Part shown: piece by piece, positions 1-64,000 of the stretch
Position numbering within the stretch: position 1 is the first letter of the stretch
How the letters are laid out: each line of letters begins with the position of its first letter
Sequence record: OP744025
Reading direction: 5' to 3' (one strand)
DNA from: Escherichia phage A5-4
Length of the DNA stretch: 64,000 nt
Program-made: the position numbers and the translations under genes
The notes under the pieces: generated by a model
Databases searched by the model: none
What the model was told of the DNA's origin: nothing
What the model saw: only the letters and a program-made list of their open reading frames with translations

Positions 1-1488
1 ATGTCTGCTACATTCGCACCAGCGAGTCGAAAGCAACAAATGGTTCTCGAATCTGACGCACAAATAATGGTTATCGGTGGTGCAGCGGGATCAGGTAAGT
101 CCTACCTGCTCCAGTTGATGCCTTTGTTGATTGTAAACGACCCTAGAACAGCGTGTATCATGTTCCGTCGTACCGTCCCTCAGATTCGTGGACAAGGTGG
201 TTTGTTCGACAAAGCTAAGGATATTTACAACCAACTGCCTCCGGTAGTTAAGCCTAAGTTTAAAGAAAATGAAATGACTGCGACATTCCCTAACGGTGCA
301 ACCGTTAAGTGGCAGTCTATGCAACACGTAAGCGATAAATTCGATATTCAGGGGTTGGAGTTTACATTTATCGGTGTTGACGAAGGAACACAGTTTGAAT
401 GGGAACAATTGGAATATATGATGTCCCGTTTGCGTTCAAACTCCAAATACCCTTCTCGCATGGTGATCAGTTGTAACCCTGATCCTGACCATTATCTTCG
501 CAAGATGGTTGACTGGTATCTCGATAAGGATGGGTATCCTGATCCTGAAAAAGACGGTGTTATTCGTTATTTCGTCCGTGTGGATGACCAGTACATGTGG
601 GGAGATTCAATAGAGGAGTTGAAGAAACGTTATGGTAAGAAATGTAAGCCTGTATCGTTCACATTCATATCTTCCACTATTTATGACAACCCACCGATGC
701 TTATCAACAACCCCGAATACCTTGCTCAGTTGGAAGGTCTTAACGAGGTTGACCGTGCACGACTTCTTCATGGTAACTGGGATGCTCGTCCGCAGGGTGC
801 AAACTATTTTAAACGTTCTTTCCTCAAAAATGTAGATCATCTCCCGCTTAATTGCGACAAGGTTAGATCTTACGATAAAGCAGGTACAGAGCGTTCCACA
901 GGTAACAAAACACCTGACTTCACGGCAGGTATAGGTGTAGCGCGAGATCAGGATGGGTTCTACTACCTGTTCGGTGATTATTGTGATGAATTCGTTGATA
1001 CTGGCGATTGGTCCACTGGACAAGCCGGACGCTTCTGCAAAAAAGCAGGTGAGCGTGACAAGATTATTCTTAAACAGGCAATACATGACGGAGATGACGT
1101 TAGGATCATCTTCCCTGTTGACCCTGGTCAAGCAGGTCTATCCGAATTTACTACATCTTCTCGTGAGTTATTGAATCAAGGGTTCATGGTTGAGAAAGAC
1201 CCAACACCAGGTAACAAGAAGAAGCTTGTACGCTTCTCTCCGTTTGCTAACTTAGCACAGAACGGATTTGTACGGATTGTTGAGAAATCTTTTCCTATGG
1301 ACACATTAGAAGCTTTATTGAAGGAACTTGAATCTTTCGACGGTGAGAGGTCAACTGGATCACGTAAGGACGACTGGGTGGATGCCATCTCTTCGGGTAT
1401 TAACTATCTGGAGAAAACAGAAATTGTCCGTGCTGTTCCAATACCACGACCTCACGCCCCTACGATGTATTCCAGGTATAGACGATAA
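1..1488 (+). CDS. terL: Terminase large subunit
   Basis: Walker A GGAAGSGKS near N-terminus; 495 aa; immediately upstream of portal. Confidence 0.88.
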   Translation: MSATFAPASRKQQMVLESDAQIMVIGGAAGSGKSYLLQLMPLLIVNDPRTACIMFRRTVPQIRGQGGLFDKAKDIYNQLPPVVKPKFKENEMTATFPNGATVKWQSMQHVSDKFDIQGLEFTFIGVDEGTQFEWEQLEYMMSRLRSNSKYPSRMVISCNPDPDHYLRKMVDWYLDKDGYPDPEKDGVIRYFVRVDDQYMWGDSIEELKKRYGKKCKPVSFTFISSTIYDNPPMLINNPEYLAQLEGLNEVDRARLLHGNWDARPQGANYFKRSFLKNVDHLPLNCDKVRSYDKAGTERSTGNKTPDFTAGIGVARDQDGFYYLFGDYCDEFVDTGDWSTGQAGRFCKKAGERDKIILKQAIHDGDDVRIIFPVDPGQAGLSEFTTSSRELLNQGFMVEKDPTPGNKKKLVRFSPFANLAQNGFVRIVEKSFPMDTLEALLKELESFDGERSTGSRKDDWVDAISSGINYLEKTEIVRAVPIPRPHAPTMYSRYRR

Positions 1489-1503
1489 CTGAGGGGAATT
1501 ATT

Positions 1504-3036
1504 TTGAAGAAGAAGAATAAAGGTCGCAACACACAGGTTCGTAAAGCGACGAGCGAAGAATTAAACGTTGCTCGTTTACGAATGAGTGAGCAAGGTACTT
1601 TTGCTTTAGCTAAGGTTCAGGTGGAAACTGAACGTATGAAAGCTGAAGAAATTAAATGGCCTCAATTGATCGGTACGGTTGAAGCTATGAAACAAGATGC
1701 TACGGTAGCGACTGGTCTTGATATGCTTTACACTTTCGTAGAGAAAGCATTCAAGGACTTCAAAGTAATCCCTGGCAAATCTAAAGAGTCTCAAGACGCA
1801 GCAGAGTTCATTACCTTCTGCCTTCGTAACATGGAAGGTCAAACCCTGCGTCAATTTGCCCGTGACGCTGCCACATTTAACGAATACGGCATCTCTGTAG
1901 TTGAGAAGGTATATACTCAGATCCAGACTGGTGAATATGCAGGACGATTTAAGATTAAAAACCTTGCATTCCGTCCACAGGCTTCTCTGAGTCGTAAAAA
2001 CCCTCTCGTGTACAGCGATGATGGTTCTCGTGTTGTAGGTGTTAAGCAATCCCTTGATTCTTTCAAGAACTACACTGCCAGTCCTCTTGGCGCTTCTATT
2101 AGTGGCCTTATCGGCTCTCGTAAAGGCAATGACGTTGTAATCCCAGCAAACAAGCTGATGATCATGACTACTGGTGGTTCTTCTTCTCAAGCACTCGGCG
2201 TTTCCCCGTTGGTTGCTTGTTACCGACCTTGGCGTGAAAAGGTTCTTATTGAGAACCTCGAAGTTGTTGGTGCTACGAAAGACATGGGCGGCGTTATCGA
2301 ACTGAAGATTCCTTCTGCCATCCTTAACAAAGCTGCCATTGATCCTTCCAGCTACGAAGCAGAAATGGTTCAGGGTTTGATGATGGATGCTGCAAACGCC
2401 CACTCCGGTGAGCAATCTTTCTTTATGCTACCATCTGACGTTAAAGACAACTCACCTTTGTACTCAATGTCTCTGAAAGGCATTGATGGTATGGGTAAAC
2501 AGTACAGCACTCGCGACCTGATCAGTGATCGTAAGAAATCAATTCTTGATCGTTTAGGCGCAGGATTCTTGAACGTAGGTAATGATGCCTCTGGTTCATA
2601 CAACCTGTCGGAATCAAAACAAACTATCCATACTCAATTTGTACAACGTGTTAATGAAATTATCGCTGAAGCACTGAATGAAAACCTGCTCCCTCAGCTT
2701 CTGGCTCTGAACGGTATTCGTCTGGCAGAAAAAGAAATGCCATTCGTTAAATTTGGTCAGATCGTTGATACAGACATGGAAGGTTTCTCTAAAGCGGTTC
2801 AGCGTATGGGTGCTGTCGGCTACTTGCCTAAGACACCGGAAGTTATTAATCGCATTCTTGATGTTCTTGGAATCGATTATCAAGTTGGTGAAGATATTTC
2901 GCAAGAAGAACTTATGCTTCTCCTTGGAGATAATACCAGTCGTTCTGGAGATGGCTTTGCACAGGGGACTTCTGGAAACGGGACTGCAAAGATTAGCGGA
3001 ACAAGAGATAATTCAGTTTCTAATTTAGAAAATTGA
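1504..3036 (+). CDS. Portal protein
   Basis: 510-aa ORF directly after terminase; TTG start after GAGGGG RBS; position and size typical of portal. Confidence 0.7.
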   Translation: MKKKNKGRNTQVRKATSEELNVARLRMSEQGTFALAKVQVETERMKAEEIKWPQLIGTVEAMKQDATVATGLDMLYTFVEKAFKDFKVIPGKSKESQDAAEFITFCLRNMEGQTLRQFARDAATFNEYGISVVEKVYTQIQTGEYAGRFKIKNLAFRPQASLSRKNPLVYSDDGSRVVGVKQSLDSFKNYTASPLGASISGLIGSRKGNDVVIPANKLMIMTTGGSSSQALGVSPLVACYRPWREKVLIENLEVVGATKDMGGVIELKIPSAILNKAAIDPSSYEAEMVQGLMMDAANAHSGEQSFFMLPSDVKDNSPLYSMSLKGIDGMGKQYSTRDLISDRKKSILDRLGAGFLNVGNDASGSYNLSESKQTIHTQFVQRVNEIIAEALNENLLPQLLALNGIRLAEKEMPFVKFGQIVDTDMEGFSKAVQRMGAVGYLPKTPEVINRILDVLGIDYQVGEDISQEELMLLLGDNTSRSGDGFAQGTSGNGTAKISGTRDNSVSNLEN

Positions 3037-3102
3037 TCTTTGATTTAAATCAGACTCTTGCAAAACGAATCGTTCAGTGTTAAAATAAATATCACGGGAG
3101 CA

Positions 3103-3675
3103 ATGATGGAAAACATTACTATCTCCGACCTTCCTTCACAAACCTATCTGTCCCGAATTCAAAAGGGACGGGCTGTGAAAAAGGCCAATGAGCTACTTAA
3201 GCAGGGCTTCAATAAAGAAGCTTCTATTTCTGGAGCCATTGGCTCCGTTCTTGTTCAGAAATCTGCACAGAAAGAAGAGATGATTTCTTACGAAATTATC
3301 TACGAACCTGATACGCCGGATGCTCATGGACAATGGATGAGTAAAGAGACATTAGTTAAAGCACATGCAGATTTCAAGAAAGCTCAAGAAATCGGTGCGG
3401 TAACTGAAAACTTGTACCACTTGGTTGATACCGAAGCATTCAAGATCATAGATCATTGGATTCAGCCAGAAATTGATGTAACTGTCACACAAACAGGAGA
3501 AATCATAAAAGCAGGGTCATGGGTAGCAAAGGTTCAATATTCACCTGAAGTATGGGAGTTAAAGAAAGCTGGCATCGTCGGTGGATTATCTCTTCAGTGC
3601 GGTGGTATGTTGAATGAGGAAACAAATGAGCTATCCGATCTTGATTTCAGTATCGAATTGGAAGAGGAAGAATAA
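3103..3675 (+). CDS. XkdF-like putative prohead protease
   Basis: Motifs DAHGQW, GSWVAKV, GIVGGLSLQCGG resemble XkdF/DUF2213 family; ATG at 3103 after GGGAG RBS preferred over track TTG at 3058. Confidence 0.5.
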   Translation: MMENITISDLPSQTYLSRIQKGRAVKKANELLKQGFNKEASISGAIGSVLVQKSAQKEEMISYEIIYEPDTPDAHGQWMSKETLVKAHADFKKAQEIGAVTENLYHLVDTEAFKIIDHWIQPEIDVTVTQTGEIIKAGSWVAKVQYSPEVWELKKAGIVGGLSLQCGGMLNEETNELSDLDFSIELEEEE

Positions 3676-4769
3676 TGATTAAGACCCTTATAGAGAAAGG
3701 TCGCCAGATTAAATCTCGCGGAATTGCTCTAACTCACCGAGATCAAGGCTACAGTGCGAATAACCGCCACGTAAGCCTCCTCACTAAATCTGACATTGAC
3801 CCTAGCAAACTTACGGTTGATGTTATCAAAGCCCTTGAGCAAGTTCAAGTAACTATCAGTATGGAAGAGTTTTTACGTCGCTTCTTCCACATGTATTGTG
3901 ATGATGCTGAGTTACTTACTAAGCTGCTGGGCTTCACAACTAACTTCGAAGACGAATATGCTGATAAAGATCCTGAAGACTTGGATTCTTATACGGCTGA
4001 TTACATCCGTCGTCATCAAGAATATCTCGATGAGAAGCTTGAAACAATCACTATCATCAAGAAAGCAAAAGAAGGTGCTGACCTTTCTCTCGTTGAACGC
4101 TTCGAGTTAATTAAGACTCGCAAGCAGTTTGAAGACGGATGTAAAGAATTGGGCCTTGACTTTGGTGACAATTCAGAATTACGCAAACCAGAAACTGGTG
4201 AAGTAGTTAAATCAGCTACTAAGCCTGAACCTGTAAGCTCCGCTGGAGCGACCACAACCATCAAGGAGACTCCTGTGGAAAAAGAAGTAGATGTAACCAA
4301 GTCCCAACAATTCATTGATCTGATGAAAGCTAATGAAGCGTTGATGGCTCAGGTTGAAGGTATGAAAGAAACCTTCACCGCTGCTCAAGAAATCGTTAAA
4401 GCTCAGGCTGTTGCAAAACGTGAAGTTGCCTTGAACAAAGCTGCAAGTTTTGGTTTTGTTGCTGATGACCAACGTGAAGCTGTTGCTGACCTGATCGAAG
4501 ACCCAGCTAAAGCATCTGTTGTTGCTGTGCTGGAAAAAGCTGCTGCTGCTCTTAAAGAGAAAGACGAAGCTCTCGTCGCTAAAGATGCAGAAATCGAAGA
4601 GATCAAAAAATCCTTCGCTGACGGCAAAGAAGTAGGTGCTGATGGTCAACTGACTGAAGTTGCTAAAGGCTCTGAAGACGCTCAGGCTCGTTTGAACCGA
4701 GTAATCGCAGAACGTGCAGCAGAGATCGCTAAGGCTGCTAACGGCAATGCTGAATTTATTAACGCCTAA
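3675..4769 (+). CDS. Scaffolding-like coiled-coil protein
   Basis: A/E/K-rich acidic coiled-coil C-terminal half; between protease-like gene and capsid genes. Confidence 0.55.
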   Translation: MIKTLIEKGRQIKSRGIALTHRDQGYSANNRHVSLLTKSDIDPSKLTVDVIKALEQVQVTISMEEFLRRFFHMYCDDAELLTKLLGFTTNFEDEYADKDPEDLDSYTADYIRRHQEYLDEKLETITIIKKAKEGADLSLVERFELIKTRKQFEDGCKELGLDFGDNSELRKPETGEVVKSATKPEPVSSAGATTTIKETPVEKEVDVTKSQQFIDLMKANEALMAQVEGMKETFTAAQEIVKAQAVAKREVALNKAASFGFVADDQREAVADLIEDPAKASVVAVLEKAAAALKEKDEALVAKDAEIEEIKKSFADGKEVGADGQLTEVAKGSEDAQARLNRVIAERAAEIAKAANGNAEFINA

Positions 4770-4789
4770 TTATTGAGGAAACGAATAGA

Positions 4790-5221
4790 ATGGCTAAAGC
4801 ACATGTTGTAACTCTCGAAGGTAACTACTCTGATATCGTACTGGGCCGTGTTGTTGCATTTGGTGACACTGGTTGGAACTTTGAAGAATTAGAAATGGAT
4901 TATACTGCTGATCTGGTCGCAGGTCTGCTGGTTAAAGCTGATGGTACTCCGGCTGCTGTTGCAGACGCTGCTGACGTTTACGGTGTTCTGGTTGACCGTA
5001 AAGTTCTGCCTGGTGTTACCAAGCATGACGGCGCTACCCCGATGGCTGGTGAGAAGCTTCCTATGACTATCGCTGTTCGTGGTCTGACCCTGAACGCAAC
5101 CAAACTGGTCTACGCTGACGGTACTGCAATTGACGCTGCTGGTCGCCTAGCTCTGTCTAAAGCTGGTAACCAAGTAACTGATCGTGTAGTAGCTACCGAA
5201 TTCCTCGGCGCTGTCCTGTAA
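4790..5221 (+). CDS. Putative head decoration or capsid accessory protein
   Basis: 143-aa Ala/Gly/Val-rich protein immediately upstream of major capsid gene. Confidence 0.4.
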   Translation: MAKAHVVTLEGNYSDIVLGRVVAFGDTGWNFEELEMDYTADLVAGLLVKADGTPAAVADAADVYGVLVDRKVLPGVTKHDGATPMAGEKLPMTIAVRGLTLNATKLVYADGTAIDAAGRLALSKAGNQVTDRVVATEFLGAVL

Positions 5222-5244
5222 CTTTTTCGAAGGAGAATATTTAA

Positions 5245-6240
5245 ATGCAAAATGGTGATTTTCAAATCCTGGATTACACTGGCCTGATCTCTACTCTGCC
5301 GCGTGTTGATACCCTGCTTCAAAGCATGAACCTGTTCACTGAGAACTTTGGTCGTACTACTATCGCTAAAATCGAACGTCGTGATGACGGTGCTGGTCAG
5401 ATCAATGCTGTACAGCGTGGTAGCGTTCGTCAGCACCTGGGTAATGATCGTAAAAAGATCGTAAACCTGAACATCCCGTTCTTCCCTCTGGACCGTTCTA
5501 TCGACCGTGCAGACATTCAGAACTTCCGTGAATTCGGTACTGACAACGCTCCGGCAACTGTTGAAGCTGAAGTGGCTCGTCACTTGGCCCGTATTCGTCG
5601 TAGCCATGCAGTTCTGAAGTCTAAAGCAATGTACGCTGCTCTGAAAGGTACTTCCTGGTCGCCAAATGATCCGGTTTGTGATTACGACTACTACGATGTT
5701 TGGGGTGTAACCCAGCAGACTGCTGATGTTGACTTCACCTCTCTGGCTGTTGACCCGATTGAAGTGCTGGAAGCTGAAGCTCGTGCACATATCATCGATT
5801 ACGCAGGTGATCAAGGCGACAACTACGAGATCGTTGTTATGGCATCCCGTCAGTGGTTCTCTGCTCTGATTTCTCACCCGCAGGTAACTGGTGCATACTC
5901 TCAGTATCCGTCTACTCAGGAAATCCTGCGTCGTCGTCTGGGCGGTAATGCTAATAACCGTATCTTCGAACACAAGAACATCCTGTTCATCGAAGACATT
6001 TCCGGTAACATCCCTGCTGGTGAAGCATACATCTTCCCTCGTGGTATCGATCGTATGTTCGAAATCTATTACGCGCCGAGCGACACTCTGGAAGGTGCTA
6101 ACCAAGTAGCTCAGGAACTGTATGTATTCTTCAAAGAATCTCAGTACCTGCGTGAAGCGAAGATCGAATCTGAAACTTCCTTCCTGACTGTTAACAACCG
6201 TCCTGAACTGGTAGTTAAGTCTGTTGGTAAGTTTGAGTAA
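5245..6240 (+). CDS. Major capsid protein (lambda gpE-like)
   Basis: 331 aa; strong RBS; followed by strong terminator; gene order matches lambda C/Nu3/D/E; resembles E-type capsid proteins. Confidence 0.75.
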   Translation: MQNGDFQILDYTGLISTLPRVDTLLQSMNLFTENFGRTTIAKIERRDDGAGQINAVQRGSVRQHLGNDRKKIVNLNIPFFPLDRSIDRADIQNFREFGTDNAPATVEAEVARHLARIRRSHAVLKSKAMYAALKGTSWSPNDPVCDYDYYDVWGVTQQTADVDFTSLAVDPIEVLEAEARAHIIDYAGDQGDNYEIVVMASRQWFSALISHPQVTGAYSQYPSTQEILRRRLGGNANNRIFEHKNILFIEDISGNIPAGEAYIFPRGIDRMFEIYYAPSDTLEGANQVAQELYVFFKESQYLREAKIESETSFLTVNNRPELVVKSVGKFE

Positions 6241-6258
6241 TCTTAATAACTAATTAAA

Positions 6259-6284
6259 GGTCACCTTCGGGTGGCCTTTTTTAT
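6259..6284 (+). terminator. Rho-independent terminator after capsid gene
   Basis: GGTCACC-TTCG-GGTGGCC hairpin followed by TTTTTT. Confidence 0.75.
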
Positions 6285-6364
6285 TATGCCTGTACAATTT
6301 AACCAAAATAGTGTACCATTATAAGATAGGCTATTAATCTAATCAATGACGAAGGAGTTATTTA

Positions 6365-6949
6365 ATGTCTAAGCAAACTCACTTGGAAGTCTTTAAGAGT
6401 GAATATCACATGCTCAAGTTCTTTGGTGAATATCTTGAAAAACTTGATGTAAACACCTCTGCACGTTTAGGTGCATTCCTTTATAGTTACGACGGTAAAC
6501 TGGTTCTTGCTCGTGGACTTTACGATTTCCTAACCCAAATGGAAAAGATGACCGCTCTCGGCATCGATACTATGGCTTCTGCACAAAAAGGTACAAGTTT
6601 CTTAGTGTTTTTCAAAGAAAAACCTAAAGACCCTTTAAAATTTCGATTAGATGTTAAGAAAATCGAGGCTGTTAAAGAAGCTATCGTTGCTGACACCCCG
6701 TCTAAGGTAATGGAAGAGTCTGTTCTTGTCAATACCAAAGTTGAAGAAGTAGAAGTAAAGGCAGAATCATCTGACCGTACTGAAGAAGAAAAAGCACAGA
6801 TCTTGACTAAAGCTGAAGAACTGCGTGATGACAGCAAAAAGGCTGCATCTAAGGCTGCATTGGAAGCTTTCGCTGTGGAATATGGTATTTCACTGAGCAA
6901 AGGCAAAACCTTTGATGGGATGCTTGAAGATTTAGCTGCTGCACTATAA
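6365..6949 (+). CDS. Hypothetical structural-module protein
   Basis: 194-aa ORF with AGGAG RBS; acidic Lys/Glu-rich C-terminus. Confidence 0.6.
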   Translation: MSKQTHLEVFKSEYHMLKFFGEYLEKLDVNTSARLGAFLYSYDGKLVLARGLYDFLTQMEKMTALGIDTMASAQKGTSFLVFFKEKPKDPLKFRLDVKKIEAVKEAIVADTPSKVMEESVLVNTKVEEVEVKAESSDRTEEEKAQILTKAEELRDDSKKAASKAALEAFAVEYGISLSKGKTFDGMLEDLAAAL

Positions 6950-7002
6950 TCCCACCTCATGCCCCTGTTCAGGGGCTTAAAATCCCTAGGAGAATTTTAT
7001 AA

Positions 7003-10000
7003 ATGGCTGAATATAATGATAAGGTCGTGGAAGCATTCGTTACTGCCCCAGATCCTGTCGTAACTACCACTGGTGGTGGAGTTATTTTTGACGGTATTGA
7101 AACAGAAGATACTGTATCAACCCTGCTGATTGGTGATGGTACTGCATCCTCCCCTTTACAAGCGCAAGTCAAACTTTCTCGCCGTGCTGGTAACGCCCTG
7201 ACTATCGTTCAATCCGATACCGAGCAAGGCTTGTTTGCTACTGCCGGAGATGCTAAAGTTTCAGCTTCTCAAGTGAACATTGCAAAATACGTAACTGCGG
7301 AAGAAGCTGCTGCACAAGGCGATGCAGGTCTGGAAGGTATTTTGGTAGAGCCTGTCCATGCGACCACCACCGCAGTTGGCGATGCCTTGGAAATTACCGC
7401 AGATCCTTTGACGGCTAAAAAATCCCGCATTTCCCTGAAAGTTTCCCCTTCCGCAACCAACGCGTTATCTGTAGAGTCAGATGGATTGGCAGTTAAAGTC
7501 TCTCCTGCCGTTGACAACAGCCTGCAAGTCCGTGAAGGTGCACTTTACGTAGCTCCTGTTGGTGCTGATATTTCTCAAGACCCAGGTAACAAACTGGAAC
7601 AGCGTTCAGATGGACTGTTCGTAGAAACCATCAAAGGCGACAAAGGTGATCAGGGCGAGCAAGGACCAGAAGGTCCTCAAGGCCCAGCAGGGGAAGCTGG
7701 ACCTGCTGGACCACAGGGTGAAAAAGGCGACAAAGGCGATCAAGGTGAAGTCGGCCCTGCTGGCGCAACTGGCCCTGCTGGCCTGACTGGTGCAACTGGT
7801 CCTCGTGGTATAGAAGGACCTCGTGGCCCTGCTGGTATTGGTATTAATATCCTAGACACCCTTGCATCTGAAGACCAATTACCTTCTGTTGTTGATCTTT
7901 CGAATGGGGATACCTATGTAATAGGACAGAGTTTCTTTACCGTTATCACTGAAGGTGGTATCAAACAATGGAGAAACGTAGGTAACTTCGCTGGACCTGA
8001 AGGTCTTTCTGCATTTGAAGTTGCTGAAACCGCAGGCTTTGTTGGAACAGTTGATGACTGGTTGGCTACCCTTCGTGGTGCTGATGGAATCGGTCTGCAA
8101 TTACTCGGTTCTTTCCAACGAATTGAAGACCTTCCGGCAGAAGAGAACAACCCAGGCGATGCCTACATCATTCAAGAAAAGATGTATGTTTGGACTGGTG
8201 ATACAGATGGCTGGCAACCTGTAGGACAGATCGGTCCTGAAGGTCGTTCTGCTTATCAGGTCTGGCTGGCTAACGGGAACGTAGGTTCTCAGCGTGAATT
8301 CCTTGAATCACTGAAAGGTGAGAAAGGTGATACTGGCGATCAGGGTCCTCAGGGTATCCCAGGTGCAGATGGTAAAAATGCTAACGCCATTAATATCTTA
8401 GGTTCCGTTGCAGATCAGGCGAGTTTGCCAGAAGGTGCAGATGCAGGTGATGCTTACCTGATCGGTACTAACGTATTCGTTTCTGATGGTGCTGGCAACT
8501 GGCAAGACTTGGGATCTTTCCAAGGTCCGCAAGGTCCTACTGGTGCTAAAGGCGACAAGGGGGACAAAGGGGACAAAGGGGACAAAGGCGATAAAGGTGA
8601 TGACAACTATGCCATCGCAGTTGCTAACGGTTTCCAAGGATCAGTAAATGAATACCTTGCATCTATCAAGGGTGAGAAAGGTGACGTTGGTGCAACTGGC
8701 CCTCGTGGATTAGCTGGTCCACAAGGTGAACAAGGTCCTGTTGGTGCGGGTCTGAATATCCTTGGCTCAGTAGCTTCCGAAGACCAATTGCCTCAGACTG
8801 GTATTAGTGAAGGTGATGCTTATCTGATTGAAGCTGATCTTTATATCTTTACTGGTGGTCAGTGGACTAACGTTGGTAACATCAAAGGTCCCCAAGGGGA
8901 TGTAGGACCACAAGGTCCACAAGGTCCTATTGGTCTGACTGGTGCACAAGGACCGCAGGGTGCAACAGGGGCACAAGGTCCTGCTGGTCCCCAAGGTGAG
9001 ACTGGTCCACAAGGTGGTATTGGTCCACAGGGCGAGACTGGCGAGAAAGGTGACAAGGGCGATAAGGGTGATACTGGAATTGGTATCGTTGCTCGTGGTA
9101 TTGTTGCAACTCAAGAAGCACTTCCTGCCGATGCCACCACTGGTGACTTCTACGTTGTAGAGTCTGAAGGTAATGGTTATGCTTGGGACGGCACTGCATG
9201 GGTACTGACTGGTCTTACTCGTGGACCTCAGGGTCTGAAGGGCGACAAAGGCGACACTGGTGAGAAAGGAGACAAAGGAGACAAAGGCGACGCAGGTGAT
9301 GCACTGAAGCTGAAAGGTTTGGTTGCAACCTCCACTGAACTTCCTTCTACTGCTGAATTAGGTGACTTCTACGTAGCTGAAGACACTGGGATCGGTTACG
9401 CTTGGGATGGCGTGGAATTCGTTTCTGCCGGAACCGTTAGAGGACCGCAAGGTGAAGTAGGGCCTCAGGGTGAAATTGGTCCTCAAGGACCGCAAGGCGA
9501 GAAGGGAGATGCTGGCGACCAAGGACCTCAAGGATTGGTCGGTGAAACAGGTGCAAAAGGTGATAAAGGGGATAAGGGTGACGTTGGCTCTGGTCTGATT
9601 CCGAGAGGAACTTTACCGTCTCAAGCAGACCTTCCTCAAACTGGTGAAGTTGGTGACTTCTACGTAGCTAACGATACTGGTATTGGATATGCTTTTGACG
9701 GAACTACATTCGTAGAAGCTGGCGTTGCCCGTGGTCCACAGGGTGAACAAGGACCTCAGGGTGAACAGGGACCTCAAGGTCTTAAAGGGGATACTGGTGA
9801 AACAGGTGCTCAGGGACCTCAAGGTGCTCAAGGTGAGAAAGGTGATACCGGAGAACGTGGAGAGGTAGGTCCGCAAGGTGATCAGGGTCCGCAAGGTGAG
9901 CAAGGTCCTCAGGGTGATATCGGACCAGGTGTAGAGATCATTGGACGATTTGATACCTCTGATGAATTACCTTCCACGGGTACTTTGGGTCAAGGTTACC

Positions 10001-10794
10001 TTATCCAAGGCGACTTCTGGGGTTGGACTGGTGCAGCATACGAGAACTTGGGTCGTATTCAAGGTCCGGTTGGACCAGTAGGTCCTACGGGTGACCAAGG
10101 ACCACAAGGCCCTGTCGGTAACAAAGGCGATAAAGGCGACCAAGGGACCCTTTGGGTAGTTTTTGCTCGTGCACCAATGGTGAGCGATGGTCGTGTTAAC
10201 GACCTGTACCTCAACTCTTCCACTCTGGAATATTACCGTAAAACTTCCGCAACGAACTGGGCACTGCTCGGATTCTTAGGTGGTGGTAACGTGTATGACG
10301 CACCAGGGGACGGAAAGCTGTATGTCCGTACTGATGGTGGTTGGGTTGAATTACCTACCGCAGAAGTTCTGGAAGCACCTCGTGATGGTAACCAATACGT
10401 CCGTAAAGACGGCGCTTGGACAACTGTTACAGTTCCTGTAACGGAAGCACCACTTGAAGGTGGATTCTACGTCCGTGAAAATGGTGCGTGGGTTAAACTG
10501 GATCAGTACGATTTACGTGTTGTTGCTTCAACTGGTGCAATTGATGCAAGCTCTGGTAATGCTTGGACTTTAGATGGTACAACCAACAAGTCCTTGACTA
10601 TCACCGGATTGCCAGCAGGAAGGGCTAAAACCATAGTTTTACGATTCACTGGTAACGGTGGTCAGATTAACTGGGATAGCCAGATCGCTTGGTCTAACGG
10701 AACAGCACCTACTCTCGGGGCTACTCGCACTATCCTAACCTTGTTCTGGGATGGTGAGTTCCTGACGGGTACTCAAGCAATGACTATAGGTTAA
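7003..10794 (+). CDS. Collagen-like repeat structural protein (modular fibre)
   Basis: 1263 aa; many Gly-X-Y runs (GDKGDKGD, GPQGPQG) alternating with about eight ~45-aa modules carrying SAYQVWL / EFLESLKGEKGD fibre-repeat signatures; non-collagen termini. Confidence 0.85.
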   Translation: MAEYNDKVVEAFVTAPDPVVTTTGGGVIFDGIETEDTVSTLLIGDGTASSPLQAQVKLSRRAGNALTIVQSDTEQGLFATAGDAKVSASQVNIAKYVTAEEAAAQGDAGLEGILVEPVHATTTAVGDALEITADPLTAKKSRISLKVSPSATNALSVESDGLAVKVSPAVDNSLQVREGALYVAPVGADISQDPGNKLEQRSDGLFVETIKGDKGDQGEQGPEGPQGPAGEAGPAGPQGEKGDKGDQGEVGPAGATGPAGLTGATGPRGIEGPRGPAGIGINILDTLASEDQLPSVVDLSNGDTYVIGQSFFTVITEGGIKQWRNVGNFAGPEGLSAFEVAETAGFVGTVDDWLATLRGADGIGLQLLGSFQRIEDLPAEENNPGDAYIIQEKMYVWTGDTDGWQPVGQIGPEGRSAYQVWLANGNVGSQREFLESLKGEKGDTGDQGPQGIPGADGKNANAINILGSVADQASLPEGADAGDAYLIGTNVFVSDGAGNWQDLGSFQGPQGPTGAKGDKGDKGDKGDKGDKGDDNYAIAVANGFQGSVNEYLASIKGEKGDVGATGPRGLAGPQGEQGPVGAGLNILGSVASEDQLPQTGISEGDAYLIEADLYIFTGGQWTNVGNIKGPQGDVGPQGPQGPIGLTGAQGPQGATGAQGPAGPQGETGPQGGIGPQGETGEKGDKGDKGDTGIGIVARGIVATQEALPADATTGDFYVVESEGNGYAWDGTAWVLTGLTRGPQGLKGDKGDTGEKGDKGDKGDAGDALKLKGLVATSTELPSTAELGDFYVAEDTGIGYAWDGVEFVSAGTVRGPQGEVGPQGEIGPQGPQGEKGDAGDQGPQGLVGETGAKGDKGDKGDVGSGLIPRGTLPSQADLPQTGEVGDFYVANDTGIGYAFDGTTFVEAGVARGPQGEQGPQGEQGPQGLKGDTGETGAQGPQGAQGEKGDTGERGEVGPQGDQGPQGEQGPQGDIGPGVEIIGRFDTSDELPSTGTLGQGYLIQGDFWGWTGAAYENLGRIQGPVGPVGPTGDQGPQGPVGNKGDKGDQGTLWVVFARAPMVSDGRVNDLYLNSSTLEYYRKTSATNWALLGFLGGGNVYDAPGDGKLYVRTDGGWVELPTAEVLEAPRDGNQYVRKDGAWTTVTVPVTEAPLEGGFYVRENGAWVKLDQYDLRVVASTGAIDASSGNAWTLDGTTNKSLTITGLPAGRAKTIVLRFTGNGGQINWDSQIAWSNGTAPTLGATRTILTLFWDGEFLTGTQAMTIG
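8551..8604 (+). repeat. Tandem 9-bp coding repeat (GDK)n
   Basis: ggcgacaag/ggggacaaa units repeated about six times within the collagen gene. Confidence 0.8.
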
Positions 10795-10803
10795 TTTTTA
10801 AAT

Positions 10804-10825
10804 GGGGGCTTAGGCCCCCTCTTTC
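10804..10825 (+). terminator. Putative weak terminator hairpin
   Basis: GGGGGC-TTAG-GCCCCC hairpin then CTCTTT. Confidence 0.4.
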
Positions 10826-10839
10826 AGAAAGGAGTTAAT

Positions 10840-11475
10840 ATGGTGATCGATAAGATTTATGGCTGGACCCCCATGATCCGCATGTCTGACATGCGTTATC
10901 CGGTATACCTGGCCGACTACCGTGCTGAATATCCTAACGTATCTATTGGTAGCTTTGTTTACGCTGTCGGTATGGCTGAAGTTGGATATCATGCGGTTTA
11001 TGATGTACCGATGCCGCAAGGTGATGTTGTTACGGAAGGACTTCCAGAATTACGAGAAGACGGTTTCTGGTACAGAACTTGGAACGTTAGAGATTTCACC
11101 GAGCAAGAGATTGCCGATAATCTTATCCGTGAAAAAGAGCAACGCATCAATGAAGCTCGAATGGTTCTAGATAATGAAAGATCTGAGGGTGTTTTTGTAT
11201 CCGGTAAAAGATATCAATCCGACGCTCAAGCTTTTACTTATTACAGTTCTATCTCTGCTGTTGCTAAAGATTCACCTGAAGGTGTTTTTCACTTAGTGAC
11301 CTCTGACAATCAGGTGGAGGAATTTTTTGGTGATGACGTTATTGTCCACATCAAAGAAATTCAAAAAGTAAATGCAAAAATTTACGATGAGTTTGCTAAA
11401 ATTGTAAAAGTTATCCGCGAAGCAAAATCCCCTGAAGAAATCCCTCAAGTTCCTCCCTCGTTCCAAAATATCTAA
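10840..11475 (+). CDS. Hypothetical protein between collagen-like genes
   Basis: 211-aa ORF with GGAG RBS; possible fibre chaperone by position only. Confidence 0.6.
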   Translation: MVIDKIYGWTPMIRMSDMRYPVYLADYRAEYPNVSIGSFVYAVGMAEVGYHAVYDVPMPQGDVVTEGLPELREDGFWYRTWNVRDFTEQEIADNLIREKEQRINEARMVLDNERSEGVFVSGKRYQSDAQAFTYYSSISAVAKDSPEGVFHLVTSDNQVEEFFGDDVIVHIKEIQKVNAKIYDEFAKIVKVIREAKSPEEIPQVPPSFQNI

Positions 11476-11507
11476 TTAATCTCCTAACGTAACAGAAGGA
11501 TGTAAAA

Positions 11508-13091
11508 ATGAGTACACTTGCTCGTGGTATTGCAGGAGAACAAAGAGGCGTATTTTATGGATATGCTCTTTACGATCTGGAACAAAAAAGAAAGATAGCC
11601 TTTAAAGATTTAACTAAGGGTGACTCAGGGGCAAAGGGCGATAAGGGTGATCCTGGTCCAGAAGGTCCACAAGGTGATAAAGGAGATACCGGAGAGCAAG
11701 GCCCTGTAGGACCTCAAGGTCCTGCTGGTGCAACAGGGCCACAAGGTGTGTCTGGTGAAAGAGGACCTCAAGGTCCCGAAGGTCCTGTAGGACCTCAAGG
11801 TCCAATTGGTCCCGAAGGCCCAGTAGGGCCAATTGGCCCCCAAGGTCCAGAAGGTCCTAAAGGAGAGCAAGGTGACCAAGGCCCTTCTGGATCTCAAGGC
11901 CCTCAAGGATTAAAAGGGGATACAGGGCCACAAGGACCTCAAGGTCCCGTTGGACCCAGAGGAGAGACAGGTGCAACAGGACCTGTTGGACCTAAAGGGG
12001 ACACAGGCCCAACAGGTCCAAAAGGAGAAACGGGTGAACAGGGACCCATTGGTCCGCAAGGACCTAAGGGTGATACAGGGCCTGTGGGTCCTGCAAGCTT
12101 AACCTTCAGAGGTTTCTATGAACCTCTTGAAGAATACAACGAAAAGGATACAGTAGCTTATAATGGTTCTACTTATTTTGCGTTAAGAACCAGTACAGGA
12201 GCAACACCGGATATTTCTCCCGATGACTGGGCATTACTTGCAGCTGAAGGTGCAGTTGGACCACAAGGACCTATGGGACCAGAGGGTCCGCAAGGTATCG
12301 CTGGTGCTCAAGGTCAGGAAGGCCCTGTAGGACCGCAAGGTGAACAGGGTCCGGTTGGACCTGTTGGCCCACAAGGCCCACAAGGTCCTGCGGGTCAGGA
12401 AGGAATAGAAGGACCTCAGGGACCTCAAGGAGAAGAAGGCCCTGTGGGACCTCAGGGACCACAAGGGATTGTAGGACCAACAGGTCCACAAGGCCCTCAA
12501 GGCCCCAAAGGGGACACTGGTGCAGTTGGACCACAAGGTCCTCAAGGCCAACAAGGTCTTGATGGTCCACAAGGCCCTGCTGGTCCGCAAGGCGAAAGAG
12601 GTGTTACTGGACTAACCGGACCCCAAGGTCCCAAGGGTGATATCGGCCCTGTGGGTCCGGCTGGCCCTCAAGGTAAGGATGGTAATTCTTACACTATCTA
12701 CAACTGGGGCAACATATCAACGGGCTATGGTGAGATGGTAATACCTGGTGTTACTAACACAGTATTCAGAGTGAGACGAGTAGGAACCACATTAGAATAC
12801 AGTGTACTTAGTAAAGGTGGTGCGAATAGATACCTTGACTTCCATACCATAATTCCAGCCCCCTCTACAGGGGGCGCTGTAATTATCCAATCAGGAAATA
12901 CAACATTGACATCCTCCAGCTCTTTAAATGTTGTTACATCTGCACCTCCTGGTCTTGGTTTTCGACCAATATTCATCTCTTTAAAAGAGTGGGGAGATAG
13001 GGCAATAGTAACCATAGAGGTTTTCCACACAGGTAGAAGTGGAGATGCCAGTTACCCAATACATGTTCGTATGCTAACGACGAAGTATTGA
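11508..13091 (+). CDS. Collagen-like repeat protein with globular C-terminal domain
   Basis: 527 aa; long GPQGP/GxY runs; C-terminal ~150 aa non-collagen. Confidence 0.85.
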
Positions 13092-13097
13092 CATGAA

Positions 13098-13125
13098 AGC
13101 CACCTTCGGGTGGCTTTATTTTTAT
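13098..13125 (+). terminator. Rho-independent terminator
   Basis: AGCCACC-TTCG-GGTGGCT hairpin then TTATTTTTAT. Confidence 0.7.
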
Positions 13126-13181
13126 ACAAATGACTTTCTTTTAATTTTGTGATAACATGTTTTAATACACTGGAGGAATAT

Positions 13182-13703
13182 ATGACTGATGAAGAAGTAG
13201 TACAACTTGTCCGTAACTTTTTAGGCGGTCTTACTGAAGATGAAATGCCTGATAGCATGATTCTGTTTTTCTATAATAAATGGAAGGTCTGTTATGATTT
13301 AGAAAACAGACCTGATCAATTCTCCATTATTCTTTATAACACCGTATTAGATTGTGTCCGCTGGCTTCTGGTTCAAAGCGTTTCAAGTGGTGCTTCTGGC
13401 ATCCGTGAAAGATTTGAGAAGGTAGGTGATGAGACGATATCTGTTAAGTATGGAGATAGCTCAGGTAATTGGCAAAATTTCTTGGATTACCTGCTTGAAC
13501 ATCCCGAATATATAGATCCTTGTTTAAAAGAGGCAAACGGGAATGGTTTAGGTCTTGTCATCATTGGCGGCGTAAGAAGAAATGAAGTTAACCGTGTTCG
13601 TAGAAACCCAAATTCTCATAACGGTTTCATGGAGCAAGGTATCTATCCCGCACCAGGTACAAGATCCAGTGTAAGAAAGCGTAATCCGTGGATGGTTAAG
13701 TAA
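13182..13703 (+). CDS. Hypothetical head-tail region protein
   Basis: ATG at 13182 preceded by GGAGG RBS (track starts at upstream GTG 13149). Confidence 0.55.
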   Translation: MTDEEVVQLVRNFLGGLTEDEMPDSMILFFYNKWKVCYDLENRPDQFSIILYNTVLDCVRWLLVQSVSSGASGIRERFEKVGDETISVKYGDSSGNWQNFLDYLLEHPEYIDPCLKEANGNGLGLVIIGGVRRNEVNRVRRNPNSHNGFMEQGIYPAPGTRSSVRKRNPWMVK

Positions 13704-13766
13704 AGCTTTGAGTTTGTTGCTTTTGCTCATCTATTGTGGTAAAATAACTTTCATGGAGAAATAACC

Positions 13767-14228
13767 GTGAAGAAAACATCGACAATTGATTTTTCTGTCA
13801 TGGATCGCTATTTCGACCAACTCTCAGATTTAGAAACAAAAGAGATTGAGGTGGGCTTCTTTGATGAGGCTCACTATTCTGGTTTAAATATGGCGACTCT
13901 CGCAGCGATTCACGAACTAGGATGGAACAATCTTCCTGAACGTAACTTCATGCTTTCCACATCGATCCATTATCGAGGTGGACTTATCAAGAACCTCAAA
14001 AAACTCAATGATGATTTACTGAAAGGTAAGCCATATGACCCTGTGCTTAAGAAAATAGGTAAAGACTACGCTGACAGCATTCGTTTTACGATTGACCAAG
14101 GTACGTTCTCTAATAACCGAGTGTCTACAGCATGGGCGAGCTATAAAGGGTTCAGTGATGCAATGATCCATTACGGCGATCTTTCAGATTCAGCGAAGTT
14201 TAAGATTGTCCCTCTTACGAAAGACTAA
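13767..14228 (+). CDS. Putative virion morphogenesis / head-tail joining protein
   Basis: 153-aa ORF, GTG start after GGAGA RBS; position between capsid and tail modules. Confidence 0.5.
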   Translation: MKKTSTIDFSVMDRYFDQLSDLETKEIEVGFFDEAHYSGLNMATLAAIHELGWNNLPERNFMLSTSIHYRGGLIKNLKKLNDDLLKGKPYDPVLKKIGKDYADSIRFTIDQGTFSNNRVSTAWASYKGFSDAMIHYGDLSDSAKFKIVPLTKD

Positions 14229-14237
14229 GGAGGCATC

Positions 14238-14678
14238 ATGTCTCGTGGCTATTTATTGTTAAGCCGTCGCAATCAGCTTATTCCTCGTATCGAGGTTGAA
14301 GGTCGCAGACGCGCTTATAAAAAGGTTGATCTGGATGACCCGTTTGATAACGGTGGTCTGGAGATTGAATATACACCATTCACGGCTGTTGAATGTGTCA
14401 TTCAACCAATCAGAGGCAAAGCGCTTCGTGACCAGAACAACCAACTGACTACTGCTGGTGAGGAAGATTATGATTCCTACACTGTGTATTCAGAAACTGT
14501 ATTGTATCGTGCACAAGAAGGAACGGATAAACTTTCTGATCAATTGTGGCTTCCCAATTCTGTTGGTGAGAATAGTTGGTTTACAGTAATGAAAGCTGAC
14601 CGTTACCCAAGTGCAGGCAACATGAGATATCGTTACTATCTGATCGCTGTACCTGTTGGAACAGAGGGTGGATTATAA
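14238..14678 (+). CDS. Hypothetical tail-completion region protein
   Basis: 146-aa ORF; GGAGG RBS. Confidence 0.55.
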   Translation: MSRGYLLLSRRNQLIPRIEVEGRRRAYKKVDLDDPFDNGGLEIEYTPFTAVECVIQPIRGKALRDQNNQLTTAGEEDYDSYTVYSETVLYRAQEGTDKLSDQLWLPNSVGENSWFTVMKADRYPSAGNMRYRYYLIAVPVGTEGGL

Positions 14679-15337
14679 TGGATCAATTGCCTAATGAGTT
14701 TACAAACTCCGACGAGATTATGGGCAATCTCACAAGGGTTATCGGTCGTCTCTTGAAAGACGTAACCACTTATAAGGTGGTTGAAGCTGGTGAAACAATC
14801 CCTAAAGTTGAGGGACCATTCATCCTCGTAGACCTCTCAGATTTAAGCCCTCTCGATTGGGAAACAAATCAGATTGTTGAGAATGGTATTACACACACTG
14901 TTCACAACTACACTGCAACATACACACTCACCGCATATCGTGGAAAACCTCACTGGGCATTGACTCGTTTTCATCAGGCATTGAGCCTTGCATGGATAAG
15001 AGATAAATACTTCCCTGTCGGATCACCTTATGCTTACTCGTCCACTTCTTCTATTGCAAGATTAAGAATTCCTCTTAATGAGCAATATTATGAAAACAGG
15101 GCAAGGGTACTGATTACCTTTAACGTTACGTTCGTTGAAAGTGACTTTGGTCAGTTTGAAAATATCGAGAGCATCATTATCGACACCAGTGTTTCAGATC
15201 CTTCTGGAAACAAGATCGAAAATGAAGCCATTGTAGATATCAACGTCAAACCAGGTGGTGATGGTCCTAGTATCCCGCCAGAACCGGAGATTCCTTTCAC
15301 TTACATCGATACTATCGTTACTGTAAACGAGAAGTAA
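14678..15337 (+). CDS. Hypothetical tail-completion region protein
   Basis: 219-aa ORF overlapping previous stop (ATGA coupling). Confidence 0.55.
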   Translation: MDQLPNEFTNSDEIMGNLTRVIGRLLKDVTTYKVVEAGETIPKVEGPFILVDLSDLSPLDWETNQIVENGITHTVHNYTATYTLTAYRGKPHWALTRFHQALSLAWIRDKYFPVGSPYAYSSTSSIARLRIPLNEQYYENRARVLITFNVTFVESDFGQFENIESIIIDTSVSDPSGNKIENEAIVDINVKPGGDGPSIPPEPEIPFTYIDTIVTVNEK

Positions 15338-15377
15338 ATCCGGTTATTGATAGGCACACGCTTATCAGTGACAAATG

Positions 15378-15393
15378 AGGGGCTTTTAGCCCC
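15378..15393 (+). other. Hairpin upstream of sheath gene
   Basis: AGGGGC-TTTT-AGCCCCT stem-loop without following U-tract. Confidence 0.3.
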
Positions 15394-15449
15394 TAATCAA
15401 TTGGCACTTCCGGTGCTAGTCAATAATCGTCTAGAAGCAGAGGATAAAC

Positions 15450-16865
15450 ATGGCTTATGAAGATAAGGTAGTTGACGTCGAGGTAACGCTTGGCACTCAA
15501 CCTATTGATACCGTAGGGTTTGAAACCCCAATGTTCTTAGCAGTACACAATAATTTCCCTGAACGTCTCCGTCTGTACGGATCTGTGGAAAGTCTGGTTG
15601 GTGATGGATTTGCAGTTGGGTCCGCAGCATATCAATTCGCATCCAATGCATTTGGTGGGTCTTTTGCCCCACAACTGGTAGCAATTGGTCGTATGTCCAT
15701 GTCTGGTTCTCGAATCGACTTCACAGGCACTACCAATACCGAGCGTGTTGTGGTAAACATTACTATCAATAAGGTGGTAAAGGCAATAACTATCACGATC
15801 AACCCTGGAAACACCCCTGGTCAGATCGCAACTGCTCTTGCAGAAGGTATTAACAATGATGTAGATTTGGCTGGTCGCGTTACTGCAACTGTTGAAGGCA
15901 GTACAGTCGTAGTTGTGCAATCCGCAGAGATTATCAGTGTAGGTAAAGGCGAAGGTAGCTACAAGATTGTAAACACCTCTGTTGAAACTGTTGCAACTGT
16001 TCTTCCGCAGGTACTTGCTGAAAACCACAACTGGTACTTCCTGTCTCACGAACAACGCTCTGATGCAGATATCGTTGCAGCGGCTGAATTTGCACAAGCT
16101 AATTACAAACTGCACGTATATAACTCCAGTGACAGCGATGCTCTGGCAGCAGCTAACCAAAGCGCTTCCGTGTTTGATACACTGAAAGCTCTGGGTTACA
16201 ACTCTCTGGGTACTTACGACAAAGAAGCGGATGTAGAATTCACCGAAGGTTCTGTTATCGGCGCAATGGCTGCTAACGATCCTTCTTACGGTGACTCTAT
16301 TCACCTGAAGACAATGCCTGGCATGAAGCCTTCTACGATCTCCGAAACTCAGCGTAGCAACGCTTGGGGACGTAACGCAAACATCTATCGTGCAATGTAC
16401 GGCACTAACAGCTACATCGAAGGACGTACCTCCAGCGGTCAGTATGTTGACGTTATTCGTTTCTCCCATTGGCTTAAATTCCGCATGGAAGAATCTGTAT
16501 TCGGATACATGAAGCGTCGTTCTGATCAAGGCCAGTCCATGAAGATGAGTGATGAAGATCTTCCGGTTCTGCGTTCTATCCTGTTCAACAACCCAATCAA
16601 CATCGGTATTCGTAACGGTGGTATTCTGACTGGTTATGATACAGTGAACCGTGTGAGCTACGATCCAATCATTACTATTCCTCGTCGTGCTGAAATTCCA
16701 AGCAACGACTTGGCTAACCGTATCCTGCGTGATGTTAAAGTTGAAGTAGTTTACAACAACTCCCTGCACTACGTTAAAATTCGCGCTGCTGTTGTTCTGG
16801 ATCGTCCTCAAACTACGACCCAAAGCACTCAGACTTCTTTCACTACTTCTTCTGTAGGGGTGTAA
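15450..16865 (+). CDS. Tail sheath protein
   Basis: 471 aa; followed by 160-aa tube-size ORF, chaperone pair and tape measure (canonical myovirus order). Confidence 0.7.
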   Translation: MAYEDKVVDVEVTLGTQPIDTVGFETPMFLAVHNNFPERLRLYGSVESLVGDGFAVGSAAYQFASNAFGGSFAPQLVAIGRMSMSGSRIDFTGTTNTERVVVNITINKVVKAITITINPGNTPGQIATALAEGINNDVDLAGRVTATVEGSTVVVVQSAEIISVGKGEGSYKIVNTSVETVATVLPQVLAENHNWYFLSHEQRSDADIVAAAEFAQANYKLHVYNSSDSDALAAANQSASVFDTLKALGYNSLGTYDKEADVEFTEGSVIGAMAANDPSYGDSIHLKTMPGMKPSTISETQRSNAWGRNANIYRAMYGTNSYIEGRTSSGQYVDVIRFSHWLKFRMEESVFGYMKRRSDQGQSMKMSDEDLPVLRSILFNNPINIGIRNGGILTGYDTVNRVSYDPIITIPRRAEIPSNDLANRILRDVKVEVVYNNSLHYVKIRAAVVLDRPQTTTQSTQTSFTTSSVGV

Positions 16866-16868
16866 TAG

Positions 16869-17351
16869 ATGGCACTGAATCCTAAGTTAATTAGTCTCCA
16901 GGCGTATGACCCAGCCAAAGTCCTGATCTTTATCGGTGGTCAACGTGTTTCTGGATTCGCCGCTGATACGAAAGTCGTTGTTTCTCGTAACAATGATAAC
17001 ATTACCCCGCTGTCTGGTGTTGATGGTGAAGTAAGTTCGGCTATCGTTCGCGACAACTCTGGTGTAGTAACTATCTCCTTGCAGAATACTTCTGTATGGA
17101 ACGGTTATCTTTCCCAATGGCAGTTGCAAGCCCGTCTGACCGGACTTGTTTACTTCCCAATCCAGATTGAAGGTTCTCAGGGTCTGTCCTTGAACACCTT
17201 TGGTTGGATTCAACGTCAACCAGACCTGACCTATGGATCTGAAGTAGGGCAGATGGACTGGGAAATCGGCGTTGTCGATGCACAACTGAGTGCTGACCAG
17301 ATTCAGGGTGTTGCTGCCGGAATCGGTGGAATCCTCGGTCTGGATCAATAA
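16869..17351 (+). CDS. Tail tube protein
   Basis: 160-aa ORF directly after sheath. Confidence 0.65.
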   Translation: MALNPKLISLQAYDPAKVLIFIGGQRVSGFAADTKVVVSRNNDNITPLSGVDGEVSSAIVRDNSGVVTISLQNTSVWNGYLSQWQLQARLTGLVYFPIQIEGSQGLSLNTFGWIQRQPDLTYGSEVGQMDWEIGVVDAQLSADQIQGVAAGIGGILGLDQ

Positions 17352-17431
17352 TTACGTGAGCCTCAAGGATGAGGCCCTTCTCACGCAATGGATGATATTC
17401 ATATTAACAAGGTGGACACAGGAGTGTAAAC

Positions 17432-17902
17432 GTGCAAGGTTTTAAATTTAAAAAGACCACAGAGATTACTCTTTGCGGCGGTAAGCGATTCACAATCTAT
17501 CATTGGTCGCCTACTCAAGTTATCCGTAATATGCCTAAGATTGGTAAACTGGTAGCTGTTCCTTTGGGTACGATGGCAGGTTCTGCTATTTCCGGTGGAC
17601 AAGATTTTCAAGACGCTGTACCAACAGCAATTCTCTACATCTTAGATCGCATAGATGAAGGTGGTCTGGAAATTATTAATCTTCTGTTGGAAGGTGTAGA
17701 AGTAGACAACATGGGTGGCCCTATTGATATAGACGAAGTGTTCGATGGTCACGTAGAAGATTTGTTTAAACTGCTGGCAGAAATTATACAGGTGAACTAC
17801 GGCTGTTTTTTCGGCAAGAGCGGTTTCGGGACAATCGAAAGTCTCCTTCAGAAGTTCGGTCTGGTTCGCAAGGTGGAGCAACTGGATCAGACGGAAGCCT
17901 GA
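17432..17902 (+). CDS. Tail assembly chaperone (G-like)
   Basis: 156-aa acidic ORF between tube and tape measure; GTG start. Confidence 0.6.
   Translation: MQGFKFKKTTEITLCGGKRFTIYHWSPTQVIRNMPKIGKLVAVPLGTMAGSAISGGQDFQDAVPTAILYILDRIDEGGLEIINLLLEGVEVDNMGGPIDIDEVFDGHVEDLFKLLAEIIQVNYGCFFGKSGFGTIESLLQKFGLVRKVEQLDQTEA
17806..17812 (+). other. Candidate -1 slippery heptamer T TTT TTC
   Basis: X XXY YYZ heptamer in chaperone frame; -1 frame stays open to 18165. Confidence 0.45.
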
Positions 17903-18165
17903 GGCCGCTGAGTACAGTGGAAAGGGCCTTGGAGTATTGTAGAAAAAACTCTAGTCTGAAATGGTATGACTATCTCTATTTCCGTGTCATGGAGAAATTC
18001 AAGGGAGTTAACGAACTTTCTATCGAAAGTGGAGACATGGAAGACCTTCTTAAGAAGAATGAATATATCGATATTCAAGAATATTTGGAAGGGGTTCAAG
18101 ACAAAGAGAAGGAATACGAACGCCAGCGAATGGAACAAGAGGCCCAGTTGAAACGGAGAAAGTAA
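17809..18165 (+). CDS. Chaperone -1 frame extension (GT-like product)
   Basis: -1 frame open from slippery site through track ORF 17917..18165; Lys/Glu-rich tail. Confidence 0.45.
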   Translation, partial: FRQERFRDNRKSPSEVRSGSQGGATGSDGSLRPLSTVERALEYCRKNSSLKWYDYLYFRVMEKFKGVNELSIESGDMEDLLKKNEYIDIQEYLEGVQDKEKEYERQRMEQEAQLKRRK

Positions 18166-18176
18166 ATAAATAGGGC

Positions 18177-18210
18177 TGGAGTCGAAAGACTCTGGCCTTT
18201 ATTTTTATTA
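18177..18210 (+). terminator. Putative terminator hairpin
   Basis: GAGTC-GAAA-GACTC hairpin followed by TTTATTTTTATT. Confidence 0.5.
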
Positions 18211-18222
18211 TGAGGAGTCAAA

Positions 18223-20646
18223 ATGGCTGTTGAAGTAATTGCAACAACAAAGAACCGTGTCATATTTGAAACTGACAAAGGTTCCTATCGAAAAGCTCGT
18301 GAAGAGATTCGAAAACTCTCTAACGAATGGAAAAAGGCTTCAACAGAGGCTACTGCTGCCGGAAAGAATTCTCCTGCTGAGGCTTATAAACAATCTGCCC
18401 GTGAAATGCGATTAGTCAGTAAACGTTTGGAAGAAACTCGCAAACGTGAAGAGAAGAAAGCGACAGATTATCGTATTGCTCTGGCAAAGAAAGAAGCCAA
18501 GGCAAAGGAAGCGATCCAAAAGGTTTCTGCTGCAAAAATACGACAACAGGTTAAAAGCCTGACGGCTGCATCCCCTGGTTCTGCTGAGATGAGAAAGTTC
18601 TATCAGGAACAGGAGAAAGCTGCCCGTGCTGCTGCAAGATCTGCAAACCGTACAGCGACACCTTTACCGCCTTTCAACATTCAACGTGTAGAAGCTGCAA
18701 ACCAATTATTATCCCGTGGCAACAGAGAACCAGGGTCAGGGATTGTTGGAGATCCTAATAGTCGATTCAACCCTGAGTTAATTGCTGCACAAAACAGAGC
18801 GATGCAACGTAGTTCTCGTATCAAGGAGAGGATGCAGAAGCAACAAACTCAAGAACAGGAACGTGAACGTGTCCGCGCTGCTCGCGCTGCTGCCCGTATT
18901 GATGATGTTACAGCACAACAACGTATTCGTCTATCCTCCAGATATGGTCGTGGTTATGCAGGCGCTTTGGGTCGTGATTCAGAGGGTCGTGGGATTGAAG
19001 ATCTTAATAGACAATTCCGTGCGGGAACATTATCATCTGGACAATATCGACAAAGTGTTCAGGCACTCGAAAGACAATTTCGCGCCGCACAATCAAGTGC
19101 TGGGTCTTTCTCTTCTACGTTGAGAGATATTCGTTCTAACTTGGTAAGTGCTACGGCTGCATATGGTGTTTTCTCCGCAGGTGCATCAATCACTCGTCAA
19201 GGTCAATTCTTCGAAGGTATTAATGCAACCTCCTTGCTGATCTCTGATTCAGCAGAAGAGGCTGGTCAGCGTGTTAAGTTTGTTCGTGACGAAGCATACC
19301 GTTTAGGTTTGGATCTGAAAACTGCATCGCAGGGATTTACCCAGTTAGCGATCTCTGCTGATGGTGTTATTAGTAAATCTCAAACAGACGAATTATTTAG
19401 TGCATTTTCTGAATATTCCACCGCACTTCAGGTCGATCCCGTAAGATATCAGCGTGGCATTACAGCAATTCAACAGATCCTTGGTAAAGGTCAAGTAATG
19501 GCTGAAGAACTAAAGGGTCAGTTGGCTGAAGCAATTCCTGGTTCTTTACAGGTATTCTTGAAAGCAACTCAAGAAGCATTCGGCGACACCTCTATCGACA
19601 TTGCAAAATTGTTGAAGTTGATGGAAGATGGTGAATTGAAAGCCTCCAAGATCATACCCCTGGTTGGAAAATACTATGCAGAAGCTGCTAATAAGGGTGG
19701 CGCACTGGATAAAGCTTTAGAAAGTAACCGTGTTGCTTACCAGCGTTTAACTCAGACTTTTGCAGAGTTTCAAAACAGAATATTCCAAGGTGGCTTTGGT
19801 GAACAACTGACAAGAGTTTTCAATAACTTAGCTACAATCCTATCAAGCAATGGTAACGTTGCAAGCACCATCGGTAGATTCTTCGGTAACGTAATTGAAG
19901 GATTTACAGACATGGTTCTTGAAATACATGATAACCTTGTCCTTTTGGATCGTGTGGTGTCTTATTACTTCAAGAAAATAGGTGTTGAAGGTGATACTCT
20001 TCGTCAAGTGTTTGATTGGGGTTCTTATCTCCTTGGTATCGGATTGTTCCTCGGCGGTCTAACTAAAGTGTTTAATATCCTAGCTAAGATTGCAGGATTA
20101 AAAGGTGCACTTAAGGAGATTCGTGGAACCCTTGGTGGAGATTTAGCTACGGGTGGAAAAACCACAACTGGTGCAAACACTACAGCCTCTGGTGGCGCAA
20201 CTACCCCAGGTAAGACAAGTGTAGCTGGAAGATTCAGTCAACTTGGTAAGCTTGGTAAGCTTTTTGGCCTTGGTACGCTTTATTCAGCAGGGTCAGAAAT
20301 CAATGACCGCTTTATCCAAAGTGGAGAGAGCCGATTGGCTGGAGCAGGGCTTGACGCAACAGCTTTCCAGCAGCAATATGGTGTAACTCCACAACCTGTC
20401 GGGTTAACTGATGTGTTCAGAGAGTTGTTTGGTGGCTCTCGTGACATAACTGTAGATCCTAACACTATCTCGACTCCATCTGGTATTCGTCCTAGCGGAT
20501 TCCCTCTGGAGGCTCCAGCAGCACCGCCGGAAGGTAAGATCACTGTTGAGATCAAGAGTGGTGAGATTCGTCAATACATCCGTGCAATTGTGGATGAGGA
20601 AAACGGATTTAACATCAATCTGCTTACTCAAGGTGGTAACCAATAA
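18223..20646 (+). CDS. Tail tape measure protein
   Basis: 807 aa; coiled-coil A/R/Q-rich N-half, hydrophobic segment, Gly-rich C-region; follows chaperones. Confidence 0.85.
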   Translation: MAVEVIATTKNRVIFETDKGSYRKAREEIRKLSNEWKKASTEATAAGKNSPAEAYKQSAREMRLVSKRLEETRKREEKKATDYRIALAKKEAKAKEAIQKVSAAKIRQQVKSLTAASPGSAEMRKFYQEQEKAARAAARSANRTATPLPPFNIQRVEAANQLLSRGNREPGSGIVGDPNSRFNPELIAAQNRAMQRSSRIKERMQKQQTQEQERERVRAARAAARIDDVTAQQRIRLSSRYGRGYAGALGRDSEGRGIEDLNRQFRAGTLSSGQYRQSVQALERQFRAAQSSAGSFSSTLRDIRSNLVSATAAYGVFSAGASITRQGQFFEGINATSLLISDSAEEAGQRVKFVRDEAYRLGLDLKTASQGFTQLAISADGVISKSQTDELFSAFSEYSTALQVDPVRYQRGITAIQQILGKGQVMAEELKGQLAEAIPGSLQVFLKATQEAFGDTSIDIAKLLKLMEDGELKASKIIPLVGKYYAEAANKGGALDKALESNRVAYQRLTQTFAEFQNRIFQGGFGEQLTRVFNNLATILSSNGNVASTIGRFFGNVIEGFTDMVLEIHDNLVLLDRVVSYYFKKIGVEGDTLRQVFDWGSYLLGIGLFLGGLTKVFNILAKIAGLKGALKEIRGTLGGDLATGGKTTTGANTTASGGATTPGKTSVAGRFSQLGKLGKLFGLGTLYSAGSEINDRFIQSGESRLAGAGLDATAFQQQYGVTPQPVGLTDVFRELFGGSRDITVDPNTISTPSGIRPSGFPLEAPAAPPEGKITVEIKSGEIRQYIRAIVDEENGFNINLLTQGGNQ

Positions 20647-20651
20647 TTACA

Positions 20652-20674
20652 GGGGGCTTCGGCCCCCTTTTTTA
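20652..20674 (+). terminator. Rho-independent terminator
   Basis: GGGGGC-TTCG-GCCCCC hairpin then TTTTTT. Confidence 0.8.
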
Positions 20675-20714
20675 TTGTCCTTATTCGTGTTAAAATACTG
20701 AAAGGAGGAAACTT

Positions 20715-21590
20715 ATGGCTACTGATTTAAAACCTAGCACTTACAAAATGGGTACGTACTCACCTGAGCAGATTGCAGCTATCGACAAGGCGTATCAGCA
20801 AGGTCAAGCTGAAGAGGCCCGTCAAAAACAGACGGCACAGAATACCAAGTTGCGTGAAGATGTTCAATACACACTCTTCGCTTCTGGTATAAATACAGGT
20901 AGAGCACCACTTCTTTACGACAAGAACCAAACAGACGATATTGCTATCCTGTTTGACGTTGTTACTACCCACACCTACACAAAGGATTATAACAAGACCA
21001 GTTATGCTGTAGAGTCAAAAGCTAAAGCATCTGATCATGTTGTAACTCAAGATGGTAAATTTAGTTTTTCGGCAGTCATCACTGACTCTCCTTTAATTAT
21101 AAACGAGAGAAACTATATTGATTTCGATACGGACAAAAATAACCCGTTACAATCCAAGCGTCCAGCAAAAGCTGTAGAGATCCTTAAGCAAATTGGTGAT
21201 GGTCATCAACTTGTTACCTTGGTAACAGAAGATGATATCCTGACGAACTATGTGATCACAAACTTCTCTGTTACTCGTGACAATGGTCAGGGAGGTAGCA
21301 TTGCTGTTAGTTTGACCCTTGAAGAGTTCCGTTTCCGTGATATTTCTAAAACAGTTTTAGCAAGAACTACTGCTGATCCTAAGAAAGCTAAGAATGTAAA
21401 CTCTGGCACTAAACAGACCGCAGAGAATGGTTCTGTTAGCGACAACGCTCAAGGTAAGCGTAAAACACCGTATCTCGGAAAGAATGCTGCTGCAAAAGAG
21501 CGAATCGAAAACGCACTTACAGGAACGACAGATTTCTCTGGAGAGGCAGGTAAGAAATATGAATTTGATCCAGCATCTTTGAAGAGGTAA
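20715..21590 (+). CDS. Tail/baseplate protein (hypothetical)
   Basis: 291-aa ORF after tape measure; GGAGG RBS. Confidence 0.55.
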   Translation: MATDLKPSTYKMGTYSPEQIAAIDKAYQQGQAEEARQKQTAQNTKLREDVQYTLFASGINTGRAPLLYDKNQTDDIAILFDVVTTHTYTKDYNKTSYAVESKAKASDHVVTQDGKFSFSAVITDSPLIINERNYIDFDTDKNNPLQSKRPAKAVEILKQIGDGHQLVTLVTEDDILTNYVITNFSVTRDNGQGGSIAVSLTLEEFRFRDISKTVLARTTADPKKAKNVNSGTKQTAENGSVSDNAQGKRKTPYLGKNAAAKERIENALTGTTDFSGEAGKKYEFDPASLKR

Positions 21591-21592
21591 TA

Positions 21593-21961
21593 ATGATTGA
21601 TCTTAACAAGAAATATGTGAGAACATTCGATTTTGAATTGACTGGATACCCTGACGAAACATTCCGTGTGGTCCTCGACTCCGTAACTTACGAGGTTCGT
21701 TTTACATGGAATGAAAGGGATGAGTCTTGGTTATTCTCTTTAGGTGATATCGGTGTTTCTCCTACGATAACTACCAAATTGACTTGCTATAGTGATATTA
21801 TCGGACCTTATCGTTATTTGGATAATGTTCCCGATGGTAACCTGTATTTATTCCCATTGCGAGATATTGCTACTCGTGTGGGTCGTTATAATGTTGGACC
21901 TCTTTCTGGTGTCCAGATGATTTATGCATCCAGAGAGGAAGATGTGGAGGCGATTAATTAA
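21593..21961 (+). CDS. Tail/baseplate protein (hypothetical)
   Basis: 122-aa ORF, stop/start coupled. Confidence 0.55.
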   Translation: MIDLNKKYVRTFDFELTGYPDETFRVVLDSVTYEVRFTWNERDESWLFSLGDIGVSPTITTKLTCYSDIIGPYRYLDNVPDGNLYLFPLRDIATRVGRYNVGPLSGVQMIYASREEDVEAIN

Positions 21962-22917
21962 TGAAGGCATTGGAAAGGACATATACTTTAGTTATCGGAA
22001 GACCTGTTTATATTGGTGAAAAGCCTGTCAACATTGAGCGCTACGCCAGTAACAGTAACCAAGGTGAAGCATATGAGATCAAGGATCTTCATATTACCTT
22101 TCAGTTAAAGAAAGACAACTCAAAGGAACCTAACAAGGGATACGTAAGTGTATTTAACCTTTCCGATGACGTTGTTAACTACCTCAGTATAAACCAAAGG
22201 GAATCTCTCGCTGTCCTTTTAAAAGCGGGATACAATGGTGACGAAAAGCTTATCTTTTCTGGAACAATCGAGTTTGTAGAGGATACTTTCTCAGAGGAAA
22301 CACGAGAGACTAAGTTTATTTTTGGTGATGGAACACTAAACTTAACTACCGCCACAACCTCACGATCTTACAGAAAGGGAACGCCTGTGAATCAGGTTCT
22401 TAATGACCTTATCTCTGATCTTAAGCTACCCAAAGGGCGTGTTGTTCCTTTTAGTGCTGACACATTGCAGAGTTCTATGGCATTTACTGGGAATGCGGCA
22501 CAGAACTTAGAAAACCTTGCAAAAAATACAGGATCTACCTTTTCCATACAGGATGGTGCTGTTTATTGGACAAAAGAAGGTTCTCGGTTTGCAAATGTTA
22601 TGTTTGAGATCTCCGAAGAAGGCGGGATGGTTGGCACACCAACATTAAAGCAACCAAACATCTCGAAGAAGAAAAAGAAGAAAGATACAAAAGAGACTTC
22701 AAATAAGAAGGAGAAGAATGTAAAAGAGGACGTTGGTTTAACAGTAACTACACTCCTTAATGGTGCGATCCTTCCTGAGTCTACAGTATACCTAAACACT
22801 CGCTACATTAAAGGTTTTTACAAAGTCATTGAGTTGACACACAGGGGCGGTTACGAAACAGGCGACTGGGTAACCGAATTAGGTCTTGCAGAAACACGAG
22901 GGGAGTTGATAAGATAA
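21961..22917 (+). CDS. Putative baseplate hub-like protein
   Basis: 318-aa ORF in baseplate block; internal KKKKK/KE-rich loop. Confidence 0.45.
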   Translation: MKALERTYTLVIGRPVYIGEKPVNIERYASNSNQGEAYEIKDLHITFQLKKDNSKEPNKGYVSVFNLSDDVVNYLSINQRESLAVLLKAGYNGDEKLIFSGTIEFVEDTFSEETRETKFIFGDGTLNLTTATTSRSYRKGTPVNQVLNDLISDLKLPKGRVVPFSADTLQSSMAFTGNAAQNLENLAKNTGSTFSIQDGAVYWTKEGSRFANVMFEISEEGGMVGTPTLKQPNISKKKKKKDTKETSNKKEKNVKEDVGLTVTTLLNGAILPESTVYLNTRYIKGFYKVIELTHRGGYETGDWVTELGLAETRGELIR

Positions 22918-22920
22918 CTT

Positions 22921-23613
22921 ATGGCTTACGTAGATCGTTATGATGCAGCACTATCTGTCTTTGTCGGAAGATATCTGCGAAACAACGTGCATACTAACAT
23001 CAGAGGAACAGTGGTTGGCGTTAATTACGCCATTCCCTCTGTCGATGTTAAACCTATGGCACAAACGGAATTTGATAACGGAACAGTAGAAGCTTATCCA
23101 GTTATTTACGATGTTCCGATTAACTTCCCTTCCGGTGCAGGTGGAAAGGCAAGATTATCTATGCCTATAAAAGTCGGAGATTTGGTGGGTGTTGCTTTCT
23201 CTGAAAGGAACGAAGGTGACTTTAAGGATGTGAATACCCATCAATTATTCCCTGGTTGGGCTGTGACGCAGATATTTACTGAAGGTAATGGAAAGGCTGC
23301 TGATCCCGACAACGTTGTTCTTGAGAACGACAAAGGAGTTATGACACTGATGCCCGATGGGGCGATGACGTTTCAGAATCCTGCTGCCAATCTAAAGATT
23401 GAGCAAAGTGGTAAGATGACATTTTCGAATGGTCCTGCCAACATAGAAGTGATGGAGTCTGGAATGGTAAGGGTTAATGGTTGTACCATAACAACTTCCG
23501 GTAATGTGATCACGGCTTCCGGTGTTGATCTGGAAGATTTTTATGCCGACTACCTCAACCACAGACACAGCGGTGTTGAAAGAGGCGGTGATATAAGCGG
23601 GGTTAAAGTATAA
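22921..23613 (+). CDS. Putative baseplate spike (gpV-like)
   Basis: 230-aa ORF; position and size. Confidence 0.4.
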   Translation: MAYVDRYDAALSVFVGRYLRNNVHTNIRGTVVGVNYAIPSVDVKPMAQTEFDNGTVEAYPVIYDVPINFPSGAGGKARLSMPIKVGDLVGVAFSERNEGDFKDVNTHQLFPGWAVTQIFTEGNGKAADPDNVVLENDKGVMTLMPDGAMTFQNPAANLKIEQSGKMTFSNGPANIEVMESGMVRVNGCTITTSGNVITASGVDLEDFYADYLNHRHSGVERGGDISGVKV

Positions 23614-24137
23614 TGGCTACAGTATTTAAAGACTTCCTTTTAGATCCCTTAACAGGGGATCTTGATTTCTCGACAAGGACTTTGCAGGTTGTTACCTCTA
23701 ACCAGATGAGTTTACGTCAAAGGCTTTATCTTCGCTTCGGGATCTGGCAGGGAACTTGGTATTTCGATGAAACAATAGGCTTCCCTTACGGAATGTTTAT
23801 TGCTAAGAAACTGTCAAAAACTGTACTGGACAATAGGATAAAGCAAGAGGTTCGTCAAGAACCGGATGTGATAGCGATAAAAGATTTCAATTCTTCTGTG
23901 GAGATTTACAGCCGTAGTTATAAATGCTTCTTTACGGTTGTAACGTCAGAGGGTGAAGAGATTAACTTCGCATTCTTAGGTGATGATACTTATGAGTATC
24001 CAACACCGCCGGAAGGTAACGTTGAACTGTGTGGTGACGAAGGTTCTTTAATTGAGTTCAAGAACAAACTTTACTACCTGATTAACTTTAGATTACCGAA
24101 ATATGGTGACTCTACTTGGGTCAACACCTGGAAATAA
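23613..24137 (+). CDS. Putative baseplate wedge (gp25/W-like)
   Basis: 174-aa ORF upstream of J-like gene; coupled start. Confidence 0.4.
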   Translation: MATVFKDFLLDPLTGDLDFSTRTLQVVTSNQMSLRQRLYLRFGIWQGTWYFDETIGFPYGMFIAKKLSKTVLDNRIKQEVRQEPDVIAIKDFNSSVEIYSRSYKCFFTVVTSEGEEINFAFLGDDTYEYPTPPEGNVELCGDEGSLIEFKNKLYYLINFRLPKYGDSTWVNTWK

Positions 24138-24142
24138 CCTCA

Positions 24143-24168
24143 AGGGAGCCTCGTGCTCCCTTTTCTTT
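24143..24168 (+). terminator. Putative terminator
   Basis: GGGAGC-CTCGT-GCTCCC hairpin then TTTTCTTTT. Confidence 0.55.
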
Positions 24169-24228
24169 TAATTCTCTGGATATTATGATAAAATACGCTT
24201 ATCGTCTAATTTTGGAGCAGGAGGAACA

Positions 24229-25713
24229 ATGGCGTCCAATTACGGTCTAACGGGTAGTGGATTTAACCTCCCGCCGATGGAAGACTTGATTCAGGAAACG
24301 AAGAAAACTTTCAAGAATGAATTTGGTGAAGATTTCAATACCGAAAGTAACTCAGTTGCTGACAAACTCATTTCTATCTTTAACGAACGTGAATATCAAC
24401 TCTGGTTGTTGATGGGTTCTGTTTATTACGCACAGACAATGCAAGGTGCAGAAGGTATTTACCTTGACGACCTTTTATCTAAGCGTGGTATTTATCGTAA
24501 CGGGAAGACTCGAAGCACAGGTCAGGTTCAGTTGACCATTGATTCCACCATCCCTTACAACATGATTTACTCTGCCTCTGCATACACCATCGACAACGAT
24601 TATCGTCTATCTAATGATGTTCAGGTTGCAGGAAACATTTTCGCTCAGGTCATCCGTGGTTCGGATCTTTCTGTCGGGAGTTACCGATTACAGATCCAGA
24701 ATATTAATGATCAATCGATCAAGACCATGACATATCAATTGACAGCCACCACTGGTGCGCCTGTTATCGCATTCTTCTCTGCAATTAAAGATTTCATTGT
24801 AGAGAACACTATCCTGTCCAACCGTGATAAAATCATTATTGATTCCGTAGCCAACTCTATCCACATTGGGTATGATAGTAACAAGAACCTTATCGGCTTG
24901 TCAAGCAGAATCGATTTCCGTACTCAACCATTGGCAGGTACTAGAACTATCACAATGGATGTTAGAGCTACGGAGCCTGGTTTAACATCTCGTGATGCTT
25001 TCAGTGTTCGTGGAATAAGTCCGGTTCCGGCGGGTTTCCTTGACTTGACGAACCTGATTGCATTCACCCCAGGGTCAGACGTAGAATCAGATAATGAATA
25101 CCGTCTCCGTGCAATTGATGCAGTTAACACAGGAAAGGCCACTCGTGCAGCGATCCTTTCTGCACTGTTGAACAAAGTTGAGGGTATAGAAAAGGTAAGG
25201 ATCTTTGCAAACAATACCGACAAGACTAACTCTGTTGGTGTACCTCCTTACTCCTTCATGCCTGTTGTTTACGGTGGTAACACTGCTGAAATCAGTCAGG
25301 TACTTTACGACACTATCGCTGGTTCCAACAATACGTCAGGGAGTACTTTCTACAACATCACCACTGAAGATGACCAAGTAGAAACAATCTGGCACACGAA
25401 GGCCCAAGCTCGTAACCTGAGTATGAGAATCAGCTATCGTGGAAGACCTCTTTCTGTTGTCGAAGAAACAACTATCTCAAATAGCTTGATTACTGCGATA
25501 AATGGGACTATTATAGCCGGAACTCTGTACAACGTTCAGTTGGTAGGTACAGTTATCAGTTCAACGGCATCATCTCGTTTCACTCAAGTTTTTGTTGAGA
25601 TTAAGAACGTAGAAGAACCTGAGTCTTCCTATGTTGGAACAGATGTATCTGCCGATGTTACTGAAGTATTCGCCCTGTCCGCAGAGAATATTGAATTCCG
25701 TCAGATAGTTTAA
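24229..25713 (+). CDS. Baseplate J-like protein
   Basis: 494-aa ORF; typical size and position for gpJ/gp6-like wedge protein. Confidence 0.55.
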   Translation: MASNYGLTGSGFNLPPMEDLIQETKKTFKNEFGEDFNTESNSVADKLISIFNEREYQLWLLMGSVYYAQTMQGAEGIYLDDLLSKRGIYRNGKTRSTGQVQLTIDSTIPYNMIYSASAYTIDNDYRLSNDVQVAGNIFAQVIRGSDLSVGSYRLQIQNINDQSIKTMTYQLTATTGAPVIAFFSAIKDFIVENTILSNRDKIIIDSVANSIHIGYDSNKNLIGLSSRIDFRTQPLAGTRTITMDVRATEPGLTSRDAFSVRGISPVPAGFLDLTNLIAFTPGSDVESDNEYRLRAIDAVNTGKATRAAILSALLNKVEGIEKVRIFANNTDKTNSVGVPPYSFMPVVYGGNTAEISQVLYDTIAGSNNTSGSTFYNITTEDDQVETIWHTKAQARNLSMRISYRGRPLSVVEETTISNSLITAINGTIIAGTLYNVQLVGTVISSTASSRFTQVFVEIKNVEEPESSYVGTDVSADVTEVFALSAENIEFRQIV

Positions 25714-25722
25714 GGAGAAAGA

Positions 25723-26364
25723 ATGGCAGAGGTTACAGAAAAGAAGGATGTTAACCACATACATCCTCTGCCTGATTTCGTCAAAGGGGGTATTGATTAT
25801 TTACCCCCTGAGATCTTTGAGAATAAAGATAATATCCAAAAGGTCCTTGAGATCTTCTTGAAACGTCTTGAACTCATAGATCAGAAAGCTGTTGAACTGG
25901 CAGAGATGAGAACGATCATCAATGCAGAGGGCGACACTCTCGACGAAATAGGCAGACAAAACGGTATCTTCCGTAACGGATTGAATGATCCTGAGTACAG
26001 GGCTGTTATTATAATCCTTACAGGTATTGGATCTAAAAGTGGAACAAGATCTGAAATTATATCCACATTGAAGCAATTATTCGGTGAAGAGGGTGTGACT
26101 ACCTATAAGGGTAGAAACTACCGTATGGATATTAACATCTTCAATACCTGTGTGGAAGTTGAGCTTATTCTTGACCAAATACTTGATATGCTCCCTCTGG
26201 TGACTCACTTGCGAGTTGTGGAGAATCAGGGATACCCGTTTGGATTTGAGGGTGACGAACAAGCATTTGGGTGGGCATCCGTCTACGACACTGATCGTAC
26301 TGGCGCGGGTGGACTTGCAACTTTAGTTTATGTATCTGACGACGAAGACCCTTGGGGCTTTTAA
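25723..26364 (+). CDS. Tail protein (gpI-like, putative)
   Basis: 213-aa ORF between J-like and fibre genes. Confidence 0.45.
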   Translation: MAEVTEKKDVNHIHPLPDFVKGGIDYLPPEIFENKDNIQKVLEIFLKRLELIDQKAVELAEMRTIINAEGDTLDEIGRQNGIFRNGLNDPEYRAVIIILTGIGSKSGTRSEIISTLKQLFGEEGVTTYKGRNYRMDINIFNTCVEVELILDQILDMLPLVTHLRVVENQGYPFGFEGDEQAFGWASVYDTDRTGAGGLATLVYVSDDEDPWGF

Positions 26365-26376
26365 TGGGAGAATTTA

Positions 26377-28011
26377 ATGGCTAGACCAACAACACCGATT
26401 GTTGTCTTTGCGGCACAAGATGTTAACCTTCCTGGTACTGGAAGACCTAACAAATCAAAACCGATTGATGACCTTTTAGCAAAGGGCTATGACAAAGGGC
26501 AAAAACCAGCGGCAGAAGAATTCAACTATATTCTTCACCAGTCTGGTGCTTGGCTTAATTGGATCGTAGAAGAGAAGTTTCCAGAGGTTGAAGAAGAATA
26601 CAAGCGACTGATTCAGGAACTCGAAACACGAGTAAACAATCAACTGGAAGTTATTCGTGAAGATGTTGCGAACGTAAGACAAGCTGTTGCAACCTTAAGA
26701 ACTTATGTAGAGCAGACTGTTGCAGATCTTCGTCGTGAGATCACTGCGGTTGATCAGCGTGTTACTCGTTTGTCTCAAGACTTGGATAATGCTGTTTCCA
26801 GATTGAACGCACGTATTGATGAACTTGAACCCCGTTTAGTCCCTATTGGTGCAATATTGACTTGGGCTGGTCAGGTCCCTCCTGCGGGATTCTTAGAGTG
26901 TAATGGTCAGGTATTTAGTACATCACAGAACCCGAAACTATATGAGGTTCTGGGAAGAAACGTGGTGCCTGATTATCGTGGACTCTTCCTTCGTGGATGG
27001 GCACATGGTTCTGGTGCTTATGATCCAGATTCTGGTCGTGGGTTAGGTTCTATACAAGGGGATGCAATTAGAAACATTACCGGAAACATGGGTTGGGAAA
27101 GTATCCGTACTGACCACGGATATCGCCAATCTGGTGCGCTTTATACTCAAGTTAACTCTTATGCTGGACCAGACCATGACGGTGGAAACCCTGCTGGCGA
27201 CATTAAGTTCGATGCAAGCCGAGTAGTTCCTACCGCACCGGAAAACAGACCTAAGAACGTCGCGGTAATGTATATTATCAAGACTGACCAAGCTCAAGGG
27301 ACAGGGAGTTTATCTCCTACTGCGCTTGTTACGACACCAGATAGCATTACTAACCGTGTTGGATTTACTCGTGGAATTTCTGCACAGGTACTTCCTGCCA
27401 ACTTAGCAAGTCAATACCCTGTAACTTGGACCTCTCAAAATGGTAACGTTGCAACGGTAGATAGTGCGGGTAACGTAAGACTGACTGGCCCAGGTGAGAC
27501 AAACATTATAGCTTCTATCGCTACTGGAATCTCGGCTCAAATTAAGATAGTTTCGTACACAGCCCTGAGTGCCGTTTCTATTGGGACAATACCGAGTATA
27601 CAGGTGAACAGATCTGAACTGATCCCTGTGAATAAAACACCTGCGAACTCTAACGAACCACTTGAATATTCTAGTAGTAATTCTAACGTAGCTGTCGTGA
27701 CTCAAAGCGGGTATGTTTCTGGTGTTGCTCCAGGTACTGCTGTTATTACTGTTCGTGGATCTATTACAGGTATCCAAGCAACGAGACAAGTTACAGTTAT
27801 TCCAGCCGTAATTGTTCAAACTATCGAAGATGTTCGTTTAGGTATTGAGCAACAAACCACTATGAATGGTGATAACTATACCACCCCTGTTCGTGCTCCG
27901 GCAGGATGTGTTATTACTGGTGTTGTTTCAGCGGGACTTGGATTAAACCAAGGTTATTACAAGCCAATCCAGAAGCGTATGTCTGGCGTATGGGTAACGG
28001 TGGAGGGCTAA
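26377..28011 (+). CDS. Tail fibre protein with tail-collar and Ig-like domains
   Basis: Coiled-coil N-part; collar-like motif FLECNGQVFSTSQNPKLYEVLG; tandem Big_2-like segments. Confidence 0.75.
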   Translation: MARPTTPIVVFAAQDVNLPGTGRPNKSKPIDDLLAKGYDKGQKPAAEEFNYILHQSGAWLNWIVEEKFPEVEEEYKRLIQELETRVNNQLEVIREDVANVRQAVATLRTYVEQTVADLRREITAVDQRVTRLSQDLDNAVSRLNARIDELEPRLVPIGAILTWAGQVPPAGFLECNGQVFSTSQNPKLYEVLGRNVVPDYRGLFLRGWAHGSGAYDPDSGRGLGSIQGDAIRNITGNMGWESIRTDHGYRQSGALYTQVNSYAGPDHDGGNPAGDIKFDASRVVPTAPENRPKNVAVMYIIKTDQAQGTGSLSPTALVTTPDSITNRVGFTRGISAQVLPANLASQYPVTWTSQNGNVATVDSAGNVRLTGPGETNIIASIATGISAQIKIVSYTALSAVSIGTIPSIQVNRSELIPVNKTPANSNEPLEYSSSNSNVAVVTQSGYVSGVAPGTAVITVRGSITGIQATRQVTVIPAVIVQTIEDVRLGIEQQTTMNGDNYTTPVRAPAGCVITGVVSAGLGLNQGYYKPIQKRMSGVWVTVEG

Positions 28012-28013
28012 TT

Positions 28014-28526
28014 ATGAGAATGAATAACTTCAAGCTTTATACACCGGAAGTTAAAGCTTTTGGAGAGGGTGTTCAGTATTTTCAGGACGATAAAGGTCGT
28101 GATTTCTACGACTCTCGTGAACTGTTCAAAAAGAAATATGTTGTTTTCTTTGATGAACATAGCATTGTCCGTGGCTGGGCAAAGAGTGAAGAGGTTACCC
28201 GTCTTCACCCAGGTGGTTTGTCTGTTGTGGATCTTAATACACTCCCCAAAGATTTTTCTTTGCAAGGTGGTGTTTGGTCATTCAACGGTAAACAGGTAGT
28301 TAAGGCAGATTATGACCCTGCTTTTAGCACCGCTGCAAGAAAGGCTGGCATTCTGCAAGTGATCGGTTCTGTTATCGTCCCGCTTCAGGATGCTGTTGAA
28401 TTGGGAGATGCTACAGACGATGAGCTTGAGAGATATAACGATCTTCGCAAGATGAGAGTTAAAGTCATGCGTATCCCTGATAGCACCTCCCCTGGTGATA
28501 TCGACTGGTCAGAGTTCACCTTTTAA
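28014..28526 (+). CDS. Tail fibre assembly protein
   Basis: ~170 aa directly downstream of fibre gene; ATG at 28014 with GGAGGG RBS. Confidence 0.6.
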   Translation: MRMNNFKLYTPEVKAFGEGVQYFQDDKGRDFYDSRELFKKKYVVFFDEHSIVRGWAKSEEVTRLHPGGLSVVDLNTLPKDFSLQGGVWSFNGKQVVKADYDPAFSTAARKAGILQVIGSVIVPLQDAVELGDATDDELERYNDLRKMRVKVMRIPDSTSPGDIDWSEFTF

Positions 28527-28534
28527 CCTTAGAT

Positions 28535-28554
28535 AAGTCGGGCTTCGGCCCGAC
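28535..28554 (+). other. Stable hairpin without U-tract
   Basis: AGTCGGGC-TTCG-GCCCGACT perfect 8-bp stem. Confidence 0.4.
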
Positions 28555-28565
28555 TATGGAGACTT

Positions 28566-28898
28566 ATGATTGTTGATATAATGGCAGTTCTGAAAGCACT
28601 TTGGGGTCTTTTAACATTCATTTTGCTGGGTGCACTAAAGATCTTTTACACCGACTTTAAAAAATTAGAGTCACGTCAAAGTGAGCTTGAAAAAGATGTT
28701 CTTCGTTTGAAGGAATCTGCGGTTACTAAGGATAGTATCGATGCCATTCTTGACCGTAAGATAAAGCATATCACTGATACGATTCAAGATATCAGGACCG
28801 ATATCACAGATATGCGAAAGGAAGCGAAAGAAGAAAACCACGCTCTACAGAAAGATATTCGAGAGTTACTAAACAAAATTATTGAGAACCGCAAATGA
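28566..28898 (+). CDS. Membrane-anchored coiled-coil protein
   Basis: N-terminal TM helix then heptad-like charged region. Confidence 0.55.
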   Translation: MIVDIMAVLKALWGLLTFILLGALKIFYTDFKKLESRQSELEKDVLRLKESAVTKDSIDAILDRKIKHITDTIQDIRTDITDMRKEAKEENHALQKDIRELLNKIIENRK

Positions 28899-29353
28899 TT
28901 ACAGCCATAATATATGGCATTTGTTTCGTAATCCTTGCTACTCGAAAAGAGAGTGGAACAAAGATAATGGCTGGGCTTTGCCTAGCCTATCTCGTATTGG
29001 AGAACCTGATCCTTTGGTTCTTCTCTACGCAACAATATTTCGACATCACTCTTTATTTTAATGTTCTCTGGACATTGGATTCGATACTGCTTTTCACTAT
29101 GGGTTGTACAGTGAAAGGATTACGACAAAAGCTTATCGTATGCCTAAGTATTCCGTTCATGCTTATTCAAGTGTTTGCAATCCAATATCCAGAATTGTTC
29201 CCCTTATGGGTTTACGAATTCGCTCTTAGAGACGCTCACAAATATTTCATAGAAACCTTTGTGTTCGTTTATTCTTGGAAGGATAATACCGTACCGGAAT
29301 GGATAAGAACAGCAGTAGTGATATTTCTAGTGCTCATTGCCCACATGGTATGA
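28895..29353 (+). CDS. Multi-pass membrane protein
   Basis: 152 aa, about four hydrophobic helices; coupled start. Confidence 0.55.
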   Translation: MITAIIYGICFVILATRKESGTKIMAGLCLAYLVLENLILWFFSTQQYFDITLYFNVLWTLDSILLFTMGCTVKGLRQKLIVCLSIPFMLIQVFAIQYPELFPLWVYEFALRDAHKYFIETFVFVYSWKDNTVPEWIRTAVVIFLVLIAHMV

Positions 29354-29375
29354 ACATTGATAATGAAGGTGATCT

Positions 29376-29636
29376 ATGTTAAAATTTCTCAAAGACCTAG
29401 TGACCTCTGCGGTGGAACCAGATAAAGCTTCTCATACGAAGTTTTGGTCTAACGTAGGTATGGCTGCTATGACTGCCGTCTTTCTCTGGTATGGATTCAA
29501 CAATACATTGCCTGAATGGTACGTATGGCTTTATGCCCCTACGGTAGTGGCCCCACACCTGTTGAGTGACCTCATCAACCTCCGTTGGGGATTATCTTTG
29601 AAAAAAGATAAAGACCCTTCCGACGAAAACAAGTAA
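29376..29636 (+). CDS. Small two-TM membrane protein (holin-like)
   Basis: 86 aa, two hydrophobic segments, charged C-tail. Confidence 0.45.
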   Translation: MLKFLKDLVTSAVEPDKASHTKFWSNVGMAAMTAVFLWYGFNNTLPEWYVWLYAPTVVAPHLLSDLINLRWGLSLKKDKDPSDENK

Positions 29637-29648
29637 GAGGAGAAAACT

Positions 29649-32600
29649 GTGTCGTCTAATACTGATATATTGGCACTGGTAAGCACTGAAGCAGACCTCG
29701 CTGTTGATCAGATCATCGAAGACTCTCGAAGACTTCATTTGATCGTCAACGGAACTGCAACAGAACAAGCTGTTACAGAAGATGGTAGCTTAATTCCTAG
29801 TGTACGTAAAGCGATAATTGATAACTTTTATTTTAAAACTCCACCGTTACCGTGGAGAAATGGAAGTTCAGTTATTGAATTCAATCAGTTGTATGCCTTT
29901 ACCGATGTAAATGGCAACGTAACTTGGTGGTATGCCCCAGGTGCAACCAGCAGTACCCCTGTCGTTATGCGAGATAGTCCAATCAACGACGGGAAGTTTA
30001 GACCTTTCTTCGATAAAGGTAACATTCAAGAAACTTACGCCCCTATCCTTTCCCCTGTCTTCCGTGGAAACCCTACCGTACCCCTTGCTGCTGAAGGCGA
30101 TAGCTCATTTACTATCGCGAACACCGCTTGGGTTAGCCGAGAAATAGAAAAAGTACGTGGTGAGGTTCTTGAAGAATCCAGAGGTGAATTCCAAAACATT
30201 ATCGTTGCAGATGATGCGAGTCTGAAAGATCTCTATGTAAGTGGAGAAACCATCTTTACTGGTGATAGGATCGCTGCTCTTGATGCCGAGTTATCTTTAA
30301 AAAGATTACGAATGACAGGTACAGGCGCAGAAATCGCATTTGAACAAAATGGTGTTCCACCCCAAGCAGGATTAACAAAAAGAACAAATATCAAACCTTT
30401 CCAAGTCACCACTGGGGTTGTTGATACAGATAATATAACTGCGAGAGAGATCAAGGTTGGAAATACCTCTGTTTCCACGAATTCCCTCGATGTTGATGGA
30501 TTCATGCAAGGTGACTATCTTCACTTACAGGGTAATGCCAACAACGCAGAAGACCGCCCACAACTGATCGTTGACGGTGTTGCGGAAATAAATACTCTTC
30601 GTGTGACGAACACCATTGAAGGATTGAAGGCTGACGTTGAAGGTCTGGATATTAATCCTAACAGTATTGTGGTTGAAAGAACTGCGGAGATCAAGGGAAA
30701 TACAACCCTTGGTGCAGATCTTTCCGTTTCTGGCAATACCGTATTGAAAGATGTACGCATCGATGGTACTCTTACTGGCGCGGGAATCGGCGTTGATGGT
30801 AAAGATATTTCTCCTCGTAACGTGAGTGCAACATCCGTAACAGTTGCAGAGAATTTAAATATCACAGGTCCAACTAATGCTTCCGGCGATGTTACAGTAA
30901 ACAACCTCACTGTTAACGGGACACTTAGAGCAGATATCGATTTTGGAACAAGTGCTGTTGAATTTCAAGATTTAACTGTAACCAATAGAGCTACGATTAA
31001 AGATCTTGAGATCACTGGCAACGTTACAGGTTTTACTCCCTCTGTTGATGGAGAAGCAATATCCCCTTCATCTGTGACAACGACAGGGAACATTGATGTT
31101 GGAAACAATCTACGTGTCCGTGGCGATCTTAGCCTAGATGGTGAATTGAGCCTTCCAAGCTTAGATACTGGAGATATCTCCGCTGCTGAAATTGACGCTG
31201 CAAGTCTTTCGGTTAGTGGTGACATTACCGCAGGGACAACCTCGACTACAACGGTTAATAATCTTGTGGTAACAGGAACCACTACAGGAATCACTGTAAC
31301 GGGAAATGTTGATGGGCAAGACATTCTCCCATCGTCGGTAGAAACAACGTCTGTAGAAGCTTCTGAGAGCGTTACAACGGCAAACCTGACAGCCACTGGA
31401 GAAACTCAGGTAAATAACCTGACAATCACGGGAACTGTAACAGGTTTTGAAGTAGACCTCACTGGAAGGGACATTCAGGTTAATACCCTGACGGTTACTC
31501 GTGGATCAACTTTTGACGAGGTTACTGCTAATAACATAACCAACAATCAAAAGATTACTACGGTAGATCTTCAGGTAACTGGAAACCTGACAAATGCCAA
31601 TGGTGAGCAATTCTTTGCAAACGTCACTGGTCAAGACATTCTTCCAAATAGTGTGCAGTCTGCAACGTCTGTGAGAACTAAAACGCTACGTGTCGAAGAG
31701 ACTAGCCTCTTGGAAGGTGCTGTTACCTTAAATGATGGTTTGACTATCACCGCTGGTAATATCACATCTGTTCAAGGTCAAGCAAGCTTCAATGACGTAC
31801 AGGTATTTGGATCTCTTCTGGACGCGAATGGTAACGCCTTAGGGACAGCGGAAAGCATAAACGGTAAAGATATCTCTCCCCGTAGCGTAACCGCTCAAGT
31901 TGAGATTCAGACTACTGCAATTGTTGCTACAGGTCAAGCTGAAGTTGGTTCTTTGATTTCAACTGGACAAGTAACGGCAGGAAGCTTAGAGGTTTCAGGG
32001 ATAGGCAACATTGATCAAGTCATCACCGATGATATCCGTGCTGGTAAAGTGACTTCCGGTAACACTGTTATCACTCGCACTGTCGGGTCTAATGACCCCG
32101 CTCTTGAAGTTCGTGGACCAGGTGAGATTCAGGGCGACCTTAATGTAACCGGAACTGTAACTGGTAACATTGACCTTAGCTCTCAAGACGTTAACGTTGC
32201 TTCTATGACCTCAACGGGAACAGTAAATGCCCTTTCCATTGAGTCTCGTACATCGGTAACTGGATTGTCTGGTACATTCGGTGAAGATTATGAAGGTGCA
32301 CCTACCTATGGTATAACTTCTCTTTCCGGCGCAAACATCAACAAGAACCTTCGAGTTGGTGGAAACCTGACTGTTGTTGGTAACATCTCTGGCAATATCG
32401 ACTTATCTGGAAAGGCGATCGAGCCTGCATCTTTGTCTACCACGACAGCTACGTTAACGACGGCGAACATAACAGACCTGACTGTAACTGGTCAGTTTAA
32501 TATCCCGACTGTACCGTTAAATGTTCAATCCCTTAGTTCTGAAAACGCTATTTCTGCAAGCAAGTTCAGCACCACACCAAAAGAAGTAAGCACCACCTCT

Positions 32601-32882
32601 TCTTCTTACATCCCAGACGGCTCAACGAGCATATATAACGTAAACGTTATAAATGATGTTGAAGTGAAAGCGCCGATTGGCCTGTTGAGTTCAGGAAAAG
32701 GTGAGTCAGTATTCCTCTTCTTTGAACAGGATGGTACTGGTGGACATGCGGTAACATTCGGATCGGAGTTTGTTGTGCACGGTACTGAAACCATCAACAC
32801 AGATGCAAACACTGTGTCGGTAGTTAACATGGTTTATCGTGGCAAAGGCCCATTGATTGACGTATTCATCACTCGTCGCTAA
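29649..32882 (+). CDS. Large tail fibre / tail spike protein
   Basis: 1077 aa; N-terminal TAWVSREI-type attachment motif; long iterated NxT/GxVxG beta-helix-like repeats; GTG start after GAGGAG. Confidence 0.8.
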   Translation: MSSNTDILALVSTEADLAVDQIIEDSRRLHLIVNGTATEQAVTEDGSLIPSVRKAIIDNFYFKTPPLPWRNGSSVIEFNQLYAFTDVNGNVTWWYAPGATSSTPVVMRDSPINDGKFRPFFDKGNIQETYAPILSPVFRGNPTVPLAAEGDSSFTIANTAWVSREIEKVRGEVLEESRGEFQNIIVADDASLKDLYVSGETIFTGDRIAALDAELSLKRLRMTGTGAEIAFEQNGVPPQAGLTKRTNIKPFQVTTGVVDTDNITAREIKVGNTSVSTNSLDVDGFMQGDYLHLQGNANNAEDRPQLIVDGVAEINTLRVTNTIEGLKADVEGLDINPNSIVVERTAEIKGNTTLGADLSVSGNTVLKDVRIDGTLTGAGIGVDGKDISPRNVSATSVTVAENLNITGPTNASGDVTVNNLTVNGTLRADIDFGTSAVEFQDLTVTNRATIKDLEITGNVTGFTPSVDGEAISPSSVTTTGNIDVGNNLRVRGDLSLDGELSLPSLDTGDISAAEIDAASLSVSGDITAGTTSTTTVNNLVVTGTTTGITVTGNVDGQDILPSSVETTSVEASESVTTANLTATGETQVNNLTITGTVTGFEVDLTGRDIQVNTLTVTRGSTFDEVTANNITNNQKITTVDLQVTGNLTNANGEQFFANVTGQDILPNSVQSATSVRTKTLRVEETSLLEGAVTLNDGLTITAGNITSVQGQASFNDVQVFGSLLDANGNALGTAESINGKDISPRSVTAQVEIQTTAIVATGQAEVGSLISTGQVTAGSLEVSGIGNIDQVITDDIRAGKVTSGNTVITRTVGSNDPALEVRGPGEIQGDLNVTGTVTGNIDLSSQDVNVASMTSTGTVNALSIESRTSVTGLSGTFGEDYEGAPTYGITSLSGANINKNLRVGGNLTVVGNISGNIDLSGKAIEPASLSTTTATLTTANITDLTVTGQFNIPTVPLNVQSLSSENAISASKFSTTPKEVSTTSSSYIPDGSTSIYNVNVINDVEVKAPIGLLSSGKGESVFLFFEQDGTGGHAVTFGSEFVVHGTETINTDANTVSVVNMVYRGKGPLIDVFITRR

Positions 32883-32885
32883 TAG

Positions 32886-32910
32886 AGGCCCTTCGGGGCC
32901 TTTTCTTTTT
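32886..32910 (+). terminator. Rho-independent terminator
   Basis: AGGCCC-TTCG-GGGCCT hairpin then TTTTCTTTTT. Confidence 0.75.
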
Positions 32911-32921
32911 AGGAGGACAAC

Positions 32922-34157
32922 ATGATCCCTTTTCCAATTATTAATTTCGGTGGCGGTGTTCCACTACCTATAGGCGTTACAATCAAGTATGCAGTAAGTA
33001 CCAGCACCGGAAATATTTTTATTCTGCTTACCAATGGGCATCTATATGTAACCGGATCTAATTATCTAAACGGGCTTGGTAAAACAGGGACCACAAATAA
33101 TGCAACTTCGGGATGGTCACTTACTAACACAGGTGTTGAAGAAGTTTATGAGGTAGGAACAGAAAGTACACTGTACGGCGGTGTGTGGGTTAAGAAAAAT
33201 AATAACCACTATGAATATATCTCTGCTGTGGTCTTTCCCACTGTTGACACAACTCTCCAAAACAGTTGGAACGTCTTGCCTGAATCCGCATACATCGTTG
33301 ATGGTGTAAATATTTTATCTTCAGCAATACAAATAGCCAGATCATACGCGATCCAACCCGACGGCACTGTTTACAGACTGCTTCCCGAGGGGCCGCAAGT
33401 AGCTTGGCCTGAAAAAACAAAATACCTGTATTTTGCAAACTATAATGCTATTCGTGTCGAGGTGGATGGGACTTTAAAATACCGAGGCGACAATGGTGTA
33501 GATCAAGTGGCAGGCACTTCTGCCGGAACAACATTATCAACTTGGACAACCATCGGGGATTCTTCTGTAAGGTATATTAGGGCAAAATGTGCTCGTGGTC
33601 AAGTGGCTAACACGAGTGGCGGTTCAGGTGCTCAATCTATTGTACTTGTTGTTGCACAGAGGGAAGATGGGTCATGGGATGCAGTTGGATCGACAGCAAG
33701 AGCAGGGATAAACTCAACCAACGTCCTCGGTCCTAATTTAGCACCTATGACAAGCATACCTGCGGGGGTTGAAGTTTATGTCACTAACCAGGTCAGTTAT
33801 ACAAACGCAAGTGTGGGAACAAGGGGAGCATTGCAAGTGTTCATCTCCGATAGGGTTAATGGCATCTATCAATCAACGGGTGGACAAGGTGGATACACCT
33901 ATTCTTTATTTAGGAATCTTTCTATAACCACTAATGCAACATCTTTCGATAATATATCTGAAGATATTATAAACGATGGTGGTATCCTTCACATGACGGG
34001 TTCATTATCCGATACTTTCAAAGTGATTGTTAGTGGTAATGGTAATCTTTACTGGACAGGGAGAGGATATTCAGGGGCTATGTACCCTGCTGACTTTACG
34101 GCCTCTAATACGATAGCTCAGAAGTTTAACTTGGAAGGTATAGTTATTCCAGCATAA
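32922..34157 (+). CDS. Repeat beta-propeller-like tail accessory protein
   Basis: 411 aa with RCC1-like motifs (LYVTGSNYLNGLG, LYWTGRGYSG); last gene of plus arm. Confidence 0.55.
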   Translation: MIPFPIINFGGGVPLPIGVTIKYAVSTSTGNIFILLTNGHLYVTGSNYLNGLGKTGTTNNATSGWSLTNTGVEEVYEVGTESTLYGGVWVKKNNNHYEYISAVVFPTVDTTLQNSWNVLPESAYIVDGVNILSSAIQIARSYAIQPDGTVYRLLPEGPQVAWPEKTKYLYFANYNAIRVEVDGTLKYRGDNGVDQVAGTSAGTTLSTWTTIGDSSVRYIRAKCARGQVANTSGGSGAQSIVLVVAQREDGSWDAVGSTARAGINSTNVLGPNLAPMTSIPAGVEVYVTNQVSYTNASVGTRGALQVFISDRVNGIYQSTGGQGGYTYSLFRNLSITTNATSFDNISEDIINDGGILHMTGSLSDTFKVIVSGNGNLYWTGRGYSGAMYPADFTASNTIAQKFNLEGIVIPA

Positions 34158-34161
34158 AGAA

Positions 34162-34186
34162 AAGGCGCTCAAATGAGCGCCTTTAT
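34162..34186. terminator. Bidirectional terminator between convergent arms
   Basis: AAAGGCGCTC-AAAT-GAGCGCCTTT hairpin flanked by A-run and T-run. Confidence 0.8.
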
Positions 34187-34205
34187 TTTTATCTAAATTT
34201 TACGA

Positions 34206-35381
34206 TCAAAACGGAATATCGTCGTCAAAATCCATATCATCTACAGACATATTCACATGGCCTTCGATATCAGGTGTAGGTGAATCTTCTGCTGACGGAG
34301 TTAACTGCGGTTCCGGCTCAGGTTTCTTTTCTTCTTTCTTAGGAGTTGAAGCACCGTTACGGATCTTATCTTCCAGTTGACAGATGAATCGGAAATTCTC
34401 TTCAGTCTTAGCAATAAACGTTTCAATGTTATTACTTCCCCAACGGGCAGAAAGAATACCACACTGGCCTAAACGAGCACCAAAAGAATAATCATCCATA
34501 GATTTAAACTCTTCGCGAAGTTTTGCTTTAATGGAGTCCATCGCTGCAAGAACTTGCTCTACAACAATACCCTGATTTGCGATCGTTTCATTCGGGAACA
34601 TTGCATCTGTGATAGACAGTGCATTACCTAAACGAATGGGGAGATCATCCTTACCTTTACCTGAACGAGAACCTGTTCCGGTGTTTGCACCTTTTGGACC
34701 ATATGCTTTAAAGCCAGTTACAGTACCATCTTCTGCACGAACACCTGCAATACGACCACCTTCTGAAATCTGACCTGCTTGTTCATCAGTAAGATTTACA
34801 GTAACTTCTGTGCCATCTTCCAGCTTAACAACTACCTTATTGCCTTCGATAGATGTGATATCACCATAAATCTTCTTAGCTGCACCACCAGACGGCTTTT
34901 GCTGCTGTTGGGAACCACTTGATTGCTGCTGTTGCTGACGAGGCTCACGAGCACCGGATGCGTCAGTAATTTTGATACGTGCTTTCTTACCTTCTGTAGA
35001 AGAACCTTGACTACCATCTTCTTTGGTATAGGTCTTGATAACAACAGGTAAACGAATTTTCATACCCTCTTTAAGATCAGTGTAACCACCTTCAGGATTT
35101 TTAATCTGGAACTGATTCTCATACTTCAGGTTTTTAACTTCACCCTCACCAAAAGAAATCCATGCTTGATCTTCACCTTCTTTAAGAAGAACCGCATAGC
35201 GGTGGGTATTGTTAATGCTTTTCTGCTGACCAGTATTCTTGTCTTTGAAGGTAGTCACTCGTGGGCTACCATCTCCATTAATACGTTTGATCATGATACG
35301 TTCAATCGTACCTGCTGCGATGTTTACTGTGGTATCGGAAACAGCATCGTATACAGCATTGATAACTTTAACTTCAGACAT
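34206..35381 (-). CDS. SSB-like protein with acidic C-terminal tail
   Basis: Ends MDFDDDIPF; Q-rich linker; 391 aa multi-domain; consensus promoter and AAAGGAG RBS upstream. Confidence 0.7.
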   Translation of the reverse strand: MSEVKVINAVYDAVSDTTVNIAAGTIERIMIKRINGDGSPRVTTFKDKNTGQQKSINNTHRYAVLLKEGEDQAWISFGEGEVKNLKYENQFQIKNPEGGYTDLKEGMKIRLPVVIKTYTKEDGSQGSSTEGKKARIKITDASGAREPRQQQQQSSGSQQQQKPSGGAAKKIYGDITSIEGNKVVVKLEDGTEVTVNLTDEQAGQISEGGRIAGVRAEDGTVTGFKAYGPKGANTGTGSRSGKGKDDLPIRLGNALSITDAMFPNETIANQGIVVEQVLAAMDSIKAKLREEFKSMDDYSFGARLGQCGILSARWGSNNIETFIAKTEENFRFICQLEDKIRNGASTPKKEEKKPEPEPQLTPSAEDSPTPDIEGHVNMSVDDMDFDDDIPF

Positions 35382-35428
35382 TTAAATCTCCTTTAACTAT
35401 TGAACACACCATTTAAGGCCGAGAAACT

Positions 35429-35457
35429 ATATTACAACTAACTTATTTGAATTGCAA
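35429..35457 (-). promoter_or_regulatory. Sigma70-like promoter for SSB-like gene
   Basis: TTGCAA-17 nt-TAATAT on minus strand ~50 nt upstream of start. Confidence 0.55.
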
Positions 35458-35464
35458 ACAACTT

Positions 35465-35845
35465 TTAGAGATAAACTCGCTTAACTTTTTCATGAACATT
35501 ATCAAACAAAGTGTTGATCATCTGCAAGTCTTTAATAAGTTCTTCCGTAAATTGTTCTTCTTTGTGAGCAAACACACGAGAACGGTCAATGTTTACGGGA
35601 TCTGCACTTTGGTCACCAGACAGGTCGAAAATGTCGATACCAATACGAGCACGACCTTTTTCAATCTTATTCTCATCATCAATACCATAAACACTCATGA
35701 TTTGCATTTCACGATCTTCTTCACTGTTTGTATAGATGATCGTGGTATTCAGATTCTTAATGCCATCATAAATGTGGATATTACGTGTAGCTGAGATAGG
35801 AATCCAATCACCAACCAAATAATCTTTACCGTCGAAAATACTCAT
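35465..35845 (-). CDS. Hypothetical protein
   Basis: 126-aa ORF in colinear minus operon. Confidence 0.6.
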   Translation of the reverse strand: MSIFDGKDYLVGDWIPISATRNIHIYDGIKNLNTTIIYTNSEEDREMQIMSVYGIDDENKIEKGRARIGIDIFDLSGDQSADPVNIDRSRVFAHKEEQFTEELIKDLQMINTLFDNVHEKVKRVYL

Positions 35846-35899
35846 CTTCTTTCCTCTTTTGTTTAAGTGGGGCCATTATGCCCCACACTTAACTTTCTG

Positions 35900-36472
35900 T
35901 CAAGGACGTTTCGGTGGACTAACGACACCTTTTTTAGATAAAGGTAATTCGTCTGCATCTTTTCCACGGAGAGATTCTAACCACTCATCTAAAGATAGAG
36001 GTACTTTGCCAACACCCTTGGACCATACAGATAAGCAATACAGGTCGTATGCAGATGGGCCAGCATCACCCTTGTCACCATACGGCCCTTTTAAACTCGC
36101 CAACCAATCCTTTTCATTCAGTGGGATAGTGCCTGGATCTTCTTGTCGAAGAACTCTTAGGTATGTTTCATAAGCAGACTCTCCACGGGGACCCATTGGA
36201 CCAGGTAAACCTTGCGGTCCCTTTGCATACTCTAAATATGCAGACTTTGAACCATCATTGACCACTGAAACTTTATACAATGACCAAGCCAACAGAACTA
36301 TCCAACAAGCAAACAATGCAAGCGGGTAAGGGATCATTGAAGTAAAGAATGACAGGGCTAAAATTACAACCTTGTTCTTGTGATCACGACGGAAAGCGAT
36401 GATCACAGGGGCTAACCAGATAGCAAAGATAACCCACGCAGATAAGATAAACAACCAACTAATGTATTCCAT
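35900..36472 (-). CDS. Two-TM membrane protein with collagen/fibre-repeat ectodomain
   Basis: N-terminal hairpin of two TM helices (AFRRDHKNK...CWIVLLAWSL) then GPQGLPGPMGPRGE, SAYETYL, DWLASLKGPYGDKGD, SAYDLY, EWLESLRG; GAGGAGG RBS. Confidence 0.7.
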   Translation of the reverse strand: MEYISWLFILSAWVIFAIWLAPVIIAFRRDHKNKVVILALSFFTSMIPYPLALFACWIVLLAWSLYKVSVVNDGSKSAYLEYAKGPQGLPGPMGPRGESAYETYLRVLRQEDPGTIPLNEKDWLASLKGPYGDKGDAGPSAYDLYCLSVWSKGVGKVPLSLDEWLESLRGKDADELPLSKKGVVSPPKRP

Positions 36473-36660
36473 TAAGCCTCCTCAGTATCGTCTTTAAAGT
36501 AATCTAACATCCAACTCTCTACAGGTTTCGCATAGTAACCCGTTCGCCCTTTCTTTTGGAACTCCATAACAATTTCATTTGCAATACCTTTTGTGATTGC
36601 GATCCCGATCAGTGCACCACCAGGCCCCATTACTGCATGTGAACTAAGATCATTACTCAT
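36472..36660 (-). CDS. Hypothetical small protein
   Basis: 62-aa ORF; TAATG coupling to downstream gene. Confidence 0.55.
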   Translation of the reverse strand: MSNDLSSHAVMGPGGALIGIAITKGIANEIVMEFQKKGRTGYYAKPVESWMLDYFKDDTEEA

Positions 36661-36952
36661 TTTTAACCCCCTTCATTTTATCTCTTAAACTTTGAGCATC
36701 CCACGTATAACCTGAGGAGATACCTTTTTCACGTTCACTATCTTTGAACTTGCAAATTACAGATTTTGCTTCACCATCAACAACAACCGCATAACTGTTG
36801 TAGTAATTGTGTTGCTTCTTGCAAAATTCGTGTAACTCCTTGACCTCTGTTGGCATCAGAGAAGGTAGATTCTTGTATCGCTTTGTATGCTCGTCTTCAC
36901 CTTCTTTACAACCTATGAGAAGAAGTATACATAAAACGATCAACCTTTTCAA
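36653..36952 (-). CDS. Putative lipoprotein
   Basis: Signal peptide with lipobox LLIGC; TTG start after GGAGG. Confidence 0.55.
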   Translation of the reverse strand: MKRLIVLCILLLIGCKEGEDEHTKRYKNLPSLMPTEVKELHEFCKKQHNYYNSYAVVVDGEAKSVICKFKDSEREKGISSGYTWDAQSLRDKMKGVKNE

Positions 36953-37104
36953 TAGTTACCTCCTAAATATTTTGTGATCTCTACTGCAAATATTGTTCCA
37001 AGTATAAACCATGTTGCACTTAACACGTTGAAAGGTAAAAACCTTGAACCTGCAAGAGAAACCATAATAAAGAACGTTACAAAAATTTCTGGAGAAATCA
37101 TCAT
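36949..37104 (-). CDS. Small hydrophobic protein (51 aa; absent from track)
   Basis: ATG overlaps upstream stop (ATGA); TGA overlaps downstream TTG start; one predicted TM. Confidence 0.5.
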   Translation of the reverse strand: MMISPEIFVTFFIMVSLAGSRFLPFNVLSATWFILGTIFAVEITKYLGGNY

Positions 37105-37502
37105 TGTTTTATAGTTCCCTTTGCAATCAATTCGTCAACCTCATCCTCTGCACGACACATAATCTGATAAATAGTCTCCGGATTGTTTAAGAATTCCGTA
37201 TACTTCTTGATACGGCATACTAAACGTGAACGAACTTGCCGCTCCCGAGTAACATGACGAAAATAATGACCTTTCTGACGATAAACCCAAGCATAGTATA
37301 CAGTCTTTGCTCGATTGCGATCTGAACCTAAACGCTCAGCCAACAGAGTGTAAGGGTCATTATTAGTGGGACCAAACAAAAATATTTCTGCAAAACTTTC
37401 TTTAACGATACGAGATTCTTCATCCGTGATTCGCGGACATTCTTCAGAACCGTAGCGTGGTGTTTTAGTGGCATTTGGCTTCTTAGGGTATACTTTACGC
37501 AT
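37101..37502 (-). CDS. Hypothetical basic protein
   Basis: 133-aa ORF, Arg/Lys-rich. Confidence 0.6.
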   Translation of the reverse strand: MRKVYPKKPNATKTPRYGSEECPRITDEESRIVKESFAEIFLFGPTNNDPYTLLAERLGSDRNRAKTVYYAWVYRQKGHYFRHVTRERQVRSRLVCRIKKYTEFLNNPETIYQIMCRAEDEVDELIAKGTIKQ

Positions 37503-37569
37503 TTCATCACTCCTCTAATTAAAACTCTTACTCCCGATGTGAGGAGCCTTTCGGCCCCTCTCTTAAATA

Positions 37570-38178
37570 TCAATCACAACTGCTTGAAGAACTACTACTG
37601 CTACTGTCAGAAGAATAACTATCATATGAAGATGAGCTTTCATACGAACTTGATCGACTTGAAGAACAGTAAGAACTTGAACTACTTGTACGATCTTCAC
37701 TGGAGGACATTACAGCAGCATACGTTGCCACACCACCTAAAGCTGCCACCTGAGGATCAACCTGGCTAGTTCCATATCCGTTTGGAGAGTCGCTCATTTT
37801 ACGTGGCGCTGCCCGACGTGCCTGATCAATATATTGTCGCTTTGCCTTCGGTGGTAATTTCTTACCTTGAGCATAAGACGGCAGTTCAACACCCTTCAGT
37901 TGTTCATCCAAAGGTTTCGGCGGCGTAGCCTGTGATTTTGGTCGTTCAACAGAGATATCAACAACCTTCATCGTCTTATCTTTGATGTTTAACCCAACCA
38001 ATACCTCATTTTCTTTTAATGGTTCTTCTAAAGATCGTGTTTCAACTGGACTGAATTTAACGCTTGCAGTTTCTTGACGTTGTTCAGCTTGCTTTGCGAT
38101 ATACTTATCGATCGCCGCAGTTTCTACTTCCAGCGGAATAAATAATGATTTTACCCAAGCAACAAACTTCTTGATCAT
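37570..38178 (-). CDS. Hypothetical protein with poly-Ser C-terminal tail
   Basis: 202 aa; last ~45 residues almost entirely Ser with Tyr/Asp. Confidence 0.6.
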   Translation of the reverse strand: MIKKFVAWVKSLFIPLEVETAAIDKYIAKQAEQRQETASVKFSPVETRSLEEPLKENEVLVGLNIKDKTMKVVDISVERPKSQATPPKPLDEQLKGVELPSYAQGKKLPPKAKRQYIDQARRAAPRKMSDSPNGYGTSQVDPQVAALGGVATYAAVMSSSEDRTSSSSSYCSSSRSSSYESSSSYDSYSSDSSSSSSSSSCD

Positions 38179-38399
38179 ACTCTTTCTCCTTTTTCATCAA
38201 TAACGATTAATGGCTCAATAACTAAAAGGCGCTGCTTCATAAGACTTTTTATAGTCTCATCGATATCAGATAGAAGAATATCTTTTTGACTTTCTATCCA
38301 ATTACGTGCTGCCTTTTCTGAGACAAAGGCAATACCTTCTTGACCAATGTCCCACTCACAGAATACTTTATACACCATCATCCTCACCCTTGTCAACAT
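38175..38399 (-). CDS. Hypothetical small protein
   Basis: 74-aa ORF, coupled. Confidence 0.55.
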   Translation of the reverse strand: MLTRVRMMVYKVFCEWDIGQEGIAFVSEKAARNWIESQKDILLSDIDETIKSLMKQRLLVIEPLIVIDEKGERV

Positions 38400-38685
38400 T
38401 ATTTGGATTCAGTTTCTTTTCTGCCTGTTTCAAAATAATATCTAGCTTTTCAATTTCTTTGTGGAGAGGTTCAGACAACAACTTCTCACCAAAAAGCCAG
38501 AACTTCTTCATACCTTTTTTGACACCCTTCCCCATAAAATTAGCAAGATCTTCAAGCTTCCATGCAATAAAGCTAATAACCGCTGCAATAAGATGAACAA
38601 GTGCCAACAACACACGGTGCGGGTTTAAAATGCCAAGACAGATAAGCATAAAGATTATTTTTGTAAAGCCCCATACAATTTTCAT
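38368..38685 (-). CDS. Membrane protein
   Basis: 105 aa with two hydrophobic helices. Confidence 0.55.
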   Translation of the reverse strand: MKIVWGFTKIIFMLICLGILNPHRVLLALVHLIAAVISFIAWKLEDLANFMGKGVKKGMKKFWLFGEKLLSEPLHKEIEKLDIILKQAEKKLNPNNVDKGEDDGV

Positions 38686-39068
38686 TCGTAATTAATCCCC
38701 ACGTTAACAATTTCCCCAGTTTTATCATTGAACACTTCAATATCATAGTATTCAATAACGCCTTCTTCATCAAAAGAACTTTTCTGTTTACAAGGTGATA
38801 CCCAAAAGCCGTGAATTACCGCCTCTTCAAGACCATCAGTGCCGGACACACGACTTAATGTTGGATAAGGGACCAGTATAGGTTTTACTTCACCACACCC
38901 ACACGTACAGCAAAATACTTCATCTTCTTCCAGTTGGTACAGTCGCTTTTCTGGAACAAAAGTCAGATGCGCCAAAGGATATTTAGAGACGATGGCATTA
39001 ATATAAGGTTTTCCTGCCAAGCTGTCAATAAATTCATTAAACTCTTTTCTATTTTTTGATAAGCTCAT
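38682..39068 (-). CDS. Hypothetical Cys-cluster protein
   Basis: 128 aa; CCTCGC motif. Confidence 0.55.
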   Translation of the reverse strand: MSLSKNRKEFNEFIDSLAGKPYINAIVSKYPLAHLTFVPEKRLYQLEEDEVFCCTCGCGEVKPILVPYPTLSRVSGTDGLEEAVIHGFWVSPCKQKSSFDEEGVIEYYDIEVFNDKTGEIVNVGINYE

Positions 39069-39301
39069 CGAGTACCTCCAAAAATATTTAAAGCTTTAGA
39101 ATAATCAATGTGACCTGGAACAGTGTGGGCCTCTTGTACAAGGCATTGCCGACAAATACGTGACACAACTGTTGTCTTGATCTCTTCTGTATCGTAGAAG
39201 CGAGACATTACCTTTGTAACTTGATTGCATTGAGTAATAACAAAATCGTGTTTACAACTTGGTTTGTTTTCTTCAGTTTCTTTCTTTTTAAAAGGCCACA
39301 T
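39065..39301 (-). CDS. Small zinc-ribbon-like protein
   Basis: CxHD...CxQ...CRQC spacing. Confidence 0.5.
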   Translation of the reverse strand: MWPFKKKETEENKPSCKHDFVITQCNQVTKVMSRFYDTEEIKTTVVSRICRQCLVQEAHTVPGHIDYSKALNIFGGTR

Positions 39302-39309
39302 GGTGACTC

Positions 39310-39492
39310 CTATTCTTCAACTATTTCGTATTCATCTTTCAAGAGCATAAATTGATAGCCCTTGCCCTTATTCGCAATAATAGTACCAGACGCGCTTTCT
39401 TTTGTCACGAAAAGAATTGAATCTTTTTGGACACCGTAATACTTAAGTTGCTCAAGCAGTTTGGTCTTTGATTCTAAGATTTTGACTTTCAT
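39310..39492 (-). CDS. Hypothetical small protein
   Basis: 60-aa ORF. Confidence 0.5.
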   Translation of the reverse strand: MKVKILESKTKLLEQLKYYGVQKDSILFVTKESASGTIIANKGKGYQFMLLKDEYEIVEE

Positions 39493-39749
39493 TAGATATC
39501 AATTACTACGATTTCAAGCATTGAATTTTCAACAGCTTCCTTAAGCTCATCGTATACAATAATAGACCAATCATTATTAAGATTACCTTTGATCAGTTTA
39601 GCCACCTGTTCTAACGAAGTCACAAAAGGTGTGTCACATTCATTATTGGAGAGACTTAACTTTGTATACATAAAGCCATCATCGTCAGCAGTCTGCCAAA
39701 ATGAAACAAATTCACCACTGACCTTATGTTTTGCTGAGTAAAATTTCAT
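39492..39749 (-). CDS. Hypothetical small protein
   Basis: 85-aa ORF. Confidence 0.55.
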   Translation of the reverse strand: MKFYSAKHKVSGEFVSFWQTADDDGFMYTKLSLSNNECDTPFVTSLEQVAKLIKGNLNNDWSIIVYDELKEAVENSMLEIVVIDI

Positions 39750-39770
39750 TTAATTATCCTCTCTGCCAGT

Positions 39771-40037
39771 TTATAATTTTTCTTTGCCCAAAGTAAGACT
39801 AATTTCGAAAGTTTTTGTTATAACTTTGTCGTCTTTGTCGAAGAAATCAAACTGGACATAACTCTCGGCCGAACTGACAACCAGGCCTACAGAGACAGTC
39901 CCTTCTGGTACGAGAGCCTTATATTCTTCTTTTAGCACAACGTCGTAAAAATACAACGCTCCACAATAAACTTCATCCCAACCATCAAAAGATTCGATGA
40001 AAGCTTTTTCAATACCAACTAAAGTCTTTTCTGACAT
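39771..40037 (-). CDS. Hypothetical small protein
   Basis: 88-aa ORF. Confidence 0.55.
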   Translation of the reverse strand: MSEKTLVGIEKAFIESFDGWDEVYCGALYFYDVVLKEEYKALVPEGTVSVGLVVSSAESYVQFDFFDKDDKVITKTFEISLTLGKEKL

Positions 40038-40060
40038 TATATTTTCCTCTTCGTTTCAAG

Positions 40061-40333
40061 TTAGATATAGTCTACACCAGCTTGTTCCAACAAGTCAAGC
40101 CTTAATTTAAGTTCTTTTTCACGATAGTCGGAAACAAGTTTATCCTTTTTCTTTTCTTCTTCTTCGAACTGGTCGAGTGGAAGAATACGAATAATGTGTT
40201 CTGCCTTCATGTAGGATGTTGATCCGATAAGCTGAACATTACCATTTGGCAGTAGTCGGCCTTTGATCACCCGATAACGAGGAAACAGGTCATATTTGAC
40301 GATTGCTGTAACTGCCATATTACTCATGTGCAT
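40061..40333 (-). CDS. Hypothetical small protein
   Basis: 90-aa ORF. Confidence 0.55.
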   Translation of the reverse strand: MHMSNMAVTAIVKYDLFPRYRVIKGRLLPNGNVQLIGSTSYMKAEHIIRILPLDQFEEEEKKKDKLVSDYREKELKLRLDLLEQAGVDYI

Positions 40334-40646
40334 TCTCCATGTCAGAAATTCGATCTTCTACCCAACCACGACGGTAAATGTTGAGGTAAGATTTACCTTT
40401 TGAACCATGATGGGCATATTCGTCAAAATCAAAATCGAAAGGTGTCTCGGTATTAAGACCTGCATCAAAGAATTGATTCTTCATTTCGAATTGCACTTTC
40501 ATGTCTGGATCATTTTTACCCAGGAATGAGGACAAATTAAAACAAAGGCCAGCGCCTCGGTAAAAAGCACCATCTTTTGGTGCACCGATATCTAACCATT
40601 TTTTATATTCTTGATAGAAATTAAGAAGTTGTGGGCTGCTTTTCAT
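40320..40646 (-). CDS. Hypothetical protein, paralog of 50822..51118
   Basis: Shared FYxxYxxWLDxGAP...GLC...DAGLN...PFD motif pattern. Confidence 0.6.
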   Translation of the reverse strand: MKSSPQLLNFYQEYKKWLDIGAPKDGAFYRGAGLCFNLSSFLGKNDPDMKVQFEMKNQFFDAGLNTETPFDFDFDEYAHHGSKGKSYLNIYRRGWVEDRISDMENAHE

Positions 40647-40704
40647 TTTGTTCTCCTCATTTGTTTGATAGGACTACTATAACATAGTCCTATCCGCTTG
40701 TATA

Positions 40705-40947
40705 CTATTTAATTAAAGATTTTATAAATGCCTGATATGATTCAAGGTCCTCTTCTTTAATGTGGACTGTACCAGTCTCATCACCTGAAGAATTGAACAT
40801 CTGTACGATAAGATCTTGGTTGCCAGACGAAATGCAAGATAAGTTGCCTGGCTTCAAGCACTCGTTGTATGTTGCCGCTACATCGGTAAAAGCCGCAACG
40901 TTCCAGACACCACAATAATCCATACTTCTTTGAATAATAAAAATCAT
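40705..40947 (-). CDS. Hypothetical small protein
   Basis: Internal ATG start 1 nt after upstream stop preferred over track start 40995. Confidence 0.5.
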   Translation of the reverse strand: MIFIIQRSMDYCGVWNVAAFTDVAATYNECLKPGNLSCISSGNQDLIVQMFNSSGDETGTVHIKEEDLESYQAFIKSLIK

Positions 40948-40948
40948 C

Positions 40949-41326
40949 TTATACTCCAAATGTGGATTTGATTTCAGCAATAACCTCATGCACATTGTTT
41001 TCGTTTACTTCAAATGTGTAGGACGTTGGTTTAAGGAACGTCTGAGGTGAAACATTAACAAAGAATTCAAATTCATCATCAAAAATTTCAAAGTATTTTC
41101 CAGGTGTTGATTCTTGGCTTTTGAAAACAGTACCATCTTCCATAGTAACAGAAGAAACAGATTTTTCACCAAGGGTGTATGTTTTTAGCTCGTCAACAAC
41201 GAAACTGGGGCCGTGGCGACGGAGTATTTCAACCATAGTTCGGTTAGCTCCACAAATACCAGTACGCTTAATAAATAACTCTTCACACCGAGGATTGAGA
41301 ATATAAGTTTTTCCTACTTGCATCAT
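40949..41326 (-). CDS. Tandem paralog family member 1
   Basis: N-terminal M-x-GKTY-LN and C-terminal SNAQE...I...FNLA shared with next two genes. Confidence 0.65.
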   Translation of the reverse strand: MMQVGKTYILNPRCEELFIKRTGICGANRTMVEILRRHGPSFVVDELKTYTLGEKSVSSVTMEDGTVFKSQESTPGKYFEIFDDEFEFFVNVSPQTFLKPTSYTFEVNENNVHEVIAEIKSTFGV

Positions 41327-41336
41327 TACAATCTCC

Positions 41337-41696
41337 TTATGCTAAGTTAAATGTGGATTTGATCAGGTCAATAACCTCTTGTGCGTTGCTCTCCGACACA
41401 GATACCTGAATAATTTTAAGGTCGCTGACCTCTTCAAAGTATTCGAACTCAGATTCACGAAGTTCAAAGTACATTGCCCCACAGCCCACACTGAATGAAT
41501 CACACCCTACAGCGCCATCTTCTGTTGTGATGTTATTAACATACTCATCACCTTCGATCATGCTCATGTTGTTAACAATAAATCGTGGCCCGTGCTCATC
41601 CAGAAAAGAAACAATCTCGTGATTGTAACTTGGGTCAGCCTTAATAAATTTGTCTACGAGTTTTGGATTAAGTTTATAAGTTTTACCCACTTCCAT
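41337..41696 (-). CDS. Tandem paralog family member 2
   Basis: About 50% identical by eye to 41708..42082. Confidence 0.65.
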   Translation of the reverse strand: MEVGKTYKLNPKLVDKFIKADPSYNHEIVSFLDEHGPRFIVNNMSMIEGDEYVNNITTEDGAVGCDSFSVGCGAMYFELRESEFEYFEEVSDLKIIQVSVSESNAQEVIDLIKSTFNLA

Positions 41697-41707
41697 TTTT
41701 GTTCTCC

Positions 41708-42082
41708 TTACGCCAGGTTAAAGGTAGCTTTAATCAAATCTAAAGTTTCTTGTGCATTACTACGAGAGACGGCAACCTGAATAATAACAGGGTCTTCATC
41801 TTCCCCGACTTCTTTGAAGAAGGGGAATTCACTCTCTGCAAGTTCAAAGTATACACACTTGTTACCTTCGCGGTCGTGAAAAACGTCACTACCTAAAGTA
41901 CCATCTTCAAATATGACATTGTTAACATATCTAACATTATCATAAAAGTAGGTGTTGTTGACAACAAATTTAGGACCGTGTTTATAAAGAAGATCAGCCA
42001 ATTCTTGATTGTAGCTAGGGTCCATACTAATAAAAGCTTTTTCTAAGTCTTTATTAAGAATATAAGTTTTTCCGATTTCCAT
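41708..42082 (-). CDS. Tandem paralog family member 3
   Basis: As above. Confidence 0.65.
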   Translation of the reverse strand: MEIGKTYILNKDLEKAFISMDPSYNQELADLLYKHGPKFVVNNTYFYDNVRYVNNVIFEDGTLGSDVFHDREGNKCVYFELAESEFPFFKEVGEDEDPVIIQVAVSRSNAQETLDLIKATFNLA

Positions 42083-42095
42083 CTTTGTTTTCCTC

Positions 42096-42272
42096 TTATT
42101 TGTTGATGAATTGGCTAAGGATTTCGATAAGATCTTTAGCTTGTTTCTTGTCGAGAATCACGCTGTCTCCTGCATGGCAGATTTCAATAACATCCTCTTC
42201 TGCATGATATTCAACTTCCTTTGCATGAAAATCTTCAGTTTCTTTAATCACTTTTACAATGCGCTGTGTCAT
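42096..42272 (-). CDS. Small protein (58 aa; absent from track)
   Basis: ATG preceded by GGGAGAG RBS; fills gap on coding strand. Confidence 0.5.
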   Translation of the reverse strand: MTQRIVKVIKETEDFHAKEVEYHAEEDVIEICHAGDSVILDKKQAKDLIEILSQFINK

Positions 42273-42382
42273 CTTGTTTCTCTCCCTTTCTCTCTTTCAT
42301 CGTTTAGTTTCGATAAGGTGATAGTACATCAACTAACCAATTATTATTTAGCAATTAGTGCTAAACGCCATAATCAATCTTA

Positions 42383-42625
42383 TTAATTTTCATTTAATAC
42401 CCTTAGTGCTCTCTTTTCACAAATATCCCTGAGCCTGATTACCTCTCCTATTAGATAGGAAATAGCCTTAGCTTGTACTGGTTCATCGTAATCCCCAACC
42501 GTCCCAAACACTTCATCGAGAGATAGGAAGAACTCTGAAGAGTAAATACTGTTTTGATCTTCTATAGCACGGTCTGCATTAAATTTAATATCTTCCAGGG
42601 CGCTATTACTGATATTCATAGTCAA
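42383..42625 (-). CDS. Hypothetical small acidic protein
   Basis: 80-aa ORF. Confidence 0.55.
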   Translation of the reverse strand: MTMNISNSALEDIKFNADRAIEDQNSIYSSEFFLSLDEVFGTVGDYDEPVQAKAISYLIGEVIRLRDICEKRALRVLNEN

Positions 42626-43047
42626 ACTCCATAATCTATCTTAACAAGCTTCCCTTTGTAGTATCCAAAGTTTTTAGGAAATGCGTCGTACTCGAAGAAA
42701 TCTCGGTCAAGGGTTCTATCTTTATCGTTATCAACCTCATCATAAAGTTTTTGTAGATCAGCTGTAAATAATCCCTTATTCTCTACTGGTTTAGCCTTGT
42801 GCATCACAACCATAAGTCCGAATCTGTTTGAGTAAGCTATTGGGCATAGATGCGGGTTATTATACCCTTTCCACTGACCCTCCGTCATATTGCTGAGCAT
42901 TCCCTGAACAAACGCCTTCCATGAATTAAATCTTGGGAACTTAATCGCATACTTGTTTGTGATTATGACAATTCTCGTCCCACCACTCCTGTTTATCTGC
43001 ATCTTAATATCTCCAGACCTCGTTACTTGTTTCGATGAGGGCATCAT
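42622..43047 (-). CDS. Hypothetical protein with kinase-like motif spacing
   Basis: YAIKF, DRDFFEYDAFPKNFG, IDYG; only 141 aa. Confidence 0.5.
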   Translation of the reverse strand: MMPSSKQVTRSGDIKMQINRSGGTRIVIITNKYAIKFPRFNSWKAFVQGMLSNMTEGQWKGYNNPHLCPIAYSNRFGLMVVMHKAKPVENKGLFTADLQKLYDEVDNDKDRTLDRDFFEYDAFPKNFGYYKGKLVKIDYGV

Positions 43048-43085
43048 ACCAGAATGAATCTGTGTGTCAACACTTTTTATTCAGG

Positions 43086-43112
43086 CAATAAAAAACCACC
43101 CCGAAGGGTGGC
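43086..43112 (-). terminator. Rho-independent terminator after polymerase 3' exon
   Basis: On minus strand GCCACCC-TTCG-GGGTGG then TTTTTTATT. Confidence 0.7.
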
Positions 43113-43129
43113 TTAAGATTAAAATTTCA

Positions 43130-43429
43130 TTAGTGACAATCTCCCCAGCTGTATCCACAAAGGTATTCTCCAGTTATCATCACTGGTGATTTCATCATCT
43201 TAGCTGCTTGTTCGACACAACGAACAACCATCTCTCCTACAGGGCAGTATGTAATAGTGAAGATACCATTTTCATCTGGATCACACTTAAACTTCCCTTC
43301 CTTCACGCAATGACCATCCAAGATCATTTTCTTAGCCAAGCAAGCTTCTACAAATTTCTTCGCGTCAGCTTCATTGTCAAAGGTCCAAGTCTTCTTAAAC
43401 TTGTGTGGCACTTCAAGCTGGTATTCATC
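43130..43429 (-). CDS. DNA polymerase (family A) 3' exon
   Basis: Begins DEYQLEVPHK (motif C, cf. Klenow HDELVFEVHKDD); ends ...GYSWGDCH (cf. T7 ...GPNWAICH). Confidence 0.65.
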   Translation of the reverse strand, partial: DEYQLEVPHKFKKTWTFDNEADAKKFVEACLAKKMILDGHCVKEGKFKCDPDENGIFTITYCPVGEMVVRCVEQAAKMMKSPVMITGEYLCGYSWGDCH

Positions 43430-44201
43430 CAAAAGTTTAACGAGGTCGTTACTCTCGCCCACATCATTACATGTTGCCATACGTTTTCACGTATGGATCG
43501 GACTATATCACCATCCTTTTCAGGATGCTCCCCATTTCGACGGCACTTGCTCGCCTACGCCTCTCGGCTAGTCTCTGAACGTTAGGACCATGTGTAGTCA
43601 CAAGAGATGTGTGTCCAGTTTTTACGGATTTTTATGGACCTTACCACGTTGTAAGGATAACCCATATCCCGAATCTGTGCACTTCCATAACCTTGCCCCA
43701 GGAAGTTGCAAATCTCTCTAACCTCTTCTTCGGTAACTATACTTCTGGCGTTATCAACCCCTGTTGCTGAACGACATTTATCAGCAAAGGTTTTCTTGAT
43801 ATTTCCACCACGAGTTGTCCATTGGAGGTTTGAATAGTGGTTATTCCTTTTGTCAGGCCACTTATGATCAACCTCCGGCAAACCTTCAGGGTTTGGTACA
43901 AAACACTCTGCCACCAAAACGTGAACAGCCTTTGTAGTCGTCCTTTTGTTGAGATACAGACTTACAATAAGATACCCACGTCCATTATCAACTGCCGCCA
44001 TTGGTTTCCCTCGACGACCTATAATGGTCCCGTCTTCATAAACCTTGTAACCGAAATAATCTTTATATTCCACATGATCCTCTTCGCTGCTGATTAACAT
44101 AGTCTCATACTAACTCACACTTGAATTAATATCAACCTTAGTCTTCCAGCAATTAAAGGAGTTTTCGATGTGAGTTACCTCACAAAGCCACAATGTTACT
44201 T
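43430..44201 (-). mobile_element. Group I intron in DNA polymerase gene
   Basis: Group I elements R (GTTCAGAGACTAG) and S (GATATAGTCC) flanking a P8-like hairpin; free-standing HNH ORF; exon ends in U, intron ends in G; splice restores YYHDEYQLEV. Confidence 0.7.
43582..44100 (-). CDS. Intron-encoded HNH endonuclease
   Basis: GYLIVSL motif plus HNH core LVAECFVPNP...VDHKWPDKRNN...NLQWTT. Confidence 0.75.
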   Translation of the reverse strand: MLISSEEDHVEYKDYFGYKVYEDGTIIGRRGKPMAAVDNGRGYLIVSLYLNKRTTTKAVHVLVAECFVPNPEGLPEVDHKWPDKRNNHYSNLQWTTRGGNIKKTFADKCRSATGVDNARSIVTEEEVREICNFLGQGYGSAQIRDMGYPYNVVRSIKIRKNWTHISCDYTWS

Positions 44202-46085
44202 ATGGTAATAGATAATACGTCTAACGCCTTCATCATACCAACCTTTCTTGACCAACTGCCAGTGCAGGAGGATACCCACCAAGTCAAACAGTGCAGCACC
44301 ACCATTCTGCTGATAAGCATTAAGCAATGAGTGTTTGGAACGAGTGTAGATCTTACGCCCATCCAGACCATAGATGAATCGCTTACCGTTAGCTTCCCAA
44401 AACTTCTCTAATGCTTCTTTACGACCTTTCAAGCCGATGTTGCTATCCCAGAATGCGTCGATTACTGCTTGGGCTTTCTCAAGACTGATACCAAGCATTG
44501 ATGCAATCTTCGCTGCCTGTGCCCCGTACATGATTCCGTATGTCACCCCTTTACCTTCGCCACGAGAAACCTTCTTCCCTGCTGCTTTGGTATATGCTTC
44601 TGCGTTTCGGGAGTGAGCATCTCCAGATTCCATGATACGAAGATAAGCACCGCCATCGAAATCATAAGCGCCCCATGCTGCGATCATGCCTTCCAAGTTT
44701 GAACCGTCGATACCTACCTGATATTTACCCTCAGAGGCTCTGAATAGTTCACGCATCTCTTTACCGAGAAGAACTTTCTCATCCGGCTTAGGTACGTTTG
44801 CTACGATCGTATGCTTACGACGACCTGTGTTAGTTATTCCACTATAACGGGCCGGAAGTTTACCGTCAACTCGTAGACGTGGATGGTTAAGCCATCCGGT
44901 ATCAACCTTCTCTTCTTTCAGCGGGTCAAGAACAGATCGTCGGTTACGTAAAGACAGCCATTTAACAATCTGTTTAGCCATTTCACCATCTACTCGCTCA
45001 AGGTTAGGGCAAAGACCTTGCTGATCCTTAAGTTGCGGGGATGTTGGCAATGCACGAGCTTTCTTACGGAAAAACTTGAACATCTTTTCTTTATCTGACC
45101 ACTGCTTAGGTGTGATCGCCAAGCTTTTCAGAATCAGATCACGATACTCCGTCTGATCCAAATCTTCAATGTATTGACGAACAATCAGATCAACCTCACT
45201 ATCAGGACGCTGTTTCTTGAACTGATCTTTAGTTGCATCCTTTGTACGCCAAATTGTTGGGACCCACCCTGCATCACGGATCAGGAACTTCTTAACGTCG
45301 TCCTGGTTACCAATACGCATCGGAATCATAATGTCCGGCATCTTTTGTTCTTTGATATCCATCAAAGCACGAGCCATATCTTCCGGCGGCAAAGGAACAA
45401 GTCCTTGCTGCTTAACGTTTTGTGCACGGATAAAATCACCCATTTTGGATTCATCCTCTACACCGTGCTCAACACAATACTTGATCGCGGCGGCAGTAAG
45501 AGATCCGTCAGCCTTAAACGGCTTACTTGGTGCACCTTTAAACTCCAAGGCTTCCCAATTGATATTATAACCTAACTTCTCTAACCATTTCCAACCTGTA
45601 CCGGAAAGAGATCCATCACCCTTGAAAGGTTTAGATGGGAATGTCGGTTGTGCTGATTTCGACATCTCTTTCTTCGGCAACTTAGGTTCAACCTCTAACT
45701 CAATGTCTGTCATCATCTTATCGATACGATCACGAAGCTTGAGTGCTTTTTCTTCATCAAATGAAACACCCTGAATTTCTTGCTCAATCATCAGGTAGTC
45801 AGTCAACATACCTCGACGCAGGGCATTCTTCCAGTTGATCATTTTATACTTCTTCTGATCTTTGTCTGTTTCATCCTTATACATGAAGCGTTTATCATCC
45901 GGCATAGATTCACAAGAGATCTCTTTCATCAGAGCATCCCATACCATTTCGTTGATAATTACGTCTTCAATAATACGATCGCAATACTTCCAAAGTGGAA
46001 GGCCACGCCAATCTTCGATCGCCACTTTCTGGTTAGCTACTCGCATACCCCAAGCTTCAAGCCCGTGTGGCCCTACAGGCTTCAT
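44202..46085 (-). CDS. DNA polymerase (family A) polymerase-domain exon
   Basis: HGLEAWG (cf. T7 HALEAWG), Exo III-like DRIIEDVII, motif A/B region, ...GVRRIIYYH at exon end; track ORF reads through to stop at 44196. Confidence 0.75.
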
Positions 46086-46531
46086 TTTACCGTGACGGGG
46101 TTCTTTACCATCTCAGGACAACCGCGAGGCAGAGGGCGATCTGGATACAGTGTACGGGACATTGAAAGTGTATCGAAGATGTTTACTTGTTTACCATTAA
46201 TCGTACCCATGCAACCAGGGTCTGCAAACATATCGTAAGTTGTTCCAAGCATCTTCTTAAACAACTGGAGGTCGTAGCCGAAGATGTTGTGGATAGCAAT
46301 TGCTTTAGGCTCTGTGACAAACCACTCGTTTAATTCCTCAATGGTCCGAATCTTAAAGTTTTTACCTTTAGATTGGATAAATTTAACAGCTTGATCGTAA
46401 CCTTCCCGCTGGGGATCAAGAAAGATGTTCCAGTTATCTTTTTTATACTCTTTAAACAAGACGCAGTGAATCAGATCAACCTCTGTCAATAGACCATTCG
46501 CTTCCGCATCTCCAATAAATAAGCCTTTCAT
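46082..46531 (-). CDS. DNA polymerase N-terminal 3'-5' exonuclease segment
   Basis: Exo I DAEANGL and Exo II HNIFGYD; ATG at 46531 after AAGGAG RBS preferred over track start 46555; 4-nt overlap with next ORF in a different frame. Confidence 0.65.
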   Translation of the reverse strand: MKGLFIGDAEANGLLTEVDLIHCVLFKEYKKDNWNIFLDPQREGYDQAVKFIQSKGKNFKIRTIEELNEWFVTEPKAIAIHNIFGYDLQLFKKMLGTTYDMFADPGCMGTINGKQVNIFDTLSMSRTLYPDRPLPRGCPEMVKNPVTVK

Positions 46532-46604
46532 TTTTTCTCCTTCTTCAAGCTCCAACTAGACTAAAACAAAGCCCAGCCGGAGGTATGACCCTTCGGCTAG
46601 GTTA

Positions 46605-46697
46605 TCAAAAGTGTCGGTATCCTTCATCAATAAAATAAAGCATCACTAACAGGGCGAATACCCCACATAAGAAGATCAAGCCCAATAAGGTGGGCAT
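46605..46697 (-). CDS. Possible 30-aa hydrophobic peptide
   Basis: ATG overlapping upstream stop (TGATG); single hydrophobic helix. Confidence 0.3.
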   Translation of the reverse strand: MPTLLGLIFLCGVFALLVMLYFIDEGYRHF

Positions 46698-46930
46698 CAG
46701 TCTTCTATTACCTCAAATTCACCACTAAAAGCTACGATAGTTTCACCGTAGCCCATGTTCAATCGGGCAGTTGTAGGTTTGCCATTCCTAGATAGATAGT
46801 ACACCCTCGCTTCGTAAATGTCACCAACTTTTACACCGTAAGCCTGTAGGTCTTTGTTATTGATATCTTTATTTTCAGCATTGATTATTCGAACACTGCT
46901 GATCTCTGAGTATACAGAATTATCTTTCAT
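46697..46930 (-). CDS. Hypothetical small protein
   Basis: Internal ATG coupled (TAATG) to upstream stop preferred over track start 46972. Confidence 0.5.
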   Translation of the reverse strand: MKDNSVYSEISSVRIINAENKDINNKDLQAYGVKVGDIYEARVYYLSRNGKPTTARLNMGYGETIVAFSGEFEVIED

Positions 46931-47214
46931 CAGTATTTTTCCTCTGGACGGAAAACTCCACGGCAAGCCCACATACTTGCTTCTTTGAGGCGATCTTTAG
47001 CCTTAGATAAGCAATCAGATGCAAAAAGCACGGAATCTAGATCCCCTTCGGGAATCGAAGAGTCATTAGCCAGTCGATTATATTCCTCAATAATCTCGTC
47101 TTCTAATGCTTTTAAAATAAGACCTAAACGAATTTCAGCATCTTTAATGGCATTCACCTTACCGATTTTTTCATCGGTGTGTGGTTTGTAGCCCTTAATG
47201 TCATCAATAGCCAT
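46930..47214 (-). CDS. Hypothetical acidic protein
   Basis: 94-aa ORF. Confidence 0.55.
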   Translation of the reverse strand: MAIDDIKGYKPHTDEKIGKVNAIKDAEIRLGLILKALEDEIIEEYNRLANDSSIPEGDLDSVLFASDCLSKAKDRLKEASMWACRGVFRPEEKY

Positions 47215-47696
47215 TACCAGTCCTCCTCTGTTTGTTCATACTCTGAAGGGGTGATGAAGTAATTCTGACCCCGCTTGCACTGGTTGAAAGTCCCAACATA
47301 CCAAGTACCGATATCCATGTTGATGAAAGTTTCTTCTTGAACAAAGATCAGATCAGCAAGATTATTGTCTGATCGTTGAGTCGCTAATAAAATATGCTCA
47401 AAATCTGCTAATGTCAGGTTATAACAGAAGCCGTCTTCGTCTTCCATGATTGCAACAACAGAACTACGCCCTTGGGTAAATTTACGAAACTGTAGACGTA
47501 AATGGCGATGCTCATGATCATTAGTCTTAACCTTTTTTCGATTTTCAAAGTATTCTTCGGAATAGTGTGGATGCTTTAATTTCAGTTTTTCAATTTCCTC
47601 AATAGAAAGAGCGTCCTTATCCCAACCAGTAAACCACTTACCATTATCATTAAATACCGCAGGGTATTTACGCTTACTTAAATCTTTAAACATCAT
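47214..47696 (-). CDS. Hypothetical protein
   Basis: Start at ATGATG after GGAGG RBS preferred over track start 47756. Confidence 0.55.
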   Translation of the reverse strand: MMFKDLSKRKYPAVFNDNGKWFTGWDKDALSIEEIEKLKLKHPHYSEEYFENRKKVKTNDHEHRHLRLQFRKFTQGRSSVVAIMEDEDGFCYNLTLADFEHILLATQRSDNNLADLIFVQEETFINMDIGTWYVGTFNQCKRGQNYFITPSEYEQTEEDW

Positions 47697-48018
47697 AGTC
47701 CTCCCCATAAATATCTTGAATTTTTGAAACCAGGTATTCAGGATCACTACCATCATACCACACTTCTACGAAAACCTTTTGGGAATCCTTAACGATCTTT
47801 GCCCCTACTCTTTCAATCCCCTTAAAGAAAGATTGTAAGATGTAATCATCCAGCAAGTTCACCCCGTAAGCATCGTGGAGAGATTTCTCATCGTGAACAT
47901 ACACAACCATCTTACCATCGTAGGTGAGTTGGATATGGGGATCATCTTCCCAAGCAATAGCCGGAGAATCCGGCTCAAGCTTTGCGATAACCCCAATCGT
48001 CAAGCAGTTGTCACTCAC
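47686..48018 (-). CDS. Hypothetical protein
   Basis: 110-aa ORF, coupled. Confidence 0.55.
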   Translation of the reverse strand: MSDNCLTIGVIAKLEPDSPAIAWEDDPHIQLTYDGKMVVYVHDEKSLHDAYGVNLLDDYILQSFFKGIERVGAKIVKDSQKVFVEVWYDGSDPEYLVSKIQDIYGEDYDV

Positions 48019-49232
48019 TCCTTACCTCCTGCGATACGTAACATTTGGATAGTTTTCTCCAGTTCTTTACGAGGTTTGGCAACCAGGCGACGTTCATGTC
48101 GCTTAAGGAAACCCTCTAAAAACTCCAACGGTTTAAATGATAACACTTCCTGAACTGATTCGTCAACAGCATATTCTTTCTGGACCATACGATAAACCGG
48201 ATTCTTTACAGTTACCGGAGTATAACCCTTCGTGATCGCCATCTGAGTAACAACACGTTTCTTACCGTCGGTCCACGAATCGTCAATAGGGAAAGAATCT
48301 TTTCCGTATTTTTCAGCGAACAACTTAACTGCTGTCTTTGTCAGGTCGTCCTGATCTTCTTGTGACCGACTTTGACCCCAATAATAGCCACCAGAGGTCT
48401 TAGCACGACGTTCTGAGAACAAAGCAAGGTCATCGTACTGCTCAAGAGCTAAACGCGCCAGAAGTTCGATATCGTCGCTTTCTGACAGTAGTCGGTTTGC
48501 TTCGTACTTAACCTCAAAAGTATTTGCACTGTCACGATCACGGTCAAGAGTAAAAGCCTCTGGCTTAAAATCATAATCGAATTTAAAATTACCTGGAACA
48601 CGAGTAACGAACAGTCCATTTACAAACAGGTTGCAGTCGCCACCTGTGATAGAGCCATCCTCTTCTTCATTTTGGTATTCGTCCGCAGCATTGTATAGCT
48701 TAGTATAAGCTTTACCGCGGTCATTCTGAATAACGACTGTACGTTCAGTAGTTGGTGCATAGTTATCCATAATTTCCGACATAGCGTACTGAGGGATGTT
48801 TTCAATGATAACGGTCACAGTATTTGAATCACGACCCGATAAGGCGTTTTCATGGATATCCACCGCCAAAATGTTCTGTTCGTATGTGGTATCGTAAACC
48901 ATATTTGGAATCCAAAGATCATTACCATTTTCGATAACGATATCTGCGCCTTCACGAACAAGCACCAGAAGACCCACTTTCAGACCTTCACCAAACTTAC
49001 CGATCTTACTGTCATCATCACGTTTGGTTGAAACACCCATCAAAAGGCCGGAAACAGGAACAACACCGCCACGAGAGATGATTGTGATCTTACCTTGATT
49101 ACTATCATCATTCCCAAAATAAATATTGAAATCTTCTGTATCGATAGCATTTTGCATGAGTTCACGAGCACCTTGCCACCATGACCAGTGGCTGACGTAA
49201 TTTTCAGTGATGCTCAATTTAATCTGTTTCAT
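48015..49232 (-). CDS. GHKL-family ATPase (Bergerat fold)
   Basis: N-box ELMQNAIDTED and G-box IGKFGEGLKVG. Confidence 0.6.
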   Translation of the reverse strand: MKQIKLSITENYVSHWSWWQGARELMQNAIDTEDFNIYFGNDDSNQGKITIISRGGVVPVSGLLMGVSTKRDDDSKIGKFGEGLKVGLLVLVREGADIVIENGNDLWIPNMVYDTTYEQNILAVDIHENALSGRDSNTVTVIIENIPQYAMSEIMDNYAPTTERTVVIQNDRGKAYTKLYNAADEYQNEEEDGSITGGDCNLFVNGLFVTRVPGNFKFDYDFKPEAFTLDRDRDSANTFEVKYEANRLLSESDDIELLARLALEQYDDLALFSERRAKTSGGYYWGQSRSQEDQDDLTKTAVKLFAEKYGKDSFPIDDSWTDGKKRVVTQMAITKGYTPVTVKNPVYRMVQKEYAVDESVQEVLSFKPLEFLEGFLKRHERRLVAKPRKELEKTIQMLRIAGGKE

Positions 49233-49244
49233 TTATTTGTCCTC

Positions 49245-49961
49245 TTATTTGTTGTATTGATAAATTGCTTCAGCTAAGCCCCGTGGGGTTAGTGACCGGA
49301 TCATCTTAGTTCTTGCTGACTTACCTCCTAACTTATTCTGCTGATCTGACCAACCAGGTGCAACAGGAACCGGAGAGGTTTTTGGAATTATAAACCCATT
49401 TCCTGTCCAAAGTCCAGTCTTTTTCGGATAAGCATCCCTTGGTTTAATGTATTGAGGAAAATAAGGGTTAACATCATTTACCGGAAGGTAACCGCCATAT
49501 TCCCAAGGGTTAAAATATACAGTAGGTTTTCGCCATTGTCCAGCTAAAACACTTACTGGGTTTTCAATCATATACGGACAATCGAAAACAAATTCAGCAA
49601 GCCAAGCTGCAATCTTCGCAGTTCTTACCGCCTTGACCTGGAAGAAAGGATCTTTTGCTTTCTTCGATGCAAAGTGACGAGAACCACTAACAGCCATATC
49701 GGTACATGGAGGATAGGCAAGGATCAGGTCCGGCGCAGGCAATCCTAAGTTCTCTACATTCTCCATCCATTCAATATCGATAAAGGCGTTAACGTAAGTG
49801 ATGTTGGGATGAATTTCCTTTACGCCTTCATAATCCCCGTGATCAGCATCGTCATAGTTGAAGCAGTAGCATTTGTGCCCTGCCTTCGCCCAGGGAAGAA
49901 CATCAATCCCTGAACCAGAAAAGAGACTCCAGATAATCTTTTTATTCATCGTAGCATCCAA
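49245..49961 (-). CDS. Minimal C5 cytosine methyltransferase-like protein
   Basis: Motif I LFSGSGI, motif IV YPPC, motif VI IENPV in canonical order and spacing; only 238 aa. Confidence 0.5.
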   Translation of the reverse strand: MDATMNKKIIWSLFSGSGIDVLPWAKAGHKCYCFNYDDADHGDYEGVKEIHPNITYVNAFIDIEWMENVENLGLPAPDLILAYPPCTDMAVSGSRHFASKKAKDPFFQVKAVRTAKIAAWLAEFVFDCPYMIENPVSVLAGQWRKPTVYFNPWEYGGYLPVNDVNPYFPQYIKPRDAYPKKTGLWTGNGFIIPKTSPVPVAPGWSDQQNKLGGKSARTKMIRSLTPRGLAEAIYQYNK

Positions 49962-50254
49962 ATAGTGGTTAATTTACAAATACACCAGAAAATCCCGATC
50001 AGTGTAGCCAGAGTAATAACACAAGTCAATACTATAGGTAAGAATATCGTCATAATCACTGCAAAGACTGAAATACCTATGCTTGCAATAAGATCCGGCA
50101 CGAAATAGTGAAATGGATCTCTTGCCTTTTTAATGTTGTCCCATGTTATTACTACGGAGCTAAGGACGAGCCAGAATAAAAAGTACAAAATGCAAGGAAA
50201 TAAAGTCATGTGTGACTTAACCATATCAAACCACATGTTGTAGAATTCAATCAT
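49946..50254 (-). CDS. Membrane protein
   Basis: 102 aa, three hydrophobic helices. Confidence 0.55.
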   Translation of the reverse strand: MIEFYNMWFDMVKSHMTLFPCILYFLFWLVLSSVVITWDNIKKARDPFHYFVPDLIASIGISVFAVIMTIFLPIVLTCVITLATLIGIFWCICKLTTIWMLR

Positions 50255-50574
50255 TCAGTTTTCCTCGGTACAGATGCAATAACAGCCTTTTCGACGAGAC
50301 ATACAATAAATCTCCCAATCCCTGCCAAAAGGAGAGCAAAGACTGTAAAAGGCAACCCATAAATAAGAACCAAAATCATCAATCCAAAACAAGCGGAAAA
50401 CAGGACTTCTGTGCCTAGCCACATTTTGGAGTAATTGATATAATTATGCCGCAATTTTAAAAACAGTCCAGCAATAGAGCCTACAGAAAATATACCAATC
50501 AACCAAGGTGCAGTTACAAATGAACGACTGAACCCTTCCCAAAAAACAAAAACATTAATGATTGCTTCGATCAT
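50251..50574 (-). CDS. Membrane protein
   Basis: 107 aa, about three hydrophobic helices. Confidence 0.55.
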   Translation of the reverse strand: MIEAIINVFVFWEGFSRSFVTAPWLIGIFSVGSIAGLFLKLRHNYINYSKMWLGTEVLFSACFGLMILVLIYGLPFTVFALLLAGIGRFIVCLVEKAVIASVPRKTE

Positions 50575-50825
50575 AAACCATACCTCGCTTCATATAAGAA
50601 TTCATCAAGATCTTTACTGTCGTCGGAACCTTCTACTGTCAACGGCATCAGGTGTTCTTTGAAATAATAGCAAAGATTGCCGGAACTCGTTTCCACTAAA
50701 CATGTGGTTTTGCAAACCATCTTAACTTTCACCGATAGTCCCGCATCTTCATGGCTGTGGACCATTGCAAGACAACCATCATAAAGCTTATCCTCGTAAG
50801 GTAAGCAAGGATCTGGATTTTTCAT
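50571..50825 (-). CDS. Hypothetical Cys-rich small protein
   Basis: 84-aa ORF. Confidence 0.55.
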   Translation of the reverse strand: MKNPDPCLPYEDKLYDGCLAMVHSHEDAGLSVKVKMVCKTTCLVETSSGNLCYYFKEHLMPLTVEGSDDSKDLDEFLYEARYGL

Positions 50826-51118
50826 CGTGAACTTTCCTCCTCCGCATGTTTACGCACCCATTCTACACGGGACGCGTTCAGGTGTTTGTTATCGTCGTAG
50901 TGATACGCTTTCCAACCTTCGTCGAAAGGGAACTCCCAGTTCAGTCCGGCATCGGTAAACTGTTGCTGCATCTCTTTGAGTAACTTATAGTCACACTCTG
51001 AAAACTCTTCCAGTGCGTTACACAGACCGCAGGTCCGATCAAACGTCTCGGAGTGTGGTGCACCAGCGTCAAGCCACTCAGCATAGGCTTTATAGAATGC
51101 TTTAAGTTGCTCGCTCAT
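50822..51118 (-). CDS. Hypothetical protein, paralog of 40320..40646
   Basis: Shared FYxxYxxWLDxGAP...GLC...DAGLN motif pattern. Confidence 0.6.
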   Translation of the reverse strand: MSEQLKAFYKAYAEWLDAGAPHSETFDRTCGLCNALEEFSECDYKLLKEMQQQFTDAGLNWEFPFDEGWKAYHYDDNKHLNASRVEWVRKHAEEESSR

Positions 51119-51514
51119 TTATTTATCCTCTGCATATGCAATCTTAGTCATGTAGTCAATACAATCATATTGAACATTGTGGCTATTAAAAACAGCCTTG
51201 TCTTTGTAAATAACTTGCCAATAATCAATGCTTTCAATTTCGGAAAGGTATGCAACACACTCCCCTTTTGGATTAATAAGTTCAACTCGATCAGTTTCTC
51301 GTAATTTCCAACCAGTAGGTAACTGAACAGCTTGTTCCTTAAAAATCACAATATCGTCACGGTGACCAGTTGCCCTTTTAAATGCCCGCAGTAATTCTTT
51401 GTATTCACGATATTTCACATAAAGGCCGTCCTCTGATTTTTCCATACGGGCTTCATTGATATTGCAATTACCATCCATATCTCCAACCAGGTCGTAACGA
51501 TATACAGGTTTCAT
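51119..51514 (-). CDS. Hypothetical protein
   Basis: 131-aa ORF. Confidence 0.55.
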   Translation of the reverse strand: MKPVYRYDLVGDMDGNCNINEARMEKSEDGLYVKYREYKELLRAFKRATGHRDDIVIFKEQAVQLPTGWKLRETDRVELINPKGECVAYLSEIESIDYWQVIYKDKAVFNSHNVQYDCIDYMTKIAYAEDK

Positions 51515-51723
51515 TTTTTAACTTTCTCCTTTTTCTCAGGTTTTACATCGCAAACTTTTTGTTGATAACTGATCGGTGTTACATAGCGCCACGTCTTTTT
51601 AAGGTTCTCAACGAGGATTCGCATTTGTTCCTCATCAGCACCCCAGCCTGCGGTATGTGCTATTTCATCAACACTCATCTGGCATTTAACGTACCATCTT
51701 GTAATTGTCTTCGATTGTATCAT
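51511..51723 (-). CDS. Hypothetical small protein
   Basis: 70-aa ORF. Confidence 0.5.
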   Translation of the reverse strand: MIQSKTITRWYVKCQMSVDEIAHTAGWGADEEQMRILVENLKKTWRYVTPISYQQKVCDVKPEKKEKVKK

Positions 51724-51750
51724 TATCGTTTCCTTGAGGTCAAGAGATTT

Positions 51751-52047
51751 TTATTTAATACCTAATTCTTTTGCACTGTAAATATCATTACCTTCATAGC
51801 CTTTGTAGTAGATCAGGATATCTTTGACAATCTCTCCCGTCGGTCCGCTCCGGCGAGTACGTGGTCGCTGTGCATTGACCAAATAAACTTCACCACGAGT
51901 ATTTATTTTTGTTGTACGATGGCCTTCGACAAAGGTCAAAGTTGTATATGCAGGAACCTTAACAAGAACTTCTACCTGGTCACCAGCAGTATTCTGTTGT
52001 TCATTTGCCATATCATCTTTAACAACAGTAGTCATAAGTTTGGTCAT
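51751..52047 (-). CDS. Hypothetical protein
   Basis: 98-aa ORF. Confidence 0.55.
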   Translation of the reverse strand: MTKLMTTVVKDDMANEQQNTAGDQVEVLVKVPAYTTLTFVEGHRTTKINTRGEVYLVNAQRPRTRRSGPTGEIVKDILIYYKGYEGNDIYSAKELGIK

Positions 52048-52049
52048 TT

Positions 52050-52313
52050 TTATTCTCCTTTGTTCAGTGTGGATACGAATTCGATATAAGATTCTGCATT
52101 TCGTTTATGATAAATCTTAGGGTAACTTTCGGTTACTTTGCTGTATTTGATGTATCGCTCAAACATACCGACGACACCACCAATGGAATGCACAACAACG
52201 CCCTCTTCACCAACAAAGGTAACAACCTCTACGAATGGAGTATTATCGTAAGAGCGATTTACAATCAGGTCGCCAACTTCAAATTCGATTTTATCATTTT
52301 GTGAGTAGTACAT
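52050..52313 (-). CDS. Hypothetical protein
   Basis: ATG at 52313 after AAGGAG RBS preferred over track start 52373. Confidence 0.55.
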   Translation of the reverse strand: MYYSQNDKIEFEVGDLIVNRSYDNTPFVEVVTFVGEEGVVVHSIGGVVGMFERYIKYSKVTESYPKIYHKRNAESYIEFVSTLNKGE

Positions 52314-52409
52314 TTGTTTTCTCCTTTCTGTTTGGTATGGGAGAAGTATAGGGAAGTTTGATGAGGGTGTCAATAGAAAAAACCGCCCGAAGGCGGTTTA
52401 TTTTTAGGA

Positions 52410-53519
52410 TCAGAAAGGTGCGTCGTCGTCCCAATCATCCGGCTCTGTGTCCGGCACATCAGGAATATCACCTGTGGATTCAACGATACTTTGTTGTTCC
52501 CACGTAGGTTCTTCTGAAGGTTGTTCCATTTCTTCCATAACCTTCTTGATCTCTTCCTCTTGCTCACGCAGGAAGTTATCATCCGGCTCAGGAATATCTT
52601 CCTCTTTAATATCTGAACGAGTGAGATCACTGTTTTGTTCAGACAGAGGTTGAATCTCTGCTGCTTTAGGCTTAAAGTCTGGAGAACGATGATCATCTTC
52701 TGGATGAGCGGCATACCACTCACGAAGAGTTTCATAAGGACTCTCTAAGAAGCCCTCTGGCGGTTCCAGATAATCACCCGTGTCAATGTCATAGAACACA
52801 GGGAATTTACCAGCACGACCGTGTTTACGGTCATCCAGAATAACAAAGTAAGAAGTGTTACGTTGTTTCATCGGGAGTTCTGGATCTTTGTTACGTTCAA
52901 TACCCCACATGTAATAAGTGTTACGCATCATTGCACGGCTACCAGCAAACTGCGCTGACTGGACTTGACCACCAAATTCATGAGGCTTACCAGATTCAGG
53001 CTTGTTAAGGTGACAGAAGCAATAATAGGTAAAGCCAAGCTCTTTTGCCAGTTTGGAGATCTCATCAGAGAATCGTTCCAGTTCCTGGTTAGCTTCGGAA
53101 GCACTCATACCTTGCACAAGACGAGTGATTGGGTCAATAAAGATATCTTCACAACCTTCTACGATCACTGCGTGACGGATAGCACCTTTCAGTTCATCCC
53201 ATACTGCACGACCATAGTTGTTATAATAGATAACACTATCACCAACTTCATCAGTAGCCTTGATCAGTTCTTCTTGCTTAAAGTAGCCACGTTGACCTTC
53301 AAATACTTCATTACCCCAAATGTCACGGAAAGTTCCATCTTCTTGAGGAATCATTACCTTTTCTGCGTTAACAAAGTCTTTATGATAACGCTTACCTGCG
53401 ATCTTTTTACAGGTAATTTCGTTCTCTTCTTCAAACTTAAACACCGCAGCCTTTGACTTCTCAATACCTGTAATGTGTTCTACCATCTGGTTAAGAAGTT
53501 CAGACTTACCCATTTTCAC
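52410..53519 (-). CDS. Primase-helicase (T7 gp4-like) 3' exon, helicase core
   Basis: Begins within Walker A (V)KMGKSELL; CFCHLNKPESGKPHEFGGQ matches T7 ICHLKNPDKGKAHEEGRP; acidic tail ...DDWDDDAPF. Confidence 0.75.
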   Translation of the reverse strand: MKMGKSELLNQMVEHITGIEKSKAAVFKFEEENEITCKKIAGKRYHKDFVNAEKVMIPQEDGTFRDIWGNEVFEGQRGYFKQEELIKATDEVGDSVIYYNNYGRAVWDELKGAIRHAVIVEGCEDIFIDPITRLVQGMSASEANQELERFSDEISKLAKELGFTYYCFCHLNKPESGKPHEFGGQVQSAQFAGSRAMMRNTYYMWGIERNKDPELPMKQRNTSYFVILDDRKHGRAGKFPVFYDIDTGDYLEPPEGFLESPYETLREWYAAHPEDDHRSPDFKPKAAEIQPLSEQNSDLTRSDIKEEDIPEPDDNFLREQEEEIKKVMEEMEQPSEEPTWEQQSIVESTGDIPDVPDTEPDDWDDDAPF

Positions 53520-54268
53520 CGTTATGTTCGACAGGGTTCGCTACTCCCTGCCCGTTCTCTTACGAACTGCTACATGTCCCCATGCAGACCAGACTATATC
53601 TTCAACCTGTTTCCAGGTGCTATGCACTTCGGACCGCTTGGCCCTACTCTACTCGATTCAAGAGTCTAGCTCTTGTCTTTCGATAGTCGTTGCTCCTTCC
53701 TCTCAACCGCTTTGTAATTTGTCTTACGGTATCTCTGTGTATCCCAAAATGCTCTGCAATTTCTTTTTGTTGAAGCGTGGTATTAATAACCATTTCGTAA
53801 ACCTGCTTCTCAAAATCATCAGCATATCTATTTGGATTTCTTCTACCGTTGGCCCAACCATGATCGACATTTTCTTTCGTGGTTGTCCATTCCAAATTAA
53901 CATCGTTGTTGTTTTGCCTGTCGCTATCTTTATGATTAACAACAGGAAGGTTATGAGGGTTATCAACGTAGTGTTCAGCCACCAATTGGTGAATAAATCT
54001 ACGTGTAACCTTACCATCTTTACTTAACGAAACTCTAAGATACCCTGAACTATTGGTATCCGGTTTGAGTTTTTTAAGCTTCCGGTAAACATCTCCCCTT
54101 CGGGTAATGATGTAATTTTCAAAACCTTTTATTCTTTTCATTTCCCCCCCTTGCAATAAACAAAGAGGTTGAGAGGCTTGGATCAGGATTACGTGTTCTA
54201 CGCTTCCCCTGAGTTCACATAGTATTTAGTCGAGGCATCTCTGCCAAGGCTGGCTAGACTTAATGTTT
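53520..54268 (-). mobile_element. Group I intron in primase-helicase gene
   Basis: Intervening block splits the P-loop; S element GATATAGTCT and P8-like hairpin CACCTG-GAAA-CAGGT downstream of HNH ORF; splice as GAG|VKMGKS fits U-before/G-last rule. Confidence 0.65.
53644..54156 (-). CDS. Intron-encoded HNH endonuclease
   Basis: GYLRVSL plus LVAEHYVDNP...VNHKDSDRQNN...NLEWTT; paralog of 43582..44100. Confidence 0.75.
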   Translation of the reverse strand: MQGGEMKRIKGFENYIITRRGDVYRKLKKLKPDTNSSGYLRVSLSKDGKVTRRFIHQLVAEHYVDNPHNLPVVNHKDSDRQNNNDVNLEWTTTKENVDHGWANGRRNPNRYADDFEKQVYEMVINTTLQQKEIAEHFGIHRDTVRQITKRLRGRSNDYRKTRARLLNRVE

Positions 54269-55204
54269 ACCAGCACCGATGAAGTAACCTTCACCTGGAC
54301 GACGACCCAAGGTAAGCTTGGTCATGGTGGGCCAAGGGAACTTCTTGCCGAGTTTAGGGATCTCATGTGCCTTTTCGCGGAACTGTGAATAAGTCGAGAA
54401 ACCATCCGGCACATATTCCTTTGGCTTCATTGCAGCCCAAAACAACTGATCAGAAAGTCCTTTGTTATACATGTCGCAAGGGTCCATATCTTCTGGAATG
54501 TCCACGACCTTCATTTGTGGAATTACAGAGTATACCGCTGCAACTGCATCTTTACCTTTCATGATCCCTTTGGCCTTCTCTGCTTCTGTCGCACGGTCAG
54601 CATCGAAAGCTACGATAATCTCTTCAAACTTACTCAGAAGCTTATAGTTATTCTTCTGTGATAAGTTTTGCACGGCATTGGATGTACCGTTAGAGATAGA
54701 TACAACTGTGAAGTTTGGTTTACGAGTGGAACCATCCTTCGGTTTGTACTTCTCTGTCAATACCTGCCACAAGATTGCAGCATCATATTCACCTTCAGTG
54801 ATAAAGATCATACGTTTGGAAGACTTATTTGCACCTTCCAGCCCAAACATATCACAAGCCACAGATTGGAAACCAATAGTTGTAAAGTGACCTTTCTGTT
54901 GCTTAGGGATCGTAAGATCACGCTTCTTAAAACCTACAACCTTACCTTCTAATGTATACGGGAAATAATGTGCTTCTGGTGTCATACCGTCTTTAGCTGA
55001 CAGTTTGGTACGAATACCAAATCGTTTAGCTGTCTTTTCGTCGATACCGCGCTCAGGGATACTTTTGCACGGGTAAGTCAATACGTCTTCAACTGTTTCT
55101 TCTACACGAGACACACCACCACCATAATTACGTGCTACTGAAGCTTTAGGATTTTTATGTCCAAACTTATAACCGCCAAACAAACTTTCGCCAATAGTGC
55201 TCAT
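54269..55204 (-). CDS. Primase-helicase (T7 gp4-like) 5' exon, TOPRIM primase part
   Basis: TOPRIM IFITEGEYDAAIL and VAFDAD; ends ...GEGYFIGAG at start of Walker A; no zinc-ribbon Cys motifs. Confidence 0.7.
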
Positions 55205-55362
55205 TACTGCTCCTTGATCATCGTCGCCAAATAAATAGTGTTACCGTTTGAATTAATACCTGCTGTTACAGGACCCATCAATTTATAACCATAATCGTAA
55301 TGCTTCAGTATATATTTCTGAAGAGACAATAGATTTGTATACGATAGGATCTTAATGTCCAT
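55204..55362 (-). CDS. Small protein (52 aa; absent from track)
   Basis: ATG overlaps upstream stop (TGATG); stop overlaps primase ATG (TAATG). Confidence 0.45.
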   Translation of the reverse strand: MDIKILSYTNLLSLQKYILKHYDYGYKLMGPVTAGINSNGNTIYLATMIKEQ

Positions 55363-55670
55363 CAAAAACCTCCAGTTTCTTCATCAAATGCCTGACTTAC
55401 TTGTGCATCACGGATACGTTCTTCAATACAACGATACACTACTTCATACGGGATATCAAGAGCAATTTCTTCACCATCTTCATAAACAGTGATTGAAAAA
55501 ATATCTAAGTAATCTTCGGCATCCCAATCTGACTCTGCATCTGGAATACCTTTGTACATAACAACCTCTACTTCAACAACCACCTCTTTACCGATCGCCT
55601 TATGAAAATGTGTGAATTCGAAGTTTACTGTACGCATTTTATTTTCTCCTGATAATTTATATTTATTCAA
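55362..55670 (-). CDS. Hypothetical acidic protein
   Basis: 102-aa ORF. Confidence 0.55.
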   Translation of the reverse strand: MNKYKLSGENKMRTVNFEFTHFHKAIGKEVVVEVEVVMYKGIPDAESDWDAEDYLDIFSITVYEDGEEIALDIPYEVVYRCIEERIRDAQVSQAFDEETGGF

Positions 55671-55673
55671 TTC

Positions 55674-55865
55674 TTACTTTTTGGAAATGATATGTTCTTC
55701 ACGAACTTGAAGCTTAGTACCATCTGTCATTTCGACAAGATAAGCATTGCAAAGAATGTATTCTTGTAGCAACAAGACCTTACCATCACCTTTCTTACCG
55801 TACTTTTCGTCAACTTGGTCGAAACTTACTTCATCGTTGATTGCATATTTAAACACATTACTCAT
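55674..55865 (-). CDS. Hypothetical small protein
   Basis: 63-aa ORF. Confidence 0.5.
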   Translation of the reverse strand: MSNVFKYAINDEVSFDQVDEKYGKKGDGKVLLLQEYILCNAYLVEMTDGTKLQVREEHIISKK

Positions 55866-56239
55866 GCGTATTCAACCTCACTGATCATTTCAAAACCATC
55901 ATTTTGGATTAACGTTTTAACAAAGCCAATATTACCATCTTCTATGTTTCTGTGCAACCACATATACCCTTCAGCACAGTAAACATTAACACCGTAGCCT
56001 AGTTTAGCTGCTCGTTCAAAATCACCACTTTCTTTCTTAACCAAACAACGAACCATCTTTTTCATCAGTCTTTCCCCCTTATGATCAGGAACAACGTACT
56101 TATTGATTGCCTTAACAAGATGTTCCCGTAATTGTTGTGTATGACCATACTTTGAAACAGTTTCCATAATCTCACCAATGCACTTATTGAACAGGTGGGG
56201 TGGAATTTTTAACTTTCCGAATTGATCCATATCAACCAC
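55862..56239 (-). CDS. Hypothetical protein
   Basis: 125-aa ORF. Confidence 0.55.
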   Translation of the reverse strand: MVDMDQFGKLKIPPHLFNKCIGEIMETVSKYGHTQQLREHLVKAINKYVVPDHKGERLMKKMVRCLVKKESGDFERAAKLGYGVNVYCAEGYMWLHRNIEDGNIGFVKTLIQNDGFEMISEVEYA

Positions 56240-56449
56240 CTAAGTTAGTGAAATCTCTATTGTAACTTTAGCTTTACCTGCCACCATTGCAGTTCCAGAT
56301 TGTAACGCAAGCTCGATAGTTTCAAAATTTACAGATGGACTTTGCAACAATATACCATCAACAGCACGGAAAACCTCAGGCTTTTGACTATCCCGATTGA
56401 TAAAATATAATTCTCGGCTCTCCATAAACTTCACAATGTCAAACATCAT
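56240..56449 (-). CDS. Hypothetical small protein
   Basis: 69-aa ORF. Confidence 0.5.
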   Translation of the reverse strand: MMFDIVKFMESRELYFINRDSQKPEVFRAVDGILLQSPSVNFETIELALQSGTAMVAGKAKVTIEISLT

Positions 56450-56452
56450 CGC

Positions 56453-56677
56453 TTACTCCTCAATAATTTCAAGTTTACCGTTAATAGTATACAGAGTTGT
56501 CGCCTTCTCTTCAACAACTTTTAACGCGTTAATGACAGAATCATAAAACTCTTCAGATTCCTTAACTTCTTGTTTGCACTTCTTGATATGGTCGGCACTA
56601 ATATCCCGAAGACTCAACAGTTGTGCACGATTAAGTACAGACAAGTCTACAGAAAAATCATCAACTTTAAAACTCAT
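56453..56677 (-). CDS. Hypothetical small acidic protein
   Basis: 74-aa ORF. Confidence 0.5.
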   Translation of the reverse strand: MSFKVDDFSVDLSVLNRAQLLSLRDISADHIKKCKQEVKESEEFYDSVINALKVVEEKATTLYTINGKLEIIEE

Positions 56678-56724
56678 ATTTAATCTCCTTGTTTGTGTTC
56701 AGTTACTTTATCACTTTGAGAGAA

Positions 56725-56753
56725 AGATGCAACAAGATTATTGCATCTTTTTT
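56725..56753 (-). terminator. Putative terminator after helicase gene
   Basis: AGATGCAA...TTGCATCT hairpin; T-run on plus side, weaker on minus. Confidence 0.4.
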
Positions 56754-56759
56754 AATTAT

Positions 56760-58118
56760 TTACTGGTTATTGAAAATACTCGGGAACTTCTCGTGATAGA
56801 AGTCTACAACATCCTGATCAACGATGATATCTTTTACTCGCAGACGCTTCATCAGGCGAAGACCTTCTACGGATGTGGCACGAGATAGCATAACGTAGGC
56901 TTGCCCAGGTGTAAAAGTACCAAAACCAAGATCAATATTTACTTTACCCAAGGTAAGACCCTGCGCTTTGTGACCCGTGATCGCATAGCCTAACTTAAAT
57001 GGGTACTGGATATACTCACCGATAGATTTATCGACAAGAACAGTTTTTTCAACCATCTTCTTGATCGTCTTTTTGGTTCCGTCCGGCATATCAACTTCTT
57101 CCTCTTCAAGCATCATCTTTTTCTCAGGTACTTGAGCAACGTTGTTCCATGTTGCAGGGCCGATTGGGACCATCTTGCCATCGATATCTACAACAACAAA
57201 GGTTTTTGCGATACGACGAACAATGCCGACTGTACCGTTGACATAATCAGGCACTTTCTTCTTCTGATCATTGTCGTTAACAACAATCATTACTTTAAGA
57301 CCTTCCTTGAGAAAGAGTTTTTCATTAACTGGACGTTCAACAAACTCACCAGTAATACGGGCATTAAATTCATGCTGTTCAGCATTAATCTTTGCGTACT
57401 CTTTGTTGTTAATCTCTTCTGCCAGCTTGTTTGTGGTAGTTAAAGTTACTGCCCCGTCAAGTGGACGACCAAAGCAACGCTGGTTAAAGAAGTTAACGGC
57501 ATCAGGGATGTTTTTCCCGATACGAATATTGTTCAGGTGTTCTGCAAACACTGGATCACTTTGACGATGAACTTTAGGAAGATAAGCATAGGTCAGATTC
57601 AAAGATTCCCAAGTTTCACACCCAAAAGGAATTTCTTTCCCGTGCAGTTCACGGAACAAAGGAACTTCTTCTTTCTTAAGTACAGGCTTGATCTGGAAGC
57701 CGTCACCAAACATGATGATCTGGAGTCCACCAAAAGGCTTATCGGATTTACGATGGTGGCGAAGTTTCATATCGATTTCTTTCAGTTTGTCACTTCGAGT
57801 CATACCGATCTCATCGAACACGATACCATCGAGTGCATCAGATGCCATAAGCATAGCTGCCTTTTTAGATTTTGCTTTATAATCCTCGGAAGTTGTGACA
57901 CCAAAGGTTAAACCAAACGCTTTATGGGTAGTAACACCACGGATGTTTAATGATGCCACGCCTGTTGGACCAACAAACAGAAAACTATCAGCAAAGAAGT
58001 CACGCAGTGCTGCGATCATCATACTTTTACCACTACCACCAGGTCCGGTGATAAAAACGTTTTCCCCATTCATGATTGCTTGCATTGCCGCTTCGTTACC
58101 GATCACTGTCTTAGTCAT
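56760..58118 (-). CDS. SF1B DNA helicase (Dda/RecD/PIF1-like)
   Basis: Walker A GPGGSGKS, Walker B FDEIGM, motif GDGFQIKPV. Confidence 0.75.
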   Translation of the reverse strand: MTKTVIGNEAAMQAIMNGENVFITGPGGSGKSMMIAALRDFFADSFLFVGPTGVASLNIRGVTTHKAFGLTFGVTTSEDYKAKSKKAAMLMASDALDGIVFDEIGMTRSDKLKEIDMKLRHHRKSDKPFGGLQIIMFGDGFQIKPVLKKEEVPLFRELHGKEIPFGCETWESLNLTYAYLPKVHRQSDPVFAEHLNNIRIGKNIPDAVNFFNQRCFGRPLDGAVTLTTTNKLAEEINNKEYAKINAEQHEFNARITGEFVERPVNEKLFLKEGLKVMIVVNDNDQKKKVPDYVNGTVGIVRRIAKTFVVVDIDGKMVPIGPATWNNVAQVPEKKMMLEEEEVDMPDGTKKTIKKMVEKTVLVDKSIGEYIQYPFKLGYAITGHKAQGLTLGKVNIDLGFGTFTPGQAYVMLSRATSVEGLRLMKRLRVKDIIVDQDVVDFYHEKFPSIFNNQ

Positions 58119-58329
58119 TATTTAGTTCCTCATATTCATATGGGTAGAGTAGATATCCTTTGTTGTCTTTTAGTGCTACGGCTATAACACTCTCAAGGTA
58201 AAAATCATCATCATAGTGAATTTCTTCAATTACAAGAATATCACCTTTCTTTGGATGGTCATCGCGATCACTGAAATCATTTAGTAACTTTATTTTTACG
58301 TTTTTCATATAACATCTCCGCTGCCACAA
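58111..58329 (-). CDS. Hypothetical small protein
   Basis: 72-aa ORF. Confidence 0.5.
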   Translation of the reverse strand: MWQRRCYMKNVKIKLLNDFSDRDDHPKKGDILVIEEIHYDDDFYLESVIAVALKDNKGYLLYPYEYEELNND

Positions 58330-58489
58330 GGGTTAAGATCATTGCCATATACATTACAATAGAAGTCACGCTGATTTCAATGAAAACCTCGTCGGTTACA
58401 TGATCAAAGTAAGCATCCTTTACATATCTGACACCTACTAGCCAAAATGTCATAACTACAGCAAATGTCAGTATCATGCGTTTTATCAT
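58277..58489 (-). CDS. Small membrane protein
   Basis: Two hydrophobic helices; true start may be an internal Met. Confidence 0.45.
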   Translation of the reverse strand: MIKRMILTFAVVMTFWLVGVRYVKDAYFDHVTDEVFIEISVTSIVMYMAMILTLVAAEMLYEKRKNKVTK

Positions 58490-59001
58490 TTCTTTTTCTC
58501 CTCTTTGTCTTTGTAAAAGATGTGATTTTCTATGGTGACTGTTCTTTTTAGAAGTTTACGCCAAACAGGTTTAACCTTCTTAGTATGATAGTACAGAGAT
58601 CCGTGTGTTGGGTCAAACCTTTTATACAAAACCTCATTATTTTTTATCTTGTGTACAAACTTGGAGATGCTTAGAGCGCCCTCCCAGGAATCTTTATCGG
58701 TTATGCTATAAGAGGATTTAGTTAATGTCCATGAGAACTGAGAGGCTTGATATACAACCCCTTTCATTGTCCTTGGGAATTTATCATTTTTCATCCGATT
58801 CATTGTAACAAAGGCAACAGCCATTTGCCCATTTATTGTCTCACCTCGTGACTCCATATAGACATTACAGGCCAAGGCATTTACAGAATTATCCTTTTTG
58901 GTACATTTATGAATAACCTTCTGTGCTCTCTCTTTGGCATAAGTGACGCCTGGTGCCAGAGACAGAGTACAAATCAAACCACATAAAACTAATTTTTTCA
59001 T
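58486..59001 (-). CDS. SleB/CwlJ-like cell-wall hydrolase with signal peptide (putative endolysin)
   Basis: N-terminal signal-like MKKLVLCGLICTLSLAPGVTYA; core ALACNVYMESRGE...GQMAVAFVTMNR resembles Hydrolase_2. Confidence 0.55.
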   Translation of the reverse strand: MKKLVLCGLICTLSLAPGVTYAKERAQKVIHKCTKKDNSVNALACNVYMESRGETINGQMAVAFVTMNRMKNDKFPRTMKGVVYQASQFSWTLTKSSYSITDKDSWEGALSISKFVHKIKNNEVLYKRFDPTHGSLYYHTKKVKPVWRKLLKRTVTIENHIFYKDKEEKKK

Positions 59002-59047
59002 TTTTCCTCCAATTGAGGACCCAGCTTATCACTGGGTCACCCTCTTG

Positions 59048-59434
59048 TCAACTACCTTCGATATGCTTCTGAATTTGATCAGCAATGCCTTTCCATAAAC
59101 CATTAAGGAAAGGGTTACTTGTGATGATTTCGCCCAACCAAGGGCCATACAGGCGGTATACGTAGTCATCTGTGATCGCATAGATACTTCCATCACGTAC
59201 AGCAAGACCACGTACAAGGGAGGTTGTTACACGACGACCTGCAAACCCCGTCTTTTGGTATTCCAGTTCAGAATGTTCAATATAACCTACCAGATTTACC
59301 AGATTTTGAGTTCCATCAATTGCAAACCCACATTTCTTTTCAAGGTCTTCTGAAATCTTACTGATCCCCTCTAATGCGAAGTTACCTCCAAATTTTAGGC
59401 CGTACTTAGCTGCAAGTTTATCGTGCGCTGTCAT
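59048..59434 (-). CDS. Hypothetical protein
   Basis: 128-aa ORF. Confidence 0.55.
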   Translation of the reverse strand: MTAHDKLAAKYGLKFGGNFALEGISKISEDLEKKCGFAIDGTQNLVNLVGYIEHSELEYQKTGFAGRRVTTSLVRGLAVRDGSIYAITDDYVYRLYGPWLGEIITSNPFLNGLWKGIADQIQKHIEGS

Positions 59435-59625
59435 TTTACACTTTCCTTGATCAGTTGTTCAAAAGTTTCAACATCCTGAGTGATATGTGCTGTACTTCCA
59501 TCACGGAAGACAACAACGGTAGTTTCTTCACCAAAATGATTACCTTCACGAAAGAGAAGAATCTCTTCTACACGTAGAGCAACTTTAAGACCACCCTCAC
59601 CTGTCAAATTTGCTTTTACGAACAT
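59431..59625 (-). CDS. Hypothetical small protein
   Basis: 64-aa ORF. Confidence 0.5.
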   Translation of the reverse strand: MFVKANLTGEGGLKVALRVEEILLFREGNHFGEETTVVVFRDGSTAHITQDVETFEQLIKESVK

Positions 59626-59816
59626 TATAAACCTCCCATGCTACGAAGAATAACATCTTTCATACGAATAAGAATTTCATTCTTATCCACCTCAGGAAAA
59701 ATTTCAACCAGTTTAATAAGTAAACTTCTTCCACTTTTATACTCACCCGATCTTGCAAGGTGTAGAACAGTTCTTGCAAACTCTAACTCGTCTAAAGGTA
59801 CTTTTCCTTCAACCAT
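59625..59816 (-). CDS. Hypothetical small protein
   Basis: 63-aa ORF. Confidence 0.5.
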   Translation of the reverse strand: MVEGKVPLDELEFARTVLHLARSGEYKSGRSLLIKLVEIFPEVDKNEILIRMKDVILRSMGGL

Positions 59817-60028
59817 TCCGCAGCCTCCTTCAAGTTGTCAAACACTTTATAAGCAACACCTGTATATTCTGAATCCCAATCGTCACTTGGGTCATAATCC
59901 TCGTTAATCTCTTCTACATCAACATGATACTTATTTTCGTAGTCCTTTTCAACAAGAATACGAAGATCATGATAAACAGATGCTTCAACTTGGTCTGCTA
60001 TTTTATCAAAGTAATCTCGATCTGTCAT
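59792..60028 (-). CDS. Hypothetical small acidic protein
   Basis: Internal ATG just after upstream stop preferred over track start 60070. Confidence 0.5.
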   Translation of the reverse strand: MTDRDYFDKIADQVEASVYHDLRILVEKDYENKYHVDVEEINEDYDPSDDWDSEYTGVAYKVFDNLKEAAEWLKEKYL

Positions 60029-60030
60029 CT

Positions 60031-60282
60031 TTATACCCCACAACGTTGGAGAAAAGCTTCGCAAATGCACAAAAAATCTTCTTTTTCTACATTCTTGATA
60101 TCCATACCGATCTCTTTAAAAAGTTTAGGAAGATCAAGAGCCTTCGCGTCCTTTTCTAACTTGAAATAGCCGTTCTTATCATACGGAATTTTTTGGAGGA
60201 ATAGAACATCTGGATTATCAGAGCCTTTTGTTTTTGTTGCTAGATAATCATAAATATCTTCACGAGGTACTGGCTTCTTCAT
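60031..60282 (-). CDS. Hypothetical small protein
   Basis: 83-aa ORF. Confidence 0.5.
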   Translation of the reverse strand: MKKPVPREDIYDYLATKTKGSDNPDVLFLQKIPYDKNGYFKLEKDAKALDLPKLFKEIGMDIKNVEKEDFLCICEAFLQRCGV

Positions 60283-60283
60283 A

Positions 60284-60727
60284 TTATTCTCCTGTCAAAT
60301 TTAATTTGTCACCTTTTCGCATCTCAAGGAAGGCTTTGAGATCTCCAAACTTAGTTTCCGTAAACGCAGAACCTGCCGGAGCTTTGTTATAATCCCATGT
60401 TTCCTTTGCTTCGTCAATATCTCCCACACGAGATTCAATTTTCTTTCTGAATTCGTAAACGGAATACTTTGAACGAATAACTTTCGGCGGTACGTAACGC
60501 ATAATGCCTGCGTCGCTTGATCTCTTTGATAATGAAACCTTTTGTTGATGCATTTTAACACATCTTAAAACGTACTCCTCGAATTCCTTTTTAAAAGCCA
60601 GGTGAATCAAGGATTCTGGTGCAGAGAAGTGAACCTTGCGATAAGACCCATCATCATCCATAAGGTAACACACTTCTGGTTTTCCTGCAAAAACTTCAAC
60701 ATCAAAACTTTCAATCTGGAACTTCAT
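60284..60727 (-). CDS. Hypothetical protein
   Basis: 147-aa ORF. Confidence 0.55.
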   Translation of the reverse strand: MKFQIESFDVEVFAGKPEVCYLMDDDGSYRKVHFSAPESLIHLAFKKEFEEYVLRCVKMHQQKVSLSKRSSDAGIMRYVPPKVIRSKYSVYEFRKKIESRVGDIDEAKETWDYNKAPAGSAFTETKFGDLKAFLEMRKGDKLNLTGE

Positions 60728-60771
60728 AAAGTAAAACCCCCATCGGTTAGGATAGGGGTATATTACATTGG

Positions 60772-60966
60772 TTACTCTACAGAGTCAACCGTTTCAACAA
60801 AGATAATATCACCATATTTCAGCTTACGGCGGTTGTCACCTTTGTGGGTGTGGTCCACAGGGTTAAATGATCCAATATCATTGGAATGTTTCCAGCCAGA
60901 TTTAACAGAAAACTGCTTAACAACAGCAGCAAAATCTTCCGGCTTTAACTCAATCATATGCTCCAT
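60772..60966 (-). CDS. Hypothetical small protein
   Basis: 64-aa ORF. Confidence 0.5.
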   Translation of the reverse strand: MEHMIELKPEDFAAVVKQFSVKSGWKHSNDIGSFNPVDHTHKGDNRRKLKYGDIIFVETVDSVE

Positions 60967-61053
60967 TACATACTCCTTTCATAAGAAATTTCTCTATAGG
61001 GGCTTCATAGAGTAAAACCCCTATTGATTAAGATAGAACCTATTATCAGTTAT

Positions 61054-61443
61054 TTACTCGTCAACAACTTTCCAACTCCAAAGATAACCATCTTTAGGCA
61101 TAGTGGAACCTTTAACAAATATCATTTCGTCATAAAGATCATTTTCGTTAGGCAAATCTTCTAGGAGTTTAAACTCAACATTGTTATACTCATTATAGAT
61201 GATTTGTGCACGGAGTTTCTTGCCTACCTTAATGGAGTTAGTTTCTGATCGAACACATTCAATAATGTATCCCTTTTCATAAGAAATTTCTTCACGAGAT
61301 ACCTTATAGACCTTGACCAACGCAGGAAATTCCTTTTGTATTTTCAAAGCTGTATGCTGCGCTTCTTGTTCACTATCATAACCCTTGAAGAATTTAAAAA
61401 CTTCACCTTCCCACTTGATCCAGACTTCATATTCTTTTTCCAT
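61054..61443 (-). CDS. Hypothetical protein
   Basis: 129-aa ORF. Confidence 0.55.
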   Translation of the reverse strand: MEKEYEVWIKWEGEVFKFFKGYDSEQEAQHTALKIQKEFPALVKVYKVSREEISYEKGYIIECVRSETNSIKVGKKLRAQIIYNEYNNVEFKLLEDLPNENDLYDEMIFVKGSTMPKDGYLWSWKVVDE

Positions 61444-61453
61444 GTATCACCTC

Positions 61454-61771
61454 TTAAGAAATAAGTTGGATTTTTGGACCTTTTTCTTTTTCTGCTTGAC
61501 GCAGGCGTTCACGAACGTACAGTTCGATATCAGTTGGTCGCCACAATTCAACTATAACCACATCGAAACGGTTTTCGTGAGCACCAGGTTGTTTATTCAT
61601 GTAGCTTGCCATCAGGTCTGCACTTTCTTGATCAGCAAATACAGCTTTTGCTACGATTGGCTTACCATCTTCAGTTTGTCCCATACTCATGCTCGGAATG
61701 TTGTGACCTGCATCATTATCACGAATAGCAAACACAAGAGTAGTTTCAGCATTTTTCAGAAAGTCAGTCAT
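61454..61771 (-). CDS. Hypothetical protein
   Basis: 105-aa ORF. Confidence 0.55.
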   Translation of the reverse strand: MTDFLKNAETTLVFAIRDNDAGHNIPSMSMGQTEDGKPIVAKAVFADQESADLMASYMNKQPGAHENRFDVVIVELWRPTDIELYVRERLRQAEKEKGPKIQLIS

Positions 61772-61991
61772 TAATAATCTCCACGTCAGAATTGATATCA
61801 GTTTTATAAAACAGTCCCAGAGTTTCTGCGACCCCTATCTCTATGAAAACAGCATCCTCATACACAACTGCATCAGAGGTTGCGTATACTTTATTATAAA
61901 TTGGCTGGCCTGTAAAGTCACAATCAACAATATATTTAAACTTTTGGCCTTTCTTTACATCACGGGCCTTGATCAGCTTAACATTAATCAT
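61764..61991 (-). CDS. Hypothetical small protein
   Basis: 75-aa ORF. Confidence 0.5.
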   Translation of the reverse strand: MINVKLIKARDVKKGQKFKYIVDCDFTGQPIYNKVYATSDAVVYEDAVFIEIGVAETLGLFYKTDINSDVEIIND

Positions 61992-62679
61992 CGGTACTCC
62001 CTATTTGTAATGGTACAATACCTAAAGCTTCCAAACCTGCCTCCACGACCTTACGATTTACAGAAGCCTCAAACTCTGCTTGTGCTTTCGCCTTAACAAC
62101 CTCGGAGTTTTCCTTAAACACGTTAATCGCATGTTGAGTGATATCCGGCAGCTTTGAATGAACACGAGTGATCTTATTCTTAAGTTCAGTCAATTCTTTC
62201 TTTGTTGCCTTACCTTTCTCAATAAGTTGCTGGACTTCAATTACGGCTTCCAGATGGTCCTTTAAAAGATCTTTTAAGTCTTTATCCACGTTCAAGCCGA
62301 TCATGTCAGAACTGTTTTGTTGTCCCTCAATGCCAGGAACATATCCATCGCCCTTGATATATCTTAATGTGATTGGTACGCCTTGTCCACTATGGGATGC
62401 CACTAACTCTGCCCATTGGTAAGATGTTAATTCAATCTCAATGACACGAGAGTTTCGTGACGTATAATAAGACGGCAAACCATAAGAGATCTCCTGGTAT
62501 GCGGTATCAATACGTAAACAAACACGTTGATTATGGGTCGTGTCTGATCCGAACATTTCCACATTCCCACCAGTTGGGTGAGTGATTGATGCCAACCCAT
62601 AAGCTGGGTGTGTCTGGATTACACGCTCAAATACTCCAGCTTCAGATAATTTTACTTCGGGCTTCATTACGTTTCTCAT
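61984..62679 (-). CDS. Hypothetical protein
   Basis: 231-aa ORF; coiled-coil C-terminal half. Confidence 0.6.
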   Translation of the reverse strand: MRNVMKPEVKLSEAGVFERVIQTHPAYGLASITHPTGGNVEMFGSDTTHNQRVCLRIDTAYQEISYGLPSYYTSRNSRVIEIELTSYQWAELVASHSGQGVPITLRYIKGDGYVPGIEGQQNSSDMIGLNVDKDLKDLLKDHLEAVIEVQQLIEKGKATKKELTELKNKITRVHSKLPDITQHAINVFKENSEVVKAKAQAEFEASVNRKVVEAGLEALGIVPLQIGSTDD

Positions 62680-62687
62680 AAAATCCC

Positions 62688-62888
62688 CTATTTTATTTTT
62701 ACAATGTATTTAGAAGTTCTTCGGATTCTTTGGGTCCTTGTCCAAGTTGGGTCAACATACTCTATTCCTGCCATACCCTTACTCGGGATGATTCTGGTGA
62801 TAATCCCCTTAAATATAGTTTTACGATCGTCATAAGTAAAAGCTACTTTGTCACCAACTTTCATCTCTATACCCATTAAATCTTTCAA
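62688..62888 (-). CDS. Hypothetical small protein
   Basis: 66-aa ORF. Confidence 0.5.
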   Translation of the reverse strand: MKDLMGIEMKVGDKVAFTYDDRKTIFKGIITRIIPSKGMAGIEYVDPTWTRTQRIRRTSKYIVKIK

Positions 62889-62892
62889 ATCA

Positions 62893-63117
62893 TCAACCCC
62901 GTCTTTCTTTCAGTTCCTGTAAGAACAACTCATCAGCAAGATTATTTAAACTATTTGCCAGATTTCGGGCTTGTTCACGAGTAACACGAATACCAACAGA
63001 ATCACAACCCTCACGATCGCAGTAGTCAATTCCGATCAGGATTTTACCTTTTTCAGTTGAGGGTGTAATATTAATTTCTGCCTGATAATCTACGCCAATA
63101 TCCTGGAATGTCATCAT
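62893..63117 (-). CDS. Hypothetical small protein
   Basis: 74-aa ORF. Confidence 0.5.
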   Translation of the reverse strand: MMTFQDIGVDYQAEINITPSTEKGKILIGIDYCDREGCDSVGIRVTREQARNLANSLNNLADELFLQELKERRG

Positions 63118-63272
63118 TTTGTGTATACCTCTTGTATTTCTGCGATTAATGTTTCAGAGGAACTGGCAATTTCTGCTCGGACTTCCTCTGCTTTTTCTTT
63201 ATCTTCAAATAGGGTCGGATGAATTTGAGCATCCTCACCACAATGAAGACACAGTATAGCATAATACTTCAT
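63117..63272 (-). CDS. Small Cys-containing protein (51 aa; absent from track)
   Basis: ATG overlaps upstream stop (TGATG) and its stop overlaps next ATG; CLHCG motif. Confidence 0.45.
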
Positions 63273-63634
63273 CACTTATTACCTTTTTCTTCTTCATGCG
63301 GCTTAACAATAATCTCTTCAATAATCTCAGGATCAATGTTTTTAGTATACATAAAAGTATAAAGCGCCGTTTTCAAAGCGGCACGTTTACCATAGTAATG
63401 ATCTGCGATGCCATTCTGTTTTGATAGTTTATGAATCTCCACTATTTTGCTTTCAACTTCTTCGTTGGAGATCTCTATATACTCGACTGCTGACATGCGT
63501 TCAATAAATATTGCATTAAGACCGTATAACTTGGCATCTCGCTCCACGTATTCTTTGAATCGCTGCCACTCTACCTCATCTTTGATAAGGTCTGCAATTT
63601 TAAAGATTACTGGGTGCTTACGTGATTTGGTCAT
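63272..63634 (-). CDS. Hypothetical protein
   Basis: 120-aa ORF. Confidence 0.55.
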   Translation of the reverse strand: MTKSRKHPVIFKIADLIKDEVEWQRFKEYVERDAKLYGLNAIFIERMSAVEYIEISNEEVESKIVEIHKLSKQNGIADHYYGKRAALKTALYTFMYTKNIDPEIIEEIIVKPHEEEKGNK

Positions 63635-63690
63635 TTATTCTCTCCTCGTTTGTTTTGATAGGGTCATATTACACGACCCTTGATATGGTG

Positions 63691-63948
63691 TCAACTAAAA
63701 ATTAAAGAAACAACGTGGTAAATTACTTGGGGAAAGATAACTACGAAGTACAGATCAACAAATCCAGAGATAAAGTGATAAGCCTTCAGTTTTGTACGTT
63801 TACCTTTGTAAAAATCAGAGATGATTTTGAAATATTTATAAAGATTCCTTAAAAGTGCAAAACCGATCAACCCCAATCCACTAAGAACCACAACAAAAAG
63901 TGAAAACTGGACGTCCGCACTAAAAACACCAATAATAAGATCTAACAT
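63691..63948 (-). CDS. Small membrane protein
   Basis: 85 aa with two hydrophobic helices; first visible gene of minus arm. Confidence 0.55.
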   Translation of the reverse strand: MLDLIIGVFSADVQFSLFVVVLSGLGLIGFALLRNLYKYFKIISDFYKGKRTKLKAYHFISGFVDLYFVVIFPQVIYHVVSLIFS

Positions 63949-64000
63949 TAAATTTCCTCCAATTCAGACTCTACGATGTAAAAACCTTGTAATATTTCAT

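Follow-up and report, generated by a model that had tools for sequence, protein, structure and literature searches.

The polymerase locus of A5-4

The window analysed here is a 64,000-nt stretch of the genome of Escherichia phage A5-4 (OP744025), in which three CDSs deposited as "DNA polymerase" lie on the minus strand. The three are one gene, cut by a private 1-nt deletion and by an HNH-carrying probable group I intron, and the features of the locus are as follows.

46082..46531, minus strand: ORF1, encoding the polymerase N-terminus, 149 aa when read from the ATG
46085..46112, minus strand: 28-nt stretch ahead of the ORF2 AUG where the frame of ORF2, which is -1 with respect to ORF1, has no stop, reading DGKEPRHGKMKPVG... 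after a stop codon
46091..46092, minus strand: position of the single-base loss peculiar to A5-4 (alignment with A73 and A7_1; BLAST indel lists against both)
46082..46085, minus strand: ATGA stop/start overlap, the UGA of ORF1 overlapping the AUG of ORF2
44196..46085, minus strand: ORF2 from ATG to stop, N-terminus MKPVGPHGLEAWG
44202..46085, minus strand: remainder of polymerase exon 1, comprising GPHGLEAWG, Exo III, thumb, palm and fingers to ...RRIIYYH of motif C
43430..44201, minus strand: putative group I intron of 772 nt (Rfam RF00028), interrupting motif C between YYH and DE
43582..44100, minus strand: HNH endonuclease ORF in the P6 loop of the intron (Pfam HNH_3)
43130..43429, minus strand: polymerase exon 2, DEYQLEVPH...GDCH and stop (alignment with A7_1)

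The ATG of ORF1 is preceded by a strong Shine-Dalgarno sequence. The ORF was deposited from a TTG at 46555 (UZZ64241.1, 157 aa), and it ends on the minus strand in ...RGCPEMVKNPVTVK and a stop codon, with the protein C-terminus ...NPVTVK. ORF2, deposited as UZZ64240.1 (629 aa), extends 6 nt into the intron to a stop at 44196. Its exon part is collinear in alignment with the uninterrupted gene of phage A7_1, and its AUG is the ancestral internal Met150 codon. The polymerase domain was assigned to Pfam PF00476 (DNA_pol_A, E = 2.1e-11, 43.9 bits, cut-off 34.3).

Exo I (DAEANGL; D8 and E10) and Exo II (HNIFGYD; N82 and D87) are encoded by ORF1, while the GxHxLxAWG motif (GPHGLEAWG), the Exo III aspartate D190 and the polymerase domain are encoded by ORF2. 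These five residues and GxHxLxAWG show no variation when aligned with the polymerases of CR3, rV5, ICP1, a Felix O1-like phage and T7. The initial annotation was right in placing the two halves of one exonuclease active site in two frames, Exo I and II in ORF1 and Exo III with GPHGLEAWG in ORF2, and in noting the 4-nt overlap of the ORFs, which is the ATGA at 46085-46082. Like the T7-type family A polymerases (T7 gp5 and the enzymes of rV5, CR3 and ICP1), the A5-4 protein has an N-terminal DEDD 3'-5' exonuclease, and its Exo I-III acidic residues and GxHxLxAWG align with T7 gp5; by sequence alone the match to gp5 is weak (E = 0.23), and the YxxxD tyrosine lies off the T7 position in the A5-4 clade. 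Unlike those enzymes, the A5-4 record has its frame cut between Exo II and Exo III, so that exonuclease and polymerase are not encoded there as one continuous polypeptide.

The missing adenine and its distribution

The alignment with A73 and A7_1 locates the lesion at a lone A. A5-4 reads GTCAC-GGTAAAATG where both relatives read GTCACAGGTAAAATG, a single A being absent; the relatives carry this A between 46092 and 46091 (CAC[A]GG), and the codon concerned is GGT, Gly148. The initial annotation had mapped the switch to the CCCC run, but the site, 46092/46091, is 5 nt downstream of that run and outside any homopolymer. The extra C that it proposed at 46100-46097 does restore the frame arithmetically (...NPRHGKMKPVG), but the ancestral reading across the break is ...NPVTGKMKPVG..., not ...NPRHGK.... 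Nor does a homopolymer sequencing error account for the split, the change being the loss of the lone A in CACAGG and not a change of run length, in a genome reported to come from an Illumina MiSeq, which is not a homopolymer-error-prone platform. The coding change amounts to one residue, G148V, at a position that varies among relatives (G, N or K). The break region is a loop of variable length, an assignment drawn from alignment gaps only (14 residues are missing in the Felix O1-like polymerase and 4 in T7), and the segment around it is highly conserved within the Vequintavirinae.

The gene is unbroken in five close relatives (A73, A7_1, W70, LTH01 and UPEC06), which read ...NPVTGKMKPVG... and are each 1 nt longer than A5-4 across 45990-46200. 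Five IMG/VR Certrevirus contigs carry the same reading without a break. A tblastn search over the junction gave 783 phage records, of which 782 were matched at 80% or more at a single location; the gene was in one piece in all of the 60 rows sampled. As exact proteins, ORF1 and ORF2 were each found in one contig, A5-4 itself; a separate look-up of encoding contigs with ORF2 gave no match. An exact-pattern scan of viral_contigs and metagenome_contigs gave no match to the deletion allele and likewise none to the wild-type allele; these collections therefore hold no Septuagintavirus sequence at the site, and the negative result for the deletion is uninformative. A protein homologue search with ORF1 returned, among 4 candidates, only ORF1 itself. 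Since it missed the 97%-identical polymerase of A73, this search is uninformative on other truncated forms, and tblastn against phage records was used instead. The deletion is unique to the A5-4 record.

When repaired and spliced, the CDS is 2631 nt long, has its only stop at the end and runs collinear, codon for codon, with the gene for the 876-aa enzyme of A7_1, from which it differs by 106 synonymous and 17 non-synonymous codon changes. Within the N-terminal fragment there are 4 synonymous differences from A7_1 and no non-synonymous ones, and private codon changes number one. The frame break is best read as the unprogrammed loss of a single A that only the A5-4 record lacks, in a polymerase gene that is otherwise intact and under selection.

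An old pseudogene was considered and ruled out by the ratio of synonymous to non-synonymous differences from A7_1. A noisy assembly with many broken genes was likewise rejected, as the only other isolated 1-nt indel private to the A5-4 record over 64 kb is intergenic, in a T run at 40664. A CCCC/CCCCC difference at 56074 is an allele of A73 and W70, not of A5-4.

Expression across the break and the origin of the deletion

An evolved expression or recoding signal is absent at the break. No Shine-Dalgarno sequence was found for the ORF2 AUG, pairing upstream of which reaches only -3.1 kcal/mol. The mean for ATGs inside the gene is -4.0 kcal/mol, and where real starts are approximated by the first ATG of each long ORF in the window, the median is -7.3 kcal/mol. 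In pairing with the anti-Shine-Dalgarno sequence, the ORF2 AUG does no better than 67% of the internal ATGs. The overlap itself is not a mark of design, an idea that was rejected on its chance rate: 12% of simulated single-base deletions in the polymerase gene yield an ATGA overlap, and 3.6% combine the overlap with a stop within 12 nt. The reading of the split as an evolved, conserved two-gene exonuclease domain or an evolved programmed frameshift has the tidy ATGA overlap in its favour and nothing else, and we give it next to no credence. It is already contradicted by the absence of the layout from every relative examined, by an ORF2 without Shine-Dalgarno sequence, by a plausible chance origin of the overlap and by an AUG, A run and C run that are ordinary ancestral codons.

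Gene pairs of E. coli that overlap by ATGA are coupled through termination-reinitiation (Huber et al. 2019, PMC6728339), and removal of the Shine-Dalgarno sequence lowered reinitiation by 60-90% in three of five such pairs and abolished it in one (PMC6728339). The A5-4 locus is like these pairs in that an AUGA overlap on one mRNA places the terminating ribosome on the next start, and unlike them in that ORF1 has no internal Shine-Dalgarno sequence, the layout is not conserved and the 'downstream gene' is the rest of one protein. If the deletion is real, the polymerase might be made in two pieces, ribosomes that finish ORF1 at the UGA starting again at the AUG that overlaps it, along with a trace of slippage to -1 on A_AAA_UGA; we consider this possible but doubtful. 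The products would perhaps be a 149-aa N-fragment (~17 kDa) with Exo I and II and a spliced 727-aa C-fragment (~83 kDa) with Exo III and the polymerase, the latter beginning (f)MKPVGPHGLEAWGMR at Met150, and the two could conceivably reassemble non-covalently across a surface loop. It is possible but doubtful that the A is truly absent from viable virions, whose proofreading site would be built from a 17-kDa and an 83-kDa polypeptide by accidental AUGA reinitiation without a Shine-Dalgarno sequence.

Several observations are consistent with such a two-piece enzyme. The overlap employs a native Met codon and is of the kind that is coupled in E. coli, the two fragments together retain all residues but G148V at a variable position, and the break sits in a loop of variable length. 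Illumina data and a non-homopolymer context lower the likelihood of a consensus error, and A5-4 is viable according to its published description. There is also a precedent in the polymerases of Aeromonas phages 25 and 44RR (PMC2988022, citing Petrov et al. 2010), which are described as two reassembling polypeptides; for phage 25, 43A and 43B are reported to co-purify with polymerase activity (PMC2988022). As described there, however, the 43A/43B enzymes are of family B, the DNA that splits them is an insertion (an untranslated spacer or a homing endonuclease gene), and their split has become fixed in the lineages that carry it, whereas the A5-4 enzyme belongs to family A and its break is one missing base, private to one record. 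The strong effect of Shine-Dalgarno removal on reinitiation in the E. coli pairs (PMC6728339) weighs against the two-piece enzyme, given an ORF2 that lacks this sequence, as does the high conservation in the Vequintavirinae of the segment flanking the break. The arrangement was found in no other lineage, so selection does not favour a two-piece layout.

The tetramers C_CCC (46100-46097) and A_AAA (46088-46085), the latter directly before the UGA, both lie in 46112-46085, the stretch over which the -1 frame is open. Slippage is known to be stimulated when a stop codon stands immediately 3' of the slippery run ('shifty stop'). Transcriptional slippage needs a run of more than four A residues. 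No slippery heptamer X_XXY_YYZ in the zero frame was found in 46112-46085, which holds tetramers only. The search for a stimulatory RNA structure was negative, the fold of the region being no better than that of shuffled sequence (z = -0.86), and an 8-bp hairpin starts at the last base of the stop codon, the wrong spacing for a stimulator, which is required 5-9 nt downstream. A Shine-Dalgarno-like element acting as a frameshift stimulator was not found upstream. All relatives examined have a single frame instead of the two-frame layout; they need no frameshift, and in them the AUG, A run and C run serve as normal codons of ancestral origin. The site is like programmed -1 sites (dnaX A_AAA_AAG, IS3/IS911, the G/GT of tail assembly chaperones) in having re-pairing runs in a short overlap with a stop adjoining one of them, and unlike them in having tetramers only, with heptamer, stimulatory Shine-Dalgarno sequence, correctly spaced RNA structure and conservation all absent. 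In the published measurements, unstimulated Z_ZZN tetramers shift at 0.147%, the background being 0.112%, and A_AA.A is the weakest active tetramer even with a pseudoknot (PMC4066793). Recoding on the C run, another of the initial proposals, finds no support here: the gene is continuous in all relatives, a slippery heptamer and significant downstream structure are absent, and isolated Z_ZZN tetramers act at about background in E. coli (PMC4066793).

It is very unlikely that a real deletion is corrected to full-length enzyme by -1 ribosomal slippage. Such slippage would have to take place with tRNA-Lys on A_AAA and UGA in the A site, yielding ...NPVTVKMKPVG..., or with tRNA-Pro on C_CCC, yielding ...NPRHGKMKPVG..., neither of which we expect; the corresponding trans-frame peptides would be NPVTVKMKPVGPHGLEAWGMR or NPRHGK..., and their presence is equally improbable. 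The open -1 frame with both tetramers inside, the stop right after a slippery run and an A_AAA product one residue off wild type are compatible with it. The near-background rate of unstimulated Z_ZZN and the weakness of A_AA.A (PMC4066793), the absent heptamer, the hairpin that begins at the stop codon itself and the unexceptional fold (z = -0.86) all count against it, and both tetramers are ancestral coding sequence in relatives free of frameshifting. The shortness of the A run also counts against the transcriptional variant.

Loss of proofreading only, with a C-fragment that polymerizes alone in an exonuclease-deficient mutator phage, is an unlikely outcome of a real deletion; such an allele might have hitch-hiked in enrichment on the laboratory host. 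A T7 polymerase mutant that lacks 28 residues of its N-terminal exonuclease domain has undetectable exonuclease and a polymerase activity above wild type (PMC3997047), and the A5-4 break aligns just upstream of T7 GSHALEAWG. However, the C-fragment would be half a DEDD fold without its packing partner, and private non-synonymous changes are not in excess.

Most likely the split reflects a defect of the deposited record or a mutation that arose very recently, and not a programmed frameshift; the three options first listed for it (sequence error, recoding, inactivating mutation) still bracket the answer. The likeliest reading, at slightly better than even odds, is that viable phage does carry the A and that only the deposited consensus, or an unrepresentative variant, lacks it; we infer that the missing base is an artefact instead of a true allele. 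An artefact is favoured because the deletion is private and the gene shows neither decay nor adaptation, and because a signal for expression of a second cistron is absent and the ATGA overlap is unremarkable (12%). The data source points the same way. A5-4 was sequenced on an Illumina MiSeq and assembled with metaSPAdes at default settings; according to the passages of the A5-4 paper on assembly, the raw reads were not deposited, and these passages mention neither polishing nor a Sanger check, which likewise favours an artefact. The absence of the break from many diverged lineages suggests that such a break is selected against, and a true allele would thus be expected to be rare and short-lived. 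The paper describes normal plaques (clear, 1-3 mm) and kill curves like those of A7-1, and this phenotype, despite the expected cost of such a break, also favours an artefact. Other considerations argue against one: indel errors in Illumina consensus sequences are rare at non-repetitive sites and the lost base lies outside a homopolymer, the assembly otherwise looks clean, the break is unusually clean (G148V alone, a stop over a native Met codon, 3.6% of random deletions), and it falls in a variable-length loop where a real break could be tolerated. The weighting of error against real mutation uses rough general rates rather than data for the A5-4 library.

If the base is indeed an artefact, the phage would make one continuous exon-1 product, ...NPVTGKMKPVG..., which would be joined to exon 2 via group I intron splicing, and the fragment that the A5-4 authors listed as "an additional DNA polymerase" would be an annotation consequence of a single missing base. 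The main value of the finding is correction. For the species Septuagintavirus sv54, A5-4 (OP744025 / NC_130866) serves as the exemplar genome. Were the deletion real, the locus would show, as a natural example of modest interest, that a replicative polymerase can withstand a chain break in its proofreading domain, and it would be a convenient system for studying reinitiation without a Shine-Dalgarno sequence. A two-piece enzyme, if true, would offer a natural snapshot of the birth of a split gene from a single-base deletion, and a mutator phenotype might accompany it.

The putative intron in motif C

The same gene has a second, unrelated break near motif C, overlooked by the initial annotation, in the form of a probable group I intron with an HNH gene. 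A7_1 lacks exactly 43430..44201 in alignment. The junctions are ...CAT/AAGTAA and ...TTTTG/GATGAA, the exon ending in U and the intron in G, and the full-length model of Rfam RF00028 matches at 42.9 bits (E = 2e-9), under the gathering score of 50. The A5-4 element resembles the SPO1/SP82-type group I introns, which carry HNH homing endonucleases in phage DNA polymerase genes: a U precedes its 5' splice site, its last base is G, its HNH ORF occupies a peripheral loop, and it is inserted in the conserved motif C. It is unrelated to the frame break in the exonuclease domain. The third "polymerase" ORF, 43130..43480, is, as judged from sequence, exon 2 behind this HNH-bearing putative group I intron. 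It was deposited separately as 'DNA polymerase' (UZZ64238.1, 43130..43480, 116 aa), and its first 17 codons are intronic.

A single base missing from the exonuclease domain

On the minus strand of Escherichia phage A5-4 (Septuagintavirus sv54, 145,365 bp), ORF1, the N-terminal polymerase fragment (46082..46531, counted from an ATG with a strong Shine-Dalgarno sequence), ends ...RGCPEMVKNPVTVK followed by a stop codon, while the start of ORF2, the remainder of polymerase exon 1 (44196..46085), reads MKPVGPHGLEAWG, the two sharing an ATGA stop/start overlap. Catalytic residues were placed by alignment with the enzymes of CR3, rV5, ICP1, a Felix O1-like phage and T7 (gp5), the direct T7 match being weak. 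Exo I (D8, E10) and Exo II (N82, D87) fall within ORF1, and the GxHxLxAWG motif and the Exo III aspartate D190 within ORF2; a single active site is therefore split over two frames, as the initial annotation had observed. That observation was correct, but the lesion was mislocated at a CCCC run. Alignment gives GTCAC-GGTAAAATG in the window against GTCACAGGTAAAATG in both A73 and A7_1, and the missing base is one A, between 46092 and 46091, 5 nt downstream of the CCCC run (46100-46097) and outside any homopolymer, which excludes the proposed change in homopolymer length. Whole-window BLAST against A73 and A7_1 recovered the same single gap. The ancestral protein across the junction is ...NPVTGKMKPVGPHGLEAWG...; the sequence ...NPRHGK... 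expected from an extra C is arithmetically possible, but is encoded by none of the relatives.

The nearest records over the polymerase region are Escherichia phages A73, W70 and LTH01 (~97% nucleotide identity), followed by A7_1 and UPEC06 (~95%), and all five are exactly 1 nt longer across 45990-46200. One annotated CDS spans the junction region in A73, W70 and LTH01, the polymerase CDS is single and uninterrupted in A7_1, UPEC06 and CR3, and five IMG/VR Certrevirus contigs are uninterrupted across the junction (ORFs of 665-890 aa). A tblastn search of phage records with a 138-aa segment across the junction returned a single-place match of 80% or more in 782 of 783 records, and each of 60 rows drawn from along the ranking was a single-piece match.

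Expression and recoding signals at the break

There is no evolved signal at the frame break. The 20 nt preceding the ORF2 AUG pair with the 16S 3' end at -3.1 kcal/mol, no better than 67% of the internal ATGs of the polymerase gene (mean -4.0); the median is -7.3 at the first ATGs of the window's long ORFs, which stand in for real starts, and the value for the start of the polymerase itself is -8.8. The -1 frame is open for just 28 nt (46112-46085), a stretch that holds the tetramers C_CCC and A_AAA, then UGA, and no slippery heptamer. An 8-bp hairpin begins at the final base of the stop codon, and the fold of the break region is no better than those of shuffled sequences (z = -0.86). In the relatives, which have no need for recoding, the ORF2 AUG and both the A and the C run are just ordinary codons. 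The break is not a programmed recoding site, and the recoding on the C run suggested initially has no support. In E. coli, Z_ZZN tetramers alone gave 0.147% shift against a background of 0.112%, and A_AA.A was the weakest of the active tetramers when a pseudoknot was present (PMC4066793); rescue of a real deletion mainly by -1 slippage is very improbable.

The ATGA overlap itself is not improbable. Among 2582 simulated single-base deletions of the repaired gene, 317 (12%) produced such an overlap on an in-frame ATG, in 93 (3.6%) the stop also fell within 12 nt, and the identical ATGA stop could be obtained from 23 adjacent deletion positions. That the ORF1/ORF2 arrangement evolved as such has a negligible probability.

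Artefact or real allele

We lean slightly towards the missing A being an artefact or an unrepresentative variant. By rough rates, an error in the consensus would be several times likelier at such a site than the sampling of a transient deleterious allele of an essential gene. The break is seen in no other lineage compared, despite the 23 positions giving the identical stop; selection thus acts against breaks of this kind, and a real allele is expected to be rare and short-lived. The A5-4 sequence came from Nextera XT libraries, Illumina MiSeq, metaSPAdes at defaults and RAST annotation, and the available text of the study describes no polishing or confirmation step, gives GenBank accessions only as its deposition and reports no growth defect for A5-4, with clear 1-3 mm plaques on MG1655 for all four phages (PMC11370258). 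The default assembly settings count on the side of an artefact. Two later papers citing A5-4 do not mention the break.

A real deletion rescued by reinitiation is possible though distinctly less probable, the absence of the break elsewhere and of a reported growth defect both counting against a real allele. In its favour, the platform was Illumina, the lost base lies outside repeats and the assembly is otherwise clean: in 64 kb, the only isolated private 1-nt indels against both A73 and A7_1 are the polymerase deletion and one at 40664, the remaining indels being a multiple of three in length, pairs that compensate each other within divergent stretches, or common to a relative. The break is also unusually benign, with G148V as its sole change (position 148 is G, N or K among relatives), a stop that overlaps a native Met codon, and a site in a variable-length loop where the Felix O1-like enzyme lacks 14 residues and T7 lacks 4. 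E. coli ribosomes are known to reinitiate after termination at ATGA overlaps, but in most tested pairs this fell by 60-90% once the Shine-Dalgarno sequence was lost (PMC6728339). Aeromonas phage 25 43A/43B offers a likeness, a split replicative polymerase that works (PMC2988022). A real deletion inactivating the exonuclease only is unlikely, although a T7 polymerase mutant without 28 exonuclease-domain residues kept, and even raised, its polymerase activity (PMC3997047).

The site at 40664 is a T run in an intergenic spacer, TTTT to TTT in A5-4 (CATTTG-TTTGATA). At 56074 (plus strand), a homopolymer frameshift polymorphism affects a small hypothetical gene: CCCCC with one ORF is the form of the window and of A7_1, UPEC06 and LTH01, and the CCCC allele, with two small annotated ORFs (A73_77, A73_78), is that of A73 and W70, not A5-4.

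A predicted group I intron and the annotation of the gene

Purifying selection has acted on the polymerase gene until now, with 84 synonymous and 14 non-synonymous codon differences from A73, 106 and 17 from A7_1 (4 and 0 in the N-terminal fragment), and 6 of 43 private codon changes non-synonymous; an old pseudogene is ruled out by this synonymous excess. A second, distinct break is best read as a group I intron carrying an HNH endonuclease gene.

43430..44201, minus strand: predicted group I intron (RF00028 match; absent from A7_1), within motif C between YYH and DE
43582..44100, minus strand: HNH endonuclease ORF (HNH_3) in the intron P6 loop

ORF2 terminates at ...RRIIYYHK and a stop, the 116-aa C-terminal ORF includes ...LLDEYQLEVPH..., and the uninterrupted A7_1 enzyme reads ...RRIIYYHDEYQLEVPH... 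at the same place. The insert is exactly absent from A7_1 (BLAST), UPEC06 and CR3 and present in A73, W70 and LTH01. The Rfam model matches 44211..43478 at full length (42.9 bits, E = 2e-9), short of the gathering score of 50; U is the last base of the upstream exon (CAU) and G that of the insert (...UUUUG, before GAUGAA). With one base added and the insert removed, a 2631-nt open CDS results, codon-for-codon collinear with A7_1, so that the three CDSs deposited as "DNA polymerase" belong to a single gene. These are UZZ64241.1 (157-aa ORF1 form), UZZ64240.1 (ORF2, 629 aa) and UZZ64238.1 (116 aa), exact matches found on one contig each among the 15 billion proteins of the collection searched; the intron region was deposited as separate CDSs, not as an intron.

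As judged from the sequence, a single gene encodes the A5-4 polymerase; a private deletion of one base and an HNH-bearing, probable group I intron interrupt it, and the practical outcome is an annotation correction. The 'additional DNA polymerase' of A5-4 in the DNA replication section of PMC11370258 arises because the 1-nt deletion makes an extra CDS, and the extra 'helicases' given there for A73 and W70 may likewise be split genes.

In the primase/helicase gene, a 749-nt insertion (about 53521..54269, minus strand), found in A7_1 and not in A73, splits the Walker A motif between GAGVK and MGKSE; its ORF 53644..54156 has HNH_3 and helix-turn-helix matches, the group I model matches weakly (24.6 bits, E = 0.003), and without it the gene is open over 681 codons. 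At polymerase codons 868-874 (43130..43160, minus strand), four of the six private amino-acid changes are clustered in the final nine residues, which read CGYSWGDCH in A5-4 and TGMNWGACH in both A73 and A7_1, adjoining a region divergent from A73 (42098..43160); this may be a recombination boundary. About 220 nt at 56236..56456, between conserved flanks, align to neither A73 nor A7_1 by BLAST. In the tail-fibre genes (9061..9074 and 11614..11840), 9-nt units of the GATAAGGGT repeat (Gly-Asp-Lys, collagen-like) have been gained or lost, and there is a further difference from A73 in a short Gly-X-Y-like stretch that is heavily rearranged.

Follow-up and report, generated by a model that had tools for sequence, protein, structure and literature searches.

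A Dcm-like cytosine methyltransferase gene and a GHKL-superfamily ATPase gene lie side by side in Escherichia phage A5-4 and are probably functionally independent

Genomic Context of the Two Genes

The window, i.e., the whole 64,000-nucleotide stretch of DNA from Escherichia phage A5-4 (sequence record OP744025) that was analyzed, contained a gene for an orphan Dcm-like C5-cytosine DNA methyltransferase and, 12 nt downstream on the same (minus) strand, a gene for a GHKL-superfamily ATPase. The best explanation for this arrangement, which we regard as quite probable, is that the methylase and the ATPase are functionally independent and that their genes are adjacent by happenstance in an early co-transcribed block.

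The phage is a Vequintavirinae-type Escherichia coli phage related to rV5, and the window shared 97.6% DNA identity with phage A7_1. Both open reading frames picked out by the initial annotation are real, and they probably belong to a single transcription unit of approximately 14 tightly packed early genes (46680..52399, minus strand) in which start and stop codons overlap or almost abut. Consensus scans, the only method applied to these signals, located a terminator-like hairpin at 52399-52380, followed by TTGACA-17-TATACT at 52373-52345, and a second terminator-like site of the unit at 46695-46680. The start ATG of the methylase overlaps the stop codon of the upstream gene as ATGA, and a GAGGA ribosome-binding site precedes the ATG of the ATPase.

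Dcm-Like Methyltransferase

The mechanical reading frame of the methylase (49245..49961, minus strand) opens at the first possible TTG (49961) and corresponds to the 238 aa reported in the initial annotation. The true start is most likely ATG 49949, which is the start annotated in close relatives; the gene would then span 49245..49949 (minus strand), and the real protein is likely to comprise 234 aa. The C5-methyltransferase motifs I, IV, and VI, previously read in this order as LFSGSGI, YPPC, and IENPV, were present. Motif I (residues 9-15; 49905..49925, minus strand), as read in the translation, forms the FxGxG AdoMet-binding loop, and its F10, G12, S13, and G14 were invariant or almost so among 40 aligned family members. 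Sequence alignment placed the catalytic Cys82 in motif IV (YPPCTD, residues 79-84; 49698..49715, minus strand), of which P80, P81, and C82 were invariant in the same 40 members. Motif VI (residues 128-132; 49554..49568, minus strand) aligned as an ENV-type motif that here reads E-N-P, with E129, N130, and P131 invariant and Pro replacing the Val of ENV in the 40 members; its Glu is the equivalent of E128 in the Dcm of phage K42.

A further part of the protein (49260..49427, minus strand), as delimited by the alignment and the structure model, comprised a non-canonical motif VIII region, a target-recognition stretch, and a motif IX/X-like C-terminus. The QxRxR of motif VIII was absent from the methylase, and an invariant P175-K176-K177-T178 (PKKT, residues 175-178) sits on the corresponding strand; the equivalents of this lysine pair, K175/K176, were among the residues mutated in K42 Dcm. 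The C-terminal motif, IRSLTPRGLAEAIY, occupied residues 217-230, and K176, T178, I217-L220, P222, and R223 were invariant among the 40 members. The earlier remark that the target-recognition region is unusually small holds in the model: the region measured approximately 35 residues and was poorly structured (one short strand and short helices were all that was modeled over residues ~184-211), and no distinct target-recognition domain of the usual size lay between motif VIII and motif IX. The structure model was confident and contained the C5-methyltransferase catalytic fold, in which the target-recognition region is short and DNMT3-like; its top structural match was DNMT3B. The target-recognition domain of DNMT3B is likewise short.

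Profile searches, which the initial annotation had proposed as a check on both proteins, placed the methylase in a family but left it below the cut-offs of the general models. It matched phrog_757 over its full length (4.7e-78 over residues 3-237) and Pfam DNA_methylase at 3e-4 across motifs I-IV. The score against this Pfam model (PF00145) was 20.7 bits, under the gathering cut-off of 22 and confined to profile positions 4-94 of 324, and that against TIGR00675 was 15 bits against a cut-off of 100.65. More than 2,326 relatives had lengths of 219-262 aa. Among them, the Dcm-like enzyme of phage KarlJaspers (Bas06_0055, Drexlerviridae; 236 aa) belonged to the same PHROG family and was 55% identical to the window methylase from end to end, with Cys82 (C82 in both proteins), the motif VI Glu, and the KK pair all aligned. 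The phrog_757 match, this identity, and the fold together indicate that the window methylase adds one more member to a family already known, and, on its sequence and model, the short reading frame can confidently be annotated as an orphan Dcm-like C5-cytosine methyltransferase. The context of the KarlJaspers gene differs, as it lies among small early genes with an adjoining helicase gene and no GHKL gene, in a phage of another family. Compared with DNMT3A/DNMT3B, M.HhaI, and classical C5-methyltransferases, the window methylase was only 10-21% identical, and the likeness is that of a shared catalytic fold; the classical enzymes carry QxRxR in motif VIII, whereas the window methylase has PKKT and its much reduced target-recognition stretch.

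The enzyme of phage K42, whose genome is 95.4% similar to that of KarlJaspers according to the K42 study, is near-identical to the KarlJaspers enzyme. It raised 5mC in msDNA as determined by LC-MS, and activity was lost in the mutant C82A/E128A/K175A/K176A. K42 Dcm was also the escape locus for retron Ec86, which the enzyme triggers. The shortness of the window methylase is no oddity; its family contains an experimentally active member.

By analogy with these relatives, the window methylase would use AdoMet and Cys82, the nucleophile of the PC motif, to produce 5-methylcytosine on DNA. It would work as a single small protein with a reduced target-recognition region, resembling DNMT3. A different activity, in which the protein transfers a non-methyl group or has a substrate that is not duplex DNA (e.g., carboxymethylation, single-stranded DNA, or RNA), is highly unlikely: the product of the K42 enzyme was identified as 5mC by LC-MS, and the structural matches (10-17% identity) reflect the shared catalytic fold only. 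For the favored cytosine-5 methylation of DNA, CCWGG is the probable target, in line with the proposal for the characterized relative; in the literature, the specificity of phrog_757-type methylases was inferred by analogy with host Dcm and not mapped. Avoidance of CCWGG, used as a proxy for specificity, gave no signal either way (74 sites vs. 87±9 expected). The likely gain for the phage would be the shielding of its DNA from methylation-sensitive restriction, and the likely cost, known from the relative, would be the triggering of retron Eco1/Ec86. Two predictions follow, namely that the DNA of the window phage carries 5mC independently of host Dcm, and that retron Eco1/Ec86 senses this phage.

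GHKL-Superfamily ATPase

The second gene (48015..49232, minus strand) encodes a 405-aa protein assigned by profile match to phrog_6077 (7.2e-126). Its conserved core (residues 1-237; 48522..49232, minus strand) consisted of a Bergerat-fold domain and a second, beta-rich domain. Both motifs noted previously in this frame, an N-box and a G-box, were present, the latter (IGKFGEGLKVG) being the G2 box; the canonical G1 box of GHKL ATPases is degenerate in this protein. In the family alignment, the N-box RELMQNAIDTED (residues 23-34; 49131..49166, minus strand) contained a putative catalytic Glu24 and Mg-binding Asn28, and E24, N28, and D31 were conserved in 218, 218, and 217 of the 219 aligned family domains, respectively. 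The G2 box, at the end of the ATP lid (residues 77-87; 48972..49004, minus strand), fitted GxxGxG as G78-K-F-G81-E-G83, with G78, E82, and G83 present in all 219 domains and K85 in 217. Instead of DxGxG, the aligned G1 box read S53-R-G-G(-V) (49065..49076, minus strand), in which S53 aligned to the Asp of 'DTGPG' in P0057 and of 'RDFGxG' in rIIA; across the 219 domains, this position was occupied by S (119), N (51), D (30), or T (18). The second domain closes with an LDRDRD motif (residues 229-234; 48531..48548, minus strand), which is, from its conservation (R231 219/219, D232 218/219, R233 218/219), a candidate gamma-phosphate sensor, and we infer that this RDR is analogous to the 'SRE' of Hsp90 and of rIIA.

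The C-terminal region (residues 238-405; 48018..48521, minus strand) was variable and, from the AF2 secondary structure and pLDDT, mainly helical, residues 280-286 forming a linker modeled at low confidence. The region was weakly conserved among distant relatives and had no match in Pfam, PDB, or NCBIfam. The AF2 model of the protein was confident, contained the Bergerat fold, and matched two-domain GHKL structures, including MORC2. The initial description of a Bergerat-fold protein without gyrase, MutL, or Hsp90 context was borne out. Beyond phrog_6077, the profile check gave little: Pfam yielded no match for the window ATPase, HATPase_c and HATPase_c_3 included, and within the family the HATPase_c threshold was passed by distant members alone (P0057, three-repeat proteins). 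The sacsin ATP-binding domain of NCBIfam was matched at 2e-5, and all NCBIfam matches were under the curated cut-off. A direct sequence search against PDB returned nothing, and the family profile against PDB sequences gave only a weak match to the G2 box region of MORC2. PADLOC reported a weak N-terminal similarity (2e-4) to TmtA (Tiamat), which was taken as generic GHKL similarity and not as membership of that defense system.

The family is abundant and almost wholly viral; clustering at 50% identity gave no fewer than 6,000 clusters (6,121), and some members contained three tandem modules. In bacterial genomes, a pattern-based scan found at least 11 ATPase loci, mostly on MAG contigs, and the sole match listed for a named species, Sphingobacterium mizutaii, had a phage-like gene context. 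A study of the phrog_6077 ATPase family was not found in the literature. With its clear catalytic signatures and unusual nucleotide pocket, this family offers an entry into phage dark matter, and finding its role would annotate thousands of phage genes.

The conserved sequence suggests that the ATPase most likely binds and hydrolyzes nucleotide through Glu24, Asn28, and a closing G2 lid. On the other hand, loss of ATP binding along with the G1 Asp would leave a pseudo-ATPase scaffold or a binder of another ligand (GTP or a signaling nucleotide), in keeping with the Ser/Asn/Thr at position 53 in 86% of the 219 family domains and with the lack of a Pfam HATPase_c match for the window protein. 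This is unlikely, however, as the N-box Glu and Asn, together with the G2 box, Lys85, and RDR, are near-invariant among members less than 50% identical, which would be difficult to account for without catalysis. The ATPase would probably function as a conformational clamp of the Hsp90/rIIA type, with, by analogy, Arg231/Arg233 in the second domain as its gamma-phosphate sensor and the variable C-terminal region as the part that holds a client.

Our best guess for the role of the ATPase is an accessory host-interaction or counter-defense function, like that proposed for rIIA, which is preferred over a core role in replication. A DNA clamp of the MutL/MORC/topoisomerase type, which would serve phage replication and recombination and not host interaction, seems rather improbable: Pfam and PDB profile searches revealed neither a recognizable Toprim, nuclease, or DNA-binding domain nor a partner of this kind, no single replication gene co-occurred with the ATPase, and the patchy distribution among phages together with the variable C-terminal region suits an accessory gene. 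Tentatively, the ATPase may represent a very large phage class of Hsp90/sacsin/rIIA-like ATPases with a remodeled pocket (Ser/Asn for Asp, with FGEGxK and RDR invariant) that would act, through a previously unrecognized activity, in host takeover or counter-defense and might cooperate with the methylase in the A7_1/Certrevirus lineage. The missing adenine-binding Asp counts against the favored reading of the protein as a nucleotide-driven clamp, and ATP binding by the protein is putative.

Conservation of the Gene Pair

The initial annotation had suggested that the two genes form a DNA-modification or anti-restriction module. An anti-restriction role is plausible for methylases of the phrog_757 family, but the pairing was not conserved. 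The methylase family occurred in 1,549 phage records (576 from Escherichia phages) and the ATPase family in 101 (8 from Escherichia phages), and a methylase lay within 10 kb in only 3 of the 79 IMG/VR ATPase loci and otherwise only in the A7_1 group. In such a module, the ATPase would act as a MORC/paraMORC-like DNA clamp and would serve in the loading, targeting, or regulation of the minimal methylase, thereby offsetting the tiny recognition domain of the latter. The short intergenic gap and probable co-transcription, the methylase-then-ATPase order in three Certrevirus-like loci, and the presence of MORC2 among the structural matches of the ATPase point in this direction. Prokaryotic MORC-like GHKL ATPases, reportedly treated by Iyer, Abhiman and Aravind in 2008, are likewise said to adjoin restriction-modification genes.

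Most of the evidence points the other way and renders such a module very improbable. More than 90% of methylase-bearing genomes lacked the ATPase, and approximately 94% of ATPase loci had no methylase within 10 kb. Phage phiTE has kept the ATPase with no methylase nearby, other genes taking the upstream place in targeted Pfam scans, and approximately 104 kb separate the methylase from the ATPase in phage pEp_SNUABM_01; the pairing has been dropped or split in these phages. The identity levels of the two proteins were also discordant: the window methylase was 45-46% identical to the methylases of phages whose ATPase is 69-75% identical, and 55-62% identical to those of siphoviruses without the ATPase. 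Furthermore, a homologous methylase was active alone when expressed in E. coli.

No conserved partner of the ATPase emerged from BLAST clustering of the ±6 ORFs in the 79 loci, from jackhmmer with the downstream 110-aa ORF, from a Pfam census of 136 ATPase neighbors, or from targeted Pfam scans of the genes upstream of the ATPase in relatives. The census found no methyltransferase family enriched and none among the commonest neighbor families, which also argues against a module. For genome scans, the pair carries a caution: neighboring positions in a tightly packed operon of a phage say little about a functional module unless they persist across lineages, and here they did not persist. Given the 12-nt gap in the A7_1 group, the probable co-transcription, and the order kept in the three Certrevirus-like loci, the two proteins may cooperate in a lineage-specific manner.

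Comparison with Known GHKL Systems

In comparison with MORC/paraMORC, MutL, and type II topoisomerases, the window ATPase lacks a Toprim/GyrA partner, a MutL C-terminal domain, a CW domain, and a coiled-coil, and, unlike MORC/paraMORC, has no conserved restriction-modification neighborhood. Hsp90/TRAP1 and the sacsin repeat share with it an Hsp90-like ATPase followed by a second domain; the window ATPase differs in having neither the Hsp90 middle or C-terminal domain nor the G1 Asp.

Proteins of the rIIA type were the closest viral comparison. In a BFVD fold search, they were the nearest viral folds to the ATPase after its own family (E ~1e-9 to 1e-8). When the ATPase family was aligned by hhalign to a 19-sequence profile of the rIIA N-terminus, the match covered the N-box-to-G2 stretch only (E 7.6e-5) and reached a probability of only 62%, and the ATPase was therefore not called rIIA. 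With T4 rIIA alone in place of this profile, hhalign gave no significant alignment, and T4 rIIA as a query found no match in the window. Identity with rIIA was rejected on further grounds. The rIIA proteins have 700-800 aa, keep the G1 Asp, and are partnered by rIIB, whereas the window ATPase has 405 aa, the Asp replaced, and no adjoining rIIB. It also forms a separate lineage, and related phages carry a phrog_6077-type ATPase in addition to a separate true rIIA. Nevertheless, the overall design is alike: T4 rIIA, too, is a viral protein of the GHKL type in which the N-terminal ATPase module is conserved and the C-terminal part varies, and its SRE (R278/E279 nearly invariant) is placed similarly to the RDR of the window ATPase.

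Organization of the early region

The window switched coding strand at ~34 kb, where the sign of the GC skew also flipped; structural genes occupied the plus strand up to this point, and replication and early genes the minus strand beyond it. Both ORFs proposed in the initial annotation were present as described, with the quoted peptides found in their translations, and were flanked by the primase/helicase genes on one side and the DNA polymerase gene on the other, among small, tightly packed ORFs. The 4-kb stretch around them shared 97.6% DNA identity with Escherichia phage A7_1 and 93-94% with phages W70, A73, LTH01, and UPEC06, all five being unclassified Vequintavirinae with genomes of ~140 kb. 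The methylase stop was separated from the ATG of the GHKL ATPase gene (48015-49232, minus strand, 405 aa) by 12 nt, with GAGGA between. The 238-aa reading of the methylase (49245-49961) began at the first possible TTG. The start was taken as 49949 (minus strand, 234 aa) because relatives are annotated from this ATG, four codons downstream, and because it overlaps the stop of the upstream gene as ATGA.

A consensus scan of the minus strand located a perfect 8-bp GC-rich hairpin terminator, directly followed by a near-consensus promoter (TTGACA-17-TATACT), at 52345-52399, and a terminator-like site at 46695-46680. The hairpin and promoter probably mark the start of an early operon with both genes, which, as far as pattern evidence goes, probably share one transcription unit of ~5.7 kb. 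Two strongly hydrophobic ORFs of 102 and 107 aa immediately upstream of the methylase (49946-50574, minus strand) look like multi-pass membrane proteins; one matched phrog_15955 (function unknown), and neither had a Pfam match.

The DNA polymerase A gene was split between residues 1-785 and 786-884 by a 772-nt insertion (43430-44211, minus strand) that was absent from A7_1. In a local search, this insertion matched the Rfam group I intron RF00028 at full length (42.9 bits, below the gathering score of 50; E 3e-9), and it contained an HNH_3-type endonuclease ORF (43582-44100). A one-base deletion relative to A7_1 at ~46092 (minus strand; TTTTACC-GTGAC vs. TTTTACCTGTGAC), for which a homopolymer run was excluded, shifted the polymerase frame after ~residue 155, giving ORFs 46082-46555 and 44196-46085; sequencing error, a pseudogene, and recoding are possible explanations. 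Between a primase-like ORF (54260-55204) and a DnaB-like helicase ORF (52410-53519), which jointly resemble a single primase/helicase profile, lay another HNH_3-like ORF, this one with a helix-turn-helix tail (53644-54156, within 53570-54156, minus strand). The group I intron model also matched weakly at 53570-53760 (24.6 bits, E 7.5e-4).

The short C5-methyltransferase

Profile searches, as proposed in the initial annotation, identified the methylase as a full-length phrog_757 "DNA methyltransferase" (4.7e-78), and Pfam DNA_methylase covered motifs I-IV only, just below its threshold (20.7 vs. 22 bits). The family occurred in 1,549 phage records, mostly from Escherichia, Klebsiella, and Salmonella phages of several phage families, and the protein collection contained over 2,326 relatives, almost all 220-260 aa long, with motifs I, IV, and VI invariant across the family. 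The minimal recognition region had been noticed correctly: PKKT stands in place of motif VIII, and only ~35 residues lead from it to a C-terminal motif IX/X-like helix. Such a small region is characteristic of this family, which is known and functional.

The window methylase was 55% identical over its whole length to bas06_0055 of phage KarlJaspers (MZ501090), annotated as "Dcm-like C5 cytosine methyltransferase," and the two aligned at Cys82, at the Glu of motif VI, and at the KK pair. The trigger of retron Ec86 was the 711-bp dcm gene of KarlJaspers strain K42; its expression increased 5mC in msDNA by LC-MS, and the C82A/E128A/K175A/K176A mutant was inactive (retron Ec86 preprint). A later paper restated that retron Eco1 is activated when a phage methylates cytosines in msDNA. 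In the preprint, CCWGG was put forward as the target by analogy with host Dcm and from mutation of one site, which makes it a candidate recognition motif; the window contained 74 CCWGG sites vs. 87±9 expected, showing neither avoidance nor enrichment. The window methylase is a new representative of a known family that is anchored by experiment, and its fold, catalytic motifs, and homology to an active enzyme are established. It would be expected to transfer methyl groups to C5 within a predicted target sequence and may confer an anti-restriction benefit.

Relationship between the methylase and ATPase genes

The initial annotation had suggested that the adjacent genes may form a DNA modification or anti-restriction module. 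The gene identities stood, and the evidence from frequencies, distances, neighbors, and discordant identities was against the module. The ATPase was found in 101 phage records vs. 1,549 for the methylase, and among Escherichia phages in 8 vs. 576. In 79 IMG/VR loci that encode relatives of the ATPase, taken with flanks of up to 10 kb, a methylase lay within that distance of the ATPase in only three Certrevirus-like loci besides the two A7_1-group records. The two genes were ~104 kb apart in pEp_SNUABM_01, and in phiTE, whose ATPase was 71% identical, the upstream genes encoded a CapR-domain protein and a BCS1-like AAA protein. When the ±6 ORFs of all loci were clustered, no neighbor family recurred in more than 10 of them, and a jackhmmer search with the ORF downstream of the ATPase returned close relatives only. 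In a Pfam census of 136 ATPase neighbors of at least 170 aa, no family occurred in more than four, and methylase enrichment was absent; these neighbors were of mixed type (helicases, exonucleases, PDDEXK nucleases, ligase, and RecT). In one Certrevirus-like contig (L003, 8653-9937), an HNH_3-AP2 endonuclease gene and a Laminin_G_3-domain ORF separated the methylase from the ATPase, in what is apparently a hotspot of mobile insertions.

The histories of the two genes were discordant: the window methylase was 45-46% identical to methylases of phages whose ATPase is 69-75% identical, and 55-62% identical to those of small siphoviruses without the ATPase. Furthermore, the K42 enzyme was active when expressed alone (retron Ec86 preprint). 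The ATPase is therefore unlikely to be a partner of the methylase.

The GHKL ATPase family

The ATPase had no match in the Pfam scan, and it matched phrog_6077 (function unknown; 7.2e-126) and, weakly, the NCBIfam sacsin ATP-binding domain (2e-5); the same sub-threshold sacsin match occurred in 36 of 38 family members. Precomputed annotations listed a faint match to PF25856 (MPN635_N), named after the N-terminus of the uncharacterized Mycoplasma pneumoniae MPN_635, on five family proteins (P0031, P0051, P0054, P0057, and P0189); the match was not recovered by the local Pfam scan. A structure model from a 38-sequence alignment was good (pLDDT 84, pTM 0.76), and residues 1 to ~237 were thus assigned to a Bergerat domain and a second domain. 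The C-terminal 170 residues were helical, variable among relatives, and without matches. In BFVD, rIIA proteins were the best matches after the ATPase's own family, and a profile-profile alignment with an rIIA N-terminal profile spanned the N-box through the G2 box (probability 62%, E 7.6e-5). The ATPase represents a lineage separate from rIIA, because related genomes encode a true rIIA elsewhere and none was found in the window.

With a cutoff of E ≤ 1e-3, an exhaustive profile search recovered 6,121 cluster representatives, of which 1,644 remained at E ≤ 1e-30. The family was almost confined to viral or phage-like contigs, some of jumbo-phage size. Hosts included Vibrio, Pseudomonas, Pectobacterium, Escherichia, and Erwinia, with one Streptococcus phage. 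When 185,579 species genomes were scanned with a pattern-limited search, at least 11 loci were recovered, mostly on MAG contigs, and a match labeled Sphingobacterium lay in a phage-like 73-kb contig.

Essentially invariant in 219 aligned domains were R23, E24, N28, D31, G66, K70, G78, E82, G83, K85, G206, R231, D232, and R233. The adenine-binding Asp position of the G1 box was Ser in 119 domains, Asn in 51, Asp in 30, and Thr in 18, so that 86% carried Ser, Asn, or Thr while the catalytic Glu and Asn were invariant. In the window ATPase this position is Ser53 (49065-49076, minus strand), an alignment backed by two further alignments. The missing Asp possibly goes with an altered nucleotide preference.

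Fold and catalytic-residue conservation are established; by analogy with its superfamily, the protein may hydrolyze nucleotides, dimerize, and act as a clamp. An accessory host-interaction or counter-defense function is our favored guess, because of the patchy distribution, the variable C-terminus, the early-gene context, and rIIA as the nearest viral relative. The main alternative is a replication or recombination clamp.

Metagenomic relatives of ~1,100 aa contained three tandem GHKL modules that passed Pfam HATPase_c thresholds (P0189, encoded at 671-3988 of contig L087; also P0190, P0193, P0196, P0198, P0206, P0210, and P0224); the one contig retrieved for context, of 7 kb, was little informative. 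This triple module is reminiscent of sacsin, which has three Hsp90-like repeats. The window ATPase adds a new member to a large uncharacterized family within a known superfamily. Its two-domain arrangement resembles the GHL/MORC branch, and its invariant RDR, a candidate gamma-phosphate sensor by analogy, occupies the place of the S-R-E motif in Hsp90 and rIIA.

Follow-up and report, generated by a model that had tools for sequence, protein, structure and literature searches.

The DNA analysed here, called the window, is a stretch of 64,000 nucleotides from Escherichia phage A5-4 (sequence record OP744025). Megablast comparison with phage genomes assigns the window phage to a small Vequintavirinae group of E. 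coli. In the part of the window considered here the genes lie on the minus strand, and one of them, encoding a primase-helicase like gp4 of phage T7, is broken within the codons of its Walker A motif, or P-loop. An upstream open reading frame, 55204..54260 (-), ends ...GRRPGEGYFIGAGKH-stop (in translation, ...GEGYFIGAGKH-stop), and a downstream one, 53519..52410 (-), has (V)KMGKSELL as its first residues; both ends agree with the original prediction, made from the sequence of the window, and lie on the minus strand. The layout of the locus is as follows.

54269..55204, minus strand: exon 1, 312 codons, the Toprim primase part, ending ...GEGYFIGAG with codon GGU (ORF list; weak Toprim Pfam matches; residues 1-312 of the phage A73 protein are the same in amino acids).
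53520..54268, minus strand: predicted group I intron of IA2-type architecture, 749 nt (missing from phages A73 and LTH01 at exactly this point; partial RF00028 matches; covariation).
53644..54141, minus strand: putative gene for a 165-aa homing endonuclease of the I-HmuI-like HNH type, with a helix-turn-helix at the C terminus (PDB 1U3E, PHROG 59, Pfam).
52410..53519, minus strand: exon 2, 369 codons, beginning GUG AAA AUG GGU AAG UCU (VKMGKS, which completes Walker A), then the SF4 helicase domain and, at the C terminus, an acidic tail (ORF list; DnaB_C match; alignment to T7 gp4 structures).

Judged by sequence, the host phage is a Vequintavirinae coliphage and the interrupted gene is a T7 gp4-like primase-helicase gene, with a Toprim primase domain, then a RecA-type helicase domain, and a Walker A motif that is intact once the exons are spliced. 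Taken separately, the exon pieces give only sub-threshold Toprim and DnaB_C matches in Pfam. The spliced protein matches the T7 gp4 structures 5IKN and 6N7I (crystal and cryo-EM chains) over residues 51-528 with E=2e-20. Alignment of the reconstituted protein, a check that had been proposed with the prediction, carries the T7 gp4 Walker A across the junction free of gaps: ...gegyfigagvkmgksell... lies over ...GEVIMVTSGSGMGKSTFV..., and within it gagvkmgks lies over TSGSGMGKS. The T7 sequence originally quoted for comparison needs correction, since T7 reads VTSGSGMGKSTF, not VTAGSG.

Alignment to the uninterrupted A73 allele defines the insert as window 54268..53520, minus strand, 749 nt; the coordinates first given for it (53520-54268) are exact. 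DNA comparison alone leaves a boundary ambiguity of 1 nt, with A73 reading GGG GUC and the window reading GGU^GUG (the caret marks the splice point). The ambiguity is resolved because only GGU^...G^ puts a U before the 5' splice site and a G at the intron end. The first bases of the intron are AAACAUUAAG, its nt 7-9 form an in-frame UAA, and its 3' end is ...GAACAUAACG, with the terminal G at 53520. That the last base would be G had been foreseen, and a terminal G is present in 12 of the 12 aligned relatives. With 54269 joined to 53519, the predicted ligated junction is ...GGUGCUGGU^GUGAAAAUG..., in which GGU^GUG gives ...YFIGAG^VKMGKSELL and recreates ...FIGAGVKMGKSE.... This predicted exon junction, the same as that proposed originally (GGT^GTG), is exactly the sequence of the intron-less A73 and LTH01 alleles, and it restores Walker A. 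The spliced product has 681 aa and 0 amino-acid differences from the A73 protein, and all of the 39 nucleotide differences between the spliced window gene and A73 (39/39) are synonymous.

We propose that the insert is a mobile self-splicing group I intron of the IA2 type that carries an I-HmuI-type HNH gene in its P6a loop and lies inside the Walker A coding sequence, a reading to which we give a probability of about 0.93. The original prediction, a group I intron with an HNH homing endonuclease splitting Walker A, is thus supported by the alleles, the T7 alignment, the Rfam score of a twin copy in phage W70, and covariation. A different kind of element, an intein or other protein-level insertion removed after translation, deserves mention since inteins are known to insert at the P-loop of SF4 helicases (DnaB site b; PMC4760082). 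However, the exon-1 frame meets UAA two codons into the insert, in the P1 loop, the length of 749 nt is not a multiple of 3, and the ORF begins at a start codon of its own and encodes an HNH/HTH fold, not Hint-domain motifs. The in-frame stop codon and the insert length practically exclude an intein.

The predicted elements of the intron core, all on the minus strand, are as follows.

54249..54274, minus strand: P1, exon GCUGGU (54274..54269) with internal guide GCCAGC (54254..54249), 6 bp ending in U.G at the 5' splice site (read from sequence).
54183..54222, minus strand: P3 5' strand CUAUGUG (54222..54216); P4 UCAGGG/UCCUGA (54212..54207 and 54188..54183); P5 GCGU/ACGU (54203..54200 and 54194..54191) (covariation; RNAalifold).
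53694..54182, minus strand: P6 UCC (54182..54180) and GGA (53696..53694); P6a, a 10-bp stem of CCUCUCAACC (54176..54167) and GGUUGAGAGG (53708..53699) (perfect 10-bp complementarity read from sequence; both covary).
53685..53689, minus strand: P7 5' strand CGACU (element R, within GCAACGACUAUC), pairing with AGUC(U)G (53595..53590) (conservation and Rfam alignment).
53631..53683, minus strand: P7.1, an extended hairpin (53683..53653); P7.2 GGGCC-AAGC-GGUCC (53644..53631) (MFE fold of the W70 copy; relatives).
53590..53626, minus strand: P3 3' strand UGCAUAG (53626..53620); P8 ACCUG-GAAA-CAGGU (53618..53605); J8/7 UGAAGAUAU (53604..53596); P7 3' strand AGUCUG (53595..53590).
53520..53587, minus strand: P9 (53587..53570); P9.1 (53567..53554); P9.2 (53551..53531); 3' tail to the terminal G (53520).

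Matching P1 helices, with their own sequences and each ending in U.G, are found in 10 relatives whose junctions were read by hand; that is, in 9 of the 11 aligned relatives and in the second intron of W70. P2 has 4 bp only. No convincing P10 pairing was found, the best being 3 bp between exon-2 GUG and CAU at intron nt 4-6. The P6a stem closes the loop that holds the endonuclease ORF; W70 has a short CCUU-GAAA-AAGG hairpin where the window has the ORF-bearing P6a. For P3, a pairing of CUCGA/UCGAG together with a GUGC-AUA-GCAC hairpin was tried and dropped for CUAUGUG/UGCAUAG, which covaries in 5 of 7 pairs and is present in the centroid fold; the MFE structure pairs the P3 strand with J8/7 instead.

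The P7 5' strand CGACU starts three bases after P6. AACGACUA is invariant in 12 of 12 relatives, 4 of the 5 P7 pairs never vary, and Rfam aligns the homologous CGACUA of Klebsiella phage Roth32 to AGACUA of the model, the R element. It is this conservation together with the Rfam alignment, and not covariation, that supports the assignment of P7. The original prediction had placed the P7 partner elsewhere, at an AGACT near the HNH stop (53667..53663), which falls in the P7.1 loop; the true P7 strand is CGACU at 53689..53685. As a P7 strand, AGACU would leave a J6/7 of 26 nt, and UPEC06 has AAGCU at that place with the AGUCU partner unchanged. Two other elements had been read correctly: the S-like element at ~53592-53601, GAUAUAGUCU, is J8/7-P7, and the P8-like hairpin ACCTG-GAAA-CAGGT at 53618..53605 is P8. 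The sequence GATATAGTCT lies at 53601..53592, the sole perfect GAAGATATAGTC within the window.

In the Michel-Westhof classification, subgroup IA2 is marked by extra P7.1 and P7.2 helices between P7 and the 3' strand of P3. In the window intron, P7.1 and P7.2 lie between CGACU of P7 and UGCAUAG of P3, and P7.2 is fully compensatory across relatives. The core follows the IA2 pattern, an assignment made from the P7.1/P7.2 arrangement.

Covariation was scored in an alignment of 12 cores, trimmed of their ORFs and taken from Vequintavirinae, Autographiviridae, Pakpunavirus, Grimontviridae, and Acinetobacter phages; the scored structure was P3-P4-P5-P6-P6a-P7-P7.2-P8-P9-P9.1-P9.2, with P1 columns unscored. 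Standard pairs occupy 95.1% of cells across the 12 relatives, and both partners have changed in 32 of 55 pairs, so the group I fold that had been predicted is borne out by covariance. None of 500 shuffles (0/500) reaches the observed values, and sliding the partners by 1-3 columns lowers pairing to 29-41%. Pairing is 96-100% in P3, P4, and P5, where 5/7, 2/6, and 2/4 pairs, respectively, have changed on both sides; P9 and P9.2 are 100% paired, with both-side changes in 3/7 and 5/6 pairs. In the MAFFT alignment P8 is mis-registered (62.7% paired); folded one by one, 10 of 10 relatives have the P8 hairpin, with differing sequences. RNAalifold, run without a preset structure, recovered the same nested helices. 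In UPEC06, a divergent copy at the same site, the helices are kept via compensatory changes in P5 and P9.2. Covariation supports the predicted structure from P3 to P9.2.

At the gathering threshold, Rfam gives no match in the whole window. In E-value mode, RF00028 matches 53760..53570 with 24.6 bits (E=6e-4 in a 1-kb search), against a gathering score of 50, and 54212..54119, the P4-P6 part, with 10.9 bits. The ORF-less copy at the same site in W70 is 283 nt long, matches the window at 100% wherever the two share intron sequence, and scores 70.4 bits; ORF-less relatives in Klebsiella phages Roth32 and RCIP0099 score 84.7 and 70.6 bits. The RF00028 scan that accompanied the prediction as a check therefore succeeds for the W70 twin and falls short for the window copy itself. 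The low score of the window is probably due to the 468-nt P6a insertion, that is, to the ORF. The intron core family comprises about 660-670 phage records, including introns in Pakpunavirus DNA polymerase genes, and one Pakpunavirus record already annotates Intron_gpI, at 74.6 bits. Given this homology to about 660-670 records and the strong covariation, the core is not a chance resemblance.

The integrity of the core bears on a further alternative, that the insertion does not splice and the gene is permanently split, with the primase and helicase parts made as two polypeptides that assemble. Such an arrangement is reportedly found in Aeromonas phage Aeh1, in which nrdA is split by mobE and the two parts are made as polypeptides that assemble. 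The GenBank records of A7_1, UPEC06, and W70 would suit a split gene in that they annotate separate CDSs, a GUG or an AUG could serve as exon-2 start, the window copy is under the Rfam gathering score, and one HNH insert in Pectobacterium phage CB7 remained unspliced (PMC7344957). However, the break lies inside Walker A (GAG^VKMGKS), leaving neither piece with a complete P-loop, and no Shine-Dalgarno sequence is found upstream of GUG 53519 or AUG 53513, where the sequence is CGAACAUAAC. Moreover, the core is intact, has the same sequence as a copy scoring above the RF00028 cutoff, and is kept by compensatory changes in UPEC06, and the exons differ from the uninterrupted allele by synonymous change only. 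We regard a permanently split gene as very improbable because the P-loop is broken, exon 2 is without a ribosome-binding site, and the core is intact and maintained.

The HNH ORF that had been noticed in the ~750-nt insert is the frame 54141..53644. It starts with ATG at 54141, preceded by a G-rich Shine-Dalgarno sequence at 54152..54144, and its last ~22 codons run through the 3' strands of P6a and P6 and through P7 and P7.1. A scan for promoters inside the intron gave matches no more than in shuffled sequence. By phmmer, residues 2-106, covering an N-terminal DNA-binding sheet and the HNH motif, match I-HmuI (PDB 1U3E; E=1.4e-14); the match to PHROG 59, 'HNH endonuclease', has E=4e-43. Two Pfam matches are just under the curated cutoffs, HNH_3 with 21.4 bits (cutoff 24.8) and HTH_28 with 24.0 (cutoff 25). 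The ORF is 84.8% identical in amino acids to the UPEC06 copy, with dS about 1.5 and dN/dS 0.07, which indicates that the HNH protein is under purifying selection. The surrounding exons differ by only 2.5%, against the dS of about 1.5 between the ORFs, pointing to different histories for the intron with its endonuclease and for the host gene. In Pseudomonas phages, other endonuclease types occupy the same P6a loop. ORF-less and ORF-bearing copies at one site, and varied endonucleases in P6a, fit the independent invasion of P6a by endonuclease genes.

The same insert is present in A7_1 (97.5% identical) and in UPEC06, and A73 and LTH01 carry an uninterrupted 2046-nt gene for a 'DNA primase/helicase'. 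Among roughly 40 related records, taken as those with at least 70% amino acid identity over the P-loop region, the primase-helicase is interrupted in W70, A7_1, and UPEC06 only. W70 has a further intron in helicase motif H4. In the GenBank records of A7_1, UPEC06, and W70 the pieces of the gene stand as separate CDSs. Some records also misannotate the HNH gene, with the wrong strand given in A7_1 and the product named 'major capsid protein' in Cronobacter phage 009. The exon sequence beside the intron forms a distinct haplotype, as follows.

53503..54311, minus strand: intron-linked exon haplotype, exon positions -43..-1 (54311..54269) and +1..+17 (53519..53503) (clustered synonymous differences).

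This junction tract of 60 nt (-43..+17) holds 11 of the 39 differences from A73 (Fisher p=5e-9), and the eleven lie at -43..+16. LTH01 shares 10 of the 11 and adds two more in the tract, and the intron-bearing A7_1 and UPEC06 show no difference from the window over a stretch that reaches from -139 or further upstream to base 10 of exon 2. The haplotype is likely a co-conversion tract or endonuclease-site variation, that is, target variants escaping cleavage. Differences clustered at the junction, together with the sporadic distribution, would be the pattern expected for a mobile intron.

Splicing without mobility has also to be weighed; the HNH ORF would then be an inactive passenger or have some other role, and the exon haplotype would stem from ordinary recombination. 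The W70 intron persists without any ORF, and the equivalent of I-HmuI Asp74 is Asn (VVNHKD) in the window ORF, features that an immobile intron would accommodate. The NH(K/I)D form, however, is common to the related intron ORFs of VL73, ULINTec6, and Cs009, and dN/dS of 0.07 over dS of 1.5 against UPEC06 speaks for long-term selection on the protein. The sporadic occurrence among very close relatives and the sharply bounded junction haplotype (p=5e-9) are the classic signature of homing. An immobile intron is accordingly considered unlikely, and we retain the mobile group I intron as the preferred reading.

For this mobile intron we suggest the following course. The primase-helicase gene would be transcribed as one pre-mRNA, on which exon-1 translation would stop two codons into the intron. 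The intron would fold, and free guanosine bound in P7 would attack after the U at the 5' splice site; the freed 3'-OH of exon 1 would then attack behind the terminal G and so join the exons. Translation of the 165-aa HNH enzyme would use its own ATG and Shine-Dalgarno site. On co-infection it may nick or cut intron-less primase-helicase alleles near the P-loop site, and repair from the intron-bearing copy would transfer the intron with some tens of bases of flanking exon, that is, homing with co-conversion.

Several known systems resemble the window intron in part. The td, nrdB, and sunY introns of phage T4 are the classical IA2 introns: they have P7.1/P7.2 between P7 and P3' and a GAUAUAGUC element at J8/7-P7, their ORF loops out from a peripheral helix, and a stop codon follows shortly behind the 5' splice site. 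They differ from the window intron in carrying GIY-YIG or other endonuclease types and in lying in nucleotide-metabolism genes. I-HmuI, encoded by the DNA-polymerase intron of Bacillus phage SPO1, nicks the intron-less target. Its sequence (PDB 1U3E) aligns to the product of the window ORF over the N-terminal sheet and the HNH motif, but the host gene and host phylum are other ones, and Asp74 of I-HmuI is Asn in the window ORF.

Closer to the window intron are those of Pectobacterium phage CB7, where RT-PCR and cDNA sequencing demonstrated splicing of the introns in terminase, DNA polymerase, NrdA, and NrdB (PMC7344957). At 72% identity, intron nt 576-747 of the window align with CB7 1180-1347, which make up the 3' portion of the terminase intron of CB7. 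The CB7 introns and that of the window belong to the same core family (72-84% identity over the 3' 90-170 nt), occur in Vequintavirinae, contain an HNH ORF, and interrupt a conserved motif in a gene for DNA metabolism or packaging. In contrast, the host gene and site differ, the CB7 primase-helicase is uninterrupted at the P-loop, and the RNA data on splicing are those of CB7. One HNH-containing insert in CB7 that had been called an intron did not splice under the authors' conditions (PMC7344957), so membership in the family alone is no guarantee of activity. Phage rV5, the type phage of the subfamily, is reported to have terminase introns and an uninterrupted gp4-like protein (PMC3606486).

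Introns of the same family interrupt the same protein motif in Klebsiella phage Roth32, Escherichia phage ULINTec6/7 (Autographiviridae), and Cronobacter phage vB_CsaP_009 (Cs009; Grimontviridae). The ULINTec6 and Cs009 copies have related HNH ORFs (35-50% amino acid identity); unlike the window intron, that of Roth32 is ORF-less. Roth32 and ULINTec6/7 are split at GV^GKT, within the Val codon, and Cs009 at GG^GKT, 8-9 nt further 3' than the window site, and their internal guide sequences differ from that of the window to match their sites. Literature searches brought up no account of an intron in the P-loop of a phage primase-helicase, and the papers searched do not describe the introns of Roth32, ULINTec6/7, and Cs009 either; ULINTec6 has only an automated 'Phage intron' note.

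DnaB inteins offer a parallel at the protein level. In DnaB, the P-loop is insertion point b, and motif H4 holds points a and c (PMC4760082). Like the window intron, these inteins are selfish elements with a homing endonuclease in the same SF4 helicase motifs (PMC4760082), but they are in frame and removed at the protein level, whereas the window element has in-frame stops and would be removed at the RNA level.

The element is a previously unannotated, ordinary member of a well-known mobile-intron family, and it leaves current views of group I introns and homing endonucleases unchanged. Its annotation would change: the primase-helicase of the window phage, A7_1, UPEC06, and W70 should be one spliced 681-aa product, not two or three 'hypothetical' fragments. 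Since ORF-bearing introns fall below the Rfam cutoff, automated pipelines miss them. The related P-loop introns are found in three phage families (Vequintavirinae, Autographiviridae, and Grimontviridae) at three nucleotide positions, all inside 9 nt, each with a re-tuned guide. It is tempting to propose that the P-loop coding sequence of gp4-like SF4 helicases is a recurrent landing pad for one IA2 intron lineage, although we hold this proposal to be rather unlikely. If it were true, group I introns would mirror the DnaB intein insertion points, P-loop and H4, motif for motif. If, further, the site shifts reflected guide-directed reverse splicing into repeated GGU codons, not endonuclease-driven homing, these phages would be a natural system for intron retargeting.

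With the window intron, the helicase P-loop joins the conserved motifs targeted by phage introns, in parallel to DnaB inteins. The near-identical phages described here also form a natural set of alleles at one site, including intron-less, ORF-less intron, and two divergent intron-plus-endonuclease forms, which would be handy for measuring homing, co-conversion, and endonuclease gain or loss. The parallel to the DnaB intein sites and this tidy allele series are the most useful aspects of the finding.

Interruption of the gp4-like Walker A motif by a group I intron recurs in two other phage families, where related introns are found as follows (locus coordinates):

1150..1365, Roth32
1478..2265, ULINTec6
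1235..2055, Cronobacter phage 009

In these phages the motif is split 8-9 nt downstream of the site used in the window, and in each shifted intron the internal guide sequence is altered to match. With its repeated GGU codons, the P-loop may provide several U|G contexts for splicing. Public annotations of such loci, those of A7_1, Cronobacter phage 009 and UPEC06, are erroneous or uninformative, and the primase-helicase pieces have been entered in public records as separate hypothetical proteins. Two gene calls are as follows:

2615..3118 of the A7_1 locus, plus strand, a "hypothetical protein" called across the endonuclease gene
1358..1849 of the Cronobacter phage 009 locus, an HNH gene named "major capsid protein"

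The primase-helicase gene of W70 (OP778610) carries a second HNH-containing group I intron, at a site in helicase motif H4 (GSRAMMR^NTYYMWG), with the P1 pairing GAUGCGU/GCGCAUC; the window gene has no intron at this motif. Inteins of DnaB likewise have two of their insertion points, a and c, in motif H4 (PMC4760082).

2064..2860 of the W70 locus, minus strand, second intron (RF00028, 24.7 bits)

The DNA polymerase gene of the window is also split by a group I intron, with a 172-aa HNH ORF, and this is presumably the "first" intron of the original prediction. Its RF00028 score of 42.9 bits (E=1.3e-7) is below the gathering score, and its HNH protein shares 41% identity with that of the primase-helicase intron.

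43478..44211, minus strand, DNA polymerase intron
46085..44196, 44100..43582 and 43480..43130, minus strand, ORFs at the split locus
46082..46555, minus strand, 157-aa ORF overlapping the 629-aa DNA polymerase ORF (44196..46085) by four bases at the latter's start; it could be an exonuclease domain encoded on its own, a coupled gene or another split

Elsewhere in the window, the following features were found:

52399..52380, bidirectional terminator-like hairpin, ten bases past the primase-helicase stop codon
52373..52345, minus strand, 11/12 sigma-70 promoter match after the hairpin (region 52345..52405)
41337..41696 and 41708..42082, minus strand, two neighbouring ORFs (119 aa, MEVGKTYKLNPKLVDKFIKADPSYNHEI..., and 124 aa, MEIGKTYILNKDLEKAFISMDPSYNQEL...)

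These two ORFs are clearly paralogous, indicating a tandem gene duplication at 41337..42082.

Between the window and UPEC06, the endonuclease genes (54141..53644 and locus 1632..2129, respectively) show a synonymous divergence of ~1.5, against a difference of only 2.5% in the flanking exons and ~9% in the intron core. Given this disparity, intron, endonuclease gene and host gene each appear to have had a history of their own. Immediately 5' of the ATG of the endonuclease gene, A7_1 has a G-run one base longer (AAGGAGGGGG) than that of the window (AAGGGGGGG), and the extra base creates a better Shine-Dalgarno match.

54152..54144, the window equivalent of the A7_1 G-run

The length of this run may be a point at which endonuclease expression is tuned.
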